Assembly (NCBI GenBank): GCA_000146045.2
Contig: BK006948.2
Location: 576,001 to 640,000, forward strand
Reading direction: 5' to 3'
Source: TPA_inf: Saccharomyces
Lineage: Eukaryota
Length of the DNA: 64,000 nt
Shown piece by piece: positions 1 to 64,000 of this stretch. Each line of letters starts with the position of its first letter. Within the stretch, counting starts at the first letter, position 1. A program made the translations under genes and the position numbers. The notes below the pieces were generated by a model. That model worked only from the letters and a program-made list of their open reading frames with translations, did not search any database and was not told the origin of the DNA.

Positions 1-1626
1 AAGTTGGAAATTGTCTTGAAGGGTGACGAAAAGGACTTGGAAGGTAAGGCCTTGTTGAAGGTTGTTATGAGAAAGTTCTTGCCAGCTGCCGATGCCTTAT
101 TGGAAATGATTGTCTTGCACTTGCCATCTCCAGTCACTGCTCAAGCCTACAGAGCTGAACAATTATACGAAGGTCCAGCTGACGATGCCAACTGTATTGC
201 TATCAAGAACTGTGATCCAAAGGCTGATTTGATGTTGTACGTCTCCAAGATGGTGCCAACCTCTGATAAGGGTAGATTCTACGCCTTCGGTAGAGTTTTT
301 GCCGGTACTGTTAAGTCCGGTCAAAAGGTCAGAATCCAAGGTCCAAACTACGTTCCAGGTAAGAAGGACGATTTGTTCATCAAGGCCATTCAAAGAGTTG
401 TTTTGATGATGGGTAGATTTGTCGAACCAATCGATGACTGTCCAGCCGGTAACATTATCGGTTTAGTCGGTATCGATCAATTCTTGTTGAAGACTGGTAC
501 TTTGACCACCAGTGAAACTGCTCACAACATGAAGGTCATGAAATTCTCTGTCTCTCCAGTTGTGCAAGTCGCTGTCGAAGTCAAGAACGCTAACGACTTA
601 CCAAAATTGGTCGAAGGTTTGAAGAGATTGTCCAAGTCTGATCCATGTGTCTTGACCTATATGTCTGAATCCGGTGAACATATCGTTGCTGGTACCGGTG
701 AATTGCATTTGGAAATTTGTTTGCAAGATTTGGAACACGACCACGCTGGTGTTCCATTGAAGATCTCCCCACCAGTTGTCGCTTACAGAGAAACTGTTGA
801 AAGTGAATCTTCTCAAACTGCTTTGTCCAAGTCTCCAAACAAGCATAACAGAATCTACTTGAAGGCTGAACCAATTGACGAAGAAGTCTCTTTGGCTATT
901 GAAAACGGTATCATCAACCCAAGAGATGATTTCAAGGCCAGAGCTAGAATCATGGCTGACGACTACGGTTGGGATGTCACCGATGCCAGAAAGATCTGGT
1001 GTTTCGGTCCAGACGGTAACGGTCCAAACTTGGTTATTGACCAAACTAAGGCTGTCCAATACTTGCACGAAATCAAGGATTCCGTTGTTGCTGCTTTCCA
1101 ATGGGCTACCAAGGAAGGTCCAATTTTCGGTGAAGAAATGAGATCTGTCAGAGTTAACATTTTGGATGTTACTTTACATGCCGATGCTATCCACAGAGGT
1201 GGTGGTCAAATCATCCCAACCATGAGAAGAGCTACTTACGCCGGTTTCTTGTTGGCTGATCCAAAGATCCAAGAACCAGTTTTCTTGGTCGAAATTCAAT
1301 GTCCAGAACAAGCCGTCGGTGGTATCTACTCCGTCTTAAACAAGAAGAGAGGTCAAGTCGTTTCTGAAGAACAAAGACCAGGTACTCCATTGTTTACCGT
1401 CAAGGCCTACTTGCCAGTTAACGAATCTTTCGGTTTCACTGGTGAATTGAGACAAGCTACCGGTGGTCAAGCTTTCCCACAAATGGTTTTCGACCATTGG
1501 TCCACTTTAGGTTCTGACCCATTGGACCCAACCTCTAAGGCTGGTGAAATTGTTCTTGCTGCTCGTAAGAGACACGGTATGAAGGAAGAAGTTCCAGGCT
1601 GGCAAGAATATTACGACAAATTGTAA
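1..1626 (+). CDS. EFT1: Translation elongation factor 2 (EF-2), C-terminal ~541 codons. The 5' end lies outside the window.
   Basis: Translation matches EF-2 throughout (…[19 protein letters not shown]… diphthamide-His region; C-terminus …GWQEYYDKL). Codon usage is strongly biased (ttg/aag/ggt/gaa/gac). The frame is open from base 1 and the ORF track started it at an internal TTG. EFT1 rather than EFT2 is inferred from the neighbours BAG7 and IDH2. Confidence 0.9.
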
Positions 1627-2563
1627 GAAGTCTAAATGAGAAAAGGTGGTTCTGTAAGAGCAAACCTTACCGCCTTATGATCTTTTTCATTTATTCTCTG
1701 CTTTAAAATTTTGTCGTAATAAAAATAGTATGGTAATAGACTTATATATTATTTTCTTACACATTTTTGTCATATAGTTATATTCCGAATGTTTACAATC
1801 GAACCCATCATAAAAATGGACCTTTTCGTATTACCGCCCCCTTTGTAGAGGGGGAGGAACGGCAACTTCTTGACTATTACGACGTATCACCACCCCGTTA
1901 GATATACTATGGAAAAAACTATTAAAAACCATTATAATTCATTAATGACATCGGTCCTGAGGTAGTATTACGTATAACTTACCTGGCTCTTGGTCATAGC
2001 TTTTTATCCGTTTACGAAAAAAGGAGAAGAAGATTGGGCTTCCGCGGCTATTGTTTGGTTTATACCCCGCCGTATGTTGGTGCTTCTATAATTAGAGCGA
2101 AATAGGAAATACAAAAAATCCTTGGAGGGGAGGACCAGCCTCATCGGGCTAAAACTCCCTCAAAACCGGAGGGGCAACCAAAGTATATATCTCATTATGG
2201 CCGATACTTCTAGAGGCGCACTAACAGAAGCACCTCAGCCCCTGCAGGTGAAAGAAAGAGGTAATTAATTTTCCGGTTACTTACTTTCTCTCGCTATTGG
2301 GGAAAGCGTTGGTTCGAGGCGTTGAGGTCGAAGACAATCATTGTTTTCTTCTTATTTAAGTACATCTTTAGAAGAAAATTACACAACTGGAATGAGTAAA
2401 TCAATACTTGCTTTGTGTTCCCATTGTTAGATACTCTTGTTTTAGCATGTGATAGCAGTATATAATATAACCTGCAAAATAATCGAAACGCGTACACAGG
2501 AAAGAGTACATAAATAACCATAGTATATTTCTGGACATATCTTATTACACAACATAAAATAGA

Positions 2564-3793
2564 ATGTTTAACATGAATCTACTTTCTACACCTTCTTCTG
2601 AAGAGGGTTCTCCACAGAATAGGTCATCTTCAATGTCTTCTGTTGAGGGCAAGAAGGATAGGGACACCTTTACTAATTTGCAAAACGAATTTGATGGTAA
2701 AGTATTTGGCGTCTCACTCGAGGAATCACTGAAAGTTGCTCAAGAGGAAGTAATTATCCAAAAAAGTACAAATGAAATTGGTTCCATACCGGTGGTAATA
2801 GCAAAAAGTGGGAAATACCTAAAAGAGAATGCATTAGACACAACAGGAATTTTCCGTATTGCGGGAAGCAATAAACGTGTTAGAGAGCTACAAGCTGTTT
2901 TCTCTAAACCGCCCGATTATGGTCGTAAATTTGAAGGATGGTGTGATTTCAATGTTCATGACATTGCAACTTTATTAAAAAGATATTTGAACTCATTAAG
3001 TGAGCCTTTGGTTCCCCTAGCATTATACGACATTTTTAGAAATCCAATATTAGAAAACCCAAAAATAAATGAGCACAAAGAACAAATCATTAAGGACTAC
3101 GAAGATATTTATATGCTCTTACCACAACAAAATCGCCATTTAATACTTTATTTAGCCGCGCTCTTGAATTTATTTGCAAGAAATGAAAAGAAGAATTTAA
3201 TGTCAGCAAGCAATTTAGCGGCCATCGTACAACCCTCACTTTTGTCTCATCCCAAGGATGAAATGTGCCCGAAAGAGTATGAGGCTTCCAGAACTGTCAT
3301 CGAATTCCTCATACTACACGCTTCAGATATAATACCGAATACGGAAAAAGCGAATAAGGACACCATGCCGCATGCAGGAACAGTAGCAAAGTTTAACAAC
3401 ATTACCGTTCCTGAAATGGCTATTGACTCCGATGAAGAAGATTTTGTGCACCCTTCAATAGATGACCATATGCTTCCAAGGTCACGTGCACTTTCTGACT
3501 CCAACAATTTTACCATACATCATCATCATCATCATCATCATGCACTGTTTCCTAGCCCAATAGATTTTGATAACAATGGGCTTTCTGTACCGAGATCCTT
3601 TAAAGGTAGAACATTGAGTGCAGAGTCCCTTTCTCCCAGACTTAGTAAATTACTTGGGAACGTTGGAAACAGCAGCAATACTGGCATCAAAGACCCTACA
3701 GAAAGAGTTCCTAGAGGTGAACATAAAACCAAACACAAACAACGACAGTCATGGTTGAGAAGACTCACTAGCCCTTCTAGAACGCAGCCTTAG
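2564..3793 (+). CDS. BAG7: Rho GTPase-activating protein (RhoGAP domain), 409 aa
   Basis: RhoGAP arginine-finger region GIFRIAGSNKRVRELQ. 409 aa with an internal His8 run. It sits between EFT1 and IDH2 as in the reference order. Confidence 0.85.
   Translation: MFNMNLLSTPSSEEGSPQNRSSSMSSVEGKKDRDTFTNLQNEFDGKVFGVSLEESLKVAQEEVIIQKSTNEIGSIPVVIAKSGKYLKENALDTTGIFRIAGSNKRVRELQAVFSKPPDYGRKFEGWCDFNVHDIATLLKRYLNSLSEPLVPLALYDIFRNPILENPKINEHKEQIIKDYEDIYMLLPQQNRHLILYLAALLNLFARNEKKNLMSASNLAAIVQPSLLSHPKDEMCPKEYEASRTVIEFLILHASDIIPNTEKANKDTMPHAGTVAKFNNITVPEMAIDSDEEDFVHPSIDDHMLPRSRALSDSNNFTIHHHHHHHHALFPSPIDFDNNGLSVPRSFKGRTLSAESLSPRLSKLLGNVGNSSNTGIKDPTERVPRGEHKTKHKQRQSWLRRLTSPSRTQP
3518..3541 (+). repeat. Perfect (CAT)8 trinucleotide repeat encoding His8 inside BAG7
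   Basis: catcatcatcatcatcatcatcat, read directly. It is in frame and gives IHHHHHHHHALF. Confidence 0.95.
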
Positions 3794-4249
3794 CTTCCTA
3801 AGCACTGTGATCTGCTAGTCGATTCCGAGGTTCGGCGAAGAAATTGTCGTTGCCCCGCCAGGGGCCTTTTGCGATACTCGGCGCTTCTTTCAGCAATCTC
3901 GGTCCGCATCTCGGCAAGGGGGGGCATGACACGGGCCGCTCTGGTTGGTCAGTTCCTATTTTCTGTAACTTCCATTGTTTGGTTAAAGAATATATAAGTT
4001 ATTGAAAAGCTCATAGGTCCCTTATTATAGGCCCTAAGGTTTTAGTTTCTCATCATAGTCATATCAGAAAAACCCTCCTTCTAAAGTTTTCCTCTTTTCT
4101 TATTTCTTTTTCATTTATTATTCATATTTATATAAATATATATTCCAAGTGCATGACATTATTGGATACACTTTTTCTGAACCTGAATTACCTTGGTAGA
4201 TAATAAGATACAGATCGGGAACGAACAACAATTATAATATTTTTTAATA

Positions 4250-5359
4250 ATGTTGAGAAATACTTTTTTTAGAAACACCTCGAGGAGGTTTTTGGCTACT
4301 GTAAAGCAACCTTCAATCGGAAGATATACCGGCAAACCTAACCCTTCTACCGGCAAATACACGGTCTCGTTCATTGAAGGTGATGGTATCGGACCTGAAA
4401 TTTCCAAGTCTGTAAAGAAAATCTTTAGTGCAGCAAACGTCCCCATAGAATGGGAATCTTGTGATGTTAGCCCTATCTTTGTCAACGGATTAACGACCAT
4501 TCCTGACCCTGCCGTACAATCTATCACAAAAAACCTGGTTGCACTAAAAGGTCCACTAGCTACACCTATTGGTAAAGGTCACAGATCTTTGAATTTGACA
4601 TTGAGAAAAACATTTGGGTTATTTGCCAACGTTCGTCCCGCAAAGTCTATTGAAGGTTTTAAGACCACTTACGAAAACGTTGATTTAGTTCTTATCAGAG
4701 AGAATACCGAAGGTGAATATTCTGGTATCGAACACATAGTTTGCCCTGGCGTTGTTCAATCTATTAAACTGATCACAAGAGATGCCTCTGAGCGAGTCAT
4801 TAGATACGCTTTTGAATATGCAAGAGCCATCGGCAGACCAAGAGTTATTGTGGTACATAAATCTACTATCCAGAGATTAGCTGATGGTTTATTCGTTAAT
4901 GTTGCCAAAGAACTATCCAAAGAGTATCCTGACCTTACTTTAGAAACTGAACTTATTGATAACAGTGTGTTAAAGGTGGTCACCAACCCATCTGCTTACA
5001 CAGACGCTGTTTCTGTTTGTCCAAATCTATACGGTGATATCTTGTCCGACTTGAACTCTGGTTTGAGCGCCGGTTCTTTAGGTTTAACTCCATCTGCCAA
5101 TATTGGTCATAAAATCTCGATCTTTGAAGCTGTCCATGGCTCTGCCCCTGATATTGCCGGTCAAGATAAAGCGAATCCAACTGCCCTACTTTTATCTTCA
5201 GTAATGATGTTAAACCACATGGGTCTAACGAATCATGCTGACCAAATTCAAAATGCAGTATTGTCTACTATCGCATCAGGTCCAGAAAACAGAACAGGTG
5301 ACTTGGCTGGTACTGCTACTACTTCATCATTCACTGAAGCAGTCATCAAGAGATTATAA
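4250..5359 (+). CDS. IDH2: NAD+-dependent isocitrate dehydrogenase subunit 2, mitochondrial, 369 aa
   Basis: Isocitrate/isopropylmalate dehydrogenase family motifs (…IRENTEGEYSGIEH…, …NLYGDILSDL…). N-terminal mitochondrial presequence MLRNTFFRNTSRRFLATV. The 369 aa length matches IDH2. Confidence 0.9.
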   Translation: MLRNTFFRNTSRRFLATVKQPSIGRYTGKPNPSTGKYTVSFIEGDGIGPEISKSVKKIFSAANVPIEWESCDVSPIFVNGLTTIPDPAVQSITKNLVALKGPLATPIGKGHRSLNLTLRKTFGLFANVRPAKSIEGFKTTYENVDLVLIRENTEGEYSGIEHIVCPGVVQSIKLITRDASERVIRYAFEYARAIGRPRVIVVHKSTIQRLADGLFVNVAKELSKEYPDLTLETELIDNSVLKVVTNPSAYTDAVSVCPNLYGDILSDLNSGLSAGSLGLTPSANIGHKISIFEAVHGSAPDIAGQDKANPTALLLSSVMMLNHMGLTNHADQIQNAVLSTIASGPENRTGDLAGTATTSSFTEAVIKRL

Positions 5360-5669
5360 AAGTCCTATTCTTTTCCCTCTCAGGTTTTTTCACGCCTTGA
5401 AAACAAATGACTATCCGTTTAATATAATGATTTCTGAAAGATTATGAAGTAAAAAAAAGCAAAATGCTTAGATATATAATATATACATACAATAAAAATT
5501 CCGTATCTACTCCAAACTTCTATGGCTTTGTCCTCAATGTGTTCTGATGTTTATTTAATAGCCTGAAGTTTTTATTAAGTATGTATACTTTTCGATATTT
5601 ATTCTTTTAATAATGCTACAGGAGACCATAAGTGATAACTCAAAATGTCCCTCAGTGGACTTGTAAACC

Positions 5670-5684
5670 AAAAAAAAAAAAAAA
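5670..5684. repeat. poly(dA:dT) tract, A15
   Basis: accaaaaaaaaaaaaaaag. It lies in the convergent 3' intergenic region between IDH2 and SIA1. Confidence 0.9.
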
Positions 5685-5812
5685 GAAAAAGAATTAAATA
5701 TATTATGTGTAAAAAGAAAACACCACCGTGTGTTATGTATATTTTGTTTATGTCTATCTATCATCTATCCTGCTGGCAGTCAATGTTCACCTTACAAAAT
5801 TAATCATTGAAA

Positions 5813-7681
5813 TTATTGCTTCCCCTTATAGATGTACTGATAATCGTAAACCTCGTCAACAAGATTGCTATTCCTCTTCCACGAAGTTATTTCGTCCAAA
5901 ATATCATCCAAGTTAAATAATCTAACGGTTGGATATATACCTTGGATTCTCGGCAAGCCTATACCAGCGGACCCACCGTAACATAACCACATCTCATTTT
6001 TTGACTGTAAGCAACAGTCATTATTATGTTCATGTCCGCAACTGACACCCTTTATATTCCAAAGACTCAGGATATCAAGGAAGCTTTTGTAATGTTTGCC
6101 ATTGATCGTCATTGAAACTTGTCCTCTAGACCTTGGCGTATCTACTGTTAAGGTAGACCTCTCATTATACTGCCCAATAATAGGAAATAAACCATGAGGC
6201 CTATATTCCGATAATGGAAAATATTGAAATGCCAAGCCAAAGTCTATTTTCCCAATCAGGTCGTTATAATCTTGTAGGAAATTATTGACGGGCGCAAATG
6301 AATCAAAGACGAAAAATAAAGCCTCTGATGGGTTTGTTTCGTCTTCGGTATCAATGTCTCTTTCCAAAAGAGTATTCTTCGTGAGCTTCTTTTTAAATGA
6401 GACTTCTATGGCCATATGACCCTCTTCTGATGCAACGTTGTTAAATGTGTAAGGTAAATTCCTGATAAAGTCTCTAATTTGTGCCGATGTGGCCAAATTG
6501 GATTCGTCAGAAACACCCAATGAAATTGCGTAGGGTATTTTATTAGAAATCATTGGTTGGACAACTTTCATAATGCACGTTTGATAGTCGATAGTATTAT
6601 GTGAGTCTAACAAATCACCTGTGATCACAACTAAATCAGGGTTTTCTGATGCGAGTACCCTATCAATAAAATTTACTGTTTTTATTTCATTGATTACGGT
6701 CATGCTATTATCCGTACATTTGAAATGAAAATCAGTTATTTGGAGAATTTTGAATGATCTTTGTCCCCTCGAAAATTGTATATGGGGAGATGTTATTTTG
6801 TAATCTGCATCGACTTGGATATTAATGTCTTTGCTGGGTGTTCTCAAAGAACCTAGCAATCCATTAGAAAATTTGTGATGATGGTTTTTGGTTTCAAGCT
6901 TTCTTGTAATTGATATGGGCAGAGAAGGTATGTTATTTCTATGAAATTCATGGATAACTTCTTTCCAAGAAGGCCTCGATTCAATAAACGATGATCCTAG
7001 ATATATTTCCAAATTAGTTATAGGAGCGTCATTATCATCATCATTAAGGATATACTTACACCATATGCCGCTCCCCTTGTATACCCACTCCTCACCGAAC
7101 ACAGCTATGTTATCTGTATCAACGGATATGCCGAAAAGCAGCTTCCACCATGACGAAGTAGGCTTTTCTCGTAGATACACATGATTGTGAAAGACAGAAC
7201 TGTCGCTCGATTTCACCAACTTATTAATGTCTCTCAGCACTTGTAGGGGTATTAGTGCTGAGTCCCTTGCTATGGCTAGTTCTTTTATTGTGTTTTTTGG
7301 ATTACTTTGGAAATCTTTCAGATGAACATATAAGTAACTGTTGTAGAATGGTCCAGACTGAAGTGAATACAATGTCTCTACAGTAATATTCTTAGAAACT
7401 CTGGTCCACAGAATGCTGTTTTTGTCTTTGATCTTTTTAGCAGTATTGGAGGGGTGTAATTTCGGGGCATACAAAGAACTACATTGCCTGTACCAATGGT
7501 AGCACCGCAGGATTTGAATATCGTCTATCATTCCGCCATGATATTCTGCTACATTATGATCCATTAATACATTTTTTGCATGTAGCTTTAGTGAATCTCT
7601 CGATAAATACAATGAAGTAATGCATAATATAAAAAGTATTCTCCTTAAAAAATTAAATCTTCTTCTATAATGTAATCTCAT
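5813..7681 (-). CDS. SIA1: Calcineurin-like metallophosphoesterase-domain protein, 622 aa
   Basis: Metallophosphatase signatures (…[13 protein letters not shown]…, …[10 protein letters not shown]…). N-terminal hydrophobic segment. Size and position match YOR137C. Confidence 0.8.
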
Positions 7682-8308
7682 GCAAATATTTGAAGGGTAT
7701 TGTTTGCGAAGGTCAATGAATGTGATAAGAGCTAATTGTTGGAAAGTAAAATAATCGAAAGGAATGAGAAAAAGGTAAGTTATTTAAATCTCTTTTGGAA
7801 ATGAAACTAAAGCAACTTGAAAGAAATTTCAAGAAATAATGAAAACCTCGAATTAATCGACAAATGAAGAGTACTGCAGAACCGAAATTGAAAAAAAAGG
7901 TCGTAAAGTTGAAATGAATTGAAGTCAGAATTAAAATAGAAGGGGTATTGTTGCGGCTAAAGTAAAATAAAGAAAGGAGAAGTTAGAAAAAGCAACTCAA
8001 TGATCTTGTGTTCGAGGCTATATTATAATAAGTTTAGGACTTGGCATTATTTCAGATCAAAAGTATAAAAATTAAAACTGTCCTTTATCTGTCAACCTTT
8101 TTATTTTTGTTTGATCCTTAGAGTCTAATTTATGTCCGTAAATAGAAGTTTTCGGATTGCGGGCGCAGTTAGCCTCCAAGCGGAGTTTCTATAGTATTGA
8201 AAACGTAAACTAGTAACATATATGCGGTTCAAAATTACTAGAGAAAATGAGATCATAGTTTAAAGAGACATACGTTATTTATCTGGCGGAAAGTGTATAG
8301 AAATCTAT

Positions 8309-10324
8309 CTAATTATCAGAATCGATGTCATCGTCATTGTCATTATCGTTACCATTGTTAATATTGTTGGTGGCTTGTTCAGGATCTCCCATACCATCGA
8401 AAAATTGCGAACGCAATGTTTTTAATGAATTTTGGTCATCCTCAGCAAATTTTAAGCACCCGCTATTGCTTTTCAACGCTTCCGCGACTACTTCTTCCGT
8501 GGGAATTTTACCCTCTTCACAGTATATGAACATCAGCGGAGTTTCACTTGCGTACTTCGTGCCATGCTTGATGGCTTCTTGAACGACAGAAGGCGACGAA
8601 CATTTTTTCACCTTGAATTCTGTTCCCAACGTATTACTTTGTATCCATGACCATGCACCGTTTCTGCTTCTGATAAAGTATGAATATGGCGATAGTGCTG
8701 CCATTGTGAGGATGTAGGGATTTTCGATCAGTCCCAATTGCTTTGCAGTGTTGATTATGTGTGTCTCTGGATGTGAAAGGTTCCATTCTCCATGCAGTTT
8801 GGACGCCAAGTCCTTATATTCCTCCATTTTAGCGGCTCTCGCAGAATTTAATGTATCTTTCAACGATGCGATCTGCTTTGCTGCTTCATTATTAGCATCG
8901 TCAGGAATTGTTTGTAGATACGCCAGCGTCGACTCTAGAATAGTGGATATGTTTTTGCCTTGGTAACTCTTTAACTCGTTGATCTCTTGAAGCAAGCATC
9001 TGGATCTGGTCCGCGCTTGCTTTCGTTTAGAAATAATATGTCTTATTAGTTGGTCTTTGCACTGTTTGGTGTAAAGCTGTGGGTAAAACTCAAGCGGTAT
9101 ATCCACGCCATTGGGTAGAGACACTGATTCTGTATTTGTTTCTAGTTCATTGAACAGGATTGTTAATACGGGTGCCACCTCCTTCAAAGTATTCTCCGGT
9201 TCCACATATCTCGCCTCTTCTTGCTCGCCACCACGAATCACGTCTTCTTCTTCTTCCTCTTCTTCGGGGTACAATAAAACGTTGAACATTTTATATAGAT
9301 TAGAATCGTACTCTTCAGGAAGAAAATGAAACAAGGACAAAAACGTCTCCATTGGAGGTTCATTCTTGTTCGGAGTATGCAAAGCAGAAGATATAAAGAG
9401 ACTTCTTGTTTCCCGGTCTCTGATCCCAGGACACATTTCCAAATCCACTGCCAATGATTTGATAAACGCTGGGAGCACCTCATAAAGATGCTCGGAATCG
9501 GCCAGCTTGGACCTCAATTGCGGTTCCAAGGACGACGTAAACACCTTGGCCGAAACAAAGGCTCTTTCACACTTTCGCGTGTTAACCACGGAGATGAGTT
9601 TTTGCAACTGCCAGAGCAGATGCGGTTGCAACCCTTCATTAGGTCCGCTGGCCAGCACGATCTCCGACGTAGTGGAACCATCTTCTGCCTCGCAATATGC
9701 AAGTCTGTATTTGGGCTCCGTAAACGATGAGCCCTTGAACCAGTCTGCCCTATAGTTCAAATCCTTAAAGTCCGGTTTCAAGAACACGTGTGGGAAATAC
9801 ACGGCCGTGAGCAACGCAAACAGCCCAAAATAGCTCTCAATTAGACTATTCAAGGGTAGCGGCAACACAACCGTAGGATCGCCCACGTTCGACTTGAACT
9901 CGTTGTGTTGTACTATACTATAAGAGGGGGGAGGAATGGATGTCTCCGATATAGAATAACGATCGTAGTTCTGAGCAGTAACCCTGCATCCGCTGGTGCT
10001 ATTAGAACCGCTGCGTTCATCCGTGATGTCTTCATCGTCATCATAATCAACATCGACACCACTCACATCCGGCATATCAATGTCTTGGTCCCCGTTGTTC
10101 GGAACATCGCAGGGCTTGGTTCCAGCCACTATTTTGTTCTCAGAAATCCTAGGCTGACTGCCATCATTCTCCTCACCCATTTCCGCTTGCTCCGGCAGCT
10201 CGTTCGAAAAGATGAAGTTAACTGCTGCCTCCAAATTACCGCCAGTTCTTTGGAGGGCGTCCACAGCTACTTCGTGTGGAATACCCATTTCTAGCAGTGA
10301 CTTTACAGCCTGATTATCCATCAT
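8309..10324 (-). CDS. RUP1: UBA-domain protein, 671 aa
   Basis: N-terminal UBA fold (MMDNQAVKSLLEMGIPHEVAVDALQRTGGNLEAAVNFIFS). Acidic tracts including E7. Position between SIA1 and SFL1. Confidence 0.8.
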   Translation of the reverse strand: MMDNQAVKSLLEMGIPHEVAVDALQRTGGNLEAAVNFIFSNELPEQAEMGEENDGSQPRISENKIVAGTKPCDVPNNGDQDIDMPDVSGVDVDYDDDEDITDERSGSNSTSGCRVTAQNYDRYSISETSIPPPSYSIVQHNEFKSNVGDPTVVLPLPLNSLIESYFGLFALLTAVYFPHVFLKPDFKDLNYRADWFKGSSFTEPKYRLAYCEAEDGSTTSEIVLASGPNEGLQPHLLWQLQKLISVVNTRKCERAFVSAKVFTSSLEPQLRSKLADSEHLYEVLPAFIKSLAVDLEMCPGIRDRETRSLFISSALHTPNKNEPPMETFLSLFHFLPEEYDSNLYKMFNVLLYPEEEEEEEDVIRGGEQEEARYVEPENTLKEVAPVLTILFNELETNTESVSLPNGVDIPLEFYPQLYTKQCKDQLIRHIISKRKQARTRSRCLLQEINELKSYQGKNISTILESTLAYLQTIPDDANNEAAKQIASLKDTLNSARAAKMEEYKDLASKLHGEWNLSHPETHIINTAKQLGLIENPYILTMAALSPYSYFIRSRNGAWSWIQSNTLGTEFKVKKCSSPSVVQEAIKHGTKYASETPLMFIYCEEGKIPTEEVVAEALKSNSGCLKFAEDDQNSLKTLRSQFFDGMGDPEQATNNINNGNDNDNDDDIDSDN

Positions 10325-10475
10325 CGTAGCTTACTTAACAAAAATCAATTACTTAAGATTCCTTTTACAGGTGACGACTCTCCTTTTCCGGCTTCTTCTC
10401 TTCTTTCCTCTACTCCGACAGGTCCTTAAGCCTTGTAGTGAGAAGTACCTTTCAACAATAGTATCTTTTACTTCC

Positions 10476-10509
10476 GTGCCGGGTCGCCCGGACATCACCC
10501 GCCCGGCAC
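10476..10509. promoter_or_regulatory. GC-rich inverted repeat with nested CGG/CCG half-sites, in the RUP1/SFL1 divergent promoter
   Basis: gtgccgggtcgcccggacatcacccgcccggcac. The 8-nt arms gtgccggg and cccggcac are exact reverse complements. Inside are CGG-N5-CCG (ccgggtcgcccgg) and further CCGG elements. It lies ~170 bp upstream of the RUP1 ATG. Confidence 0.4.
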
Positions 10510-10835
10510 AGATGCCTTGGCAGCAAGCGCATCCATCGCTGCATCTCCGCCGGAAAAACAGATGTTCAGTACATGAAAAGACGTTTTTATTCGACATAAA
10601 CTTTTTCAGCTAGCAAGAAGGATCTCTTTTTAAACACTCTATACAGGTGCACACAAAGGGTTGTTGAAACAGAAACACAAACGCACGGCGAAATAATATT
10701 ATTTATTCGACTTACGAATTTTTCAAAGAAGTCGTACTGGTGTGAAGTGGAAAGTTTCAAAGATAGTTTGAAAAGCAGGGAAAAAAGAACATAGTGAACC
10801 TTCATCGCCACAGTGACAGGTTCAAGGAAAAAATT

Positions 10836-10866
10836 CACACACACACACATACGCATACGCACACAA
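10836..10866. repeat. Imperfect (CA)n/(CG) microsatellite
   Basis: cacacacacacacatacgcatacgcacacaa, in the SFL1 upstream region. Confidence 0.85.
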
Positions 10867-10980
10867 AGCACTCAGCTCTATATACATAACAAAGAATATT
10901 GTAATTCGACACTATTTGGTACATTCAGAGGGTCCTAAGACAGCACAAATCAGTTATATAGAAAAAAAGAAGAAAAAATC

Positions 10981-13281
10981 ATGAGTGAAGAGGAAACGGT
11001 CTCAGCCCCAGCTCCAGCTTCTACACCGGCCCCGGCTGGAACCGATGTAGGTAGTGGTGGAGCAGCAGCTGGAATAGCTAATGCTGGTGCTGAAGGCGGC
11101 GACGGTGCCGAGGATGTTAAGAAACATGGGTCGAAGATGCTAGTGGGGCCCAGGCCGCCACAAAATGCGATATTCATCCATAAGCTATACCAGATTCTGG
11201 AGGACGAATCGCTACACGACTTGATATGGTGGACCCCTTCGGGCTTATCCTTCATGATTAAGCCTGTGGAACGGTTTAGTAAGGCTTTGGCTACATATTT
11301 CAAGCATACTAATATCACGAGCTTTGTAAGACAGTTGAACATTTACGGCTTTCACAAGGTGTCGCATGATCATAGCAGCAACGACGCTAATAGTGGCGAC
11401 GACGCCAATACTAATGATGACAGCAATACTCACGATGATAATAGTGGCAACAAAAACAGTAGTGGCGACGAAAATACCGGTGGCGGTGTCCAAGAAAAGG
11501 AGAAAAGTAACCCCACTAAAATCTGGGAATTTAAGCATAGTTCTGGTATTTTCAAGAAAGGTGACATTGAGGGACTCAAACACATTAAGAGAAGAGCTTC
11601 TTCCCGTAATAACTCCTCAATTAACAGTCGAAAGAATTCTAGTAATCAAAACTACGATATAGATTCCGGTGCAAGAGTAAGACCCTCTTCGATTCAAGAC
11701 CCGTCCACCAGTTCCAATTCCTTTGGTAATTTCGTTCCGCAAATTCCGGGCGCCAATAACTCTATCCCCGAGTACTTTAATAACTCTCATGTAACTTACG
11801 AAAACGCAAACCATGCCCCGCTGGAATCCAATAACCCGGAAATGCAAGAGCAAAACAGACCTCCGAACTTTCAAGATGAAACACTGAAACATTTGAAAGA
11901 AATAAATTTTGATATGGTTAAGATTATAGAGTCTATGCAGCATTTCATATCTTTGCAACACAGTTTTTGTTCACAGAGTTTCACCTTCAAGAATGTGAGC
12001 AAGAAAAAATCGGAAAATATCGTGAAGGATCACCAAAAGCAACTTCAGGCATTCGAAAGCGATATGTTAACTTTCAAACAGCACGTCATGTCGAGGGCCC
12101 ACCGTACAATAGATTCTCTTTGTGCTGTAAATGCTGCCGCTACCGCTGCCTCTGTCGCCCCTGCACCCGCGCCCACATCCACATCTGCATATGCACCCAA
12201 ATCTCAGTATGAGATGATGGTTCCTCCAGGGAACCAGTATGTCCCGCAGAAATCTTCCTCGACCACGAACATCCCTTCGAGATTCAACACGGCTTCAGTG
12301 CCGCCCTCGCAACTTTTTGTACAATACCAACCGCAGTCGCAACAACATGTGACTTATGCGAAGCAACCGGCACATGTACCAAACTTTATCAATCAGCCGA
12401 TACCCATCCAACAACTACCTCCACAATATGCAGACACTTTTAGCACTCCACAAATGATGCACAATCCTTTTGCCTCGAAAAATAACAACAAACCGGGCAA
12501 CACGAAGAGGACCAATAGTGTTCTCATGGACCCGCTGACTCCCGCAGCGAGTGTTGGAGTTCAGGGTCCACTAAACTATCCTATCATGAATATTAATCCT
12601 TCTGTCCGTGACTACAACAAGCCTGTCCCTCAAAATATGGCTCCGAGTCCAATATATCCTATTAATGAACCAACAACGAGATTGTATTCTCAACCAAAAA
12701 TGAGAAGTCTCGGGTCTACAAGCTCTTTGCCCAACGATAGAAGAAACAGTCCTCTGAAGCTGACACCGAGATCATCGTTGAATGAAGATAGTCTGTATCC
12801 CAAACCTAGAAACTCTCTCAAATCCAGTATTTCGGGCACGTCTTTATCCTCCTCTTTTACACTAGTTGCCAACAATCCAGCCCCAATTCGGTACTCTCAG
12901 CAGGGATTGCTTCGCTCATTAAACAAAGCTGCTAATTGTGCTCCAGATTCGGTAACTCCATTAGACTCGTCTGTCTTGACGGGCCCTCCTCCAAAAAACA
13001 TGGACAATCTTCCTGCTGTTTCTTCAAATTTAATAAACTCCCCCATGAACGTCGAGCACAGCTCAAGCCTATCACAAGCAGAACCTGCACCACAAATAGA
13101 ACTACCGCAGCCATCTTTGCCCACAACGAGCACCACTAAGAATACTGGCGAGGCTGACAATAGTAAGAGAAAAGGGAGCGGTGTTTATTCTTTACTGAAT
13201 CAAGAGGATAGCAGCACGTCCAGTGCTGATCCTAAAACTGAAGATAAGGCCGCTCCGGCACTCAAAAAGGTTAAGATGTGA
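10981..13281 (+). CDS. SFL1: HSF-type DNA-binding transcriptional repressor/activator, 766 aa
   Basis: Heat-shock-factor-type DNA-binding domain (…FIHKLYQILEDESLHDLIWWTPSGLSFMIKPVERFSKALATYFKHTNITSFVRQLNIYGFHKV…). The rest of the protein is long, low-complexity and S/N/P/Q-rich. Confidence 0.85.
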   Translation: MSEEETVSAPAPASTPAPAGTDVGSGGAAAGIANAGAEGGDGAEDVKKHGSKMLVGPRPPQNAIFIHKLYQILEDESLHDLIWWTPSGLSFMIKPVERFSKALATYFKHTNITSFVRQLNIYGFHKVSHDHSSNDANSGDDANTNDDSNTHDDNSGNKNSSGDENTGGGVQEKEKSNPTKIWEFKHSSGIFKKGDIEGLKHIKRRASSRNNSSINSRKNSSNQNYDIDSGARVRPSSIQDPSTSSNSFGNFVPQIPGANNSIPEYFNNSHVTYENANHAPLESNNPEMQEQNRPPNFQDETLKHLKEINFDMVKIIESMQHFISLQHSFCSQSFTFKNVSKKKSENIVKDHQKQLQAFESDMLTFKQHVMSRAHRTIDSLCAVNAAATAASVAPAPAPTSTSAYAPKSQYEMMVPPGNQYVPQKSSSTTNIPSRFNTASVPPSQLFVQYQPQSQQHVTYAKQPAHVPNFINQPIPIQQLPPQYADTFSTPQMMHNPFASKNNNKPGNTKRTNSVLMDPLTPAASVGVQGPLNYPIMNINPSVRDYNKPVPQNMAPSPIYPINEPTTRLYSQPKMRSLGSTSSLPNDRRNSPLKLTPRSSLNEDSLYPKPRNSLKSSISGTSLSSSFTLVANNPAPIRYSQQGLLRSLNKAANCAPDSVTPLDSSVLTGPPPKNMDNLPAVSSNLINSPMNVEHSSSLSQAEPAPQIELPQPSLPTTSTTKNTGEADNSKRKGSGVYSLLNQEDSSTSSADPKTEDKAAPALKKVKM

Positions 13282-13941
13282 TCTTTGCCTTTTTAATCTC
13301 TAGTTGTCTAAAAGTTCAAAGCACCTCACTGTATGTTTATTACCTTTGTTCCAATTACTTTTGTTTCAATTACTTTTGTTTCATTTCATTTTAGGTATCC
13401 CAACGGGTAATCATTGTTATTTATTTTATTCACTTTTTTTTCTTTTCCTCCTGATCCTTGTGATTATAACTATATTTTTACCAACTCCGGTAGTTGTTTT
13501 ATTAAGTTTTCATCACACTAAATTGTATTTTCCACTTTCATTTCCACCTTCCTTTCCCCTACCTCCCTTCAATTCGTATCATAATACCGCCCGTTCTTTC
13601 TAGTATATCACAGAATAGCTACGGGGTATTGTCTCATAAACAGAAAAATGCACCTTTCGATAAACTTCCTGTACAATAATTCTATAAGTATATATGTATG
13701 TTTGCTATTAAACAACCATCACAAAAAGACACCTTATTCTTTATGGACGCCTTCAAGTTGTGCTCCTATTCTGTAGTTGTTGCACCATGCATGTTACCAT
13801 CATAGCCGTCTAAGCGGGACTATTTCCTTTTGTTAACACCTATACTAATTAAACAGCTGGGGAAATTTTTATTCTATGCTTCGTTGATGTCTGCAAAGAC
13901 CTTTCAGAAAAAAAGATAACAAAAACTTCCATATGCATATC

Positions 13942-16587
13942 CTAGTACGTGAAAATACATTTATATTGTAAGATTCTACTCCCGTGAACATCCCAATCGC
14001 TGTTCGTAATAAACAGTTCTTCGACAAGTTTAATTTGCGCCAAAACGCTCGCACCTTTCCAAATTATTAGAGCGGGATTCATATCACGTGGTGGTGGGAT
14101 AATGCTCACTGGAAAAATGTGTTCGTTACCATTTTGGTGCTCAATATTTTGATGTTGCTCTTCCAGCTCTTCTACAATCTTTTCCTTGATTTGGGCTTGC
14201 AAAATTTGCTTGTTTTCATCTTCAGTCTTGTCAGGGGCATTTACATAATGACCTTCTAAATCTTTGATTTCTTTAGTCAGTTTTTTGTAAAATTGCGGGA
14301 ACGATGCCGAACTCAACAAAGAGGGCCTCCAAATGTTGATTCTATCAGTTAAAATAAAATCTAAAGCAGGTATTTTGGAACTGCCACCAACGATAAGAAT
14401 ATTCGAATAAAATGAGTTCATTCTTGTTACATCAGCTGTTATAGATGCATTGGCGATACTTTGAACGATAGCCTTTTCTAAAGGTGCAAAATTTTCCTTT
14501 AGAGTATTTCCATAGTTTTCAGGCTTATCCTGGAGTTGATCAATTATGTTATGGGCATCTAATATTCTGTTTAAGATCTTGAGATCGTCATTCAAATCAC
14601 AATACAAATTTCCCTCTTTGCTTTCGAATTGTGACAAGGAGTTCCAGTCATTCAATTCGTTTGTAAAGAGGTCACGAGATTCAGGCAACTGAAATTCTAG
14701 GCTGGAATTCTTGTGAGAGGAAGTTCGTATCAACTTGAAAATTTGTGGGAAAAATAAGGCCAATGGTGCTAACATAACTTCGTCGAACAGCTTGAATTCG
14801 TACTTTTCAGTCGGCTGATTGGGTGAGCGGTTCATAAAATTGTACAACTGAACGGCAACATCAGCATCTTGGAAAGTGGTGAAATTTTTCTTCAGCCGTT
14901 CAGCAAGAAGCCATCCATGTTTAGAATCGATCTTCCAATCCTGTAGGGGGAAATCACTTTGTAGCAAAAATAGAGCGAAGAGCCTTGTAATATCATCTCC
15001 ACCATAATCTAACGTAATTGCACTATGTTCCAAAACTGTTCCTTCATCAACACAGGCGATCCTGGTTTCAGCAGCGCCTATATTTACTACGCATGTGGAG
15101 GTACTGATCCCGGCACCGTAACAAGTCGCTAATGATTCTTGTATAATAGCGACTGCTTGAAATTGTAACTCGGTGAGTAGAACTCTAATGAACGTCTCTA
15201 CGTGACTTTTCTTGAATATGTCTGGTATCACCAACACGACCTTGTACTGATTAAATTTGGTAGGCTTAACGTTTAAAGTCTCTGAGTTAAGTGCATGCTC
15301 CAAAAGCTTGGTAACGTCTGAGATTAATTCTGCCAACGATTTATAATATGGTGACTTGACATTAAAAGAGCCACCTCTGAAAGGCTTTCTAATAACAAAT
15401 TTTTCGTCCACGCACCTCAATGCATCTGAACCATAGTATAATTTTGAGTCATCAAATATCCATTCTATAGGAGATGGATCATTTTTCTCTGAAATAATCT
15501 CAGGTTTGGAATTTTCATTGAAAGATACTACCTGTTCGTGAGCATTACCTGGTACCTTTCTTTTATAATACCTCATACGTTCTCTAAAATTCTTTTCCAT
15601 CTCCGACTTTATGTTGTTAAACTCTTCTGACTGTTCTCTTTGAAGGCAAACGTTTTCAACATGTTCACTATTTTCAAGATCCAGCCATTTTTTAGGTACC
15701 GCTACACAATTTGGAACTACGACAGGATGGTCATCTTTGGGAAATCCTATCTTTATAGAATTTGATCCAGGATGTATCACGATAGTTGCTGTTGGATCAT
15801 TTAGATCTATCTCGTCATTAAGTGGTGCTGCACTCGCTTCTGAGTGGGGCAAACTCTTTAAATCTATAACATCTGGTGTGTTGGTACTAGATATTTGGCT
15901 AGTGTTGTTATTTCTCAAAAATTTTCTATCTCTAAGTGCAAATATTTGATCGTCTTTTTTCAGATAATCTGATGAGTAGTTTTTTTGGTTGATTAACATT
16001 AAAGGTTGGAACAGGCCAGTGGCAGGTAAAGTAGTTGTCTCCACTTTCTCAATGCCAATTTTTTTCAACGTCTTGGCAAATTCTTCAGCAGCTTTAATAC
16101 GTCCTAGTCTCCTCTTCTCCAAAAGATGTAGCGGGACTTTCTTCCCGGGAGGTGCTTTTGCGGGATCTAGCTTCGGATATTTCTTATAACGTTTACTAGT
16201 CTGCACAGCAGGTGGTGCCCTCTTATCTCTAGAGCTCCCTAATTCATTTTCATTTTCGTTGGCATTATCATTATCATTTTCGTCCTCATTGTCAACATCA
16301 TTGTCGTCTTCGTCTTCATCTTCGTCTTCCCCTTCTTCATCTTCATCTTCTTCGTCTGCAACGTCTCTTGGGTCAACAGAAAGACCTGTTACACTTCTGG
16401 GTGTCTCAGATCCAACTACGTTATCGACACTATCGTCTGACTCATTCTCCGCATTTTCTTGATCCGCCTGGCTGCTTAAAGGTACGCTATTTTCTTCTTC
16501 CAGTTCATCCTCATCGTCATCATCCTCTAACGGAATATCAATGGGTTCCTCATAAATAATACTGGATTCTGCTTCTTCTTGCGACAT
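13942..16587 (-). CDS. ARP8: Actin-related protein 8 (INO80 complex subunit), 881 aa
   Basis: Actin-fold segments (…TIVIHPGSNSIKIGF…, …VVLVIPDIF…, …ILIVGGSSKIPAL…). Long acidic D/E-rich N-terminal extension. The 881 aa length matches. Confidence 0.85.
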   Translation of the reverse strand: MSQEEAESSIIYEEPIDIPLEDDDDEDELEEENSVPLSSQADQENAENESDDSVDNVVGSETPRSVTGLSVDPRDVADEEDEDEEGEDEDEDEDDNDVDNEDENDNDNANENENELGSSRDKRAPPAVQTSKRYKKYPKLDPAKAPPGKKVPLHLLEKRRLGRIKAAEEFAKTLKKIGIEKVETTTLPATGLFQPLMLINQKNYSSDYLKKDDQIFALRDRKFLRNNNTSQISSTNTPDVIDLKSLPHSEASAAPLNDEIDLNDPTATIVIHPGSNSIKIGFPKDDHPVVVPNCVAVPKKWLDLENSEHVENVCLQREQSEEFNNIKSEMEKNFRERMRYYKRKVPGNAHEQVVSFNENSKPEIISEKNDPSPIEWIFDDSKLYYGSDALRCVDEKFVIRKPFRGGSFNVKSPYYKSLAELISDVTKLLEHALNSETLNVKPTKFNQYKVVLVIPDIFKKSHVETFIRVLLTELQFQAVAIIQESLATCYGAGISTSTCVVNIGAAETRIACVDEGTVLEHSAITLDYGGDDITRLFALFLLQSDFPLQDWKIDSKHGWLLAERLKKNFTTFQDADVAVQLYNFMNRSPNQPTEKYEFKLFDEVMLAPLALFFPQIFKLIRTSSHKNSSLEFQLPESRDLFTNELNDWNSLSQFESKEGNLYCDLNDDLKILNRILDAHNIIDQLQDKPENYGNTLKENFAPLEKAIVQSIANASITADVTRMNSFYSNILIVGGSSKIPALDFILTDRINIWRPSLLSSASFPQFYKKLTKEIKDLEGHYVNAPDKTEDENKQILQAQIKEKIVEELEEQHQNIEHQNGNEHIFPVSIIPPPRDMNPALIIWKGASVLAQIKLVEELFITNSDWDVHGSRILQYKCIFTY

Positions 16588-17056
16588 GTTAGGTGCGATT
16601 GTATCCCTGTATTTATGTACTATTGACTAGTAATTTACCTGAAAGTGTTTGCTACTTCGTGGGCGTTCATCATCTCCATTTATTCATATTGCCATTCTCA
16701 AATAAGTCATCTTGCACGGCCCAACCAGCGGCTGGATAACGGATCTACCCCAACCTCGGACCCAAAGTTGCTGCTATAAAAACAGAAACAAAAAAGGCGT
16801 TTCTCGAGACTGATATCCAGATGGTAATAGAGCCCTTAAGTGCTTTGCAATTGTCAATTAAGTATCCTTGTTCGAGAGTTGTTCACAGCACACTGCGTAT
16901 ATATAGGCTTACCACAGTTGGATTTAATCAAGCGATATAAAAGCTGGAAGGAGACAAGTTTCCCCTAATTGTTGTTCTGTTTGTTACTTACCACTCTATA
17001 TACGTTCGATTTCATAGAAAATTTCTTTTGCAGACCATTTATTCTTCAGTTTGATA

Positions 17057-18046
17057 ATGTTAAGATCTACCGTTTCAAAAGCTTCTCTCAAAATTTGTCG
17101 TCACTTTCACAGAGAATCTATTCCTTACGATAAGACGATCAAAAATTTGCTGCTTCCCAAGGACACCAAGGTGATCTTTCAGGGGTTCACAGGTAAACAA
17201 GGTACTTTTCATGCCAGCATCTCTCAAGAATATGGTACAAATGTTGTGGGTGGTACGAACCCAAAAAAGGCGGGTCAAACACATTTAGGCCAACCTGTCT
17301 TTGCCTCTGTGAAGGACGCGATTAAGGAGACTGGAGCCACTGCCAGTGCCATCTTTGTTCCTCCACCGATCGCAGCTGCTGCCATTAAAGAATCTATTGA
17401 AGCTGAAATTCCGTTAGCTGTATGTATCACTGAAGGTATTCCTCAACATGACATGTTATACATTGCAGAAATGTTGCAGACACAAGATAAAACAAGATTA
17501 GTTGGGCCCAACTGCCCTGGTATCATTAACCCAGCAACAAAGGTAAGAATTGGTATCCAGCCCCCAAAAATTTTTCAAGCTGGTAAAATCGGTATTATTT
17601 CCAGATCGGGAACTTTGACATACGAAGCTGTTCAGCAAACTACAAAAACTGACCTTGGTCAATCACTGGTTATTGGTATGGGTGGTGATGCTTTTCCCGG
17701 TACTGATTTTATTGACGCCTTGAAATTATTTCTAGAAGATGAAACTACAGAAGGTATTATTATGTTAGGTGAAATAGGTGGTAAGGCCGAAATCGAAGCT
17801 GCTCAATTTCTCAAAGAATACAACTTTAGCAGGAGTAAGCCGATGCCGGTGGCATCTTTCATCGCAGGAACTGTTGCTGGTCAAATGAAAGGTGTTAGAA
17901 TGGGTCACTCCGGTGCAATTGTAGAAGGATCTGGAACTGATGCAGAATCCAAAAAACAAGCTTTGAGAGATGTTGGTGTTGCCGTCGTTGAATCTCCAGG
18001 TTACTTAGGTCAAGCTTTACTGGATCAATTTGCCAAATTTAAATGA
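17057..18046 (+). CDS. LSC1: Succinyl-CoA ligase alpha subunit, mitochondrial, 329 aa
   Basis: CoA-binding/ligase alpha motifs (…[10 protein letters not shown]…, …SRSGTLTYE…, …GHSGAIV…). The track ORF begins at 17051 (MIMLRS…). I recall the native protein starting MLRSTVSK at the second ATG, so the start is placed at 17057. Confidence 0.85.
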
Positions 18047-18353
18047 TTATATTAGGAAGAGAATGAACTGCTTTCAAAAGAGGAAGACTTCTATGTCTCG
18101 ATTATTGCTTAGACAAGTATGGAGCTGACATCCGTTTTCTTTTCAGAGCTTTTACTCAACATTCTATGTTAATTTTTCCCTTTGTATATATTCATTTATC
18201 CTTATAAATTCTACTAAAAATCTTTTAATAGTGTTTGTATTTAATGTTCTTCTTAACAAGGGTATACATAAAGGTTGATTAAAGCTTAATAATTGAAATG
18301 GAAAAAAAAATAACAAAACGTCTGAATTTCCTAGTCTGTTTTGCAAAAACAGA

Positions 18354-18425
18354 TGCGCAAGCCGGGAATCGAACCCGGGCCTCATGCTTGGGAAGCATAA
18401 ATTCTAACCACTGAACCACTTGCGC
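18354..18425 (-). tRNA. tRNA-Gly, anticodon CCC
   Basis: The minus-strand sequence folds as a cloverleaf: GCGCAAGTGGTTCAGTGGTTAGAATTTATGCTTCCCAAGCATGAGGCCCGGGTTCGATTCCCGGCTTGCGCA. The acceptor stem GCGCAAG/CTTGCGC has 7 bp. The A box is TGGTTCAGTGG and the B box GGTTCGATTCC. The anticodon loop TTCCCAA gives CCC. A T5 Pol III terminator follows immediately downstream (plus-strand aaaaa at 18345-18349). Confidence 0.9.
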
Positions 18426-18511
18426 GTTTCAATCAATTTGGGAAGACTCAGCACGTTATATACTATTAATGAAAAATTTCCTTCTTAGTAATGACACTGA
18501 TAAATAGGTAA

Positions 18512-18820
18512 GTGTTGGAATTAAAATCAACTATCGTCTAACAACTAGTAGTCACACTACCAATATATTATCATACACGGTGTTAGACGATGACATAAGA
18601 TATGAGAAACTGTCATCGAAGTTAGACGAAGCTGAAATGCAAGGATTGATAACGTAATAGGATAATAAAACATATAGAACAGAAGGAGAAATAATCATAG
18701 TATTATTATGTAGAAATATAGATTCCTTTTTGAGGACTCCTATATCCTCGAGGAGAACTACACATAATATTATATATAACCTTTGCCAAAAAAAGGAATG
18801 CCAAAAATTATCAAACTATT
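18512..18820 (+). repeat. Diverged solo Ty1/Ty2-type delta LTR, 3'-truncated by the Ty1 insertion
   Basis: It begins tgttggaattaaaatcaactatcgtctaacaac… and is collinear with the Ty1 LTR, with many substitutions. It runs directly into the 5' LTR of the full-length element and lies ~90 bp upstream of the tRNA-Gly 5' end. Confidence 0.7.
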
Positions 18821-19152
18821 TGTTGGAATAAAAATCCACTATCGTCTATCAACTAATAGTTATATTATCAATATATTATCATATACGGTGTTAAGATGAT
18901 GACATAAGTTATGAGAAGCTGTCATCGAAGTTAGAGGAAGCTGAAGTGCAAGGATTGATAATGTAATAGGATAATGAAACATATAAAACGGAATGAGGAA
19001 TAATCGTAATATTAGTATGTAGAAATATAGATTCCATTTTGAGGATTCCTATATCCTCGAGGAGAACTTCTAGTATATTCTGTATACCTAATATTATAGC
19101 CTTTATCAACAATGGAATCCCAACAATTATCTAATTACCCACATATATCTCA
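18821..19152 (+). repeat. Ty1 5' LTR (delta), 332 bp
   Basis: tgttggaataaaaatccactatcgtc … cccacatatatctca, ending immediately before the PBS tggtagcgcc. The TYA ATG at 19112 lies inside the LTR, as expected for Ty1. Confidence 0.9.
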
Positions 19153-20434
19153 TGGTAGCGCCTGTGCTTCGGTTACTTCTAAGGAAGTCCACACAAATCA
19201 AGATCCGTTAGACGTTTCAGCTTCCAAAATTCAAGAATATGATAAGGCTTCCACTAAGGCTAACTCTCAACAGACAACAACACCTGCTTCATCAGCTGTT
19301 CCAGAGAACCCCCATCATGCCTCTCCTCAACCTGCTTCAGTACCACCTCCACAGAATGGGCCGTACCCACAGCAGTGCATGATGACCCAAAACCAAGCCA
19401 ATCCATCTGGTTGGTCATTTTACGGACACCCATCTATGATTCCGTATACACCTTATCAAATGTCGCCTATGTACTTTCCACCTGGGCCACAATCACAGTT
19501 TCCGCAGTATCCATCATCAGTTGGAACGCCTCTGAGCACTCCATCACCTGAGTCAGGTAATACATTTACTGATTCATCCTCAGCGGACTCTGATATGACA
19601 TCCACTAAAAAATATGTCAGACCACCACCAATGTTAACCTCACCTAATGACTTTCCAAATTGGGTTAAAACATACATCAAATTTTTACAAAACTCGAATC
19701 TCGGTGGTATTATTCCGACAGTAAACGGAAAACCCGTACGTCCGATCACTGATGATGAACTCACCTTCTTGTATAACACTTTTCAAATATTTGCTCCCTC
19801 TCAATTCCTACCTACCTGGGTCAAAGACATCCTATCCGTTGATTATACGGATATCATGAAAATTCTTTCCAAAAGTATTGAAAAAATGCAATCTGATACC
19901 CAAGAGGCAAACGACATTGTGACCCTGGCAAATTTGCAATATAATGGCAGTACACCTGCAGATGCATTTGAAACAAAAGTCACAAACATTATCGACAGAC
20001 TGAACAATAATGGCATTCATATCAATAACAAGGTCGCATGTCAATTAATTATGAGAGGTCTATCTGGCGAATATAAATTTTTACGCTACACACGTCATCG
20101 ACATCTAAATATGACAGTCGCTGAACTGTTCTTAGATATCCATGCTATTTATGAAGAACAACAGGGATCGAGAAACAGCAAACCTAATTACAGGAGAAAT
20201 CCGAGTGATGAGAAGAATGATTCTCGCAGCTATACGAATACAACCAAACCCAAAGTTATAGCTCGGAATCCTCAAAAAACAAATAATTCGAAATCGAAAA
20301 CAGCCAGGGCTCACAATGTATCCACATCTAATAACTCTCCCAGCACGGACAACGATTCCATCAGTAAATCAACTACTGAACCGATTCAATTGAACAATAA
20401 GCACGACCTTCATCTTAGGCCAGAAACTTACTGA
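19112..20434 (+). CDS. TYA: Ty1 TYA (Gag capsid protein), 440 aa
   Basis: [48 protein letters not shown]… is a typical Ty1 Gag. The stop at 20432-20434 is just downstream of the frameshift heptamer. Confidence 0.95.
19153..19162 (+). promoter_or_regulatory. Ty1 minus-strand primer-binding site (complementary to the initiator tRNA-Met 3' end)
   Basis: tggtagcgcc directly after the 5' LTR. Confidence 0.85.
20414..20420 (+). promoter_or_regulatory. Ty1 +1 programmed ribosomal frameshift heptamer CUU-AGG-C
   Basis: cttaggc in the TYA frame, 14 nt before the TYA stop. The +1 frame (frame 0) is open from here to 24380. Confidence 0.9.
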
Positions 20435-23400
20435 ATCTACAGTAAATCATACTAATCATTCTGATGATGAACTCCCTGGACACCTCCTTCTCGATTCAGG
20501 AGCATCACGAACCCTTATAAGATCTGCTCATCACATACACTCAGCATCATCTAATCCTGACATAAACGTAGTTGATGCTCAAAAAAGAAATATACCAATT
20601 AACGCTATTGGTGACCTACAATTTCACTTCCAGGACAACACCAAAACATCAATAAAGGTATTGCACACTCCTAACATAGCCTATGACTTACTCAGTTTGA
20701 ATGAATTGGCTGCAGTAGATATCACAGCATGCTTTACCAAAAACGTCTTAGAACGGTCTGACGGCACTGTACTTGCACCTATCGTAAAATATGGAGACTT
20801 TTACTGGGTATCTAAAAAGTACTTGCTTCCATCAAATATCTCCGTACCCACCATCAATAATGTCCATACAAGTGAAAGTACACGCAAATATCCTTATCCT
20901 TTCATTCATCGAATGCTTGCGCATGCCAATGCACAGACAATTCGATACTCACTTAAAAATAACACCATCACGTATTTTAACGAATCAGATGTCGACTGGT
21001 CTAGTGCTATTGACTATCAATGTCCTGATTGTTTAATCGGCAAAAGCACCAAACACAGACATATCAAAGGTTCACGACTAAAATACCAAAATTCATACGA
21101 ACCCTTTCAATACCTACATACTGACATATTTGGTCCAGTTCACAACCTACCAAAAAGTGCACCATCCTATTTCATCTCATTTACTGATGAGACAACAAAA
21201 TTCCGTTGGGTTTATCCATTACACGACCGTCGCGAGGACTCTATCCTCGATGTTTTTACTACGATACTAGCTTTTATTAAAAACCAGTTTCAGGCCAGTG
21301 TCTTAGTTATACAAATGGACCGTGGTTCTGAGTATACTAACAGAACTCTCCATAAATTCCTTGAAAAAAATGGTATAACTCCATGCTATACAACCACAGC
21401 GGATTCCCGAGCACATGGAGTCGCTGAACGGCTGAACCGTACCTTATTAGATGACTGCCGTACTCAACTGCAATGTAGTGGTTTACCGAACCATTTATGG
21501 TTCTCTGCAATCGAATTTTCTACTATTGTGAGAAATTCACTAGCTTCACCTAAAAGCAAAAAATCTGCAAGACAACATGCTGGCTTGGCAGGACTTGATA
21601 TCAGTACTTTGTTACCTTTCGGTCAACCTGTTATCGTCAATGATCACAACCCTAACTCCAAAATACATCCTCGTGGCATCCCAGGCTACGCTCTACATCC
21701 GTCTCGAAACTCTTATGGATATATCATCTATCTTCCATCCTTAAAGAAGACAGTAGATACAACTAACTATGTTATTCTTCAGGGCAAGGAATCCAGATTA
21801 GATCAATTCAATTACGACGCACTCACTTTCGATGAAGACTTAAACCGTTTAACTGCTTCATATCATTCGTTCATTGCGTCAAATGAGATCCAAGAATCCA
21901 ATGATCTTAACATAGAATCTGACCATGACTTCCAATCCGACATTGAACTACATCCTGAGCAACCGAGAAATGTCCTTTCAAAAGCTGTGAGTCCAACCGA
22001 TTCCACACCTCCGTCAACTCATACTGAAGATTCGAAACGTGTTTCTAAAACCAATATTCGCGCACCCAGAGAAGTTGACCCCAACATATCTGAATCTAAT
22101 ATTCTTCCATCAAAGAAGAGATCTAGCACCCCCCAAATTTCCAATATCGAGAGTACCGGTTCGGGTGGTATGCATAAATTAAATGTTCCTTTACTTGCTC
22201 CCATGTCCCAATCTAACACACATGAGTCGTCGCACGCCAGTAAATCTAAAGATTTCAGACACTCAGACTCGTACAGTGAAAATGAGACTAATCATACAAA
22301 CGTACCAATATCCAGTACGGGTGGTACCAACAACAAAACTGTTCCGCAGATAAGTGACCAAGAGACTGAGAAAAGGATTATACACCGTTCACCTTCAATC
22401 GATGCTTCTCCACCGGAAAATAATTCATCGCACAATATTGTTCCTATCAAAACGCCAACTACTGTTTCTGAACAGAATACCGAGGAATCTATCATCGCTG
22501 ATCTCCCACTCCCTGATCTACCTCCAGAATCTCCTACCGAATTCCCTGACCCATTTAAAGAACTCCCACCGATAAATTCTCGTCAAACTAATTCCAGTTT
22601 GGGTGGTATTGGTGACTCTAATGCCTATACTACTATCAACAGTAAGAAAAGATCATTAGAAGATAATGAAACTGAAATTAAGGTATCACGAGACACATGG
22701 AATACTAAGAATATGCGTAGTTTAGAACCTCCGAGATCGAAGAAACGAATTCACCTGATTGCAGCTGTAAAAGCAGTAAAATCAATCAAACCAATACGAA
22801 CAACCTTACGATACGATGAGGCAATCACCTATAATAAAGATATTAAAGAAAAAGAAAAATATATCGAGGCATACCACAAAGAAGTCAATCAACTGTTGAA
22901 GATGAAAACTTGGGACACTGACAAATATTATGACAGAAAAGAAATAGACCCTAAAAGAGTAATAAATTCAATGTTTATCTTCAACAGGAAACGTGACGGT
23001 ACTCATAAAGCTAGATTTGTTGCAAGAGGTGATATTCAGCATCCTGACACTTACGACTCAGGCATGCAATCCAATACCGTACATCACTATGCATTAATGA
23101 CATCCCTGTCACTTGCATTAGACAATAACTACTATATTACACAATTAGACATATCTTCGGCATATTTGTATGCAGACATCAAAGAAGAATTATACATAAG
23201 ACCTCCACCACATTTAGGAATGAATGATAAGTTGATACGTTTGAAGAAATCACTTTATGGATTGAAACAAAGTGGAGCGAACTGGTACGAAACTATCAAA
23301 TCATACCTGATAAAACAGTGTGGTATGGAAGAAGTTCGTGGATGGTCATGCGTATTTAAGAATAGTCAAGTAACAATTTGCTTATTCGTTGATGATATGA

Positions 23401-24380
23401 TATTGTTCAGCAAGGACTTAAATTCGAATAAAAGAATTATAGCAAAACTCAAGATGCAATACGATACCAAGATTATAAATCTAGGTGAAAGCGATGATGA
23501 AATTCAATACGACATCCTTGGCTTAGAAATCAAATATCAAAGAGGTAAATACATGAAATTAGGTATGGAAAACTCATTAACTGAGAAAATACCCAAATTA
23601 AACGTACCTTTGAATCCAAACGGAAGAAAACTTGGTGCCCCAGGCCAACCAGGTCTCTATATAAACCAGCAAGAACTAGAGCTAGAAGAAGATGATTACA
23701 AAATGAAGGTACATGAAATGCAAAAGCTGATAGGTCTAGCATCATATGTTGGATATAAATTTAGATTTGACCTATTATACTACATCAACACACTTGCACA
23801 ACATATACTATTTCCGTCCAAGCAAGTGTTAGATATGACATATGAATTGATACAGTTCATATGGAATACGAGAGATAAGCAATTAATATGGCACAAAAGC
23901 AAACCTGTTAAGCCAACAAATAAATTAGTTGTTATAAGCGATGCCTCGTATGGTAACCAACCGTATTATAAATCACAAATTGGCAACATATATTTACTTA
24001 ATGGAAAAGTAATTGGAGGAAAGTCCACCAAGGCTTCATTAACATGTACTTCAACTACGGAAGCAGAAATACACGCAATAAGTGAATCTGTCCCATTATT
24101 AAATAATCTAAGTTACCTGATACAAGAACTCGACAAGAAACCAATTACCAAAGGATTACTAACCGACAGTAAATCTACAATCAGTATAATTATATCCAAT
24201 AATGAAGAGAAATTTAGAAACAGATTTTTTGGTACTAAAGCAATGAGACTGAGAGATGAAGTATCAGGAAATCATCTGCACGTATGCTATATCGAAACCA
24301 AAAAGAATATTGCAGACGTAATGACCAAACCTCTTCCGATAAAAACATTCAAACTATTAACAAACAAATGGATTCATTAG
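20418..24380 (+). CDS. TYB: Ty1 TYB (Pol: protease, integrase, reverse transcriptase, RNase H). It is expressed as a TYA-TYB fusion after a +1 frameshift at 20414-20420.
   Basis: Protease DSGAS at 20493. Integrase zinc motif H-X3-H…C-X2-C ([10 protein letters not shown]…CPDCLIGK) and a D,D,E catalytic triad. RT motif FVDDM. RNase H motifs …ISDASYG… and TEAEIHA. The track ORF at 20661 is only the first in-frame Met of this frame. Confidence 0.9.
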
Positions 24381-24393
24381 ATCTATTACATTA

Positions 24394-24402
24394 TGGGTGG
24401 TA
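24394..24402 (+). promoter_or_regulatory. Ty1 polypurine tract (plus-strand primer)
   Basis: tgggtggta immediately 5' of the 3' LTR. Confidence 0.8.
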
Positions 24403-24734
24403 TGTTGGAATAAAAATCCACTATCGTCTATCAACTAATAGTTATATTATCAATATATTATCATATACGGTGTTAAGATGATGACATAAGTTATGAGAAG
24501 CTGTCATCGAAGTTAGAGGAAGCTGAAGTGCAAGGATTGATAATGTAATAGGATAATGAAACATATAAAACGGAATGAGGAATAATCGTAATATTAGTAT
24601 GTAGAAATATAGATTCCATTTTGAGGATTCCTATATCCTCGAGGAGAACTTCTAGTATATTCTGTATACCTAATATTATAGCCTTTATCAACAATGGAAT
24701 CCCAACAATTATCTAATTACCCACATATATCTCA
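24403..24734 (+). repeat. Ty1 3' LTR (delta), 332 bp, apparently identical to the 5' LTR
   Basis: I read the same sequence as 18821-19152 base for base. The track also shows identical 67-aa antisense ORFs at 18909-19112 and 24491-24694. Confidence 0.9.
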
Positions 24735-25382
24735 CTATTCGTCAAGTTCTTAAATCCATATTTTAATATTCATCAGTACTATCCTCTACTCTTTAGTTAC
24801 CAACACATTACTAATTCTTGCGCTCACCCTATCAGTGAATTTGATTACTTATATATAATTTTTAGTTATTGTTTGACAAAACAACCGTAAGAAATTTTTA
24901 TTTTGAATTTCATCAATTGGTGACAACTCATAAAAAGAAAGCTAATGCTCAAATGCATCGTTGTACTAACTGCCATAGTGTAAAATCCGTTTAAGCAGAT
25001 CGAGTAAAACAGCTGTTGTCGATCTTATACTTTTCTATGGAAAACACTATTTAAGCGCTATGTGCCCTTACTTTAGAATGATGACTTTACTGTAATATGT
25101 CAACATTTTTATTCTCAGCAAATCTTTGGCAGCGTATTTACATAGTCGTCTTTTTTATAATATTAATGACACAAATATAAGGCTTAATTATTAATATAAT
25201 GCAGTCTGTAAATGGGTGCAAACACTTTATTTTGTCATATGTTCAAATAGAATTCATGCCGTTTCCATCATAAACTCCTGATTCTCACCGATTACTGATA
25301 GTTTAGCTTCAGAGGTCGACATCCCATAGATGATGACGAAAGCAAGATTACGGTCGAATAGTTAAAGAACACATGCCTTACT

Positions 25383-26342
25383 TTACAAAAAATCTATTAA
25401 TTTATCAACGAATATTTCTACATTCAAAATGATGTCATCTTTGGTATCAATGAAACAACAATTATCCCCAACAAATCTGTTACTACTGCTGACTCTTCCG
25501 GTGACCACGCTAGTTGGCCAGTTTTTAACATCCCACTTTAAACCACGGGTTTCCTTAACCAAAGTAGCCTCTCCAATAGGCAACAACCCACAATTTCCTA
25601 TACAAGTGTTCCTAAATTGGGGATCATACTCAATCAAAGTTCCATTTTTTTTGATTAAGAATATTAAGTCTGTTGGAGTCATGTAACAAAGCTTGAAATA
25701 GCTTGCATTCTCGGATAAGGTATACAATTGCGTTATTGAGTGAACCGTCTGATCAAATCTACCACCAATTCCTCCTAGTGCTAATAGACTAATTGGAGTC
25801 ACTTTCGAGAAAACCAAGGACTCGGTCATAGTATTGTATAATGTGTGAATACCCTTTTCCAGTTCAATTCCATGATTTGACTGAAGATTGTCTTTATTCG
25901 ATATTAAAGAACGAAATTCTGGTGAATTGAAGTGTAGAGAGATCAAATTAACGCACTTCGTGAAATCAGTCGAATATTGTGTAGTTTGTTTTATTATAGT
26001 TACTTTGTTTTTCCTATAATACTTGTAAACCTTTTCTGATAGTGAATCCAGATCGCCAATAATATAATTGGGAAGATATTTTATCCTTAGGGTTTCGTCA
26101 TCATCTAGGTAGTCATATAATCTATTGGCTGCACCATCTGCACAGACCTTCAAGTCATGCAGCTTCCAAATTTTGTAAAACAACGGTCTAGGAATGTCAA
26201 TTTTTTGATTAAGTATGAGTAGGGTAGAGTTTTCATCCTCGTTTGGATGGATTAGTTCTTTTAAGTTCATTTTATTTCGGATGTTGATTAAATCAGTACC
26301 AATTTTAATACGTTCAGGATTTTCAATACACTCCTCGCTCAT
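25383..26342 (-). CDS. THI80: Thiamine pyrophosphokinase, 319 aa
   Basis: TPK family motifs (…LILNQKID…, CADGAANRLYD, …IIGDLDS…). The native start is MSEECIENPERIK, the second Met of the 332-aa track ORF. Confidence 0.85.
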   Translation of the reverse strand: MSEECIENPERIKIGTDLINIRNKMNLKELIHPNEDENSTLLILNQKIDIPRPLFYKIWKLHDLKVCADGAANRLYDYLDDDETLRIKYLPNYIIGDLDSLSEKVYKYYRKNKVTIIKQTTQYSTDFTKCVNLISLHFNSPEFRSLISNKDNLQSNHGIELEKGIHTLYNTMTESLVFSKVTPISLLALGGIGGRFDQTVHSITQLYTLSENASYFKLCYMTPTDLIFLIKKNGTLIEYDPQFRNTCIGNCGLLPIGEATLVKETRGLKWDVKNWPTSVVTGRVSSSNRFVGDNCCFIDTKDDIILNVEIFVDKLIDFL

Positions 26343-26716
26343 AGCAGTGATATTCAGCTTTTTATTGTTCTTTGTGACCAATTGTGATCTACAAATTTCT
26401 AGCTTTTATCAAAACCACAGTACTTAAGAAGCTAAATCTTTTATAAACGCCTTATCATTCACGCTTTATTTGTAATTCCCATCAGCCATTTTTTTTCAAG
26501 TTTTCGCATATTTTGCATTTTTCGCTGTTTTGAAATATGCACTATGAGGAAATAAAGGCAACTATTAGAAGGAATTTAGGATTGTGCTGCATTTGCTTAA
26601 TGCAAGGTTGCAGAATTTATTGATATATAAAGTAGTAGTATATTTCCCCGCACTACCATGCTATATTTATTATACATACGTGTTCCTGTAACGATGCACG
26701 CAATTTCATATCAGTG

Positions 26717-29092
26717 TTATTTGTTCTTTGAAAAGCCTGAGTGCAAATGCTCCCATTTTCTCACGACTATGCTCGGATCAGCGTTGAACCATACGTTTTT
26801 CAAGACACCCTCTTGTGACAACTGATAGACCAAATCTTTGTATCGTCTTTCTGATACATTTTCACTATGCAACTCAAATATTTGTTTGTTTTCATTCTTG
26901 ACATTGGCGTCACTTTTAGCGATTTCAAAAACGAAGGGATTGATCTCCGCTTTAATTTGTTGAGTTGTGGCGCTCAGCAGATCAATCTCGGCATTTTCGT
27001 TCAGAGTTTCATCATTATAAATTCCTTTGAATTGGTTCAAAATATCAGAAATTTTCTTCGAATTTCTCGTCCTTCTTGCCGACTGAAGATGGTCATACTT
27101 CGGTATTCTTGACGCCAAAAAATTTAATGTAGATTCTGTCATTTTTTTGAACCTGTTAACAAGGTATTCGTTATCAAGCCTATGGTTTGCTTCTCTAACA
27201 TAGGAATACCGAGCTTCCAATTGTTCTTGGATGTGTTGGTAAATATTCAATTCAAACGGTAATAACGGTTGTCTATTGGGGTCATTTAAATGCAATTTAT
27301 AATCTATCACGTAATCAAATTTTAGTTTCATTTCATCATCCAGATTTTGATCCTGGAAAGTATTAACTTTTTCTGGGGTCATTGTGGTAGAATCTATTTC
27401 TTGTCTAACCATGGAACGATTGAGCGTTGCTTGACCAATAACATCATTTATGGAGAGTAGATCAGTTAATTGCGATATATCTTTAACGCTTGAACCAAGA
27501 GTTGATGTTAGGACCGGTAGTCTGTTCTTGGATGAAATCAAATCAGCCTCAGTATCAACGCACCAAAACTGCAAGTGCATCAAGCACTTCCTAATATCCG
27601 CATTATTTTGTTTTACAACATCGCGAAGCCAGTCGTCACAAACTTCGATTTCAAGGGACTTTAAATATTTTGTTAGAAACGCATAGACTGTGGATGTACT
27701 AATTTTCTTAGTATGAAACAAAGAGTTTTGTTCACTTGCCAAGGCAATAAGTTCACTAGGAACTAGTGACAAATCCTTACAAGTCAATACGAGGGGCCTT
27801 CGTGAAAATTCACAAAGCTTGCTGATCATTGCCCAATATCCCCTATCATGTTCTTTAAATAAAACATCAACATCATTAAATAAAACAAGCCCGTAGTCAC
27901 TTTTCCTTTTTGAGGAATCTTTGACATAGTGTGTGGTGGTAAAATCTAGTAGGATATCAAGCAAATCTTTTTTGCTCCTGTTCATGTTTGAATTAACTTC
28001 ATATATCTGGTAAGAATTATCGTCGCCAGCAATCTCTCTCATGATTGTCTGTATCAGCGTTTTCTTGCCTATTGAATTTCCGTGTAATATCATTAGTGGA
28101 ACAAATTCGCTCAAGCTGCTATTTGCTTCGCCATTTCTGTAGAAATCTGGACGCAAGTTTTCGTCTTCTTCGAGATCAGGTACAATGAAGTTGGCAAGCT
28201 CATCACCAGATCCCTGTTGTTTATTGGGATTTATTCTGTTCAATAGACGGTTCCTCAAGGTAGGCTTTTCTAGCGTATGAAAGGATGTTTCAATCCAATT
28301 TTTGATTCGAAGTTTCAATTTGGGTTCAATTAATACTTGTTTTAAAGTGACAGGCTTGAATAGCTGCGGCCATGTGAGAGTTGTATTTCTTTTAATATTT
28401 GTGCCAAGTAATACCGGTGCTTGATAGCGAACAGGAATACAAGATGCTGAATTCTTGTCTTTCAACGATTCATAGTCACTAGGAAGAAAATTATGATTTA
28501 ATGGCGGTATTGTGCGGAAAGGAAGCGGGATATCAACACTCCGATCTGACAGCTCTTTGTCACCTACTGGGAAAATCGATTGATGTAATGGTAATGGTGG
28601 CTCTATTTCATTTAGTTTAGAGATGCTATTTAATCTTTTGAACGTGTCGGTTGTCTCATGTTTAAGGAAGTTTTTAATCTTTGATGCTCTTTCATTAAGA
28701 AGCGATGATTTGATTCTCGATGTGGAAATTATAGAAATATCATCTTCATGCTCCTGCGAAAGTGCAATTTTGCTACAATTAGTCTCACTTTTGGGACTCT
28801 TATCACTGATTACAATAAGATCATCATCGTCGTCATCGCATTTTTCTTTTGTGCGTTTCGTCATCAAAAACTCCTTTGCAGATTTGTGATTAGTAGAAAC
28901 AGCTTCAATTGGCTTCACAACAGAGTGGTTTAAAAATATTACTGAAGAATCGTCATGTTTGGCTGTTCTGGCGTCAAAAGTGCCTGATTCAGTATCATTT
29001 TCGTCATCGATGGTAATCTGTAGAGCATCTTGTCTTCTCACTTTTCTCTTATTTCCTGTCAATATATCAGATAAAGACACGTGCCTTTTCAT
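26717..29092 (-). CDS. ELG1: RFC1-like AAA+ protein (alternative clamp unloader subunit), 791 aa
   Basis: Walker A-like [19 protein letters not shown] with an AAA+ neighbourhood. Size and position match YOR144C. Confidence 0.8.
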
Positions 29093-29346
29093 TGGAAAAC
29101 CTTCTCTGATTCAAAAAGTTTAATGCTATGGTACCATACGATTTAGTGCAGCGAAGGTGGTCAGTGAAGACGTTAAATACATGAAGCAAATAGCCGGATA
29201 ATAATACTAAACTAATTTATCACCGCTAACGTTACGCGTTTGGCGTCCTAAAAAAAAGAAGGAAAAAAAAACCTATTTATTCACTCTATTTCGCCATAAA
29301 ACGACATATAAATATTATACAGATGATGAAAGCCCACAAATTATGT

Positions 29347-30171
29347 TTAGTAGCGTTCTTTTAATCTAGATGCAACGGTACGTAAGTTCCCATAAACTTT
29401 ACCTGGAGGGGAACCCAAAATTAAACTAACCACAGATTCTCTTGCCATTCTGATGTGGGTGAACCCGCCCAAAATGTGGATTTTAGAGTCAGCTAAGACA
29501 ATTCTTGTTCTTGTAGCGTTTTCAATCGCAAATTTCGTTTTACCGTCTTTACCGGCAATACGACCGATGGCTCTCGACAAATGGTCACCTGTTAGAGTCT
29601 TGACATCTTTGACTTCAAAAGTCTCAATATATAAATCATCTAGCCTCAATAGTGCGATAGAATCGTCAAGATCAAACCCTAAGGTAAAGGCTTTGATAAA
29701 ATCGGCCCCTTTTTGCAACGCACCAGGGTCTGTGGTAAATTTAGGATTCGTTCTTAGTTCTACGGATTTGGTCTTTAAATTCATTCTGACTTGCAGCTTC
29801 AAGTGCTCGACCAAAGGAGGATAAATTTTTGTCCAACTGTTCCTCAAGGGTGTCATTCTGTGTGGTGGAACCATGATCTTTCTCGATTCAAATTTTATTT
29901 TGTTACCCTGTGTTTTGCTAGCTGAAGTGAAGCGAGGTTTCCCCTGGTCATCAACCACTACGGTCTTAGATTCGTGCGTTTTCCGGCTACCTTCTTCGCC
30001 CTCTACCTCTTCTTTTGCTGTGTTATTGTCGGAATCATCTAACAGAACGTCGTCATCATCGTCCTCATCGATGCTTTCGGTATTATTTATTCCTATAATT
30101 CTACTACTGCCCCCATCTTGTCCACTTACAGGTGTCACAGTAGCCTTTTTCAAAGCAGTAGGCGCAACCAT
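29347..30171 (-). CDS. PNO1: KH-domain pre-40S ribosome biogenesis factor (partner of Nob1), 274 aa
   Basis: C-terminal KH domain (…TGDHLSRAIGRIAGKDGKTKFAIENATRTRIVLADSKIHILGGFTHIRMARESVVSLILGSPPGKVYGNLR…). The native start is MVAPTALKK, the second Met of the 280-aa track ORF. Confidence 0.85.
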   Translation of the reverse strand: MVAPTALKKATVTPVSGQDGGSSRIIGINNTESIDEDDDDDVLLDDSDNNTAKEEVEGEEGSRKTHESKTVVVDDQGKPRFTSASKTQGNKIKFESRKIMVPPHRMTPLRNSWTKIYPPLVEHLKLQVRMNLKTKSVELRTNPKFTTDPGALQKGADFIKAFTLGFDLDDSIALLRLDDLYIETFEVKDVKTLTGDHLSRAIGRIAGKDGKTKFAIENATRTRIVLADSKIHILGGFTHIRMARESVVSLILGSPPGKVYGNLRTVASRLKERY

Positions 30172-30263
30172 AATGTAGTTTATTTTCACTTCAAGTCTTT
30201 TTCTTAACTAAACAGAAGAATATTGAAAACTGCCTATTATTGATGCAATATGTATCTTTCATT

Positions 30264-30275
30264 GTGATGAGCATC
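30264..30275 (-). promoter_or_regulatory. PAC-like element (GATGAG core) in the PNO1 promoter
   Basis: tgtgatgagcat, ~95 bp upstream of the PNO1 ATG. PAC (GCGATGAGCT-like) is typical of ribosome-biogenesis genes. Confidence 0.45.
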
Positions 30276-30296
30276 GGTATGATAATAAGGAAAGAA

Positions 30297-30308
30297 GAAA
30301 AATTTTTT
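30297..30308 (-). promoter_or_regulatory. RRPE-like element (AAAAATTTT) in the PNO1 promoter
   Basis: gaaaaatttttt, ~25 bp from the PAC-like box. PAC and RRPE commonly co-occur in ribosome-biogenesis promoters. Confidence 0.45.
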
Positions 30309-30606
30309 CCCGCTCGCACTTTCCGTAAGAGGTGATAAAAAACAGACCTAATACTGTAGTAATCTTAACTGCATTTAGCCCTACATTTATTATTTATGAC
30401 CTTACTCTTCATATGTAGGTTAAAAAATTCGTATAAAGACACATTTGACTTTTTGTCACTTTTTTTTACTTCTCGTTATTGGTTCTAGCTGATCCTTGAC
30501 TTACTATGGAGGGATGCATATTAAAGTTGACAGTAGATTTGCGTCAAGAAGTATTAAAACAAAAGGCACATACAGATTATCAGGTGGTGGGAGGTTTATA
30601 AAATTC

Positions 30607-32475
30607 ATGCTAATCACACGTTTACGGGTCCCTACAATAAAGCGGCCACTGCTTCCAATTACAAGTCATCTCGTAAGACACTGTATTCGAACTTACGTCG
30701 CAACTAATCATGGAAATGTCAGACCTTTTATAACACCTTACAAGAGTTCGTTACCTGTTAGATGTTTGATCGCCCAAAGGCACATCCGAACATTTCCAAG
30801 CAATGACAAGTTCACTACCAAGGCTTCCAATATTGAGACTATTTTGCTGAGAAAAAATAATGAGCGAGAGTTCAAGCAATCGCTTCTAGCAGATGCAAAG
30901 AATTTTCAAGAAAGGTTCAAAATCAATCTAAAGTGGATTCTTATTAAAAACAACAGGCCGTTCTCTCTGAATGAAATAAGTATTATAGCGTCTTGGCTGA
31001 TATTGTCACAAATTCTATGGCTCATTCTGAGCACCACCACTTTCATTTCGTTCTATCTATTCGTCATTAACTCTGTTTTCAGTCAGGAATACATCCATGA
31101 GAAGAAAATCTATGAAAGGCTTCTAAAATGGTTGTTGAAAGATCATAAGTGCTCCAATCAAGATTTGGAAATCACATTTTCTCCGGAAGATAAAGCATCA
31201 ATGCTTGTGCTCTCTCCAGACTGGGAGTCAAATTCAATACTTATAAAAAGGCTAAATGTCAGGGATGAGATTTTGGACTTAGACTTAAAATTTCACCACA
31301 TTAACCTGAATGTTTCCCTAAAAAATTGGTTACTTGGCAGGGGACTAATTACAAATGTTTCAATATACGGTATTAGAGGATGTTTGAACTTATCCAATTT
31401 CATCAATTTAGTAAACTCTTTTCAAGGAGATCAAAAGACGGAGAATTTTTTGAAAACTTTAAATAACGTTGAAATTACTGACTCAGAAATTCTTTTGAAA
31501 CAATCTCTGAGTGCCCAGGAAACTCCGAGTCTAAAATTTTCCATTTACAATCTATCTTTACCACGACTAAGACTGAACCATTTTATTTCTGATATTCTGA
31601 GTGCCAAAACATTTTCTGGTTCAATTAATAATTCTCTTTTCAACTTATTTAAGAGGCAACAAAAGTTAACAGCAGTTATTGAAAATAATAACAAAAATAG
31701 GATGGCAAGCTCGAAGTTTGATTTCACGGACAACAATCAGGAAAATTACCGCACAGTGACTCATCAGGATGATCCGAATTATGTAACGACGTTAAGATTG
31801 AACTTTATCAACATTAATGATTTAAAATTTAATGGCGATGGTAAGTTCAACTGGTTGAAAGACGGCCAAGTTGAAATACTTGCTGACATAATGCTAACAA
31901 ATTCTACTTCTCATCTATCATCGGAGTCGAAATATGCAGTGGTGGATTTGAAGGTAACTTGTAGGGACTTGAAGACAACTTTCCCTCAGGAACCTCCAGT
32001 ATTATCGACAGGTGACAGTATTGTTTCATTGGATGAATTGAAACCTATAATAACATTTATTAACTCATATGAAGGGATGGCTAATCCTATATTGAAAGAT
32101 TTCTCGGAAAACGAGAGATTGACCAATTCCATAATCTGGAACTCGCCAAATGTATCGATTAATAGGCAAAGGAAATCTTATCCTTTAACTACAAAAGTCA
32201 CTTCCAATTCCACGAAGGAAATCATCAAGTTTCATAATCAACCAAATACTAATGCAAACGAAATTGTTTTACGCTGTAAGATGGTCAAAAACTTGTCAGA
32301 TTTACAGCTTATTAACATTAATCAAATACTAGACCAAATTACCATGGAGCTATATGTTGATTTAACCAAAATAGTAGAAGATTGGGAGTTTAAAAACAAA
32401 AATGATTGGATGAAACAATGGGGTACTACCTTTGCATCCCAATTATTGTTGTTTGGGTTTGGTGCCATGGTTTGA
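30607..32475 (+). CDS. MDM32: Mitochondrial inner-membrane protein of the Mdm31/Mdm32 family, 622 aa
   Basis: Presequence-like N-terminus MLITRLRVPTIKRPLL. Hydrophobic segments near both ends. Size and position match YOR147W. The native start is an internal Met of the 659-aa track ORF. Confidence 0.75.
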   Translation: MLITRLRVPTIKRPLLPITSHLVRHCIRTYVATNHGNVRPFITPYKSSLPVRCLIAQRHIRTFPSNDKFTTKASNIETILLRKNNEREFKQSLLADAKNFQERFKINLKWILIKNNRPFSLNEISIIASWLILSQILWLILSTTTFISFYLFVINSVFSQEYIHEKKIYERLLKWLLKDHKCSNQDLEITFSPEDKASMLVLSPDWESNSILIKRLNVRDEILDLDLKFHHINLNVSLKNWLLGRGLITNVSIYGIRGCLNLSNFINLVNSFQGDQKTENFLKTLNNVEITDSEILLKQSLSAQETPSLKFSIYNLSLPRLRLNHFISDILSAKTFSGSINNSLFNLFKRQQKLTAVIENNNKNRMASSKFDFTDNNQENYRTVTHQDDPNYVTTLRLNFININDLKFNGDGKFNWLKDGQVEILADIMLTNSTSHLSSESKYAVVDLKVTCRDLKTTFPQEPPVLSTGDSIVSLDELKPIITFINSYEGMANPILKDFSENERLTNSIIWNSPNVSINRQRKSYPLTTKVTSNSTKEIIKFHNQPNTNANEIVLRCKMVKNLSDLQLININQILDQITMELYVDLTKIVEDWEFKNKNDWMKQWGTTFASQLLLFGFGAMV

Positions 32476-32639
32476 CTATTGCTTATATAATATCAAACTG
32501 AACTTCCTTGCATTTCATTTATCAAGTAAATTGAAGAAAAAATAAGAAAAAAAAGCCAAACTAAAAATACCTCCTTCGGAACATGCATAAAATATAATGT
32601 GTATATACCAAGTACTTTAAATTATATATTCAAACTTTC

Positions 32640-33197
32640 TCATGACTTATTTTTTTTGTCGTCATCAACTTTAGTGCCCGTTATTTTATCGATTTTTACG
32701 ACGGGCATAAATGAAGCCTCCTCCACGTTTATTGCCTTATTTAACTTGGCACCAATTCCCAGTCCATCAGGATGTATCTGTGAAACATTTGAAACGTCCT
32801 TGTTTCGACTCTGTGTCTTGTCGCCTTTAGAATCTTGCTCGGAGTCACTTTCCCACCCCATACCCCGAAGTAAAGCATCTCCAAATTCCTCGACAGGTAC
32901 CTCATTATATTCTTTTTCGGTGACATATTCCACCAGAGGAGCATCGTTTTTTTTGGTATCCGCATTTTCACTCAGCTTGATCACTAATTTCTTCTTAGAA
33001 GATGATTCTTCATCAAGATCGAATTTATCAATACTTTGAATCTTTATCTTACTTTGAGGTTTATGCGAAAGGCTTGCAGTTTCCGCATCATCCCAATCGA
33101 ATAAGTTGGCCTTCTGTAATGAGTTTTTTTTTTTCGTCTTCTTGGAAATATTTTTTTTCAAGGTCTTACTCCCCAACTTAAGTGAAAACTTGCTCAT
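32640..33197 (-). CDS. SPP2: G-patch spliceosomal protein (Prp2 cofactor), 185 aa
   Basis: G-patch GDALLRGMGWESDSEQDSKGDK. Small, basic and acidic-rich. 185 aa. Confidence 0.8.
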   Translation of the reverse strand: MSKFSLKLGSKTLKKNISKKTKKKNSLQKANLFDWDDAETASLSHKPQSKIKIQSIDKFDLDEESSSKKKLVIKLSENADTKKNDAPLVEYVTEKEYNEVPVEEFGDALLRGMGWESDSEQDSKGDKTQSRNKDVSNVSQIHPDGLGIGAKLNKAINVEEASFMPVVKIDKITGTKVDDDKKNKS

Positions 33198-33837
33198 TCT
33201 ACATCCTAGATATGCCTCTAGACATTTTACCTACCATCGCTCGACGTGCATTATTACCTTAATAACTTAAAACAGCTATTCCTATATTTTTACATTTTTT
33301 TCTACGCACGGTCGGGTAACAAATGATAGCGCCAGATCATTGAGAACCCAAGTGTTGCATGTTGAACCTGCAATGCATAAATATTAGAAGCATTAGAAGC
33401 ATAGTAGTATGAAGTGACTGTGACAAATGAAGCTCTGTAATTCTTAGTTTGAATAACTTGCACATGTACTATGGTCAGTATCATGTCAAGCTTGTAGTAC
33501 GTGTGAACACAGATTTGGTTATGGAGTAATATAATACTTAACAGCAAGAGAACATCAATGGAGCTTTACTTAGACTTCGGGAGGTTTTCATACAGTTGTG
33601 TACTATACATAGATTAATAAGATTGCATATCAGAACTAACAATCCTATCTTGAGCTGAGTACCGAGTTTGTATCAGCCTACAATTAGAGATTTCAATGGG
33701 AAAAAATGAGTATGCAACAAATAGTTAACCATTGCTCGATTAAAGCACTCTTCTTTTTTATAAGAATACCTAGGATAAGATCATTTAAACTTAAATTCAC
33801 AGCCATAATATATGCATAACTCCTCATATAGCTGGTC

Positions 33838-35388
33838 TTATAGTAGTTCGATGGAGTACACTGTTAGCCCTGGCTTAAAAGTCGTGAAATCATTGAAATC
33901 AAGATGATCCAAATCCAAATGGAACAAGTAATTTCTTTTGGGTATTAAGTTAATAGTGCCATCTCTCTTCAACTTTTTCAATTCTGATGTCATGGAATTG
34001 GGAGTTACTAAAGTTAGTGGAGTTATGGACCCGTTTAAACGCAGCCGCCTAATTGTTTCTGTTAAAAGTGGTAAATCACAGCCTTTAAGGTCTATTACAT
34101 GATGGTTACCTACACTGAATGCCACTTCATCTATCGACTCAATACCATCCTGTGTATTGATAAGAGAAGAAACGGTTAGGTTATTGCTCATATACATCCA
34201 GGTGGGTGGTGAGTATGTTTTCCACCATATGTGAACGCCCATTTGTTCGGTACGAAAGTGGAAGTAATCTCCCAAAAATTGGATAATTCCTGCTTGATGT
34301 GAAATTCCCATGATGAACGCCATGATTATGTTAAAAAGAAGCCAAGTTCCCTTGAAAATTTTCTTGTTTACTAACGTGGAACTCAGAGGTGTCCAGTTTA
34401 AGTTTGTCACGAGTAGTGGCACTAGCGGTACAAGGAATCTTAATTCTTGATGTTGAAAGAATGAAAGAAAAAGCAGGCCAGATATGATTGCGTAAGTAGA
34501 TAATTTATCGAGTTTGTAACCGGAAAAAATCGCTAGCAGCAATACTGGGCCAACTATTTGAGGTAAATTGACCAGCAGATGGGTGTATCTTGGATGTAAT
34601 CCATGTACTTGCAAATTTTGGACATTGAGGTTGTATTTCAGGTTATTCAAGGGCGTAATGACAAATCCCTTTCCGTTGTTATAAATATTTGTATCAATAA
34701 GAACAAATAGACACGAGGAAAATGAAAATGAAAGTAAAAGTAAAGAAAAGGATTTCCAATGGACCCGGTAAAACTTCCAGAATAATATCAAACATGGTAA
34801 GAAAATAAATGCAGGAAAAGTAACTCTATTAAAAACACCAAAACTAAATATAAGTCCCAATATAACCGAATTTTTGAAATTACTTCTTTGAATATTTTTT
34901 TCGTTTACCATATCTTCCATTACAGTTAAAGTTGAGATTAAAGCCAGCGTTTCTATGGAATTGGAAAACGTGTGTGTTTGGTACGTCCAGGTTACGTAAG
35001 AAGTTAAAAGTAGACTTTTTTTGATGAATTGTACGGCCTTTCTCTCATCCCTTATTAATTTAGGTATTAAAAAATGATAGCACAATAGGTACATCACATA
35101 GTTTTGTAGTCTCATCGAATACAGAATTAACGCTGGGTTGTCCTGAATTTCGGGAAAAGATTCTAAAATAGTGAACAAAGGCCCGTAAACCAATAATAGG
35201 GGGCCGTAACTCCTAGCAGCAAATTTTGATTTAAATTCCCATGGGATGGTACCTTTGACCTTCATGAACTGCATAGCCAAAATCTCGATGCATTGGAAAT
35301 GTTCATCTGGATGAATATACGACGGGCCTAGGCATAGCATTAGGCCGATGGCATATACTAAATAAAGCCACCATTGATACCTCATCAT
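33838..35388 (-). CDS. SMP3: GPI-anchor alpha-1,2-mannosyltransferase IV (GT22 multipass membrane protein), 516 aa
   Basis: Multipass hydrophobic profile with the GT22 N-terminal motif region (…HPDEHFQ…). Size and position match YOR149C. Confidence 0.8.
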   Translation of the reverse strand: MMRYQWWLYLVYAIGLMLCLGPSYIHPDEHFQCIEILAMQFMKVKGTIPWEFKSKFAARSYGPLLLVYGPLFTILESFPEIQDNPALILYSMRLQNYVMYLLCYHFLIPKLIRDERKAVQFIKKSLLLTSYVTWTYQTHTFSNSIETLALISTLTVMEDMVNEKNIQRSNFKNSVILGLIFSFGVFNRVTFPAFIFLPCLILFWKFYRVHWKSFSLLLLSFSFSSCLFVLIDTNIYNNGKGFVITPLNNLKYNLNVQNLQVHGLHPRYTHLLVNLPQIVGPVLLLAIFSGYKLDKLSTYAIISGLLFLSFFQHQELRFLVPLVPLLVTNLNWTPLSSTLVNKKIFKGTWLLFNIIMAFIMGISHQAGIIQFLGDYFHFRTEQMGVHIWWKTYSPPTWMYMSNNLTVSSLINTQDGIESIDEVAFSVGNHHVIDLKGCDLPLLTETIRRLRLNGSITPLTLVTPNSMTSELKKLKRDGTINLIPKRNYLFHLDLDHLDFNDFTTFKPGLTVYSIELL

Positions 35389-35864
35389 ACACTTCCAAGT
35401 ACCTGATGTGTGCTTGCGAGTAAGAATACTATGATATCTTATCGGACATATAGATTTTCAGGCCTTTTGTATTGTGTTTTCATCTTTATATTACTTCAGA
35501 TTGTGCGCATCTCGCGAAATCCTCAGAGCTTCAGATTTGAACTTGTTGCCGACATAGTAAGTCCTCTCAGCACCTTACTGTAGAAGCACCTTTATAAGTT
35601 ATATTAAATCAATACATCTTCTATGAGATACATAGATCGATAAGTTGACTTTTTTTCACTATATTAGTGACTGGTTTTACTTCTTACAAACATTACAGTC
35701 CGCACATAAAAAGCTATTACGATGTCTATATAATGTTTTGCTCTATATTGCACGTACCAAACACGCTACTAGTAAGACATGAGTTCCATCTAGCGAAGAA
35801 TCACCGCACGCTATGGTTACTTAGACGGTTATGGTTTAGTTAATTATCGTTATAATGTTGATTG

Positions 35865-35871
35865 TTACCCG
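35865..35871. promoter_or_regulatory. Reb1-like site TTACCCG upstream of MRPL23
   Basis: gttacccgc is a 7/8 match to TTACCCGG, ~130 bp upstream of the MRPL23 ATG. Confidence 0.3.
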
Positions 35872-35950
35872 CATGGAGCCTTCCTTGTAGTTTAGAGATC
35901 TTTAAAACGTTCTAAATAAGTAAAAGAGAAAGACCTTATGAATACACTGA

Positions 35951-36490
<540 letters not shown>

Positions 36491-36996
36491 CTTATTGAAA
36501 TTATTTGTCATTTTTTTATATATCCTTTTTGCAGTCTTCAATCCATGTATATATTTATCTGTTATGTAGTTTTAATCAAAACGCGTATTAAAATCTTCTT
36601 TCTTTTATGAATACTAAATATATTTAACAGTGTGTAACAGCAACATTGTTCCAAAATGAACACCGTATATTTTTCTTATAACTTTTTACATAAGTCATTA
36701 TTTATGACTTGGATATTTAAGGTTTTCCGCTAAAGTTCATTAATATGTCTTGATAAAATTAAATTTTAATTTGGTAAAATGCGAAACAAGGACTATAAAT
36801 AAACACTGTGAGTCCCATTTTATTCATCATTATTTTTGTGTTTTTTGAATGCTTGAAAGTTCTCTCTGCTTATTAAAAGAAATGCTTCATTCTTATTTTA
36901 TTACTATTGCCTACTTGTTTACCCTTTTTTTGGCAAGATCAGCACAAATGAAATGTTTTTTATTATTTTACTTTCTTAGAGTTACAACATTATTTC

Positions 36997-39900
36997 TTAA
37001 AAATCTCTCGAACGATCGGTATATAAACGTGGTGTAATGTTCATAGCCATAAGTTCTTGGAATAATAACTTCGCGGCGTATGGAATATGAATTTGGTAAA
37101 TATCAATCTTATTATCACATCCCTTACATTCAAATTGGTTATGATTTAATTTCGCGATAACTGTCATCAGCCCGCAAATACCACAAATATGGACTCTAAA
37201 GGCATCGGATGCTTCCATTAATCTCTCCTTCAAGAATGAGGCAGCACCATGAGCAATCATACAGTCACGTTCCATCTCACCGAATCTTAAACCACCGTCT
37301 CTCGATCTACCCTCTACAGGCTGTCTCGTCAATACTTGCATTGGACCACGTGCTCTGGCATGTATCTTGTCATCCACCATGTGTCTTAGTCGTTGATAAT
37401 ATGTAGGACCAAAGAAAATTTGAGCCATTAGTTTTTTACCTGTGTGACCATTATACATAACTTCAAACCCACGAGATTGATAACCATGCTCACGCAGTAG
37501 TTTGGATATACCTTCTACAGTAATGTCCGTGAAAGGAGAGGCGTCACCTTCATTACCAGATAGTGCCGCGACTTTACTCAACAAACATTCAATTAAATGG
37601 GCAACAGTCATACGAGATGGAATAGCATGAGGGTTAATAATCAAATCTGGAACAATACCTTCTGCGGTAAATGGCATATCTTCTCTACGATATGTGATAC
37701 CAATAGTACCCTTTTGACCGTGACGAGAAGCAAATTTGTCACCAATTTGAGGAATCTTTGTAGTTCTTACACGAACTTTGACAAACTTTAACCCATCTTG
37801 GTTTGTTGTGACTAAAACTTGATCAACAATACCGTTTTCAGTACTTCTCAATGGTGTGGAAGCATCACGTTTGGAATGGTATGCTGTTCTTTGACCGAGT
37901 TCCTCTTCATCTGGTGAGATTGGTGTGGTTTTACCGATAATCACATCTTCTCCTGAAACTCTAACACCAGGCGCAATTAGACCATCATCGTCCAACTTAT
38001 CGTATGTACCATGTTTCATTCTTAAGGTGTTTGTACGTTGTGGTTTCTCAAAAGTCTCCGTTATAGACATACCGTACTTCTTTTCCTGATCCATATAAGA
38101 TCTGAAAAACAGAGATCTGAATAGACCACGATCAATTGAAGACTGGTTCATAATCATAGAATCTTCTTGATTATAACCGGAGTAACATGCAATAGCAACA
38201 ATTGCATTTTGACCAGCGGGTAATTCTCTAAACTTCAAATATTCCATCGCACGTGTAGTACCCAATGGTTTTTGAGGATAATATAGAATATTGGCCATAG
38301 TATCCATACGCACATTATAGTTTGTTAAAAACACACCCATAGCTTGCTTACCCATCGCAGATTGGTAAGTGTTACGCGGAGATTGATTATGGTCAGGGAA
38401 TGGAATAATGGATGCTGCGACACCGAGAATCATAGAAGGATGAATCTCACAATGTGTAAATGTTGTAGCATGATGTGATACTCTTATACGTTTGGCAGGA
38501 TCAACATCGAGATCGTTTTCCTCATTTGCCTCTGCAGGCTCGAGATCTTCCGGTTGCATTGCGATCAATATAGATTCTTCTTCTTCAGCATCAATGTATT
38601 CCACTAAACCCTCATTCAATAATGATGACCATGTATATTCTTCTACATCTTCAAATCCACCTTCAATATCTTGATATTCGGTAGCCATCAGTTTGGCAAT
38701 ATGACCCTTTCTTACCTTTAATTCCTTATGGCCTAGTGATTCATCGTCTTCAACAATAAATAATGGTCTATAAACTCTACCGGCATCTGTAAAGATTTTT
38801 AGCTCCTTTTCACGAATATCTCTAATCATAGAAACTTCCGGATTGATATCACCCTTTCTTCTCAATGTTCTAAGGGTTTCCATTAATCTTGCTGGGTTTC
38901 TGTGAACACCGTGCCAAACACCATTGACGAAGACCCTTGTCGCGTCAGGTGATTGATGTGGTACGTAATCTTCCAGTGGTTCCATACCCCATTCACTCAA
39001 AAAAGTGATGATAGGCATCGGATCTGTACCAACAGAAATACAAGACATCAGTGACAGATTCTTAACTAAACCACACGCTTGGCCTTCAGGAGTTTCTGCA
39101 GGACAGACCAACCCCCAATGTGTATTATGCAATTGACGTGGTTTGGCTAATTTACCATCACGACCAATAGGGGTATTTGTTCTTCTTAAATGTGATAAGG
39201 TGGATGAATAAGTGTAACGGTTCAAAACCTGAGAAACACCTGCCCTAGAAGACATGGCTTTTTTTTGTTCACCCCAGTTACCAGTAGCCAAAGCGTACTT
39301 AAGACCCGATGTTATGGTTTTTGCGTTAATCGCTAATTTCATGTTAAAGTCATGGGCTTCCTCTACAGTTCTTTGCATATAACGGAAAATATCTTTAGTT
39401 AATTTTTTGAACAATGTCTTGAAAAGTTGGGCCAATAATGGACCTGCCAAATCTAATCTTTTTTTCCCGAAATGATCACGATCATCTTGGTCTTTACGAT
39501 CTAAAGCACACAGTAATAATCTGTTTATCATATAACCTAAGAAAAATGCCTTTCTACTTTCAAAACCTTCTAATTGAGTAATATGAGGTAGGAATTCTTT
39601 TTGTAAAATGTCTTTTGCATATTGGATTCTTTTTTCTTTCTTAATACCAAGGGCAGTACCACGACGACCAATAAAGTCTAATGCAGTTTCACGATCTTGA
39701 ATAACAAACCCGTCTTCAACACAAGGCTTAAGCATTTCCAGCATTTGCCAATCATTTACGTCGTAGCAGATATGTTCTAAAATTTCACCGTCTGGAATAA
39801 TACCTAAAGCTCTGAATATGATTACAATAGGAATATCCTGTTTGATATATGGTAATGTGGCTTTAATAGTACGAGCTGAACTACCCTCACGACCATAAAG

Positions 39901-40671
39901 CTTGACTTGAAGGGTACTGATAAACCTAGAACCTTTTTCAAGGGCAGATCTAATTTCTGCTACATGAGAAATTGGAGATGGGGCGGCTTTTTTAAACACT
40001 TGAACAATATTACCTGCAGAACGCTCCTGTGCAATCAAAACTTTTTCAGAACCATTAATGATGAAATAACCACCCATATCAAAGGGACATTCTTTCAGCT
40101 TATATAAATCTGATTCTGTAGCCTCACTTAGGTAACAATTCTTTGATCTTAACATAATCGGTAAACGGCCAATGAAAACTTTTCCGCTTTCGCTGTCATC
40201 TTCAGATTCTTCGGCAATTAATTCATATTTCAGTTCCCTACCTGGAACATCAATAGCTTCATATGTTCTCTTCTTAACATCAACAAATAAACCAGACGAA
40301 TATGTCAAATTACGTAAACGTGCTTCTTGTGGATACAACGCATGGGTAACACCATCAGATTCATTTACCATTGGCTTTGTAACATAGATTTTACCAAAAC
40401 TAATCTCATACTTTCTACTGATGTTGTCTGATTCGGTAGTATGTTGAGCCAACTGCTCTAAAATCAAGGTGGAATCCTCGCAAATAATGTCTTGTAAAGT
40501 ATAATCAACGAATTGATTGAAAGAGTCAAGTTGTTGTGAAACTAGCCCCTTCTCGCGAAAAAAAGCGGATATAACAGCCCACGAATCTTCTGCAGTAATT
40601 GGTGCACTTTCATCCTCGAATCCATATGGGTCCTCATCATAATACTTTTCTGAGTTTGCAAGGTCTGACAT
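36997..40671 (-). CDS. RPB2: RNA polymerase II second-largest subunit, 1224 aa
   Basis: Unmistakable Rpb2 sequence ([54 protein letters not shown]… and a C-terminal zinc ribbon CGICGL…CKGC). Confidence 0.95.
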
Positions 40672-41517
40672 CCTTATAATTATTTTTCTATACTTGTTTG
40701 TGTTCTTTTTCTGGTCCTAATTTTTATAATACGGAGCTTCTACAGTGTCTTATTCCGCTGTCGTGTTCCTTATGTTTGTTCCTTACTGTTGGGTTCTTCT
40801 TTAAGAAATATACGATAAGCAAAAATTATTCGAACTATCTGTAAACCTGAGGAGAAGGAATGAGTGCAATATCCAAGTACCCTAACTTTATAAAGCTGCT
40901 CCCTACTTAGACAAATCACTAGCTTTTATGGTTGCTAAAAGTAGTGGTCAGTTCCTTATTGCATGAATTACAACTCACTTCTTGTTTGTTCGCCACTTTT
41001 TCAAAAGCTACTACGAAAGTGAGAGGATGAAAAAAAATAGAAAAGTGAAAAATCATTTTGAACGCCAAGCAGGGTAACAAATTATTTTAAGATGGCCGCT
41101 ATTTTGTCAACTCAGAATTATTTGGGATTATGCTTTTAAAACAGAGAAACCTCAATTATAGTGCAGTTATGAAATGCTATATGCTATGTTCAGCCTATAA
41201 ACTCATAGTAGCAGCTCGAAGTAGCATTTTTTTAAATTCTTCACCATTTGGACAACTTTATTTCATTCTTTTATGTATACTTTCTTTCCTTAATAGCCGA
41301 TACAGCATGTTTAACCATGCCGACGATTATGCGGCGGGTTGGAGAGGAAGTCACAAGAAGGAACTATATTATTTATTTTTTTCTGTTTCCTAGAATGCAT
41401 ACATATGCGTAAATATATATGGCGATTTTTGTGTTTCGTCGCCTGAACTTTGTTTTGTGTCTATGAAAAATTAGGTACCTTCATAGACTACCATTATGGT
41501 AAAATGGAAAAACTATT

Positions 41518-42288
41518 CTAATCCAATTCAGTTGTCTCATCTAGAATATCCTCCATAAAATCATAATCATTCGGGAACTCAGTGCTGGTAAAATTTTGTT
41601 CGAAAGACGATGATTGTTGTGAAGACTTCTGATAAGCAGCTCCATTCTTTGTAGATTCACGGTCACCGTTTTGATAGCGATTTTTGTCGCCTTGGGGTTG
41701 CTCCGTTACAAAGGGTCTCAATCTCGTTAGAATGAGATTTTGTAGGAAATCAGAAACTTTTGCTAAGTAGAATGTTCTTGGAAATTCGTACCTTTTTGTT
41801 ACAGATATTAAAATCTGAGTTAATTTACCGAATAAGAATTTGTCATTGGTGTCATCTGCAAACCAAATGTTATAAATTGAAGAAAACAGTAAATAACTGT
41901 TAAAATTCGGTTCTGTTATCTTATTAAGGAATCCGGTAAGCTTGTTTTGAGATTCCATAAAGGCAATGAAGTCATATACCAGCTCTCTTGTCAAGCAAAT
42001 ACTTCCAAACGACATAAGTAAAGAGGTAAATGGTAAGAAATTCAGAAAGGCATCAATAGGAGTATAGAGGTAAATAAAATGTATGAACTCGTAAAGACTC
42101 CAATATTTTAACAGTGATTTATAAATGGTGATGACAACTGGGGACTGACCCAAAGAAGTAGCGGTTTTAGCAGCACTTGCCTTTGAGAAGTCAACGGAAG
42201 ACGTCAGATAGACCACTTCTAATGTCAGCTGCAAAGGAATGGCAACTGAGGTAAGCAAAAATAAGGGCCATAAAATTAAATTAAACAT
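41518..42288 (-). CDS. ATG40: Small membrane protein with a reticulon-like hydrophobic N-terminus, 256 aa (YOR152C/ATG40 position)
   Basis: N-terminal hydrophobic hairpins and an acidic C-terminus ending …DYDFMEDILDETTELD (a candidate Atg8-interaction motif). Position between RPB2 and PDR5. Confidence 0.65.
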   Translation of the reverse strand: MFNLILWPLFLLTSVAIPLQLTLEVVYLTSSVDFSKASAAKTATSLGQSPVVITIYKSLLKYWSLYEFIHFIYLYTPIDAFLNFLPFTSLLMSFGSICLTRELVYDFIAFMESQNKLTGFLNKITEPNFNSYLLFSSIYNIWFADDTNDKFLFGKLTQILISVTKRYEFPRTFYLAKVSDFLQNLILTRLRPFVTEQPQGDKNRYQNGDRESTKNGAAYQKSSQQSSSFEQNFTSTEFPNDYDFMEDILDETTELD

Positions 42289-42576
42289 TAGTTTTCTATG
42301 GTGGAGTGAAGCACAGCAGAAAGAACGTTAGGAACCTTAGCTAAAAGATAGAAAAAAAGAGCACTACAAAAATCTTATCCTCGATTTGAAATACTAATGT
42401 CGAGCCAGATCAAATTAAATGAAATCGAAATGATATAACGTTGCTCTTGCACGTGTATTTCGCTGCTTAGGAAAGTTGTTTCCACATATTATCTTTTGTA
42501 CGATTTTAAACAGTAAAATCGATGCATATTAAGGGAGGCCCAATACCCGCGGGCAGTAACCGCATCTTTGGAAATA

Positions 42577-42584
42577 CCGGGTAA
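42577..42584. promoter_or_regulatory. Reb1 site (CCGGGTAA, reverse complement of TTACCCGG)
   Basis: Exact 8-mer ~290 bp upstream of the YOR152C ATG, in the long YOR152C/PDR5 intergenic region. Confidence 0.4.
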
Positions 42585-43276
42585 TAATAAATGCCCGGGA
42601 AAAAAGAGCATAAAACAGAGAGGCGATATAGGAATGAATATGTGCTATTTACGGAAGGGAAAAACACTTATTGTTTTTCTGAAATGTGACACAGTAAAGT
42701 CCGTCATATACGGTTCTCCGTTGGGCGCTACCACACACATATATATAAGCCTGAATGCAGTAGACAAATTTCAGATATCATACAAAGGAAGCGTTCTCTG
42801 GGACCCCTTTCTATGTTTAGATGGTTCACTGAACTTGTTCGTTAACGTAAATATGTCTTCCTCTTTGATTCCAACAATGATATTATAAGGAAATTATCGT
42901 CACAATCTAATCAACAAGGACAAAGAAAAGAAAAAGTTGAGAGAGAGAACAAAAGTTCAAATCAAAGAAAAAAAAGAACATCAAATTACCTATTACAATA
43001 AACAATTAAGCCATACTCGCAACAATTTGCCATAATAGAAAGCAGCACCTCGTTGGCGCAGTCCCTTACATAGTACACAACATTTATCACTTCACACAAT
43101 CAGGAGTGGAACTCAATGGAAAACAACACCACACGTATGATCTTACTAATAAAAGAACATGAACGTTCCTCAGCGCGAACGTTCGCATTCTGCGCCTTCG
43201 AGCACAGGATAAGTTGCAGGAAGCCATCACATCTATGCAACGATTATCACGACACAACCTTGCCGCCGAGAAAACG

Positions 43277-43284
43277 TCCGTGGA
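43277..43284. promoter_or_regulatory. PDRE variant TCCGTGGA (Pdr1/Pdr3 site) in the PDR5 promoter
   Basis: tccgtgga, ~563 bp upstream of the PDR5 ATG. Confidence 0.6.
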
Positions 43285-43348
43285 GAACCATTCGGTCGAT
43301 TGCTTCCCACGGAACGAGTGGACTGAAACTTAAGACTGCCCCTCTCTT

Positions 43349-43356
43349 TCCGCGGA
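43349..43356. promoter_or_regulatory. Perfect PDRE TCCGCGGA in the PDR5 promoter
   Basis: ttccgcggaa, ~490 bp upstream of the PDR5 ATG. Confidence 0.75.
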
Positions 43357-43465
43357 ATCGCTCATGCCGCGGTGCCACAACATTTTCAGATTTACTAAGA
43401 CTCCGGTGAGTGTGGGCTCACCCGCGGGTCGTGATCACGATTCAGCACCCTTTGGACTCGTGATT

Positions 43466-43473
43466 CCGTGGAA
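43466..43473. promoter_or_regulatory. PDRE variant TCCGTGGA in the PDR5 promoter
   Basis: ttccgtggaa, ~375 bp upstream. Confidence 0.65.
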
Positions 43474-43526
43474 AGGTCAGATCTGTATTCCTACTTATGG
43501 TAATGTGCTAAAAAAAGAGAAATGTC

Positions 43527-43534
43527 TCCGCGGA
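43527..43534. promoter_or_regulatory. Perfect PDRE TCCGCGGA in the PDR5 promoter
   Basis: ctccgcggaa, ~313 bp upstream. Confidence 0.75.
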
Positions 43535-43839
43535 ACTCTTCTACGCCGTGGTACGATATCTGTTGAACGTAATCTGAGCAATACAAACAAGGCCTCTCCT
43601 ATACATATATAATTGTGATGTGCATAACCTTATGGCTGTTCGCTTTTATTATCATACCTTAGAATGAAATCCAAAAGAAAAAAGTCACGCAAAGTTGCAA
43701 ACATATAACAACTGTGTTAGTTATCACTCGACTTTGTTATTCTAATTATAAATAAATTGGCAACTAGGAACTTTCGAAAAAGAAATTAAAGACCCTTTTA
43801 AGTTTTCGTATCCGCTCGTTCGAAAGACTTTAGACAAAA

Positions 43840-46800
43840 ATGCCCGAGGCCAAGCTTAACAATAACGTCAACGACGTTACTAGCTACTCCTCCGCGTCTT
43901 CTTCTACTGAAAACGCTGCTGATCTACACAATTATAATGGGTTCGATGAGCATACAGAAGCTCGAATCCAAAAACTGGCAAGGACTCTGACCGCACAGAG
44001 TATGCAAAACTCCACTCAATCGGCACCCAACAAAAGTGATGCTCAGTCTATATTTTCTAGCGGTGTGGAAGGTGTAAACCCGATATTCTCTGATCCTGAA
44101 GCTCCAGGCTATGACCCAAAATTGGACCCCAACTCCGAAAATTTTTCTAGTGCCGCCTGGGTTAAGAATATGGCTCACCTAAGTGCGGCAGACCCTGACT
44201 TTTATAAGCCTTATTCCTTAGGTTGCGCTTGGAAGAACTTAAGTGCTTCTGGTGCTTCCGCAGATGTCGCCTATCAGTCAACTGTGGTTAATATTCCATA
44301 CAAAATCCTAAAAAGTGGGCTGAGAAAGTTTCAACGTTCTAAAGAAACCAATACTTTCCAAATCTTGAAACCAATGGATGGTTGCCTAAACCCAGGTGAA
44401 TTGCTAGTCGTTTTAGGTAGACCAGGCTCTGGCTGTACTACTTTATTAAAATCCATCTCTTCAAATACTCATGGTTTTGATCTTGGTGCAGATACTAAAA
44501 TTTCTTACAGCGGCTACTCAGGTGATGATATTAAGAAACATTTTCGTGGTGAAGTTGTTTACAACGCAGAAGCTGATGTACATCTGCCTCATTTAACAGT
44601 CTTCGAAACTTTGGTTACAGTAGCGAGGTTGAAAACCCCACAGAACCGTATCAAGGGTGTCGATAGGGAAAGTTATGCGAATCATTTGGCGGAAGTAGCA
44701 ATGGCAACGTACGGTTTATCGCATACAAGGAATACAAAAGTTGGTAACGACATCGTCAGAGGTGTTTCCGGTGGTGAAAGGAAGCGTGTCTCCATTGCTG
44801 AAGTCTCCATCTGTGGATCCAAATTTCAATGCTGGGATAATGCTACAAGGGGTTTGGATTCCGCTACCGCTTTGGAATTTATTCGTGCCTTAAAGACTCA
44901 AGCTGATATTTCCAATACATCTGCCACAGTGGCCATCTATCAATGTTCTCAAGATGCGTACGACTTGTTCAATAAAGTCTGTGTTTTGGATGATGGTTAT
45001 CAGATCTACTATGGCCCCGCCGATAAGGCCAAGAAGTACTTTGAAGATATGGGGTATGTTTGTCCAAGCAGACAAACCACCGCAGATTTTTTGACCTCAG
45101 TTACAAGTCCCTCTGAGAGAACCCTGAACAAAGATATGCTAAAAAAAGGTATTCATATACCACAGACCCCGAAGGAAATGAACGATTACTGGGTAAAATC
45201 TCCAAATTACAAAGAGCTAATGAAAGAAGTCGACCAACGATTATTGAATGACGATGAAGCAAGCCGTGAAGCTATTAAGGAAGCCCACATTGCTAAGCAG
45301 TCCAAGAGAGCAAGACCTTCCTCTCCTTATACTGTCAGCTACATGATGCAAGTTAAATACCTATTAATCAGAAATATGTGGAGACTGCGAAATAATATCG
45401 GGTTTACATTATTTATGATTTTGGGTAACTGTAGTATGGCTTTAATCTTGGGTTCAATGTTTTTCAAGATCATGAAAAAGGGTGATACTTCTACATTCTA
45501 TTTCCGTGGTTCTGCTATGTTTTTTGCAATTCTATTCAATGCATTTTCTTCTCTGTTAGAAATCTTTTCGTTATATGAGGCCAGACCAATCACTGAAAAA
45601 CATAGAACATATTCGTTATACCATCCAAGTGCTGACGCTTTTGCATCAGTTCTATCAGAAATACCCTCAAAGTTAATCATCGCTGTTTGCTTCAATATAA
45701 TCTTCTATTTCTTAGTAGACTTTAGAAGAAATGGTGGTGTATTCTTTTTCTACTTATTAATAAACATTGTCGCGGTTTTCTCCATGTCTCACTTGTTTAG
45801 ATGTGTTGGTTCCTTAACAAAGACATTGTCAGAAGCTATGGTTCCCGCTTCTATGTTATTGTTGGCTCTATCCATGTATACCGGTTTTGCTATTCCTAAG
45901 AAGAAGATCCTACGTTGGTCTAAATGGATTTGGTATATCAATCCGTTGGCTTACTTATTCGAATCTTTGTTAATTAACGAGTTTCATGGTATAAAATTCC
46001 CCTGCGCTGAATATGTTCCTCGTGGTCCTGCGTATGCAAACATTTCTAGTACAGAATCTGTTTGTACCGTGGTTGGAGCTGTTCCAGGCCAAGACTATGT
46101 TCTGGGTGATGATTTCATTAGAGGAACTTATCAATACTACCACAAAGACAAATGGCGTGGTTTCGGTATTGGTATGGCTTATGTCGTCTTCTTTTTCTTT
46201 GTCTATCTATTCTTATGTGAATACAACGAGGGTGCTAAACAAAAAGGTGAAATATTAGTTTTCCCACGCAGTATAGTTAAAAGAATGAAGAAAAGAGGTG
46301 TACTAACTGAAAAGAATGCAAATGACCCCGAAAACGTTGGGGAACGTAGTGACTTATCCAGCGATAGGAAAATGCTACAAGAAAGCTCTGAAGAGGAATC
46401 CGATACTTACGGAGAAATTGGTTTATCCAAGTCAGAGGCTATATTTCACTGGAGAAACCTTTGTTACGAAGTTCAGATTAAGGCCGAAACAAGACGTATT
46501 TTGAACAATGTTGATGGTTGGGTTAAACCAGGTACTTTAACAGCTTTAATGGGTGCTTCAGGTGCTGGTAAAACCACACTTCTGGATTGTTTGGCCGAAA
46601 GGGTTACCATGGGTGTTATAACTGGTGATATCTTGGTCAATGGTATTCCCCGTGATAAATCTTTCCCAAGATCCATTGGTTATTGTCAGCAACAAGATTT
46701 GCATTTGAAAACTGCCACTGTGAGGGAGTCATTGAGATTTTCTGCTTACCTACGTCAACCAGCTGAAGTTTCCATTGAAGAAAAGAACAGATATGTTGAA

Positions 46801-48375
46801 GAAGTTATTAAAATTCTTGAAATGGAAAAATATGCTGATGCTGTTGTTGGTGTTGCTGGTGAAGGTTTAAACGTTGAACAAAGAAAAAGATTAACCATTG
46901 GTGTTGAATTAACTGCCAAACCAAAACTGTTGGTCTTTTTAGATGAACCTACTTCTGGTTTGGATTCTCAAACTGCTTGGTCTATTTGTCAGCTAATGAA
47001 AAAGTTGGCAAATCATGGTCAAGCAATTCTATGTACTATTCACCAACCCTCTGCTATTTTGATGCAAGAATTCGATCGTTTACTATTTATGCAACGTGGT
47101 GGTAAGACTGTCTACTTTGGCGACTTGGGCGAAGGTTGTAAAACTATGATCGATTATTTTGAAAGCCATGGTGCTCATAAATGCCCTGCTGACGCCAACC
47201 CAGCTGAATGGATGCTAGAAGTTGTTGGTGCAGCTCCAGGCTCTCATGCAAATCAAGATTATTACGAAGTTTGGAGGAATTCTGAAGAGTACAGGGCCGT
47301 TCAATCTGAATTAGATTGGATGGAAAGAGAATTACCAAAGAAAGGTTCGATAACTGCAGCTGAGGACAAACACGAATTTTCACAATCAATTATTTATCAA
47401 ACAAAATTGGTCAGTATTCGTCTATTCCAGCAATATTGGAGATCTCCAGATTATTTATGGTCGAAGTTTATTTTAACTATTTTCAATCAATTGTTCATCG
47501 GTTTCACTTTCTTCAAAGCAGGAACCTCGCTACAGGGTTTACAAAATCAAATGTTGGCTGTGTTCATGTTTACGGTTATTTTCAATCCTATTCTACAACA
47601 ATACCTACCATCTTTTGTCCAGCAAAGAGATTTGTATGAGGCCAGGGAACGCCCCTCAAGGACTTTTTCTTGGATTTCATTTATCTTCGCTCAAATATTC
47701 GTGGAAGTTCCATGGAATATATTGGCAGGTACTATTGCTTATTTTATCTACTATTATCCAATTGGATTTTACTCCAACGCGTCTGCAGCTGGCCAGTTGC
47801 ATGAAAGGGGTGCTTTATTTTGGTTGTTCTCTTGTGCTTTCTACGTTTATGTTGGTTCTATGGGTCTGCTTGTCATTTCATTCAACCAAGTTGCAGAAAG
47901 TGCAGCTAACTTAGCCTCTTTGTTGTTTACAATGTCTTTGTCTTTTTGTGGTGTTATGACTACCCCAAGTGCCATGCCTAGATTTTGGATATTCATGTAC
48001 AGGGTTTCACCTTTGACTTATTTCATTCAGGCTCTGTTGGCTGTTGGTGTTGCTAACGTAGACGTCAAATGCGCTGATTACGAATTGCTAGAATTCACAC
48101 CACCATCCGGTATGACATGTGGGCAGTACATGGAACCATATTTACAACTAGCAAAGACTGGTTACTTAACTGATGAAAATGCCACTGACACCTGTAGTTT
48201 CTGTCAAATATCTACAACCAATGATTACTTAGCTAATGTCAATTCTTTCTACAGTGAGAGATGGAGAAATTATGGTATCTTCATCTGTTATATTGCATTC
48301 AATTATATCGCTGGTGTCTTTTTCTACTGGTTAGCAAGAGTGCCTAAAAAGAACGGTAAACTCTCCAAGAAATAA
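43840..48375 (+). CDS. PDR5: Plasma-membrane pleiotropic-drug-resistance ABC transporter (NBD-TMD)2, 1511 aa
   Basis: Two nucleotide-binding domains: a degenerate NBD1 Walker A GRPGSGCTTLLKS and a canonical NBD2 GASGAGKTTLLDCLAER, with ABC signature and PDR-type TMDs. The 1511 aa length and the PDRE-rich promoter fit PDR5. Confidence 0.95.
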   Translation: MPEAKLNNNVNDVTSYSSASSSTENAADLHNYNGFDEHTEARIQKLARTLTAQSMQNSTQSAPNKSDAQSIFSSGVEGVNPIFSDPEAPGYDPKLDPNSENFSSAAWVKNMAHLSAADPDFYKPYSLGCAWKNLSASGASADVAYQSTVVNIPYKILKSGLRKFQRSKETNTFQILKPMDGCLNPGELLVVLGRPGSGCTTLLKSISSNTHGFDLGADTKISYSGYSGDDIKKHFRGEVVYNAEADVHLPHLTVFETLVTVARLKTPQNRIKGVDRESYANHLAEVAMATYGLSHTRNTKVGNDIVRGVSGGERKRVSIAEVSICGSKFQCWDNATRGLDSATALEFIRALKTQADISNTSATVAIYQCSQDAYDLFNKVCVLDDGYQIYYGPADKAKKYFEDMGYVCPSRQTTADFLTSVTSPSERTLNKDMLKKGIHIPQTPKEMNDYWVKSPNYKELMKEVDQRLLNDDEASREAIKEAHIAKQSKRARPSSPYTVSYMMQVKYLLIRNMWRLRNNIGFTLFMILGNCSMALILGSMFFKIMKKGDTSTFYFRGSAMFFAILFNAFSSLLEIFSLYEARPITEKHRTYSLYHPSADAFASVLSEIPSKLIIAVCFNIIFYFLVDFRRNGGVFFFYLLINIVAVFSMSHLFRCVGSLTKTLSEAMVPASMLLLALSMYTGFAIPKKKILRWSKWIWYINPLAYLFESLLINEFHGIKFPCAEYVPRGPAYANISSTESVCTVVGAVPGQDYVLGDDFIRGTYQYYHKDKWRGFGIGMAYVVFFFFVYLFLCEYNEGAKQKGEILVFPRSIVKRMKKRGVLTEKNANDPENVGERSDLSSDRKMLQESSEEESDTYGEIGLSKSEAIFHWRNLCYEVQIKAETRRILNNVDGWVKPGTLTALMGASGAGKTTLLDCLAERVTMGVITGDILVNGIPRDKSFPRSIGYCQQQDLHLKTATVRESLRFSAYLRQPAEVSIEEKNRYVEEVIKILEMEKYADAVVGVAGEGLNVEQRKRLTIGVELTAKPKLLVFLDEPTSGLDSQTAWSICQLMKKLANHGQAILCTIHQPSAILMQEFDRLLFMQRGGKTVYFGDLGEGCKTMIDYFESHGAHKCPADANPAEWMLEVVGAAPGSHANQDYYEVWRNSEEYRAVQSELDWMERELPKKGSITAAEDKHEFSQSIIYQTKLVSIRLFQQYWRSPDYLWSKFILTIFNQLFIGFTFFKAGTSLQGLQNQMLAVFMFTVIFNPILQQYLPSFVQQRDLYEARERPSRTFSWISFIFAQIFVEVPWNILAGTIAYFIYYYPIGFYSNASAAGQLHERGALFWLFSCAFYVYVGSMGLLVISFNQVAESAANLASLLFTMSLSFCGVMTTPSAMPRFWIFMYRVSPLTYFIQALLAVGVANVDVKCADYELLEFTPPSGMTCGQYMEPYLQLAKTGYLTDENATDTCSFCQISTTNDYLANVNSFYSERWRNYGIFICYIAFNYIAGVFFYWLARVPKKNGKLSKK

Positions 48376-48728
48376 TAGAATTTTGAATTTGGTTAAGAAA
48401 AGAAACTTACCAAGATGGACTTTTTTAATAAACATACATAATCACTACATATAGGTGCGTAATAATAAGTTTTTATTTTTTTTTTCTTAATTCAGCGAGC
48501 TTTCTACATTTCAATTTTCTTGAATTTACCAGCTCTGATAAATCAAAGTTCAATGTCCGAAAGAATTCCGAGAATTTTATTCCTAGGTTATCTCATCGGT
48601 ACTTTTTTTTTATAGGCATCAGCATTTAGTGTGAAAACATTATTTCTTAACTGTGCCTTACGGTTAAAAAGAAAGGACGCAATGGATATAGTTAAAATAT
48701 AAGATATATTATATCATTATCTGTCCGA

Positions 48729-50492
48729 ATGGCGAACCGTCTTCTCATATACGGCCTTATTTTGTGGGTAAGTATAATCGGATCTTTTGCATTAGATAGG
48801 AACAAAACTGCTCAAAATGCGAAGATTGGTCTACATGATACCACTGTGATCACGACTGGAAGTACAACGAACGTGCAGAAAGAACATTCCTCACCACTAT
48901 CCACCGGTTCTTTAAGAACCCATGATTTTAGACAGGCCTCTAAAGTTGACATACGGCAGGCTGACATACGGGAAAACGGTGAGAGGAAAGAGCAAGATGC
49001 ACTAACACAGCCTGCAACACCAAGGAATCCGGGCGATTCGAGTAATTCATTTTTATCGTTCGACGAATGGAAGAAGGTCAAGTCGAAGGAGCACTCATCA
49101 GGCCCTGAACGTCATCTTAGTCGAGTGAGGGAGCCAGTCGATCCCTCTTGCTATAAAGAGAAAGAATGCATAGGAGAAGAGTTGGAAATCGATTTGGGGT
49201 TTTTGACAAACAAAAACGAGTGGAGTGAAAGAGAAGAAAATCAAAAAGGATTCAATGAGGAAAAGGACATAGAGAAAGTTTACAAAAAAAAATTCAACTA
49301 TGCATCCTTGGATTGCGCTGCAACAATTGTCAAAAGCAATCCAGAAGCGATTGGAGCGACTTCTACGTTAATTGAGAGCAAAGACAAGTATTTACTGAAT
49401 CCCTGTTCAGCTCCGCAGCAATTCATTGTTATAGAGCTTTGTGAAGATATCCTGGTGGAGGAAATTGAAATTGCTAATTACGAATTCTTTTCCTCGACCT
49501 TCAAGAGATTTAGGGTGTCAGTTTCTGATAGAATACCGATGGTTAAAAATGAATGGACAATATTAGGAGAATTCGAGGCAAGAAATTCAAGAGAACTACA
49601 AAAGTTTCAAATACATAATCCCCAAATCTGGGCAAGTTATTTGAAAATCGAAATTCTATCCCATTATGAGGACGAATTTTATTGTCCCATATCCTTAATC
49701 AAAGTATATGGTAAATCAATGATGGATGAGTTTAAGATCGATCAACTAAAGGCTCAAGAGGATAAAGAACAATCCATAGGAACTAACAATATAAACAATT
49801 TGAATGAACAAAATATCCAAGACAGATGTAACAATATAGAAACGCGTTTAGAGACTCCAAACACAAGCAATCTCTCAGACTTAGCTGGTGCATTATCATG
49901 TACTTCAAAGCTCATCCCTTTGAAGTTCGATGAATTTTTCAAGGTGCTTAATGCATCCTTTTGTCCTTCCAAGCAAATGATATCTTCTTCTTCTTCTTCG
50001 GCTGTTCCTGTAATTCCAGAAGAATCCATTTTTAAGAACATCATGAAAAGGCTGTCACAACTGGAGACAAATTCTAGTTTGACAGTTTCTTACATTGAGG
50101 AACAGAGCAAACTGCTATCTAAATCGTTTGAACAACTTGAAATGGCGCACGAAGCAAAGTTCAGTCATCTTGTCACGATATTCAACGAAACAATGATGAG
50201 TAATCTAGATCTGCTGAATAACTTTGCCAATCAATTGAAAGATCAATCTTTACGTATATTAGAAGAACAGAAACTGGAGAATGACAAATTTACTAACCGT
50301 CATTTATTGCATTTGGAAAGATTGGAAAAAGAAGTCAGTTTTCAAAGAAGAATTGTTTATGCGTCATTTTTCGCCTTCGTAGGGTTGATATCCTATCTAT
50401 TAATAACGAGAGAGCTTTACTTTGAAGATTTCGAAGAGAGCAAAAATGGCGCTATTGAAAAGGCAGACATTGTTCAACAAGCAATCAGATGA
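48729..50492 (+). CDS. SLP1: ER/nuclear-envelope membrane protein with a SUN-like lumenal domain, 587 aa
   Basis: N-terminal signal/TM segment, a SUN-like region (…LDCAATIVKSNPEAIGATSTLIESKDKYLLNPCSAPQQFIVIELCEDI…) and a C-terminal TM. Size and position match YOR154W. Confidence 0.75.
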   Translation: MANRLLIYGLILWVSIIGSFALDRNKTAQNAKIGLHDTTVITTGSTTNVQKEHSSPLSTGSLRTHDFRQASKVDIRQADIRENGERKEQDALTQPATPRNPGDSSNSFLSFDEWKKVKSKEHSSGPERHLSRVREPVDPSCYKEKECIGEELEIDLGFLTNKNEWSEREENQKGFNEEKDIEKVYKKKFNYASLDCAATIVKSNPEAIGATSTLIESKDKYLLNPCSAPQQFIVIELCEDILVEEIEIANYEFFSSTFKRFRVSVSDRIPMVKNEWTILGEFEARNSRELQKFQIHNPQIWASYLKIEILSHYEDEFYCPISLIKVYGKSMMDEFKIDQLKAQEDKEQSIGTNNINNLNEQNIQDRCNNIETRLETPNTSNLSDLAGALSCTSKLIPLKFDEFFKVLNASFCPSKQMISSSSSSAVPVIPEESIFKNIMKRLSQLETNSSLTVSYIEEQSKLLSKSFEQLEMAHEAKFSHLVTIFNETMMSNLDLLNNFANQLKDQSLRILEEQKLENDKFTNRHLLHLERLEKEVSFQRRIVYASFFAFVGLISYLLITRELYFEDFEESKNGAIEKADIVQQAIR

Positions 50493-50627
50493 ATCCTAGA
50501 GGGCCCATAATCATAATTCTAAGCATAATTCATTCAAGATGAAAAAATCCACCGCCATATATGAGGTGTTTCTATAGGAAATATCTATATACTTTTATAG
50601 TCCTAATTTCATTTTACATAAACTGTT

Positions 50628-51980
50628 TTAATCAGTTTCTAATAATCTATGAAGATAATTCACTGTTTCTTGAGGGGATGCTATCCAGAGGGTACATCCA
50701 GCTAGCCTTGCCTTAAAATCATTTGCTGATCCCACCGGTGCAAACTGATCGCCTACGTGTAAGGTTTCAGAGGGTTGGATAGGAGATTCAGGGTTATAAA
50801 ATTGTTGCAATGAACGAACACCAAGATCTTTCCCCCCAATATCACACCAGACATCACTACCACCATCAAAACAACTAAATTGAATTCTTCTAGATGGGGC
50901 AAAAGACTCTAAAGTGTTTTGAAGGGTTAAAACTATTTCCTCCAGTTGTTCCCTATCAAGCTTAACAGGAACTTGTCTTTTAGAAGCTTCATCGTACCGT
51001 TCGCCTGGGACGATACCCACTGCCCTGACTTTACGGATAATAGAAATCTCTGAAGGTAGGTTTAGTCTTTTTCTTAACCTGTTAAGAGTTCTCTCGGCAA
51101 AGTCCAAAGTCTTTTCCACGTCCTCGAGGGACCAAGCCTTCATTCTAGGCAATAGCCATTCCTCTTTGTCAATTTGTCTAAAGCCAAAGTTATCTTCCTC
51201 CGGGTCTTCATAGTAACGGAAAAGGTAACTCGACTCACCACCCATTATTGTTAAATTCTGCTTTTGAGAAACTGGTATATCAGTTGAATCATGTAATGCA
51301 ACAATTAATCCTTTCAATCTGTTCTCATAGGTTCCAGCTTCATCATATCCGGCCGCAGTGACTATTCCCACATTGATACCGCACCGCAACAGCTTGAGAA
51401 TATAAGGAATTACAGGATTAGTGTAAACCAGGGAGCCACCATCTTCATACAGCGTCACATCTCCATCAAAAGTCACTAATCTCAAAACCTTACCATTATG
51501 TAAGTTCTCCTGTTTCTTAAAGTGAAATATCTGTGCAGTATTCAGGATATGCCTGATATCATTAAAACTGGGTGCTACCATTCTACGCGCCGAAATGGCC
51601 CGTTGTGAGTCTTCCCATAGAAAAGCTTGTTCCAATGGAAGTTCCGTAAAGAATGTTCCAATTGATGGAACCAAAAGATTTAAACGCGATTGTCCTAATA
51701 TATTCAGAGATTGAGAAGAGGCGCCATCTTCAATTTCGTCTTGGCTCATGTTTCTTGAGTCAAATTCTATTTTATCTTTAATCAGCCCTTCAATGTCTTT
51801 AAAGATATCAGCATACTGCGACCTTACACGTTGAGTTGTTGCTAAGTCGTCATTGTAGTCACCTTCATGAGAGACGGCATGTAGAACAAAAGGTGAGGCC
51901 AGTAGCCCCTTTACCCAATCTATAAACTCATCCTTGCGGTGGCTCTTCAAATGATATTCCACTCTATATCTTGAGGACAT
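50628..51980 (-). CDS. ISN1: IMP-specific 5'-nucleotidase, 450 aa
   Basis: HAD-like nucleotidase (…LVTFDGDVTLYEDGG…). The 450 aa length and position match YOR155C. Confidence 0.85.
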   Translation of the reverse strand: MSSRYRVEYHLKSHRKDEFIDWVKGLLASPFVLHAVSHEGDYNDDLATTQRVRSQYADIFKDIEGLIKDKIEFDSRNMSQDEIEDGASSQSLNILGQSRLNLLVPSIGTFFTELPLEQAFLWEDSQRAISARRMVAPSFNDIRHILNTAQIFHFKKQENLHNGKVLRLVTFDGDVTLYEDGGSLVYTNPVIPYILKLLRCGINVGIVTAAGYDEAGTYENRLKGLIVALHDSTDIPVSQKQNLTIMGGESSYLFRYYEDPEEDNFGFRQIDKEEWLLPRMKAWSLEDVEKTLDFAERTLNRLRKRLNLPSEISIIRKVRAVGIVPGERYDEASKRQVPVKLDREQLEEIVLTLQNTLESFAPSRRIQFSCFDGGSDVWCDIGGKDLGVRSLQQFYNPESPIQPSETLHVGDQFAPVGSANDFKARLAGCTLWIASPQETVNYLHRLLETD

Positions 51981-52359
51981 TGCTATTATAAGTTAACTCA
52001 CGATCTTTTGTTACTTTCTTTGAATAGTTTTCTTTTCTTAGTACATTCCTTTACCTTTTAAATTTTGTTAATTTAAGGGCGGCCTGTCCCGCTAAACGTG
52101 GGAAGTGAAAGGACATGAAATATTATAGTGTAATACAGGAAGTATACAGAGAAATCTATAGAAACCTATCACTGCAGATTCGCACACTACACCCATGAAG
52201 TAACCACAGTAGTAAAAAAACATAACAAAAGTCGTAATATTTATCAAAACAAAAACATCATTTACGCCCAAAAGTGGAAGTCAATATTAAGAGCGAAATG
52301 AAACAATAGAAATAAAAATAGAATACAATCGGAAAGGAAAGAAATCAAAAGACGGTTAA

Positions 52360-54491
52360 TCAATCTGATGTTAAATCGACCACTTCCGAGTTATCTTGAG
52401 CCGATGTGTTAAAGTCATTAGTTTGGGCCAGAGTTTTATTCATTATGGCGTGATTTGCCTGTGGTCTCCGTTTCATAAGGGTGGCGTATGGATTCTTCGG
52501 AATGTAGATAGAAACATTAGAATGCCTTCTCTTCCTAATTTTTCCATCATCCCCATGGCCGCTGGTGCTCACGTGTATATATGGAGGGAGATGTGCCGCC
52601 GATGTGGTCCTTGTTGGTAGTTCAGTTTCTGCTTCTGAATTTGGGTCCACAGGGGGGATTGGAGGCAAATCACCTTCGATTCCCAAAAGATTACGATCTT
52701 GAGCTGTGGTATTGTAATTAGGTCCGTAGGGGTTTCTCTGCGCTTCCGTTTGATTAGTCAAATTTTGTAGAACAGCCGGTAATAGTGGCGTTGATGGCCC
52801 TCTATTGTAGAATATTCTGCTGTCACCATTCGTCGCCGTAACGAAAGAATTAATACTGCTATTGTTCGTCGGTGTGTCATTTATATTTGTAGTAGCGCCT
52901 TGGTTCAAAAATGACCTCATTTGAAAAGCATCTTGATAATTATCTTGGTCCATAGTTGGAGAACCTTTCGGCGTTGATGTATGATTGGGGTTGTAGTCAC
53001 TGGATCCTTCCGATTCTGAGGGAAATATATCTGCTCTTAATTGGTCATTACGGGGGTTCACGTGCGTTGGGAAGCTTTTACTAGCCGGAATAAAGGCTTC
53101 ATCATCTGAGCTATCCAGAGATATTATTTCGGGTTCGTTGTGGTTTGAACCATTACGCAAATTAGTATCGAAGGCATTTCGGCTGTCATAATCTTGCTCT
53201 TGTTTGACAGTGCCTTGGTTCTCGTTTTTCACACTGTGATTTTGGTTAACAGTATCCGTTATAACGGCCGAACTATTATGAATCGGTTTCCATGAGCCAT
53301 CAACAGATATCTCAACTTGCTCAACATCTTCATTGCAATTTTGAATAATATTATCTACAAATTCGGAAATCTTCAACTGGTCGAATTTTATAGGGTGTTG
53401 ACAAATCGGACACTGCCATGTAGGGACTTGTGACTGAGAGTGAAGAAACCAGAGAGCATCAAAACATTGGATATGCTTACATTGGTCAGTCTTCGCCGGA
53501 TACTTCATCCTTGTACAAGATATAGGACATTGCAAACTCAGCACCGTGGAGGTTGTAATAATATCGTCATCATCTTGCTCATTCAAGGTTCTTTTGATGT
53601 ATGCTGTGGTGGCTTGCTTGATAATTTTGGGCCTTTTCAGAATTTTCCCCAGAAGAGCTTCAGGTGAAAAAACTTCCACTATAAAGCAACTTATAGAGTA
53701 CTCTTTATCAATATTGAGATAATGTAAGTCTAGGTGATTCATCTCGGTCGGTACTTTAAGATAAGGCGTTAAATTTGCAGGATTACCTGTCCCATTTTGT
53801 TTCTTTAAACCTTTCACGTTGTCCTCTAGTTTGGTGCCATTAAACACTAGTTCACAGGGATACGGGAAATCTATTGCCTCATGGCCCACAGTTTCATATA
53901 TAAACGGTATTGAAAAGCCAGAAAACAAATACAGTTTATAACTCTTGTTAGATTTCAAAAGATCATGATTAGATTTACTTACCTTGAACTTCATTTTTGT
54001 ACAACCTCTTCCTGCAGATTGCTTCAATTTTTTATTGGCATCCGGTATTTGTACTATTGGTTTGTAAAACGGTGAGGTAAAAGAATATGCTAAGGCCTGT
54101 TGTTGGGAATAAGGTGGCAATGCAGTACTCTGGAGAGCTGTCACGGGTAGTTGCCCCGATGCTACAGGATGCTTGAACGCACCCGTCTTTAAAGTTTCCC
54201 AAAGGGTAGAGTATTTTGGTAATGATGAGTTTATCCTTACTTTCGCGATAAGAATCTTAATAGCCTTAGGCCTCCACGGATCTATATGTCCAATATCACA
54301 GGATTTTCTTAAGAATTGTTTTATTCGGTCTTGTAAGACAGCCTTTTTGCCCGTTATGGATAAATCCAGAGATTTGCATATTTGCTTTAACTCTAGAACC
54401 TTTAATTGTTCCATTTCATTTATTGCATCTTTTATTTCATTTATGAGTCCACCACCTGTGTTGGACAAAGGGTTCGTAAACATATAACTGG

Positions 54492-54522
<31 letters not shown>

Positions 54523-54540
54523 TGACATGACACTTGCCAT
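52360..54540 (-). CDS. NFI1: SUMO E3 ligase, Siz/PIAS family (SAP domain plus SP-RING), 726 aa
   Basis: SAP-like N-terminal region (…LKVLELKQICKSLDLSITGKKAVLQDRI…), PINIT region, and SP-RING CPISCTRMKYPAKTDQCKHIQCFDALWFLHSQSQVPTWQCPIC. N-terminal Asn10 run. Confidence 0.9.
54493..54522 (-). repeat. (AAT)10 repeat (plus-strand ATT) encoding Asn10 at the NFI1 N-terminus
   Basis: attattattattattattattattattatt on the plus strand. It is in frame and gives MASVMS-N10-ASYMF. Confidence 0.9.
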
Positions 54541-54965
54541 CGTGCTCTTTTCCCTTATACGTTTCTTGATTATCAGTGTATCGTTTGTGGTATTCTTAGT
54601 TCCTTGATATTTGCCTCAGTAATAGCCCTTTAAAGACCAACAAACGGATGACTATAGAAATGTTAATTTTAGTGTTATGTTATATGTGTGGTACTGAGCT
54701 GTGTTTGTTATATTATGCTCTGTGTGATAAAATAGCTAAAATGGATGGATAAATTAACACGAAAATTAACGAACAAAAATCAACTAACACACTTCAAAGC
54801 ATAAAAAAAAGAAAAAAGAAAAAGAATCAAGAACAAATAATAAGCTCTGCTATAAGAAAATATATTATGTAAATAGTTTTGCGGTTAGTTTTTGACTTCC
54901 TTTATCACATTTTGTTGAACAATGATTTACTATACTAAAATATACTTAAGTTCTATGTTTTACTT

Positions 54966-55751
54966 TCAAGCCGTTATATCGACTTGTTCTTCTTGTATGT
55001 CACAAATATTGACAATACTCTCCTTCAGCACAGCAGTTGTACCCCTGGGGAATTTGTAGCTTTTCTGCTTTTCTTCTCTAACATTTGGAGTCAAGTAATT
55101 CCTCAAGTATTCTGCATCTTTACCTATTTCCATGACACACACATCCACATTAGAACCAGACCCCAAATCATTCCAGATACCAGCCTGGATTGCATCAGAG
55201 GCCAACTTTATGGCTTCCTCCTTCGTAAGGTCTTGCTTCCAGTGTGATTCCAACACAGCCATTGCCGCTAGAGAACCAGATCCTAGAGAAAGGTAGTAGC
55301 CCACGTCAGTAGAACCATGCGCATGAATGGAGAACAAATGAGATCCCGTAGGGTCTACACCTGCAACAATCAAATAAGCACCAATATGACCTTGGTACTT
55401 AAATAGGTGCTGCTTTAGCATTTGTAAAGCTGAGACCACTCTTGGTTCTCTCGAGGTATATAAGGAATGTAATTCAATGTTAGACCCGATCAACTGCGTA
55501 ACTGCCTCAGTATCGGCGGCGGTACCGGCACCAGCACACCATATTTTGGGGGAAATTCTATGCAATTTTGCGCAATTCTTATCTGCGACAATTGGACCTT
55601 GTGTTGATCTTGTATCTGCTGCAATCACCACTCCGTTATTGAATTTTACGCCTACAATGGTGGTACCCGTGGAAGTTGCCTTAGGTTGTGTGTGCGAGTT
55701 TTCCGCTAAGAAATTATTTCTTTGATAATTGTCGAACGATAAACCTGCCAT
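54966..55751 (-). CDS. PUP1: 20S proteasome beta2 subunit (trypsin-like activity), 261 aa
   Basis: Propeptide followed by the mature N-terminus TTIVGVKFNNGVVIAADTR. The native start is MAGLSFDNYQ, the second Met of the track ORF. Confidence 0.9.
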   Translation of the reverse strand: MAGLSFDNYQRNNFLAENSHTQPKATSTGTTIVGVKFNNGVVIAADTRSTQGPIVADKNCAKLHRISPKIWCAGAGTAADTEAVTQLIGSNIELHSLYTSREPRVVSALQMLKQHLFKYQGHIGAYLIVAGVDPTGSHLFSIHAHGSTDVGYYLSLGSGSLAAMAVLESHWKQDLTKEEAIKLASDAIQAGIWNDLGSGSNVDVCVMEIGKDAEYLRNYLTPNVREEKQKSYKFPRGTTAVLKESIVNICDIQEEQVDITA

Positions 55752-55900
55752 GCTCACTCAATTCTATTTTCTACAATCAGGTTTATGTGGGGGGAGTATT
55801 CCTGAAAAAATTTAACGCTTTACTATACAAACTCTCCACCTCAACTGATCACCCTTCTGCTGAATTATTAGTTTATCCTTTTCATCTTTCTTTTTGGTAT

Positions 55901-55909
55901 TTTGCCACT
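55901..55909 (-). promoter_or_regulatory. PACE-like Rpn4 site (AGTGGCAAA, an 8/9 match to GGTGGCAAA) upstream of PUP1
   Basis: Plus strand tttgccact, ~150 bp upstream of the PUP1 ATG. Proteasome genes typically carry PACE. Confidence 0.5.
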
Positions 55910-56160
55910 CGGCCGGGTTATAAAATACGAAACATGGCCCTAATTTACCCGCTTTTACAATAAAGGGTTTGTAATGAGGGTAAAAATATTGGCCCTAATG
56001 AAAAATCACTAGCAACGGAAGTGCAAGTAGAACCCTGAAGTCGCCGAGTAGGAAAGTGATTCCCAAGAGGAGTAGAATAAAGAAGAGAATCTACATATGG
56101 ATTATTTAGGTAATAGTTTCATTGCTGATTGTCAACAACAATAATAACAAGGATAATTGA

Positions 56161-57120
<960 letters not shown>

Positions 57121-57281
57121 ATAACTAATATATATACTACTTCAACATGTCATGTATTCGAAAGTGCCTTAGACGCATTACAACTAAAGAAAAGAAGAAA
57201 AAAAAATCAAATCGAGAATAAATATGCCCATGTATATACGTCACTTGCGAATTGTCTATTTCTCTCGTTCCCCTTTTTCTT

Positions 57282-57566
57282 TCAGTCCGCTGATGTTATC
57301 AATGTGATATTATCGCCTTTCAACAGGATCTTCCCCAAGGGCGTGCCCTTCTCCACATCTTCTTTACCATCGGCACTATTCACAGGAATTTCCACGGCTT
57401 CATCGATGACAACATTCATGAACTCATCAAATCCAACTATTTTACCCTTGATTCTTATGCCGATTTGCTCGAATAACCATATCGTTACTGGTGTTTGCTG
57501 TTGTAAGAAGTTAAATATGCAATTTATTGGTGGCACCATGGCCTTGGTTTTAACTTTGTTCGACAT
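57282..57566 (-). CDS. SME1: Sm E core snRNP protein, 94 aa
   Basis: Sm fold (…VTIWLFEQIGIRIKGKIVGFDEFMNVVIDEAVEI…GKILLKGDNITLI…). Confidence 0.9.
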   Translation of the reverse strand: MSNKVKTKAMVPPINCIFNFLQQQTPVTIWLFEQIGIRIKGKIVGFDEFMNVVIDEAVEIPVNSADGKEDVEKGTPLGKILLKGDNITLITSAD

Positions 57567-57838
57567 TCCAAGCCTCTTGTTTTTCGCTCTATATCCTTCC
57601 TGTGTTCCTTAATCTCCTTTCCTTAGTATTATCTCTTACCTTTACCATCTATTATTGTTATTTCACTTCAATTTTCTATTTCTCTGTTAGATGCTCAGGC
57701 TTTCGGTATAATTGAAAAAAATTTTCGAACATAAGGGATATTGACAAAAAAATAAATGAAGGAAAAAGGCATGAAAATACTCGTTGACAGATCAGTATCA
57801 AGGATTTATTGAGGATATACTAAGGATTAACTTGCGTT

Positions 57839-60757
57839 ATGGACAACTTACAGGTATCTGATATAGAAACTGCTTTACAATGCATATCGTCTACTGCATC
57901 TCAAGATGATAAAAACAAAGCGCTTCAATTTTTAGAACAATTCCAAAGATCAACTGTTGCCTGGTCTATTTGCAATGAAATATTGTCTAAAGAAGATCCT
58001 ACAAACGCTCTTCTAGAATTAAATATTTTTGCTGCGCAAACTTTAAGGAATAAAGTCACATATGATCTATCACAATTAGAAAATAATCTACCACAATTCA
58101 AGGATTCTTTGTTGACGCTTTTATTATCGCATAACCAAAAATTGATTATTACACAACTGAATGTCGCGTTAGCACGTTTGGCGATCCAATTTTTAGAATG
58201 GCAGAATCCAATTTTCGAGATCATTTCATTGTTGAATTCTTCACCATCTATATTATTAAACTTTTTAAGAATTTTACCTGAGGAAACCTTAGACATTGCA
58301 TCTACTTCCTTGACAGAAGTGGAATTCAATTCCAGAATTCATGAACTAATTGATCCGATAGCAGAAGATGTATTGAAATTCCTTGTATCATGCATAGACC
58401 TATTACAAAATACAGACGGGAATTCCAGCTCATCTATTTCATTAGAACAAATTTTACGGTGTTTGAACTCTTGGTCGTATGAATTCCCTGTTGAACAGTT
58501 GCTAACCGTACAACCCTTAATAAATCTCGTGTTTGAAACTATTTCCAATGGTAATGAAAGTGACATGGAGGCATTCGATTCCGCTATTGATTGTCTCTGC
58601 GTTATCCTCAGAGAAAGCAGAGATACTACTAATGAGCAGTTGATTTCTGCTTTATTTCATCAGTTAATGCTTTTACAAGAAAAACTATTGCCTACTCTGT
58701 TCACAGACCATCCTTTGAACGATGAATATGATGACGATCTCCTAGAAGGTATGACACGATTATTCGTAGAAGCTGGCGAGGCTTGGTCAGTTGTCATTTC
58801 TAAAAACCCCGATTTTTTTAAACCAATGGTTTTGGTATTATTGATGTTGACCTGCAAAAATGAAGACTTAGATGTCGTTTCCTATACTTTCCCCTTTTGG
58901 TTTAACTTCAAACAAAGTTTAGTTTTGCCAAGATATCAAGAATCAAGAAAAGCTTACTCTGATATTTTTGTTAAATTAATAAATGGTATAATTACTCATT
59001 TACAATATCCATCAGGCCAGTTTTCATCTAAAGAGGAAGAAGATAAATTTAAAGATTTCAGGTATCATATGGGCGATGTGTTAAAAGACTGTACTGCAGT
59101 GGTGGGAACTTCTGAGGCTTTATCGCAACCACTAATAAGAATTAAGTCCGCAATAGAAAACAACAATAGCTGGCAAATAATGGAAGCCCCATTATTTTCC
59201 CTGAGGACTATGGCTAAAGAAATTTCGTTGACTGAAAACACTATATTGCCAGAAATCATTAAAATCATTTGTAACCTTCCAGAGCAGGCCAAGATTAGGT
59301 ATGCATCAACATTAGTTCTTGGTAGATATACCGAATGGACAGCCAAGCATCCAGAACTACTAGAAGTTCAATTGCAATATATTTTTAACGGTTTTCAACT
59401 GCATGAGGGTTCATCGGATATGCAAAGTATAATCACTGCATCATCACATGCATTAATGTTCTTCTGTTCGGACTGCTCTAAACTATTAGTTGGGTATATT
59501 GATCAGTTGATTAATTTCTTCCTCAACGTGCAGAGTTCGATTGATATTGAGTCACAATTTGAACTATGTCAAGGATTAAGTGCAGTAATAAATAATCAGC
59601 CAGAGGCCAAAGTTTCAGTAATATTTCAAAAGCTCGTAGATGATAATTTGCGACAAATCGAGGCTTTGATTCCTCAATGGAAAGCAAATCCAACGCTCTT
59701 GGCTCCACAGATTGCTGATAAGATTGATTTGCTATATGCGCTTTTTGAAGAATTGAAACCGAGATACAATTATCCTCAGCAAGGATCGGAACCTTTACTC
59801 CCCAGGATAGAATTTATTTGGAAGGCATTAAGAACTCTGCTAGTTGATGCAGGTGCAATGACTGATAGTATTATCGTAGAAAGAGTAGCTAAATTGCTAC
59901 GCAGAATTTTTGAGAGATTTCATGTATTTTGCGAGCCAATATTACCTTCTGTTGCCGAATTTCTAATCCAAGGTTATTTAACGACTGGATTCGGTTCCTA
60001 TCTGTGGTGTTCTGGTTCCCTTATTGTTATATTTGGTGACGATGAATCATTCCCCATATCCCCGAGTCTGAAAGATGCTGTCTGGAAATTTGCCCTCTCC
60101 CAATGCGAGACGTTCATACTGAATTTCAACAAGTTTGATAAACTTCAATTAAACGATTATCATGAGGCAATAATCGATTTTTTCTCATTAATTTCAGACT
60201 TGATAATGTTTTATCCTGGCGCATTTTTGAATTCAACAGAGCTTCTAGGCCCCGTACTGAATGTTGCCCTCGAGTGTGTTAATAAGCTTGATAACTACGA
60301 TGCTTACATATGTATCTTGCGTTGCTTAGATGATATCATATCCTGGGGGTTCAAGACTCCACCGATCTCAACAGTGTCCATCGAGATTGTTCCAGATGAA
60401 TGGAGGAAGCAAGTTATTAACGAAGTCGTGATAGCCCACGGTAACCAATTGATATTAGTGTTATTCATCGGGCTGGTTACTACTTTTGAAAACACCGCTC
60501 ATTCAGATGCCATCAGTTGTATTGTAAAATGTTTAAGGATATTGACAGAGGCAAACAACAACGATGCCACTATTTGCATCGATTGGATTTACAAAGTGGT
60601 GGAACAACTTGGCCAAGTAACCCTTAATGAAAGAGATAATTTGGCGAAGGCCGTGGTTGAGGGGTTGAATTCAAAGGATTACAGAAAGGTGAGGGAAGGA
60701 ATTAGGGCGTTTGTTGGATGGTATTCAAGAAAGAATATCAATTCGAGGTTTGAATAG
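57839..60757 (+). CDS. MTR10: Importin-beta family nuclear import receptor (transportin-SR type), 972 aa
   Basis: HEAT/ARM-repeat-rich throughout, with an N-terminal importin-N-like region. The 972 aa length matches. Confidence 0.85.
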   Translation: MDNLQVSDIETALQCISSTASQDDKNKALQFLEQFQRSTVAWSICNEILSKEDPTNALLELNIFAAQTLRNKVTYDLSQLENNLPQFKDSLLTLLLSHNQKLIITQLNVALARLAIQFLEWQNPIFEIISLLNSSPSILLNFLRILPEETLDIASTSLTEVEFNSRIHELIDPIAEDVLKFLVSCIDLLQNTDGNSSSSISLEQILRCLNSWSYEFPVEQLLTVQPLINLVFETISNGNESDMEAFDSAIDCLCVILRESRDTTNEQLISALFHQLMLLQEKLLPTLFTDHPLNDEYDDDLLEGMTRLFVEAGEAWSVVISKNPDFFKPMVLVLLMLTCKNEDLDVVSYTFPFWFNFKQSLVLPRYQESRKAYSDIFVKLINGIITHLQYPSGQFSSKEEEDKFKDFRYHMGDVLKDCTAVVGTSEALSQPLIRIKSAIENNNSWQIMEAPLFSLRTMAKEISLTENTILPEIIKIICNLPEQAKIRYASTLVLGRYTEWTAKHPELLEVQLQYIFNGFQLHEGSSDMQSIITASSHALMFFCSDCSKLLVGYIDQLINFFLNVQSSIDIESQFELCQGLSAVINNQPEAKVSVIFQKLVDDNLRQIEALIPQWKANPTLLAPQIADKIDLLYALFEELKPRYNYPQQGSEPLLPRIEFIWKALRTLLVDAGAMTDSIIVERVAKLLRRIFERFHVFCEPILPSVAEFLIQGYLTTGFGSYLWCSGSLIVIFGDDESFPISPSLKDAVWKFALSQCETFILNFNKFDKLQLNDYHEAIIDFFSLISDLIMFYPGAFLNSTELLGPVLNVALECVNKLDNYDAYICILRCLDDIISWGFKTPPISTVSIEIVPDEWRKQVINEVVIAHGNQLILVLFIGLVTTFENTAHSDAISCIVKCLRILTEANNNDATICIDWIYKVVEQLGQVTLNERDNLAKAVVEGLNSKDYRKVREGIRAFVGWYSRKNINSRFE

Positions 60758-60938
60758 TCATTTAATAAATAGCATATTGTTAATCTGCACAGAATGTATA
60801 AAAACAAAATAAACAATTTAATAAAGATAGAACTTAAAGGTAATTGAAGTAGAAAAAATTAAGTATTAAAATATTGTAATTAAATATAGAATTGTTAAGA
60901 AGAACAAGGAGAAATAGTGACATATGATAAACATCTCT

Positions 60939-62558
60939 TCACACATTCTGGTGACTCAATTTTCTGAGTACATCAGGATATGCCCTAAAAATCTCATCAA
61001 ACCTATGAGGGTAAGAATGATGGAAGACCTCCGGGTCATTACCAAGAGCAACAAAGAAAGTTGCAGTACCGGATCTAATGGCTTCTGTTGCAATGTTGCA
61101 AATCTGTAAAGCAATAACAAATGAGAATGCCATTAGGGCGCCGTTGTAAGCGCCGTTCGAATTGTATTGAGGCGAGGTAAACCTTAGATACAAGAACGTG
61201 AACAAAGCGGTCATATAACTAGCAAACATTGAAAATAGACCCAGTGCAATGTTAATTAAATTATCATTGATTAGGGCGTCCATTCCCTTTTCTCTTAACA
61301 TATACCAGGTTTCTTTGGCCGCTCTTAAATACGGTTTACCATAAAGAGCGATGAACGAGTATGCATAATGATTGAAATACTCGGCGAGCCACTTCAGAAA
61401 GCCGATAATCCAGTCAAACACCATAAACAAAATCTGGATGGCAATTTGACCGCCACCGCTGGAGGTAACATCGTGTCTGATCATTTGCAATATTTGTCTC
61501 AACAGGTCGATCAAAGCGACTAGCAAGGACCCAAAGCAAATGGAACCGAACGAGTAAGTCATGGCTCTCTTCAATGCTCCAAATGCGGGCCACCTTGGCA
61601 TTCCTTGGTCAGACTTTGACATATAATACCAGCTGCCAAAGACGCCAGAAATAACACAATGTATGACGTTTCTTATTACTTCAGAGATATAATAGCCGCA
61701 GAAAAAAACCACAACCAAAACACCAATCAATTTGGAATGCGAACAGCTGCCACCAGAAACGTCACAGCCGCCATTCGAGCTATTAGGATCGTACTTTATG
61801 TACGTAGCCACAATGACTGCTGAGAAGAGAAACCCAAACGCACTAGCAACTAGCGCTCCAACAAATGAAACAAAGAAGATCTGTGGGCATTTCTTCATGG
61901 CATCGACGACGACTTTCAATACCGCCACAGAAAGGGGAATTCTAGACCTCATACCCCAGTAGCACCACGCGGTCATGAACGTGAAGACTAAAAACACAAT
62001 ACCTGCAGACCAGTACCTCAAAGACATGTACATGATGGCAGTCCCAAGAGAAGCCACTAGGTTGATGACCATACCGCAATATATAAACTGCTTCGGAAAA
62101 ATTCGACAAAGTGTGAGGCCCAAAACGGAGAATACTAGGGCAATAATGCACACGAAAACTAGCAGGATGGCAGCATTGGTGTTCAGCGTACCAGTATTCA
62201 CACCATCGTATATTCCGGAACCCGTACTGCTATAGGTTTGGGACCACGCTCTTAAGGTTATGGCAGCAATGGCGATGAATCCGCCTACCGTGCATAGGAA
62301 AAAAATGGTAAATGGCCAATCGTTCCACCTGGGCTTGTTGTCATTTTCAGTAGGAAAGGCCTCGTCGAAGCTCCCTATAGGAGCCCCACTCGTTTTGGAA
62401 TTTAGATTGTAATATTGATCCTGTCTAAAATGGTACGGCGTCTGGCCATCGTTGACATTCGCCGCGGCAGAGTTCTCGGAAGAACTGGGCGGCCTATGGT
62501 TGGGATCATATGCTGGAGGAGGTTGCGGAGGCCTCTCGTATTTTTCATTCAATGGCAT
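60939..62558 (-). CDS. PNS1: Choline-transporter-like (CTL/SLC44) family plasma-membrane protein, 539 aa
   Basis: Proline-rich N-terminus PPQPPPAYDPNHRPP, ~10 TM segments and conserved CTL motifs. The 539 aa length matches. Confidence 0.85.
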   Translation of the reverse strand: MPLNEKYERPPQPPPAYDPNHRPPSSSENSAAANVNDGQTPYHFRQDQYYNLNSKTSGAPIGSFDEAFPTENDNKPRWNDWPFTIFFLCTVGGFIAIAAITLRAWSQTYSSTGSGIYDGVNTGTLNTNAAILLVFVCIIALVFSVLGLTLCRIFPKQFIYCGMVINLVASLGTAIMYMSLRYWSAGIVFLVFTFMTAWCYWGMRSRIPLSVAVLKVVVDAMKKCPQIFFVSFVGALVASAFGFLFSAVIVATYIKYDPNSSNGGCDVSGGSCSHSKLIGVLVVVFFCGYYISEVIRNVIHCVISGVFGSWYYMSKSDQGMPRWPAFGALKRAMTYSFGSICFGSLLVALIDLLRQILQMIRHDVTSSGGGQIAIQILFMVFDWIIGFLKWLAEYFNHYAYSFIALYGKPYLRAAKETWYMLREKGMDALINDNLINIALGLFSMFASYMTALFTFLYLRFTSPQYNSNGAYNGALMAFSFVIALQICNIATEAIRSGTATFFVALGNDPEVFHHSYPHRFDEIFRAYPDVLRKLSHQNV

Positions 62559-63559
62559 GACGTATTAATGTACCGATAATTATGGTCACTATTGATGGCC
62601 CTAATCGGAAATATGCACCTTCAAGTTTTTTATAATGCGCAATTAAAAAAAGTAAGAAAGGAATATAGAAGCATTCAATTGCTATGATTACCAATAAGTA
62701 GCGATTACGACTGAACTACATTCAACGAATATCCGCATATCAATATATATATAAGGGCAAGCTACGTATAAGGATATATATGTGATGATAATGTTATATA
62801 TAGCTGGCAATTACGCCATTACGCAAACAGAAAACCCCTTAAACCCCTCAAGGATCTACCGAAGGAAGAATCCTGTTAGAAGGGAACATACCAACCACAA
62901 AAAAAAAGAAAAAAAAGCATTCTGCAGTAATTAGCCGTAGTGGACTTTGTTTTTCTTTCTGCAAATGGCCGTGCGGTGTCGGGCGGGGTCTCTCACTCAG
63001 TACCATTACGTGTGATAACTCCGCTGGCGAGGTGCGCCGCTCCCTGCAGGCTCTCCGAGAGGAAATCTCTTCGCGTATGCTTATCCTTCATCAAGACGTC
63101 TTGGTAAGGACAACATTGCTCTACAGGATGTCGCCGCGTATGTCGCTCGAAGGGTAGTGAATGGCTGCATGTAGTACATAATTTGCGAAAAACAGTGGGC
63201 TTGCCAAAATCTGCCTCAGGTGACAAGCCATTTTTCCAGTGGGATGATCTACTCGTGTGTAAGACATGTCGAAACGCACGCTGTTGCATGAAAAGTAGTC
63301 GTACGGTTGTATGTGTGGTGTACGGGTGTAAAAGTAGTCAAGCGTATGGCGGTAAGCAGCGATTCAGCAATTCTATATCTGAATAAAGTGAACTTTTGTA
63401 CCATCTTTAGTAGCCAGTTGATTCATTTTTTTCTGTCAGGTGCGGCCCATCATCGAAGTGGGTTGATAATCTGGGTAATTATATAAACATTTTGATCATA
63501 AAAAAGAACTAAAAAAAGGCTTCAAAGTAGTCGCGCCGCGAGATTGCCTCGACTTAGCA

Positions 63560-64000
63560 TTAATTGTCTTTGTAATCATCGAAAAGAGTGGAAAATTCAG
63601 ATTGATTAATCAACTCTTCCCAGCCTGAGTTATAATTTGCCCAAAATTCATCTGTCAGCATCTGAATGATCTCTGATTGACTCTTTGCATGGTTCTTAGT
63701 TTCACCAGGCGAGGGTAACATTGGAATTATTGAGGGCGTGGGCGTTGGAACTGCAAGGCTGAGATCCCGCTGCCTATCACTCACAATTTTAGCTTCTGAT
63801 GATGGATTATCGCTCTGCGGATCTAGTTCTTGTTTGATTTGTGCTAGCCATGTTTCCTCGGTCAACTTTCTGAATTCAATAACGTTGCCAAGAATAGTCC
63901 TATAGGTCCTTTCAATAGCTAGCTCTATCACAAATTGTGATGATCTATGCATTGTGCGTATTAATTCTTTATTTCCGACCGTGAACAAGCGATCGAAGAT
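63560..64000 (-). CDS. YRR1: C-terminal 146 codons of an ORF continuing past the window end. By position this is the Zn2Cys6 drug-resistance regulator YRR1.
   Basis: The frame is open from 64000 down to the stop at 63560 (…SEFSTLFDDYKDN*). The identity rests on the gene order after PNS1, because the diagnostic N-terminal zinc cluster is outside the window. Confidence 0.55.
   Translation of the reverse strand: MFDRLFTVGNKELIRTMHRSSQFVIELAIERTYRTILGNVIEFRKLTEETWLAQIKQELDPQSDNPSSEAKIVSDRQRDLSLAVPTPTPSIIPMLPSPGETKNHAKSQSEIIQMLTDEFWANYNSGWEELINQSEFSTLFDDYKDN

Follow-up and report, generated by a model that had tools for sequence, protein, structure and literature searches.

Evidence for two Ty1-type integrations of different age upstream of the glycine tRNA gene tG(CCC)O in Saccharomyces cerevisiae S288C

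The DNA upstream of tG(CCC)O on chromosome XV of Saccharomyces cerevisiae S288C almost certainly records two separate Ty1-type integrations: an old one, now reduced to the solo long terminal repeat (LTR) YORWdelta12, and a later one, the full-length element YORWTy1-2, nested within it. For the younger element, we document the anatomy, the duplication at its target, and an intact AC40-binding motif; for the locus, we document an empty site, polymorphism, and which of the two events came first. Positions, unless prefixed with chrXV, are those of the window, that is, the whole 64,000-nucleotide stretch of chromosome XV that we analyzed. The elements and the tRNA gene described here are the same objects as YORWTy1-2, YORWdelta12, and tG(CCC)O of S288C chromosome XV, and their coordinates coincide (window position + 576001). 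The order of neighboring genes likewise agrees with S288C, running ARP8, LSC1, the locus itself, THI80, and ELG1, after which comes a 280-aa open reading frame (29347-30189) that we take to be PNO1. The locus is already known: the S288C reference annotation includes it, a 2012 study described its age structure and its polymorphism, and it represents ordinary, textbook Ty1 biology. In the re-annotation by Carr et al. (2012), YORWTy1-2 is a full-length, active, and polymorphic TY1 element at chrXV 594822-600735, and YORWdelta12 is a solo, inactive, and fixed element at chrXV 594514-594813. The literature that we found on YORWTy1-2 and YOR142W-B otherwise consists of passing mentions.

The tRNA-Gly(CCC) gene, tG(CCC)O, lies on the minus strand at 18354-18425, the placement given in an earlier note made from the sequence alone and returned both by ARAGORN and by Rfam (RF00005, 68.6 bits). 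Both internal promoter boxes can be read in the sequence, TGGTTCAGTGG as box A and GGTTCGATTCC as box B. Across the 3' end of the tRNA the minus strand reads GCA and then TCTGTTTTTGC, and a run of five T residues (18345-18349, minus strand) stands 4 nt past that end as the Pol III terminator; Pol III terminates on such runs. Rfam, at its gathering threshold, detected no structured RNA besides this tRNA, and Tandem Repeats Finder detected no tandem repeats at the locus. A spacer of 87 bp (18426-18512) separates the 5' end of the tRNA gene from the old solo delta, which starts at 18513; the earlier note had put this distance at ~90 bp.

The full-length Ty1 (YORWTy1-2, also Ty1-OR and YOR142W-A/B) is a Ty1/copia LTR retrotransposon (Pseudoviridae) of 5,914 bp (18821-24734). 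It lies on the plus strand, like all of the features described in this paragraph, and its LTRs, primer-binding site, polypurine tract, frameshift site, Gag, and Gag-Pol are all present, which makes it the complete element that the earlier note had recognized. The 5' LTR (18821-19152, TG to CA) and the 3' LTR (24403-24734) are each 332 bp long, within the ~330-340 bp typical of Ty1 deltas; they begin with TGTTGG, end with TCTCA, and are identical at all 332 positions. The primer-binding site TGGTAGCGCC (19153-19162), which in Ty1 is complementary to the 3' end of initiator tRNA-Met, adjoins the 5' LTR, while the polypurine tract TGGGTGGTA (24394-24402), with a role familiar from Ty1 biology, immediately precedes the 3' LTR. 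The TYA (Gag) open reading frame (19112-20434, 440 aa) takes its start codon from within the 5' LTR, and the match to Pfam TYA is strong (E = 1.6e-233 to 2.9e-232 for Gag and Gag-Pol). TYA and TYB join at the +1 ribosomal frameshift site CTTAGGC (20414-20420), which occurs nowhere else in the element; when A20417 is skipped, an open Gag-Pol of 1,755 aa results. The TYB (Pol) frame (20418-24380) holds protease, integrase, and reverse transcriptase/RNase H in that order. Along Gag-Pol, Pfam places Pol_BBD at residues 459-533, gag_pre-integrs at 581-645, rve at 663-763, SH3_retrovirus at 829-890, and RVT_2 at 1281-1489, with integrase before reverse transcriptase as is usual for copia-type elements, and TYB shows the motifs LLDSGAS and FVDDM.

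Gag-Pol is exactly UniProt Q92393, the 'Ty1-OR' protein of S288C chromosome XV, and Gag is an exact match to the entry 'Transposon Ty1-OR Gag polyprotein'. In clusters drawn at 90% identity, Gag falls with S288C Ty1-DR3, Ty1-ML1, and Ty1-BR, and Gag-Pol with S288C Ty1-JR1, Ty1-JR2, Ty1-GR2, and Ty1-ER1. The coding sequence is that of a Ty1, not a Ty2, and the element is young and apparently intact.

The integration left a clear mark. CTATT flanks the Ty1 on both sides, at 18816-18820 and at 24735-24739, a perfect target-site duplication where the earlier note had read one; chance would produce a 5-bp duplication with a probability of ~0.0013. That note had also suggested searching other strain assemblies for an empty site carrying the solo delta only, and L004 (GCA_000976005.2) provides it exactly: positions 18047-18820 are joined to 24740-25382 at 100% identity, with CTATT present in a single copy. 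These data bear directly on whether the Ty1 might have entered not through integrase but by homologous recombination or gene conversion of the solo delta with either Ty1 cDNA or another genomic Ty1. The resident old delta offers ~90% homology for such an exchange, and cDNA recombination with resident LTRs is a minor Ty1 pathway. Recombination, however, would be expected to replace or hybridize the old delta and to leave no duplication, whereas here the old delta is complete, the new LTRs match each other perfectly but are distinct from it, the 5-bp duplication is perfect, and the empty allele holds one copy. We consider entry by recombination exceedingly improbable and effectively ruled out by the combination of duplication and exact empty site. 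Smaller still is the chance that the delta and the 5' LTR are a tandem-LTR product of one event, or an assembly artifact of repeated LTRs. The two LTR-like sequences do stand head to tail, 309 bp apart, but they share only 89.5% identity and are further distinguished by indels, the delta occurs alone in 17 independent assemblies, and the published annotation shows the same structure; the empty-site alleles rule both variants out. Integration of the Ty1 as an event separate from the old delta is the reading that we retain.

The 5' part of the old delta (18513-18820, plus strand) corresponds to delta positions 1-308 and ends in the CTATT target. Its identity to the young LTR is 89.5% over 248 bp, and the two are colinear up to LTR position 317 of 332; in total, the old delta contributes 321 nt to an end-to-end alignment with the 332-bp LTRs, ~11 nt having been lost to internal deletions. 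The final 13 nt, CGTCAAGTTCTTA (24740-24752, plus strand), lie beyond the Ty1, which separates them from the rest. The earlier note had placed the Ty1 inside the 3' end of an older delta, a reading that depends on whether delta sequence resumes at 24740. It does: aligned in register with the terminal 13 nt of other deltas, this segment agrees at 9 of 13 positions, it terminates in TTCTTA where they terminate in TTCTCA, and the alignment stops exactly at their end. A score as good is reached by 0.4% of background 13-mers, and in the 17 empty-site assemblies 24740-24752 is joined directly to 18820. The Ty1 sits 13 nt from the 3' end of the delta and is flanked by a 5-bp duplication.

Alternatively, the old delta could have lost its 3' end at an earlier date, and the Ty1 could have landed in unrelated DNA adjoining it. 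The REannotate table of Carr et al. gives YORWdelta12 as 'st', ending at chrXV 594813, and the Ty1 as 'u', with no enclosing span of the kind that the same table gives to YBLWdelta6 around YBLWTy2-1; the readings of 'st' as truncated and 'u' as un-nested are our own interpretation, the legend offering 's or st' for solo and 'i or u' for full-length elements. The tail is, moreover, short, and against the window's own LTR end it matches at only 6 of 13 positions. This account must nevertheless contend with an old delta that remains colinear with full LTRs up to and across the CTATT site, and with a tail that, ending in TTCT(T/C)A, stops precisely where full-length deltas stop, at a level of agreement that few background 13-mers equal. 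We therefore judge prior truncation very unlikely. YORWdelta12 appears instead to be interrupted by the Ty1 rather than truncated beside it, a small annotation correction for which the case consists of only 13 nt, nine of them matching in a fixed register.

This arrangement differs from that of the published re-annotation, in which YORWdelta12 ends at chrXV 594813 and does not form a span enclosing the Ty1. With its end at 594813, YORWdelta12 is deprived of the last 8 nt before the Ty1, CTATT included, as well as of the 13-nt tail. The failure of automated annotation to list it as enclosing the Ty1 can be attributed to an insertion so near the LTR end. A comparable case in S288C is YBLWTy2-1 inside YBLWdelta6, where a young, polymorphic, full-length element likewise interrupts an old, fixed solo LTR; the insertion upstream of tG(CCC)O differs in lying only 13 nt from the LTR end.

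For the old delta itself, we found no target duplication at its junctions or at small offsets from them, and all of the strains that we compared have GTAAG to its left and AATCC to its right. The absence is explained either by decay of the duplication or by an origin of the solo LTR in recombination between two elements. Since the duplication is missing, recombination between two neighboring elements fits as well as simple intra-element recombination between LTRs.

The order of the two events emerges from strain comparison. Our comparison set consisted of 30 other assemblies, from which the locus was fetched with three LSC1 protein variants; 29 of the 30 could be scored for the S288C Ty1, the insertion in L027 running past the fetched DNA. 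The old delta is present, whole or in part, in all 30, including the diverged L010, with flanks that are 94 to 96% identical, and it stands alone in 17. The S288C Ty1 at CTATT is present in none of the 29 scorable assemblies. A delta found throughout, a Ty1 found in no other scorable assembly, and Ty1 LTRs that are identical to each other bear out the claim of two events of different age. Structural polymorphism, which had been predicted for this locus, is indeed found among the assemblies, in agreement with the published scoring of YORWdelta12 as fixed and YORWTy1-2 as polymorphic. Carr et al. (2012) scored the delta as fixed, with 20 of 20 strains carrying it, and recorded the Ty1 in 6 of 21, namely S288c and five SGRP strains (W303, DBVPG6040, UWOPS05_227_2, Y55, and Y9). 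Their five presences beyond S288c contrast with the 0 of 29 in our set, and the two strain sets have not been reconciled.

Both insertions occupy positions that would be expected under Pol III-targeted integration. Previous work places Ty1 integration in a window of ~1 kb upstream of Pol III genes and reports none in the ~80 bp that immediately precede tRNA genes (PMC10050235). Measured from tG(CCC)O, the Ty1 lies 395 bp upstream, inside the published window and in keeping with the site preference that the earlier note had invoked, and the old delta lies 87 bp upstream; both are beyond the ~80-bp free zone. The targeting segment of the integrase (TD1, IN1 residues 612-623) is encoded at 22692-22727 on the plus strand (Gag-Pol residue 1194), between two KKR NLS. 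It is intact, with W614, K617, M619, S621, and L622 all in place under a numbering that agrees with PMC10050235, and these are the residues that bind the Pol III subunit AC40 (PMC10050235). The locus thus has in common with Pol III-targeted integration the ~1-kb window, the 5-bp duplication, the TD1 residues, and many independent insertions; for the mechanism of tethering and nucleosome attack we draw on PMC10050235 and PMC7459421. tG(CCC)O is probably the Pol III gene that draws Ty1 to this site.

We propose the following scenario. An ancient element would have integrated 87 bp upstream of tG(CCC)O and collapsed to the solo LTR YORWdelta12, presumably through the LTR-LTR recombination known from published Ty1 biology, and this solo LTR is now fixed in the species. 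Much later, Ty1 integrase would have inserted a Ty1 cDNA 395 bp upstream of tG(CCC)O, 13 nt short of the 3' end of the solo LTR; a staggered 5-bp cut would account for the CTATT duplication, and the resulting element is YORWTy1-2 (Ty1-OR). If published Ty1 biology holds at this locus, the choice of site would reflect tethering of the integrase to Pol III through AC40, and the integrase would have attacked nucleosomal DNA no more than ~1 kb upstream of the Pol III gene.

The locus also appears to hold the sole mobile DNA in the window, as the earlier note had stated. BLAST with LTR and Ty1 interior queries (word size 7) recovered no other delta or Ty1 sequence anywhere in the window, and the residual matches were at chance level (E >= 0.01, <=42 nt). 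That search covered delta and Ty1 sequences, and its outcome agrees with the published Ty re-annotation, which has no other Ty entry from chrXV 571808 to 664004 (Carr et al. 2012).

Other strains have accumulated insertions of their own. Thirteen of the 30 assemblies carry other Ty insertions at the locus, and 11 of these 13 display 10 distinct 5-bp target duplications within ~420 bp. These duplications lie 81 to ~420 bp upstream of tG(CCC)O, none nearer than 81 bp, and the natural insertion sites fall at 81-85, 99-103, 168-174, 189-193, 233-255, 391-395, and ~417-421 bp. The stretch reaching ~420 bp upstream of tG(CCC)O is a very busy insertion hotspot across strains, which makes structural variation and rearrangements mediated by Ty elements likely at this site. 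A 2025 study of non-allelic recombination used YORWTy1-2 as a breakpoint on chromosome XV. YORWdelta12 and its flanks may constitute a natural record of repeated Ty integration, with at least 11 independent insertions among 31 haplotypes, a proposition on which we find belief and doubt evenly balanced; if true, it would offer a population-scale, single-nucleotide read-out of Ty1 target choice. The targeting mechanism has already been solved to atomic detail, and little here goes beyond known biology. The practical points are modest: a solo LTR that is apparently interrupted, not truncated, and an insertion hotspot upstream of tG(CCC)O.

Two further observations concern individual strains. An identical ATAAG target was used in two independent events, one represented by a solo LTR (L020) and the other by a reverse-oriented full-length Ty1 (L008), and one more insertion lies 2 bp from that target. 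In L010 (GCA_903819195.2), which belongs to a wild East Asian lineage, a deletion at the junction with a Ty LTR has apparently removed tG(CCC)O, the putative truncation of the gene being marked by CCACTGAACC joined to GTTGGAAT.

The sole tRNA gene that ARAGORN and Rfam identified in the 64-kb window is a tRNA-Gly(CCC) gene on the minus strand (18354-18425), in which box A and box B are legible and for which a T5 terminator can be read from the sequence at 18345-18349. On its higher-coordinate side, an 87-bp spacer separates the tRNA 5′ end from an old delta (TGTTGGAAT at 18513) that is colinear with positions 1-317 of a 332-nt young LTR and 89.5% identical to it over the first 248 nt, with ~11 nt of internal deletions. 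The young LTR, which starts at 18821, is a different delta from the one beginning at 18513. Its two copies (18821-19152 and 24403-24734), identical at 332/332 positions, delimit a 5,914-bp element that is directly flanked on each side by CTATT (18816-18820 and 24735-24739), a 5-bp match with a chance probability of ~0.0013. TGGTAGCGCC lies directly 3′ of the 5′ LTR, and TGGGTGGTA lies directly 5′ of the 3′ LTR. An open reading frame of 440 aa (19112-20434) starts within the LTR and matches Pfam TYA (E = 1.6e-233). CTTAGGC occurs once in the element, at 20414, and a one-base skip there gives an uninterrupted 1,755-aa Gag-Pol whose Pfam domains follow the copia-type order: Pol beta-barrel of the protease region (459-533), integrase core (663-763), and reverse transcriptase (1281-1489). 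The integrase residues that bind the Pol III subunit AC40 (W614, K617, M619, S621, and L622; PMC10050235) are all present in the integrase C-terminus, between two nuclear localisation signals. The element at 18821-24734 is an intact Ty1, with its coding capacity, AC40-binding motif included, intact.

This locus is the annotated tG(CCC)O/YORWdelta12/YORWTy1-2 cluster of the reference genome, and as such is already known and ordinary. Exact-sequence look-up identified Gag as the "Transposon Ty1-OR Gag polyprotein" and Gag-Pol, read through the frameshift, as the S288C "Transposon Ty1-OR Gag-Pol polyprotein" (UniProt Q92393/NP_058183.1); the neighbouring proteins are identical to S288C Arp8p, Lsc1p, Thi80p, and Elg1p. 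Carr, Bensasson and Bergman (2012; PMC3511429 File S2) list YORWdelta12 (chrXV 594514-594813, plus strand) as a solo LTR of an inactive clade, fixed in 20/20 scored strains, and YORWTy1-2 (chrXV 594822-600735, plus strand) as a full-length, polymorphic element of an active clade, present in 6/21. Because both entries match window coordinates (18513-18812 and 18821-24734) after addition of 576001, the window corresponds to ~576,002-640,001 of S288C chrXV in sacCer2 numbering. The earlier note had called the cluster the only mobile DNA in the 64 kb, and indeed BLAST searches with the LTR and with the Ty1 interior found no further pieces of either in the window, and File S2 has no other Ty entries between chrXV 571808 and 664004 (PMC3511429).

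In File S2, YORWdelta12 ends at 594813 and its entry does not span the Ty1, unlike that of YBLWdelta6, which encloses YBLWTy2-1 (PMC3511429). The earlier note, whose coordinates were all correct, had proposed that the Ty1 is nested in the delta, a reading that turns on whether the sequence from 24740 onward continues the delta. It does: in a multiple alignment with LTRs of other strains, 24740-24752 (CGTCAAGTTCTTA), just past the right CTATT, is in register with the final 13 nt of full deltas and terminates at the same alignment column. CGTCAAGTTCTTA agrees with CACCAATTTCTCA at 9/13 positions and with CCCCCATTTCTCA at 8/13, the terminal TTCT-A being kept, and agreement of at least 9/13 with these delta termini is found in 0.4% of 13-mers from the rest of the window. 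Because the delta tail resumes in register after the right CTATT, the alignment indicates that the Ty1 landed within the delta, 13 nt from its 3′ end. The published end thus falls 8 nt short of the Ty1 and leaves out the 21 terminal nt of the delta, 8 at 18813-18820 and, beyond the Ty1, 13 at 24740-24752 (PMC3511429). A delta that encloses the Ty1, against the published end at 594813, is the sole small point that our analysis adds.

Via three LSC1 protein variants, we retrieved 30 further assemblies of S. cerevisiae chromosome XV (handles beginning with L below). The LSC1-THI80 interval carries the old delta alone in 17/30, the empty site that the earlier note had anticipated. In L004 (GCA_000976005.2), window 18047-18820 is joined to 24740-25382 at 100% identity with one CTATT, an exact empty site that proves insertion with a 5-bp duplication; entry of the Ty1 via recombination is ruled out by it. 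The old delta is present, whole or at least in part, in 30/30 assemblies, including L010, the flanks of which are only 94-96% identical, and a Ty1 at CTATT is present in 0/29 scorable assemblies (L027 is not scorable). Because the LTRs are identical and the delta is found throughout while the Ty1 is found in none of the scorable assemblies, the order of events is fixed: the solo delta, old and fixed in the species, preceded the young Ty1. This bears out the two ages claimed in the earlier note, and it is in line with what Carr et al. saw in general, namely fixation of solo LTRs on long branches and polymorphism of elements from active clades (PMC3511429). The absence of YORWTy1-2 from all 29 contrasts with its published presence in 6 of 21 strains (S288c, W303, DBVPG6040, UWOPS05_227_2, Y55, and Y9; PMC3511429 File S2). 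Given the number of further insertions striking YORWdelta12, some of those low-coverage "present" scores, S288c aside, may represent other insertions in the same delta.

Structural polymorphism between strains, also foreseen, was fully borne out: 13/30 assemblies carry insertions other than the S288C Ty1, 11 of them with clean 5-bp duplications. Numbered from the first base of the old delta, solo LTRs occur at 12-16 (AAATC, L026), 81-85 (ACATA, L020), 83-87 (ATAAG, a second in L020), 146-150 (TAGGA, L007), 155-159 (GAAAC, L001), and 164-168 (AAAAC, L028); L006 and L009 carry a solo LTR and a 64-nt LTR fragment at 102-106 (CATCG). L008 has a full-length Ty1 in reverse orientation at 83-87 (ATAAG). 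Full-length, Ty2-like elements lie 7 to 3 nt before the delta in L024 (AGGTA, 81-85 bp from the tRNA) and, in reverse orientation, 9-13 nt beyond its end in L016 (ATTTT). L003 has an additional junction near position 77 from which no clean duplication is readable. With the S288C event (target 304-308), the independent integrations number at least 11, at distances of 81 to ~420 bp upstream of tG(CCC)O; S288C and the other assemblies have none closer than 81 bp. This range is consistent with published work, according to which Ty1 enters the first nucleosomes on the upstream side of a Pol III gene and avoids the first ~80 bp (PMC10050235). An integrase that AC40 tethers to Pol III on the active tRNA gene would deliver cDNA to upstream nucleosomal DNA, and the resident delta would merely be the DNA filling the targeted stretch (PMC10050235, PMC7459421).

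ATAAG was used by two independent insertions, the L020 solo LTR (inter-region 540-1240) and the L008 Ty1 (540-590 and 6715-6750), and the ACATA target in L020 is 2 bp away. In L006 and L009 (inter-region 574-969), the 64-nt fragment, from the LTR 5′ end, is directly followed by the complete solo LTR, 99.7% identical to the Ty1-OR LTR, and a single CATCG duplication flanks both. A forward Ty1 in L027 abuts delta position 87, its right side being rearranged. L003 (11470-11725 and 17700-18200; inter-region 482-731 and 6703-7210) and L027 (inter-region ~6438 onward) have, nested among their deltas, LTR-like pieces of another kind: 121 bp beginning TGTTGGAACGAGAG and ~250 bp from TGATAATTAGAGG to TTTAACA. 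They sum to 371 bp, which we take to be the length of the Ty4 tau LTR, their candidate identity.

The old delta has no target-site duplication of its own, with GTAAG (18508-18512) on the left and AATCC (24753-24757) on the right in all strains examined, which suggests either that two different elements recombined or that the duplication has decayed. Because this duplication is absent, we can only infer that the delta is the relic of a full element lost through LTR-LTR recombination; recombination between two neighbouring elements is an equally possible source.

In L010 (GCA_903819195.2, LR813616.2; 11280-11900), 8 nt are missing from the start of the tRNA-Gly(CCC) gene, together with the 87-bp spacer and the first base of an LTR (junction CCACTGAACC|GTTGGAAT), and ARAGORN detected no tRNA gene across the 21 kb. 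Either an assembly error or the loss of tG(CCC)O from a wild lineage in an event associated with Ty could explain this. Gene calls in L009 (GCA_030035895.1; 12810-17599) split THI80 in two (148 and 149 aa) and give one 1,046-aa product instead of separate ELG1 and PNO1, probably frameshifts or consensus errors of that assembly. In the window itself, imperfect tandem repeats with periods of 6, 15, and 24 in the 5′ part of ARP8 (16244-16357) encode an acidic Asp/Glu/Asn-rich N-terminal stretch, an ordinary low-complexity coding sequence.
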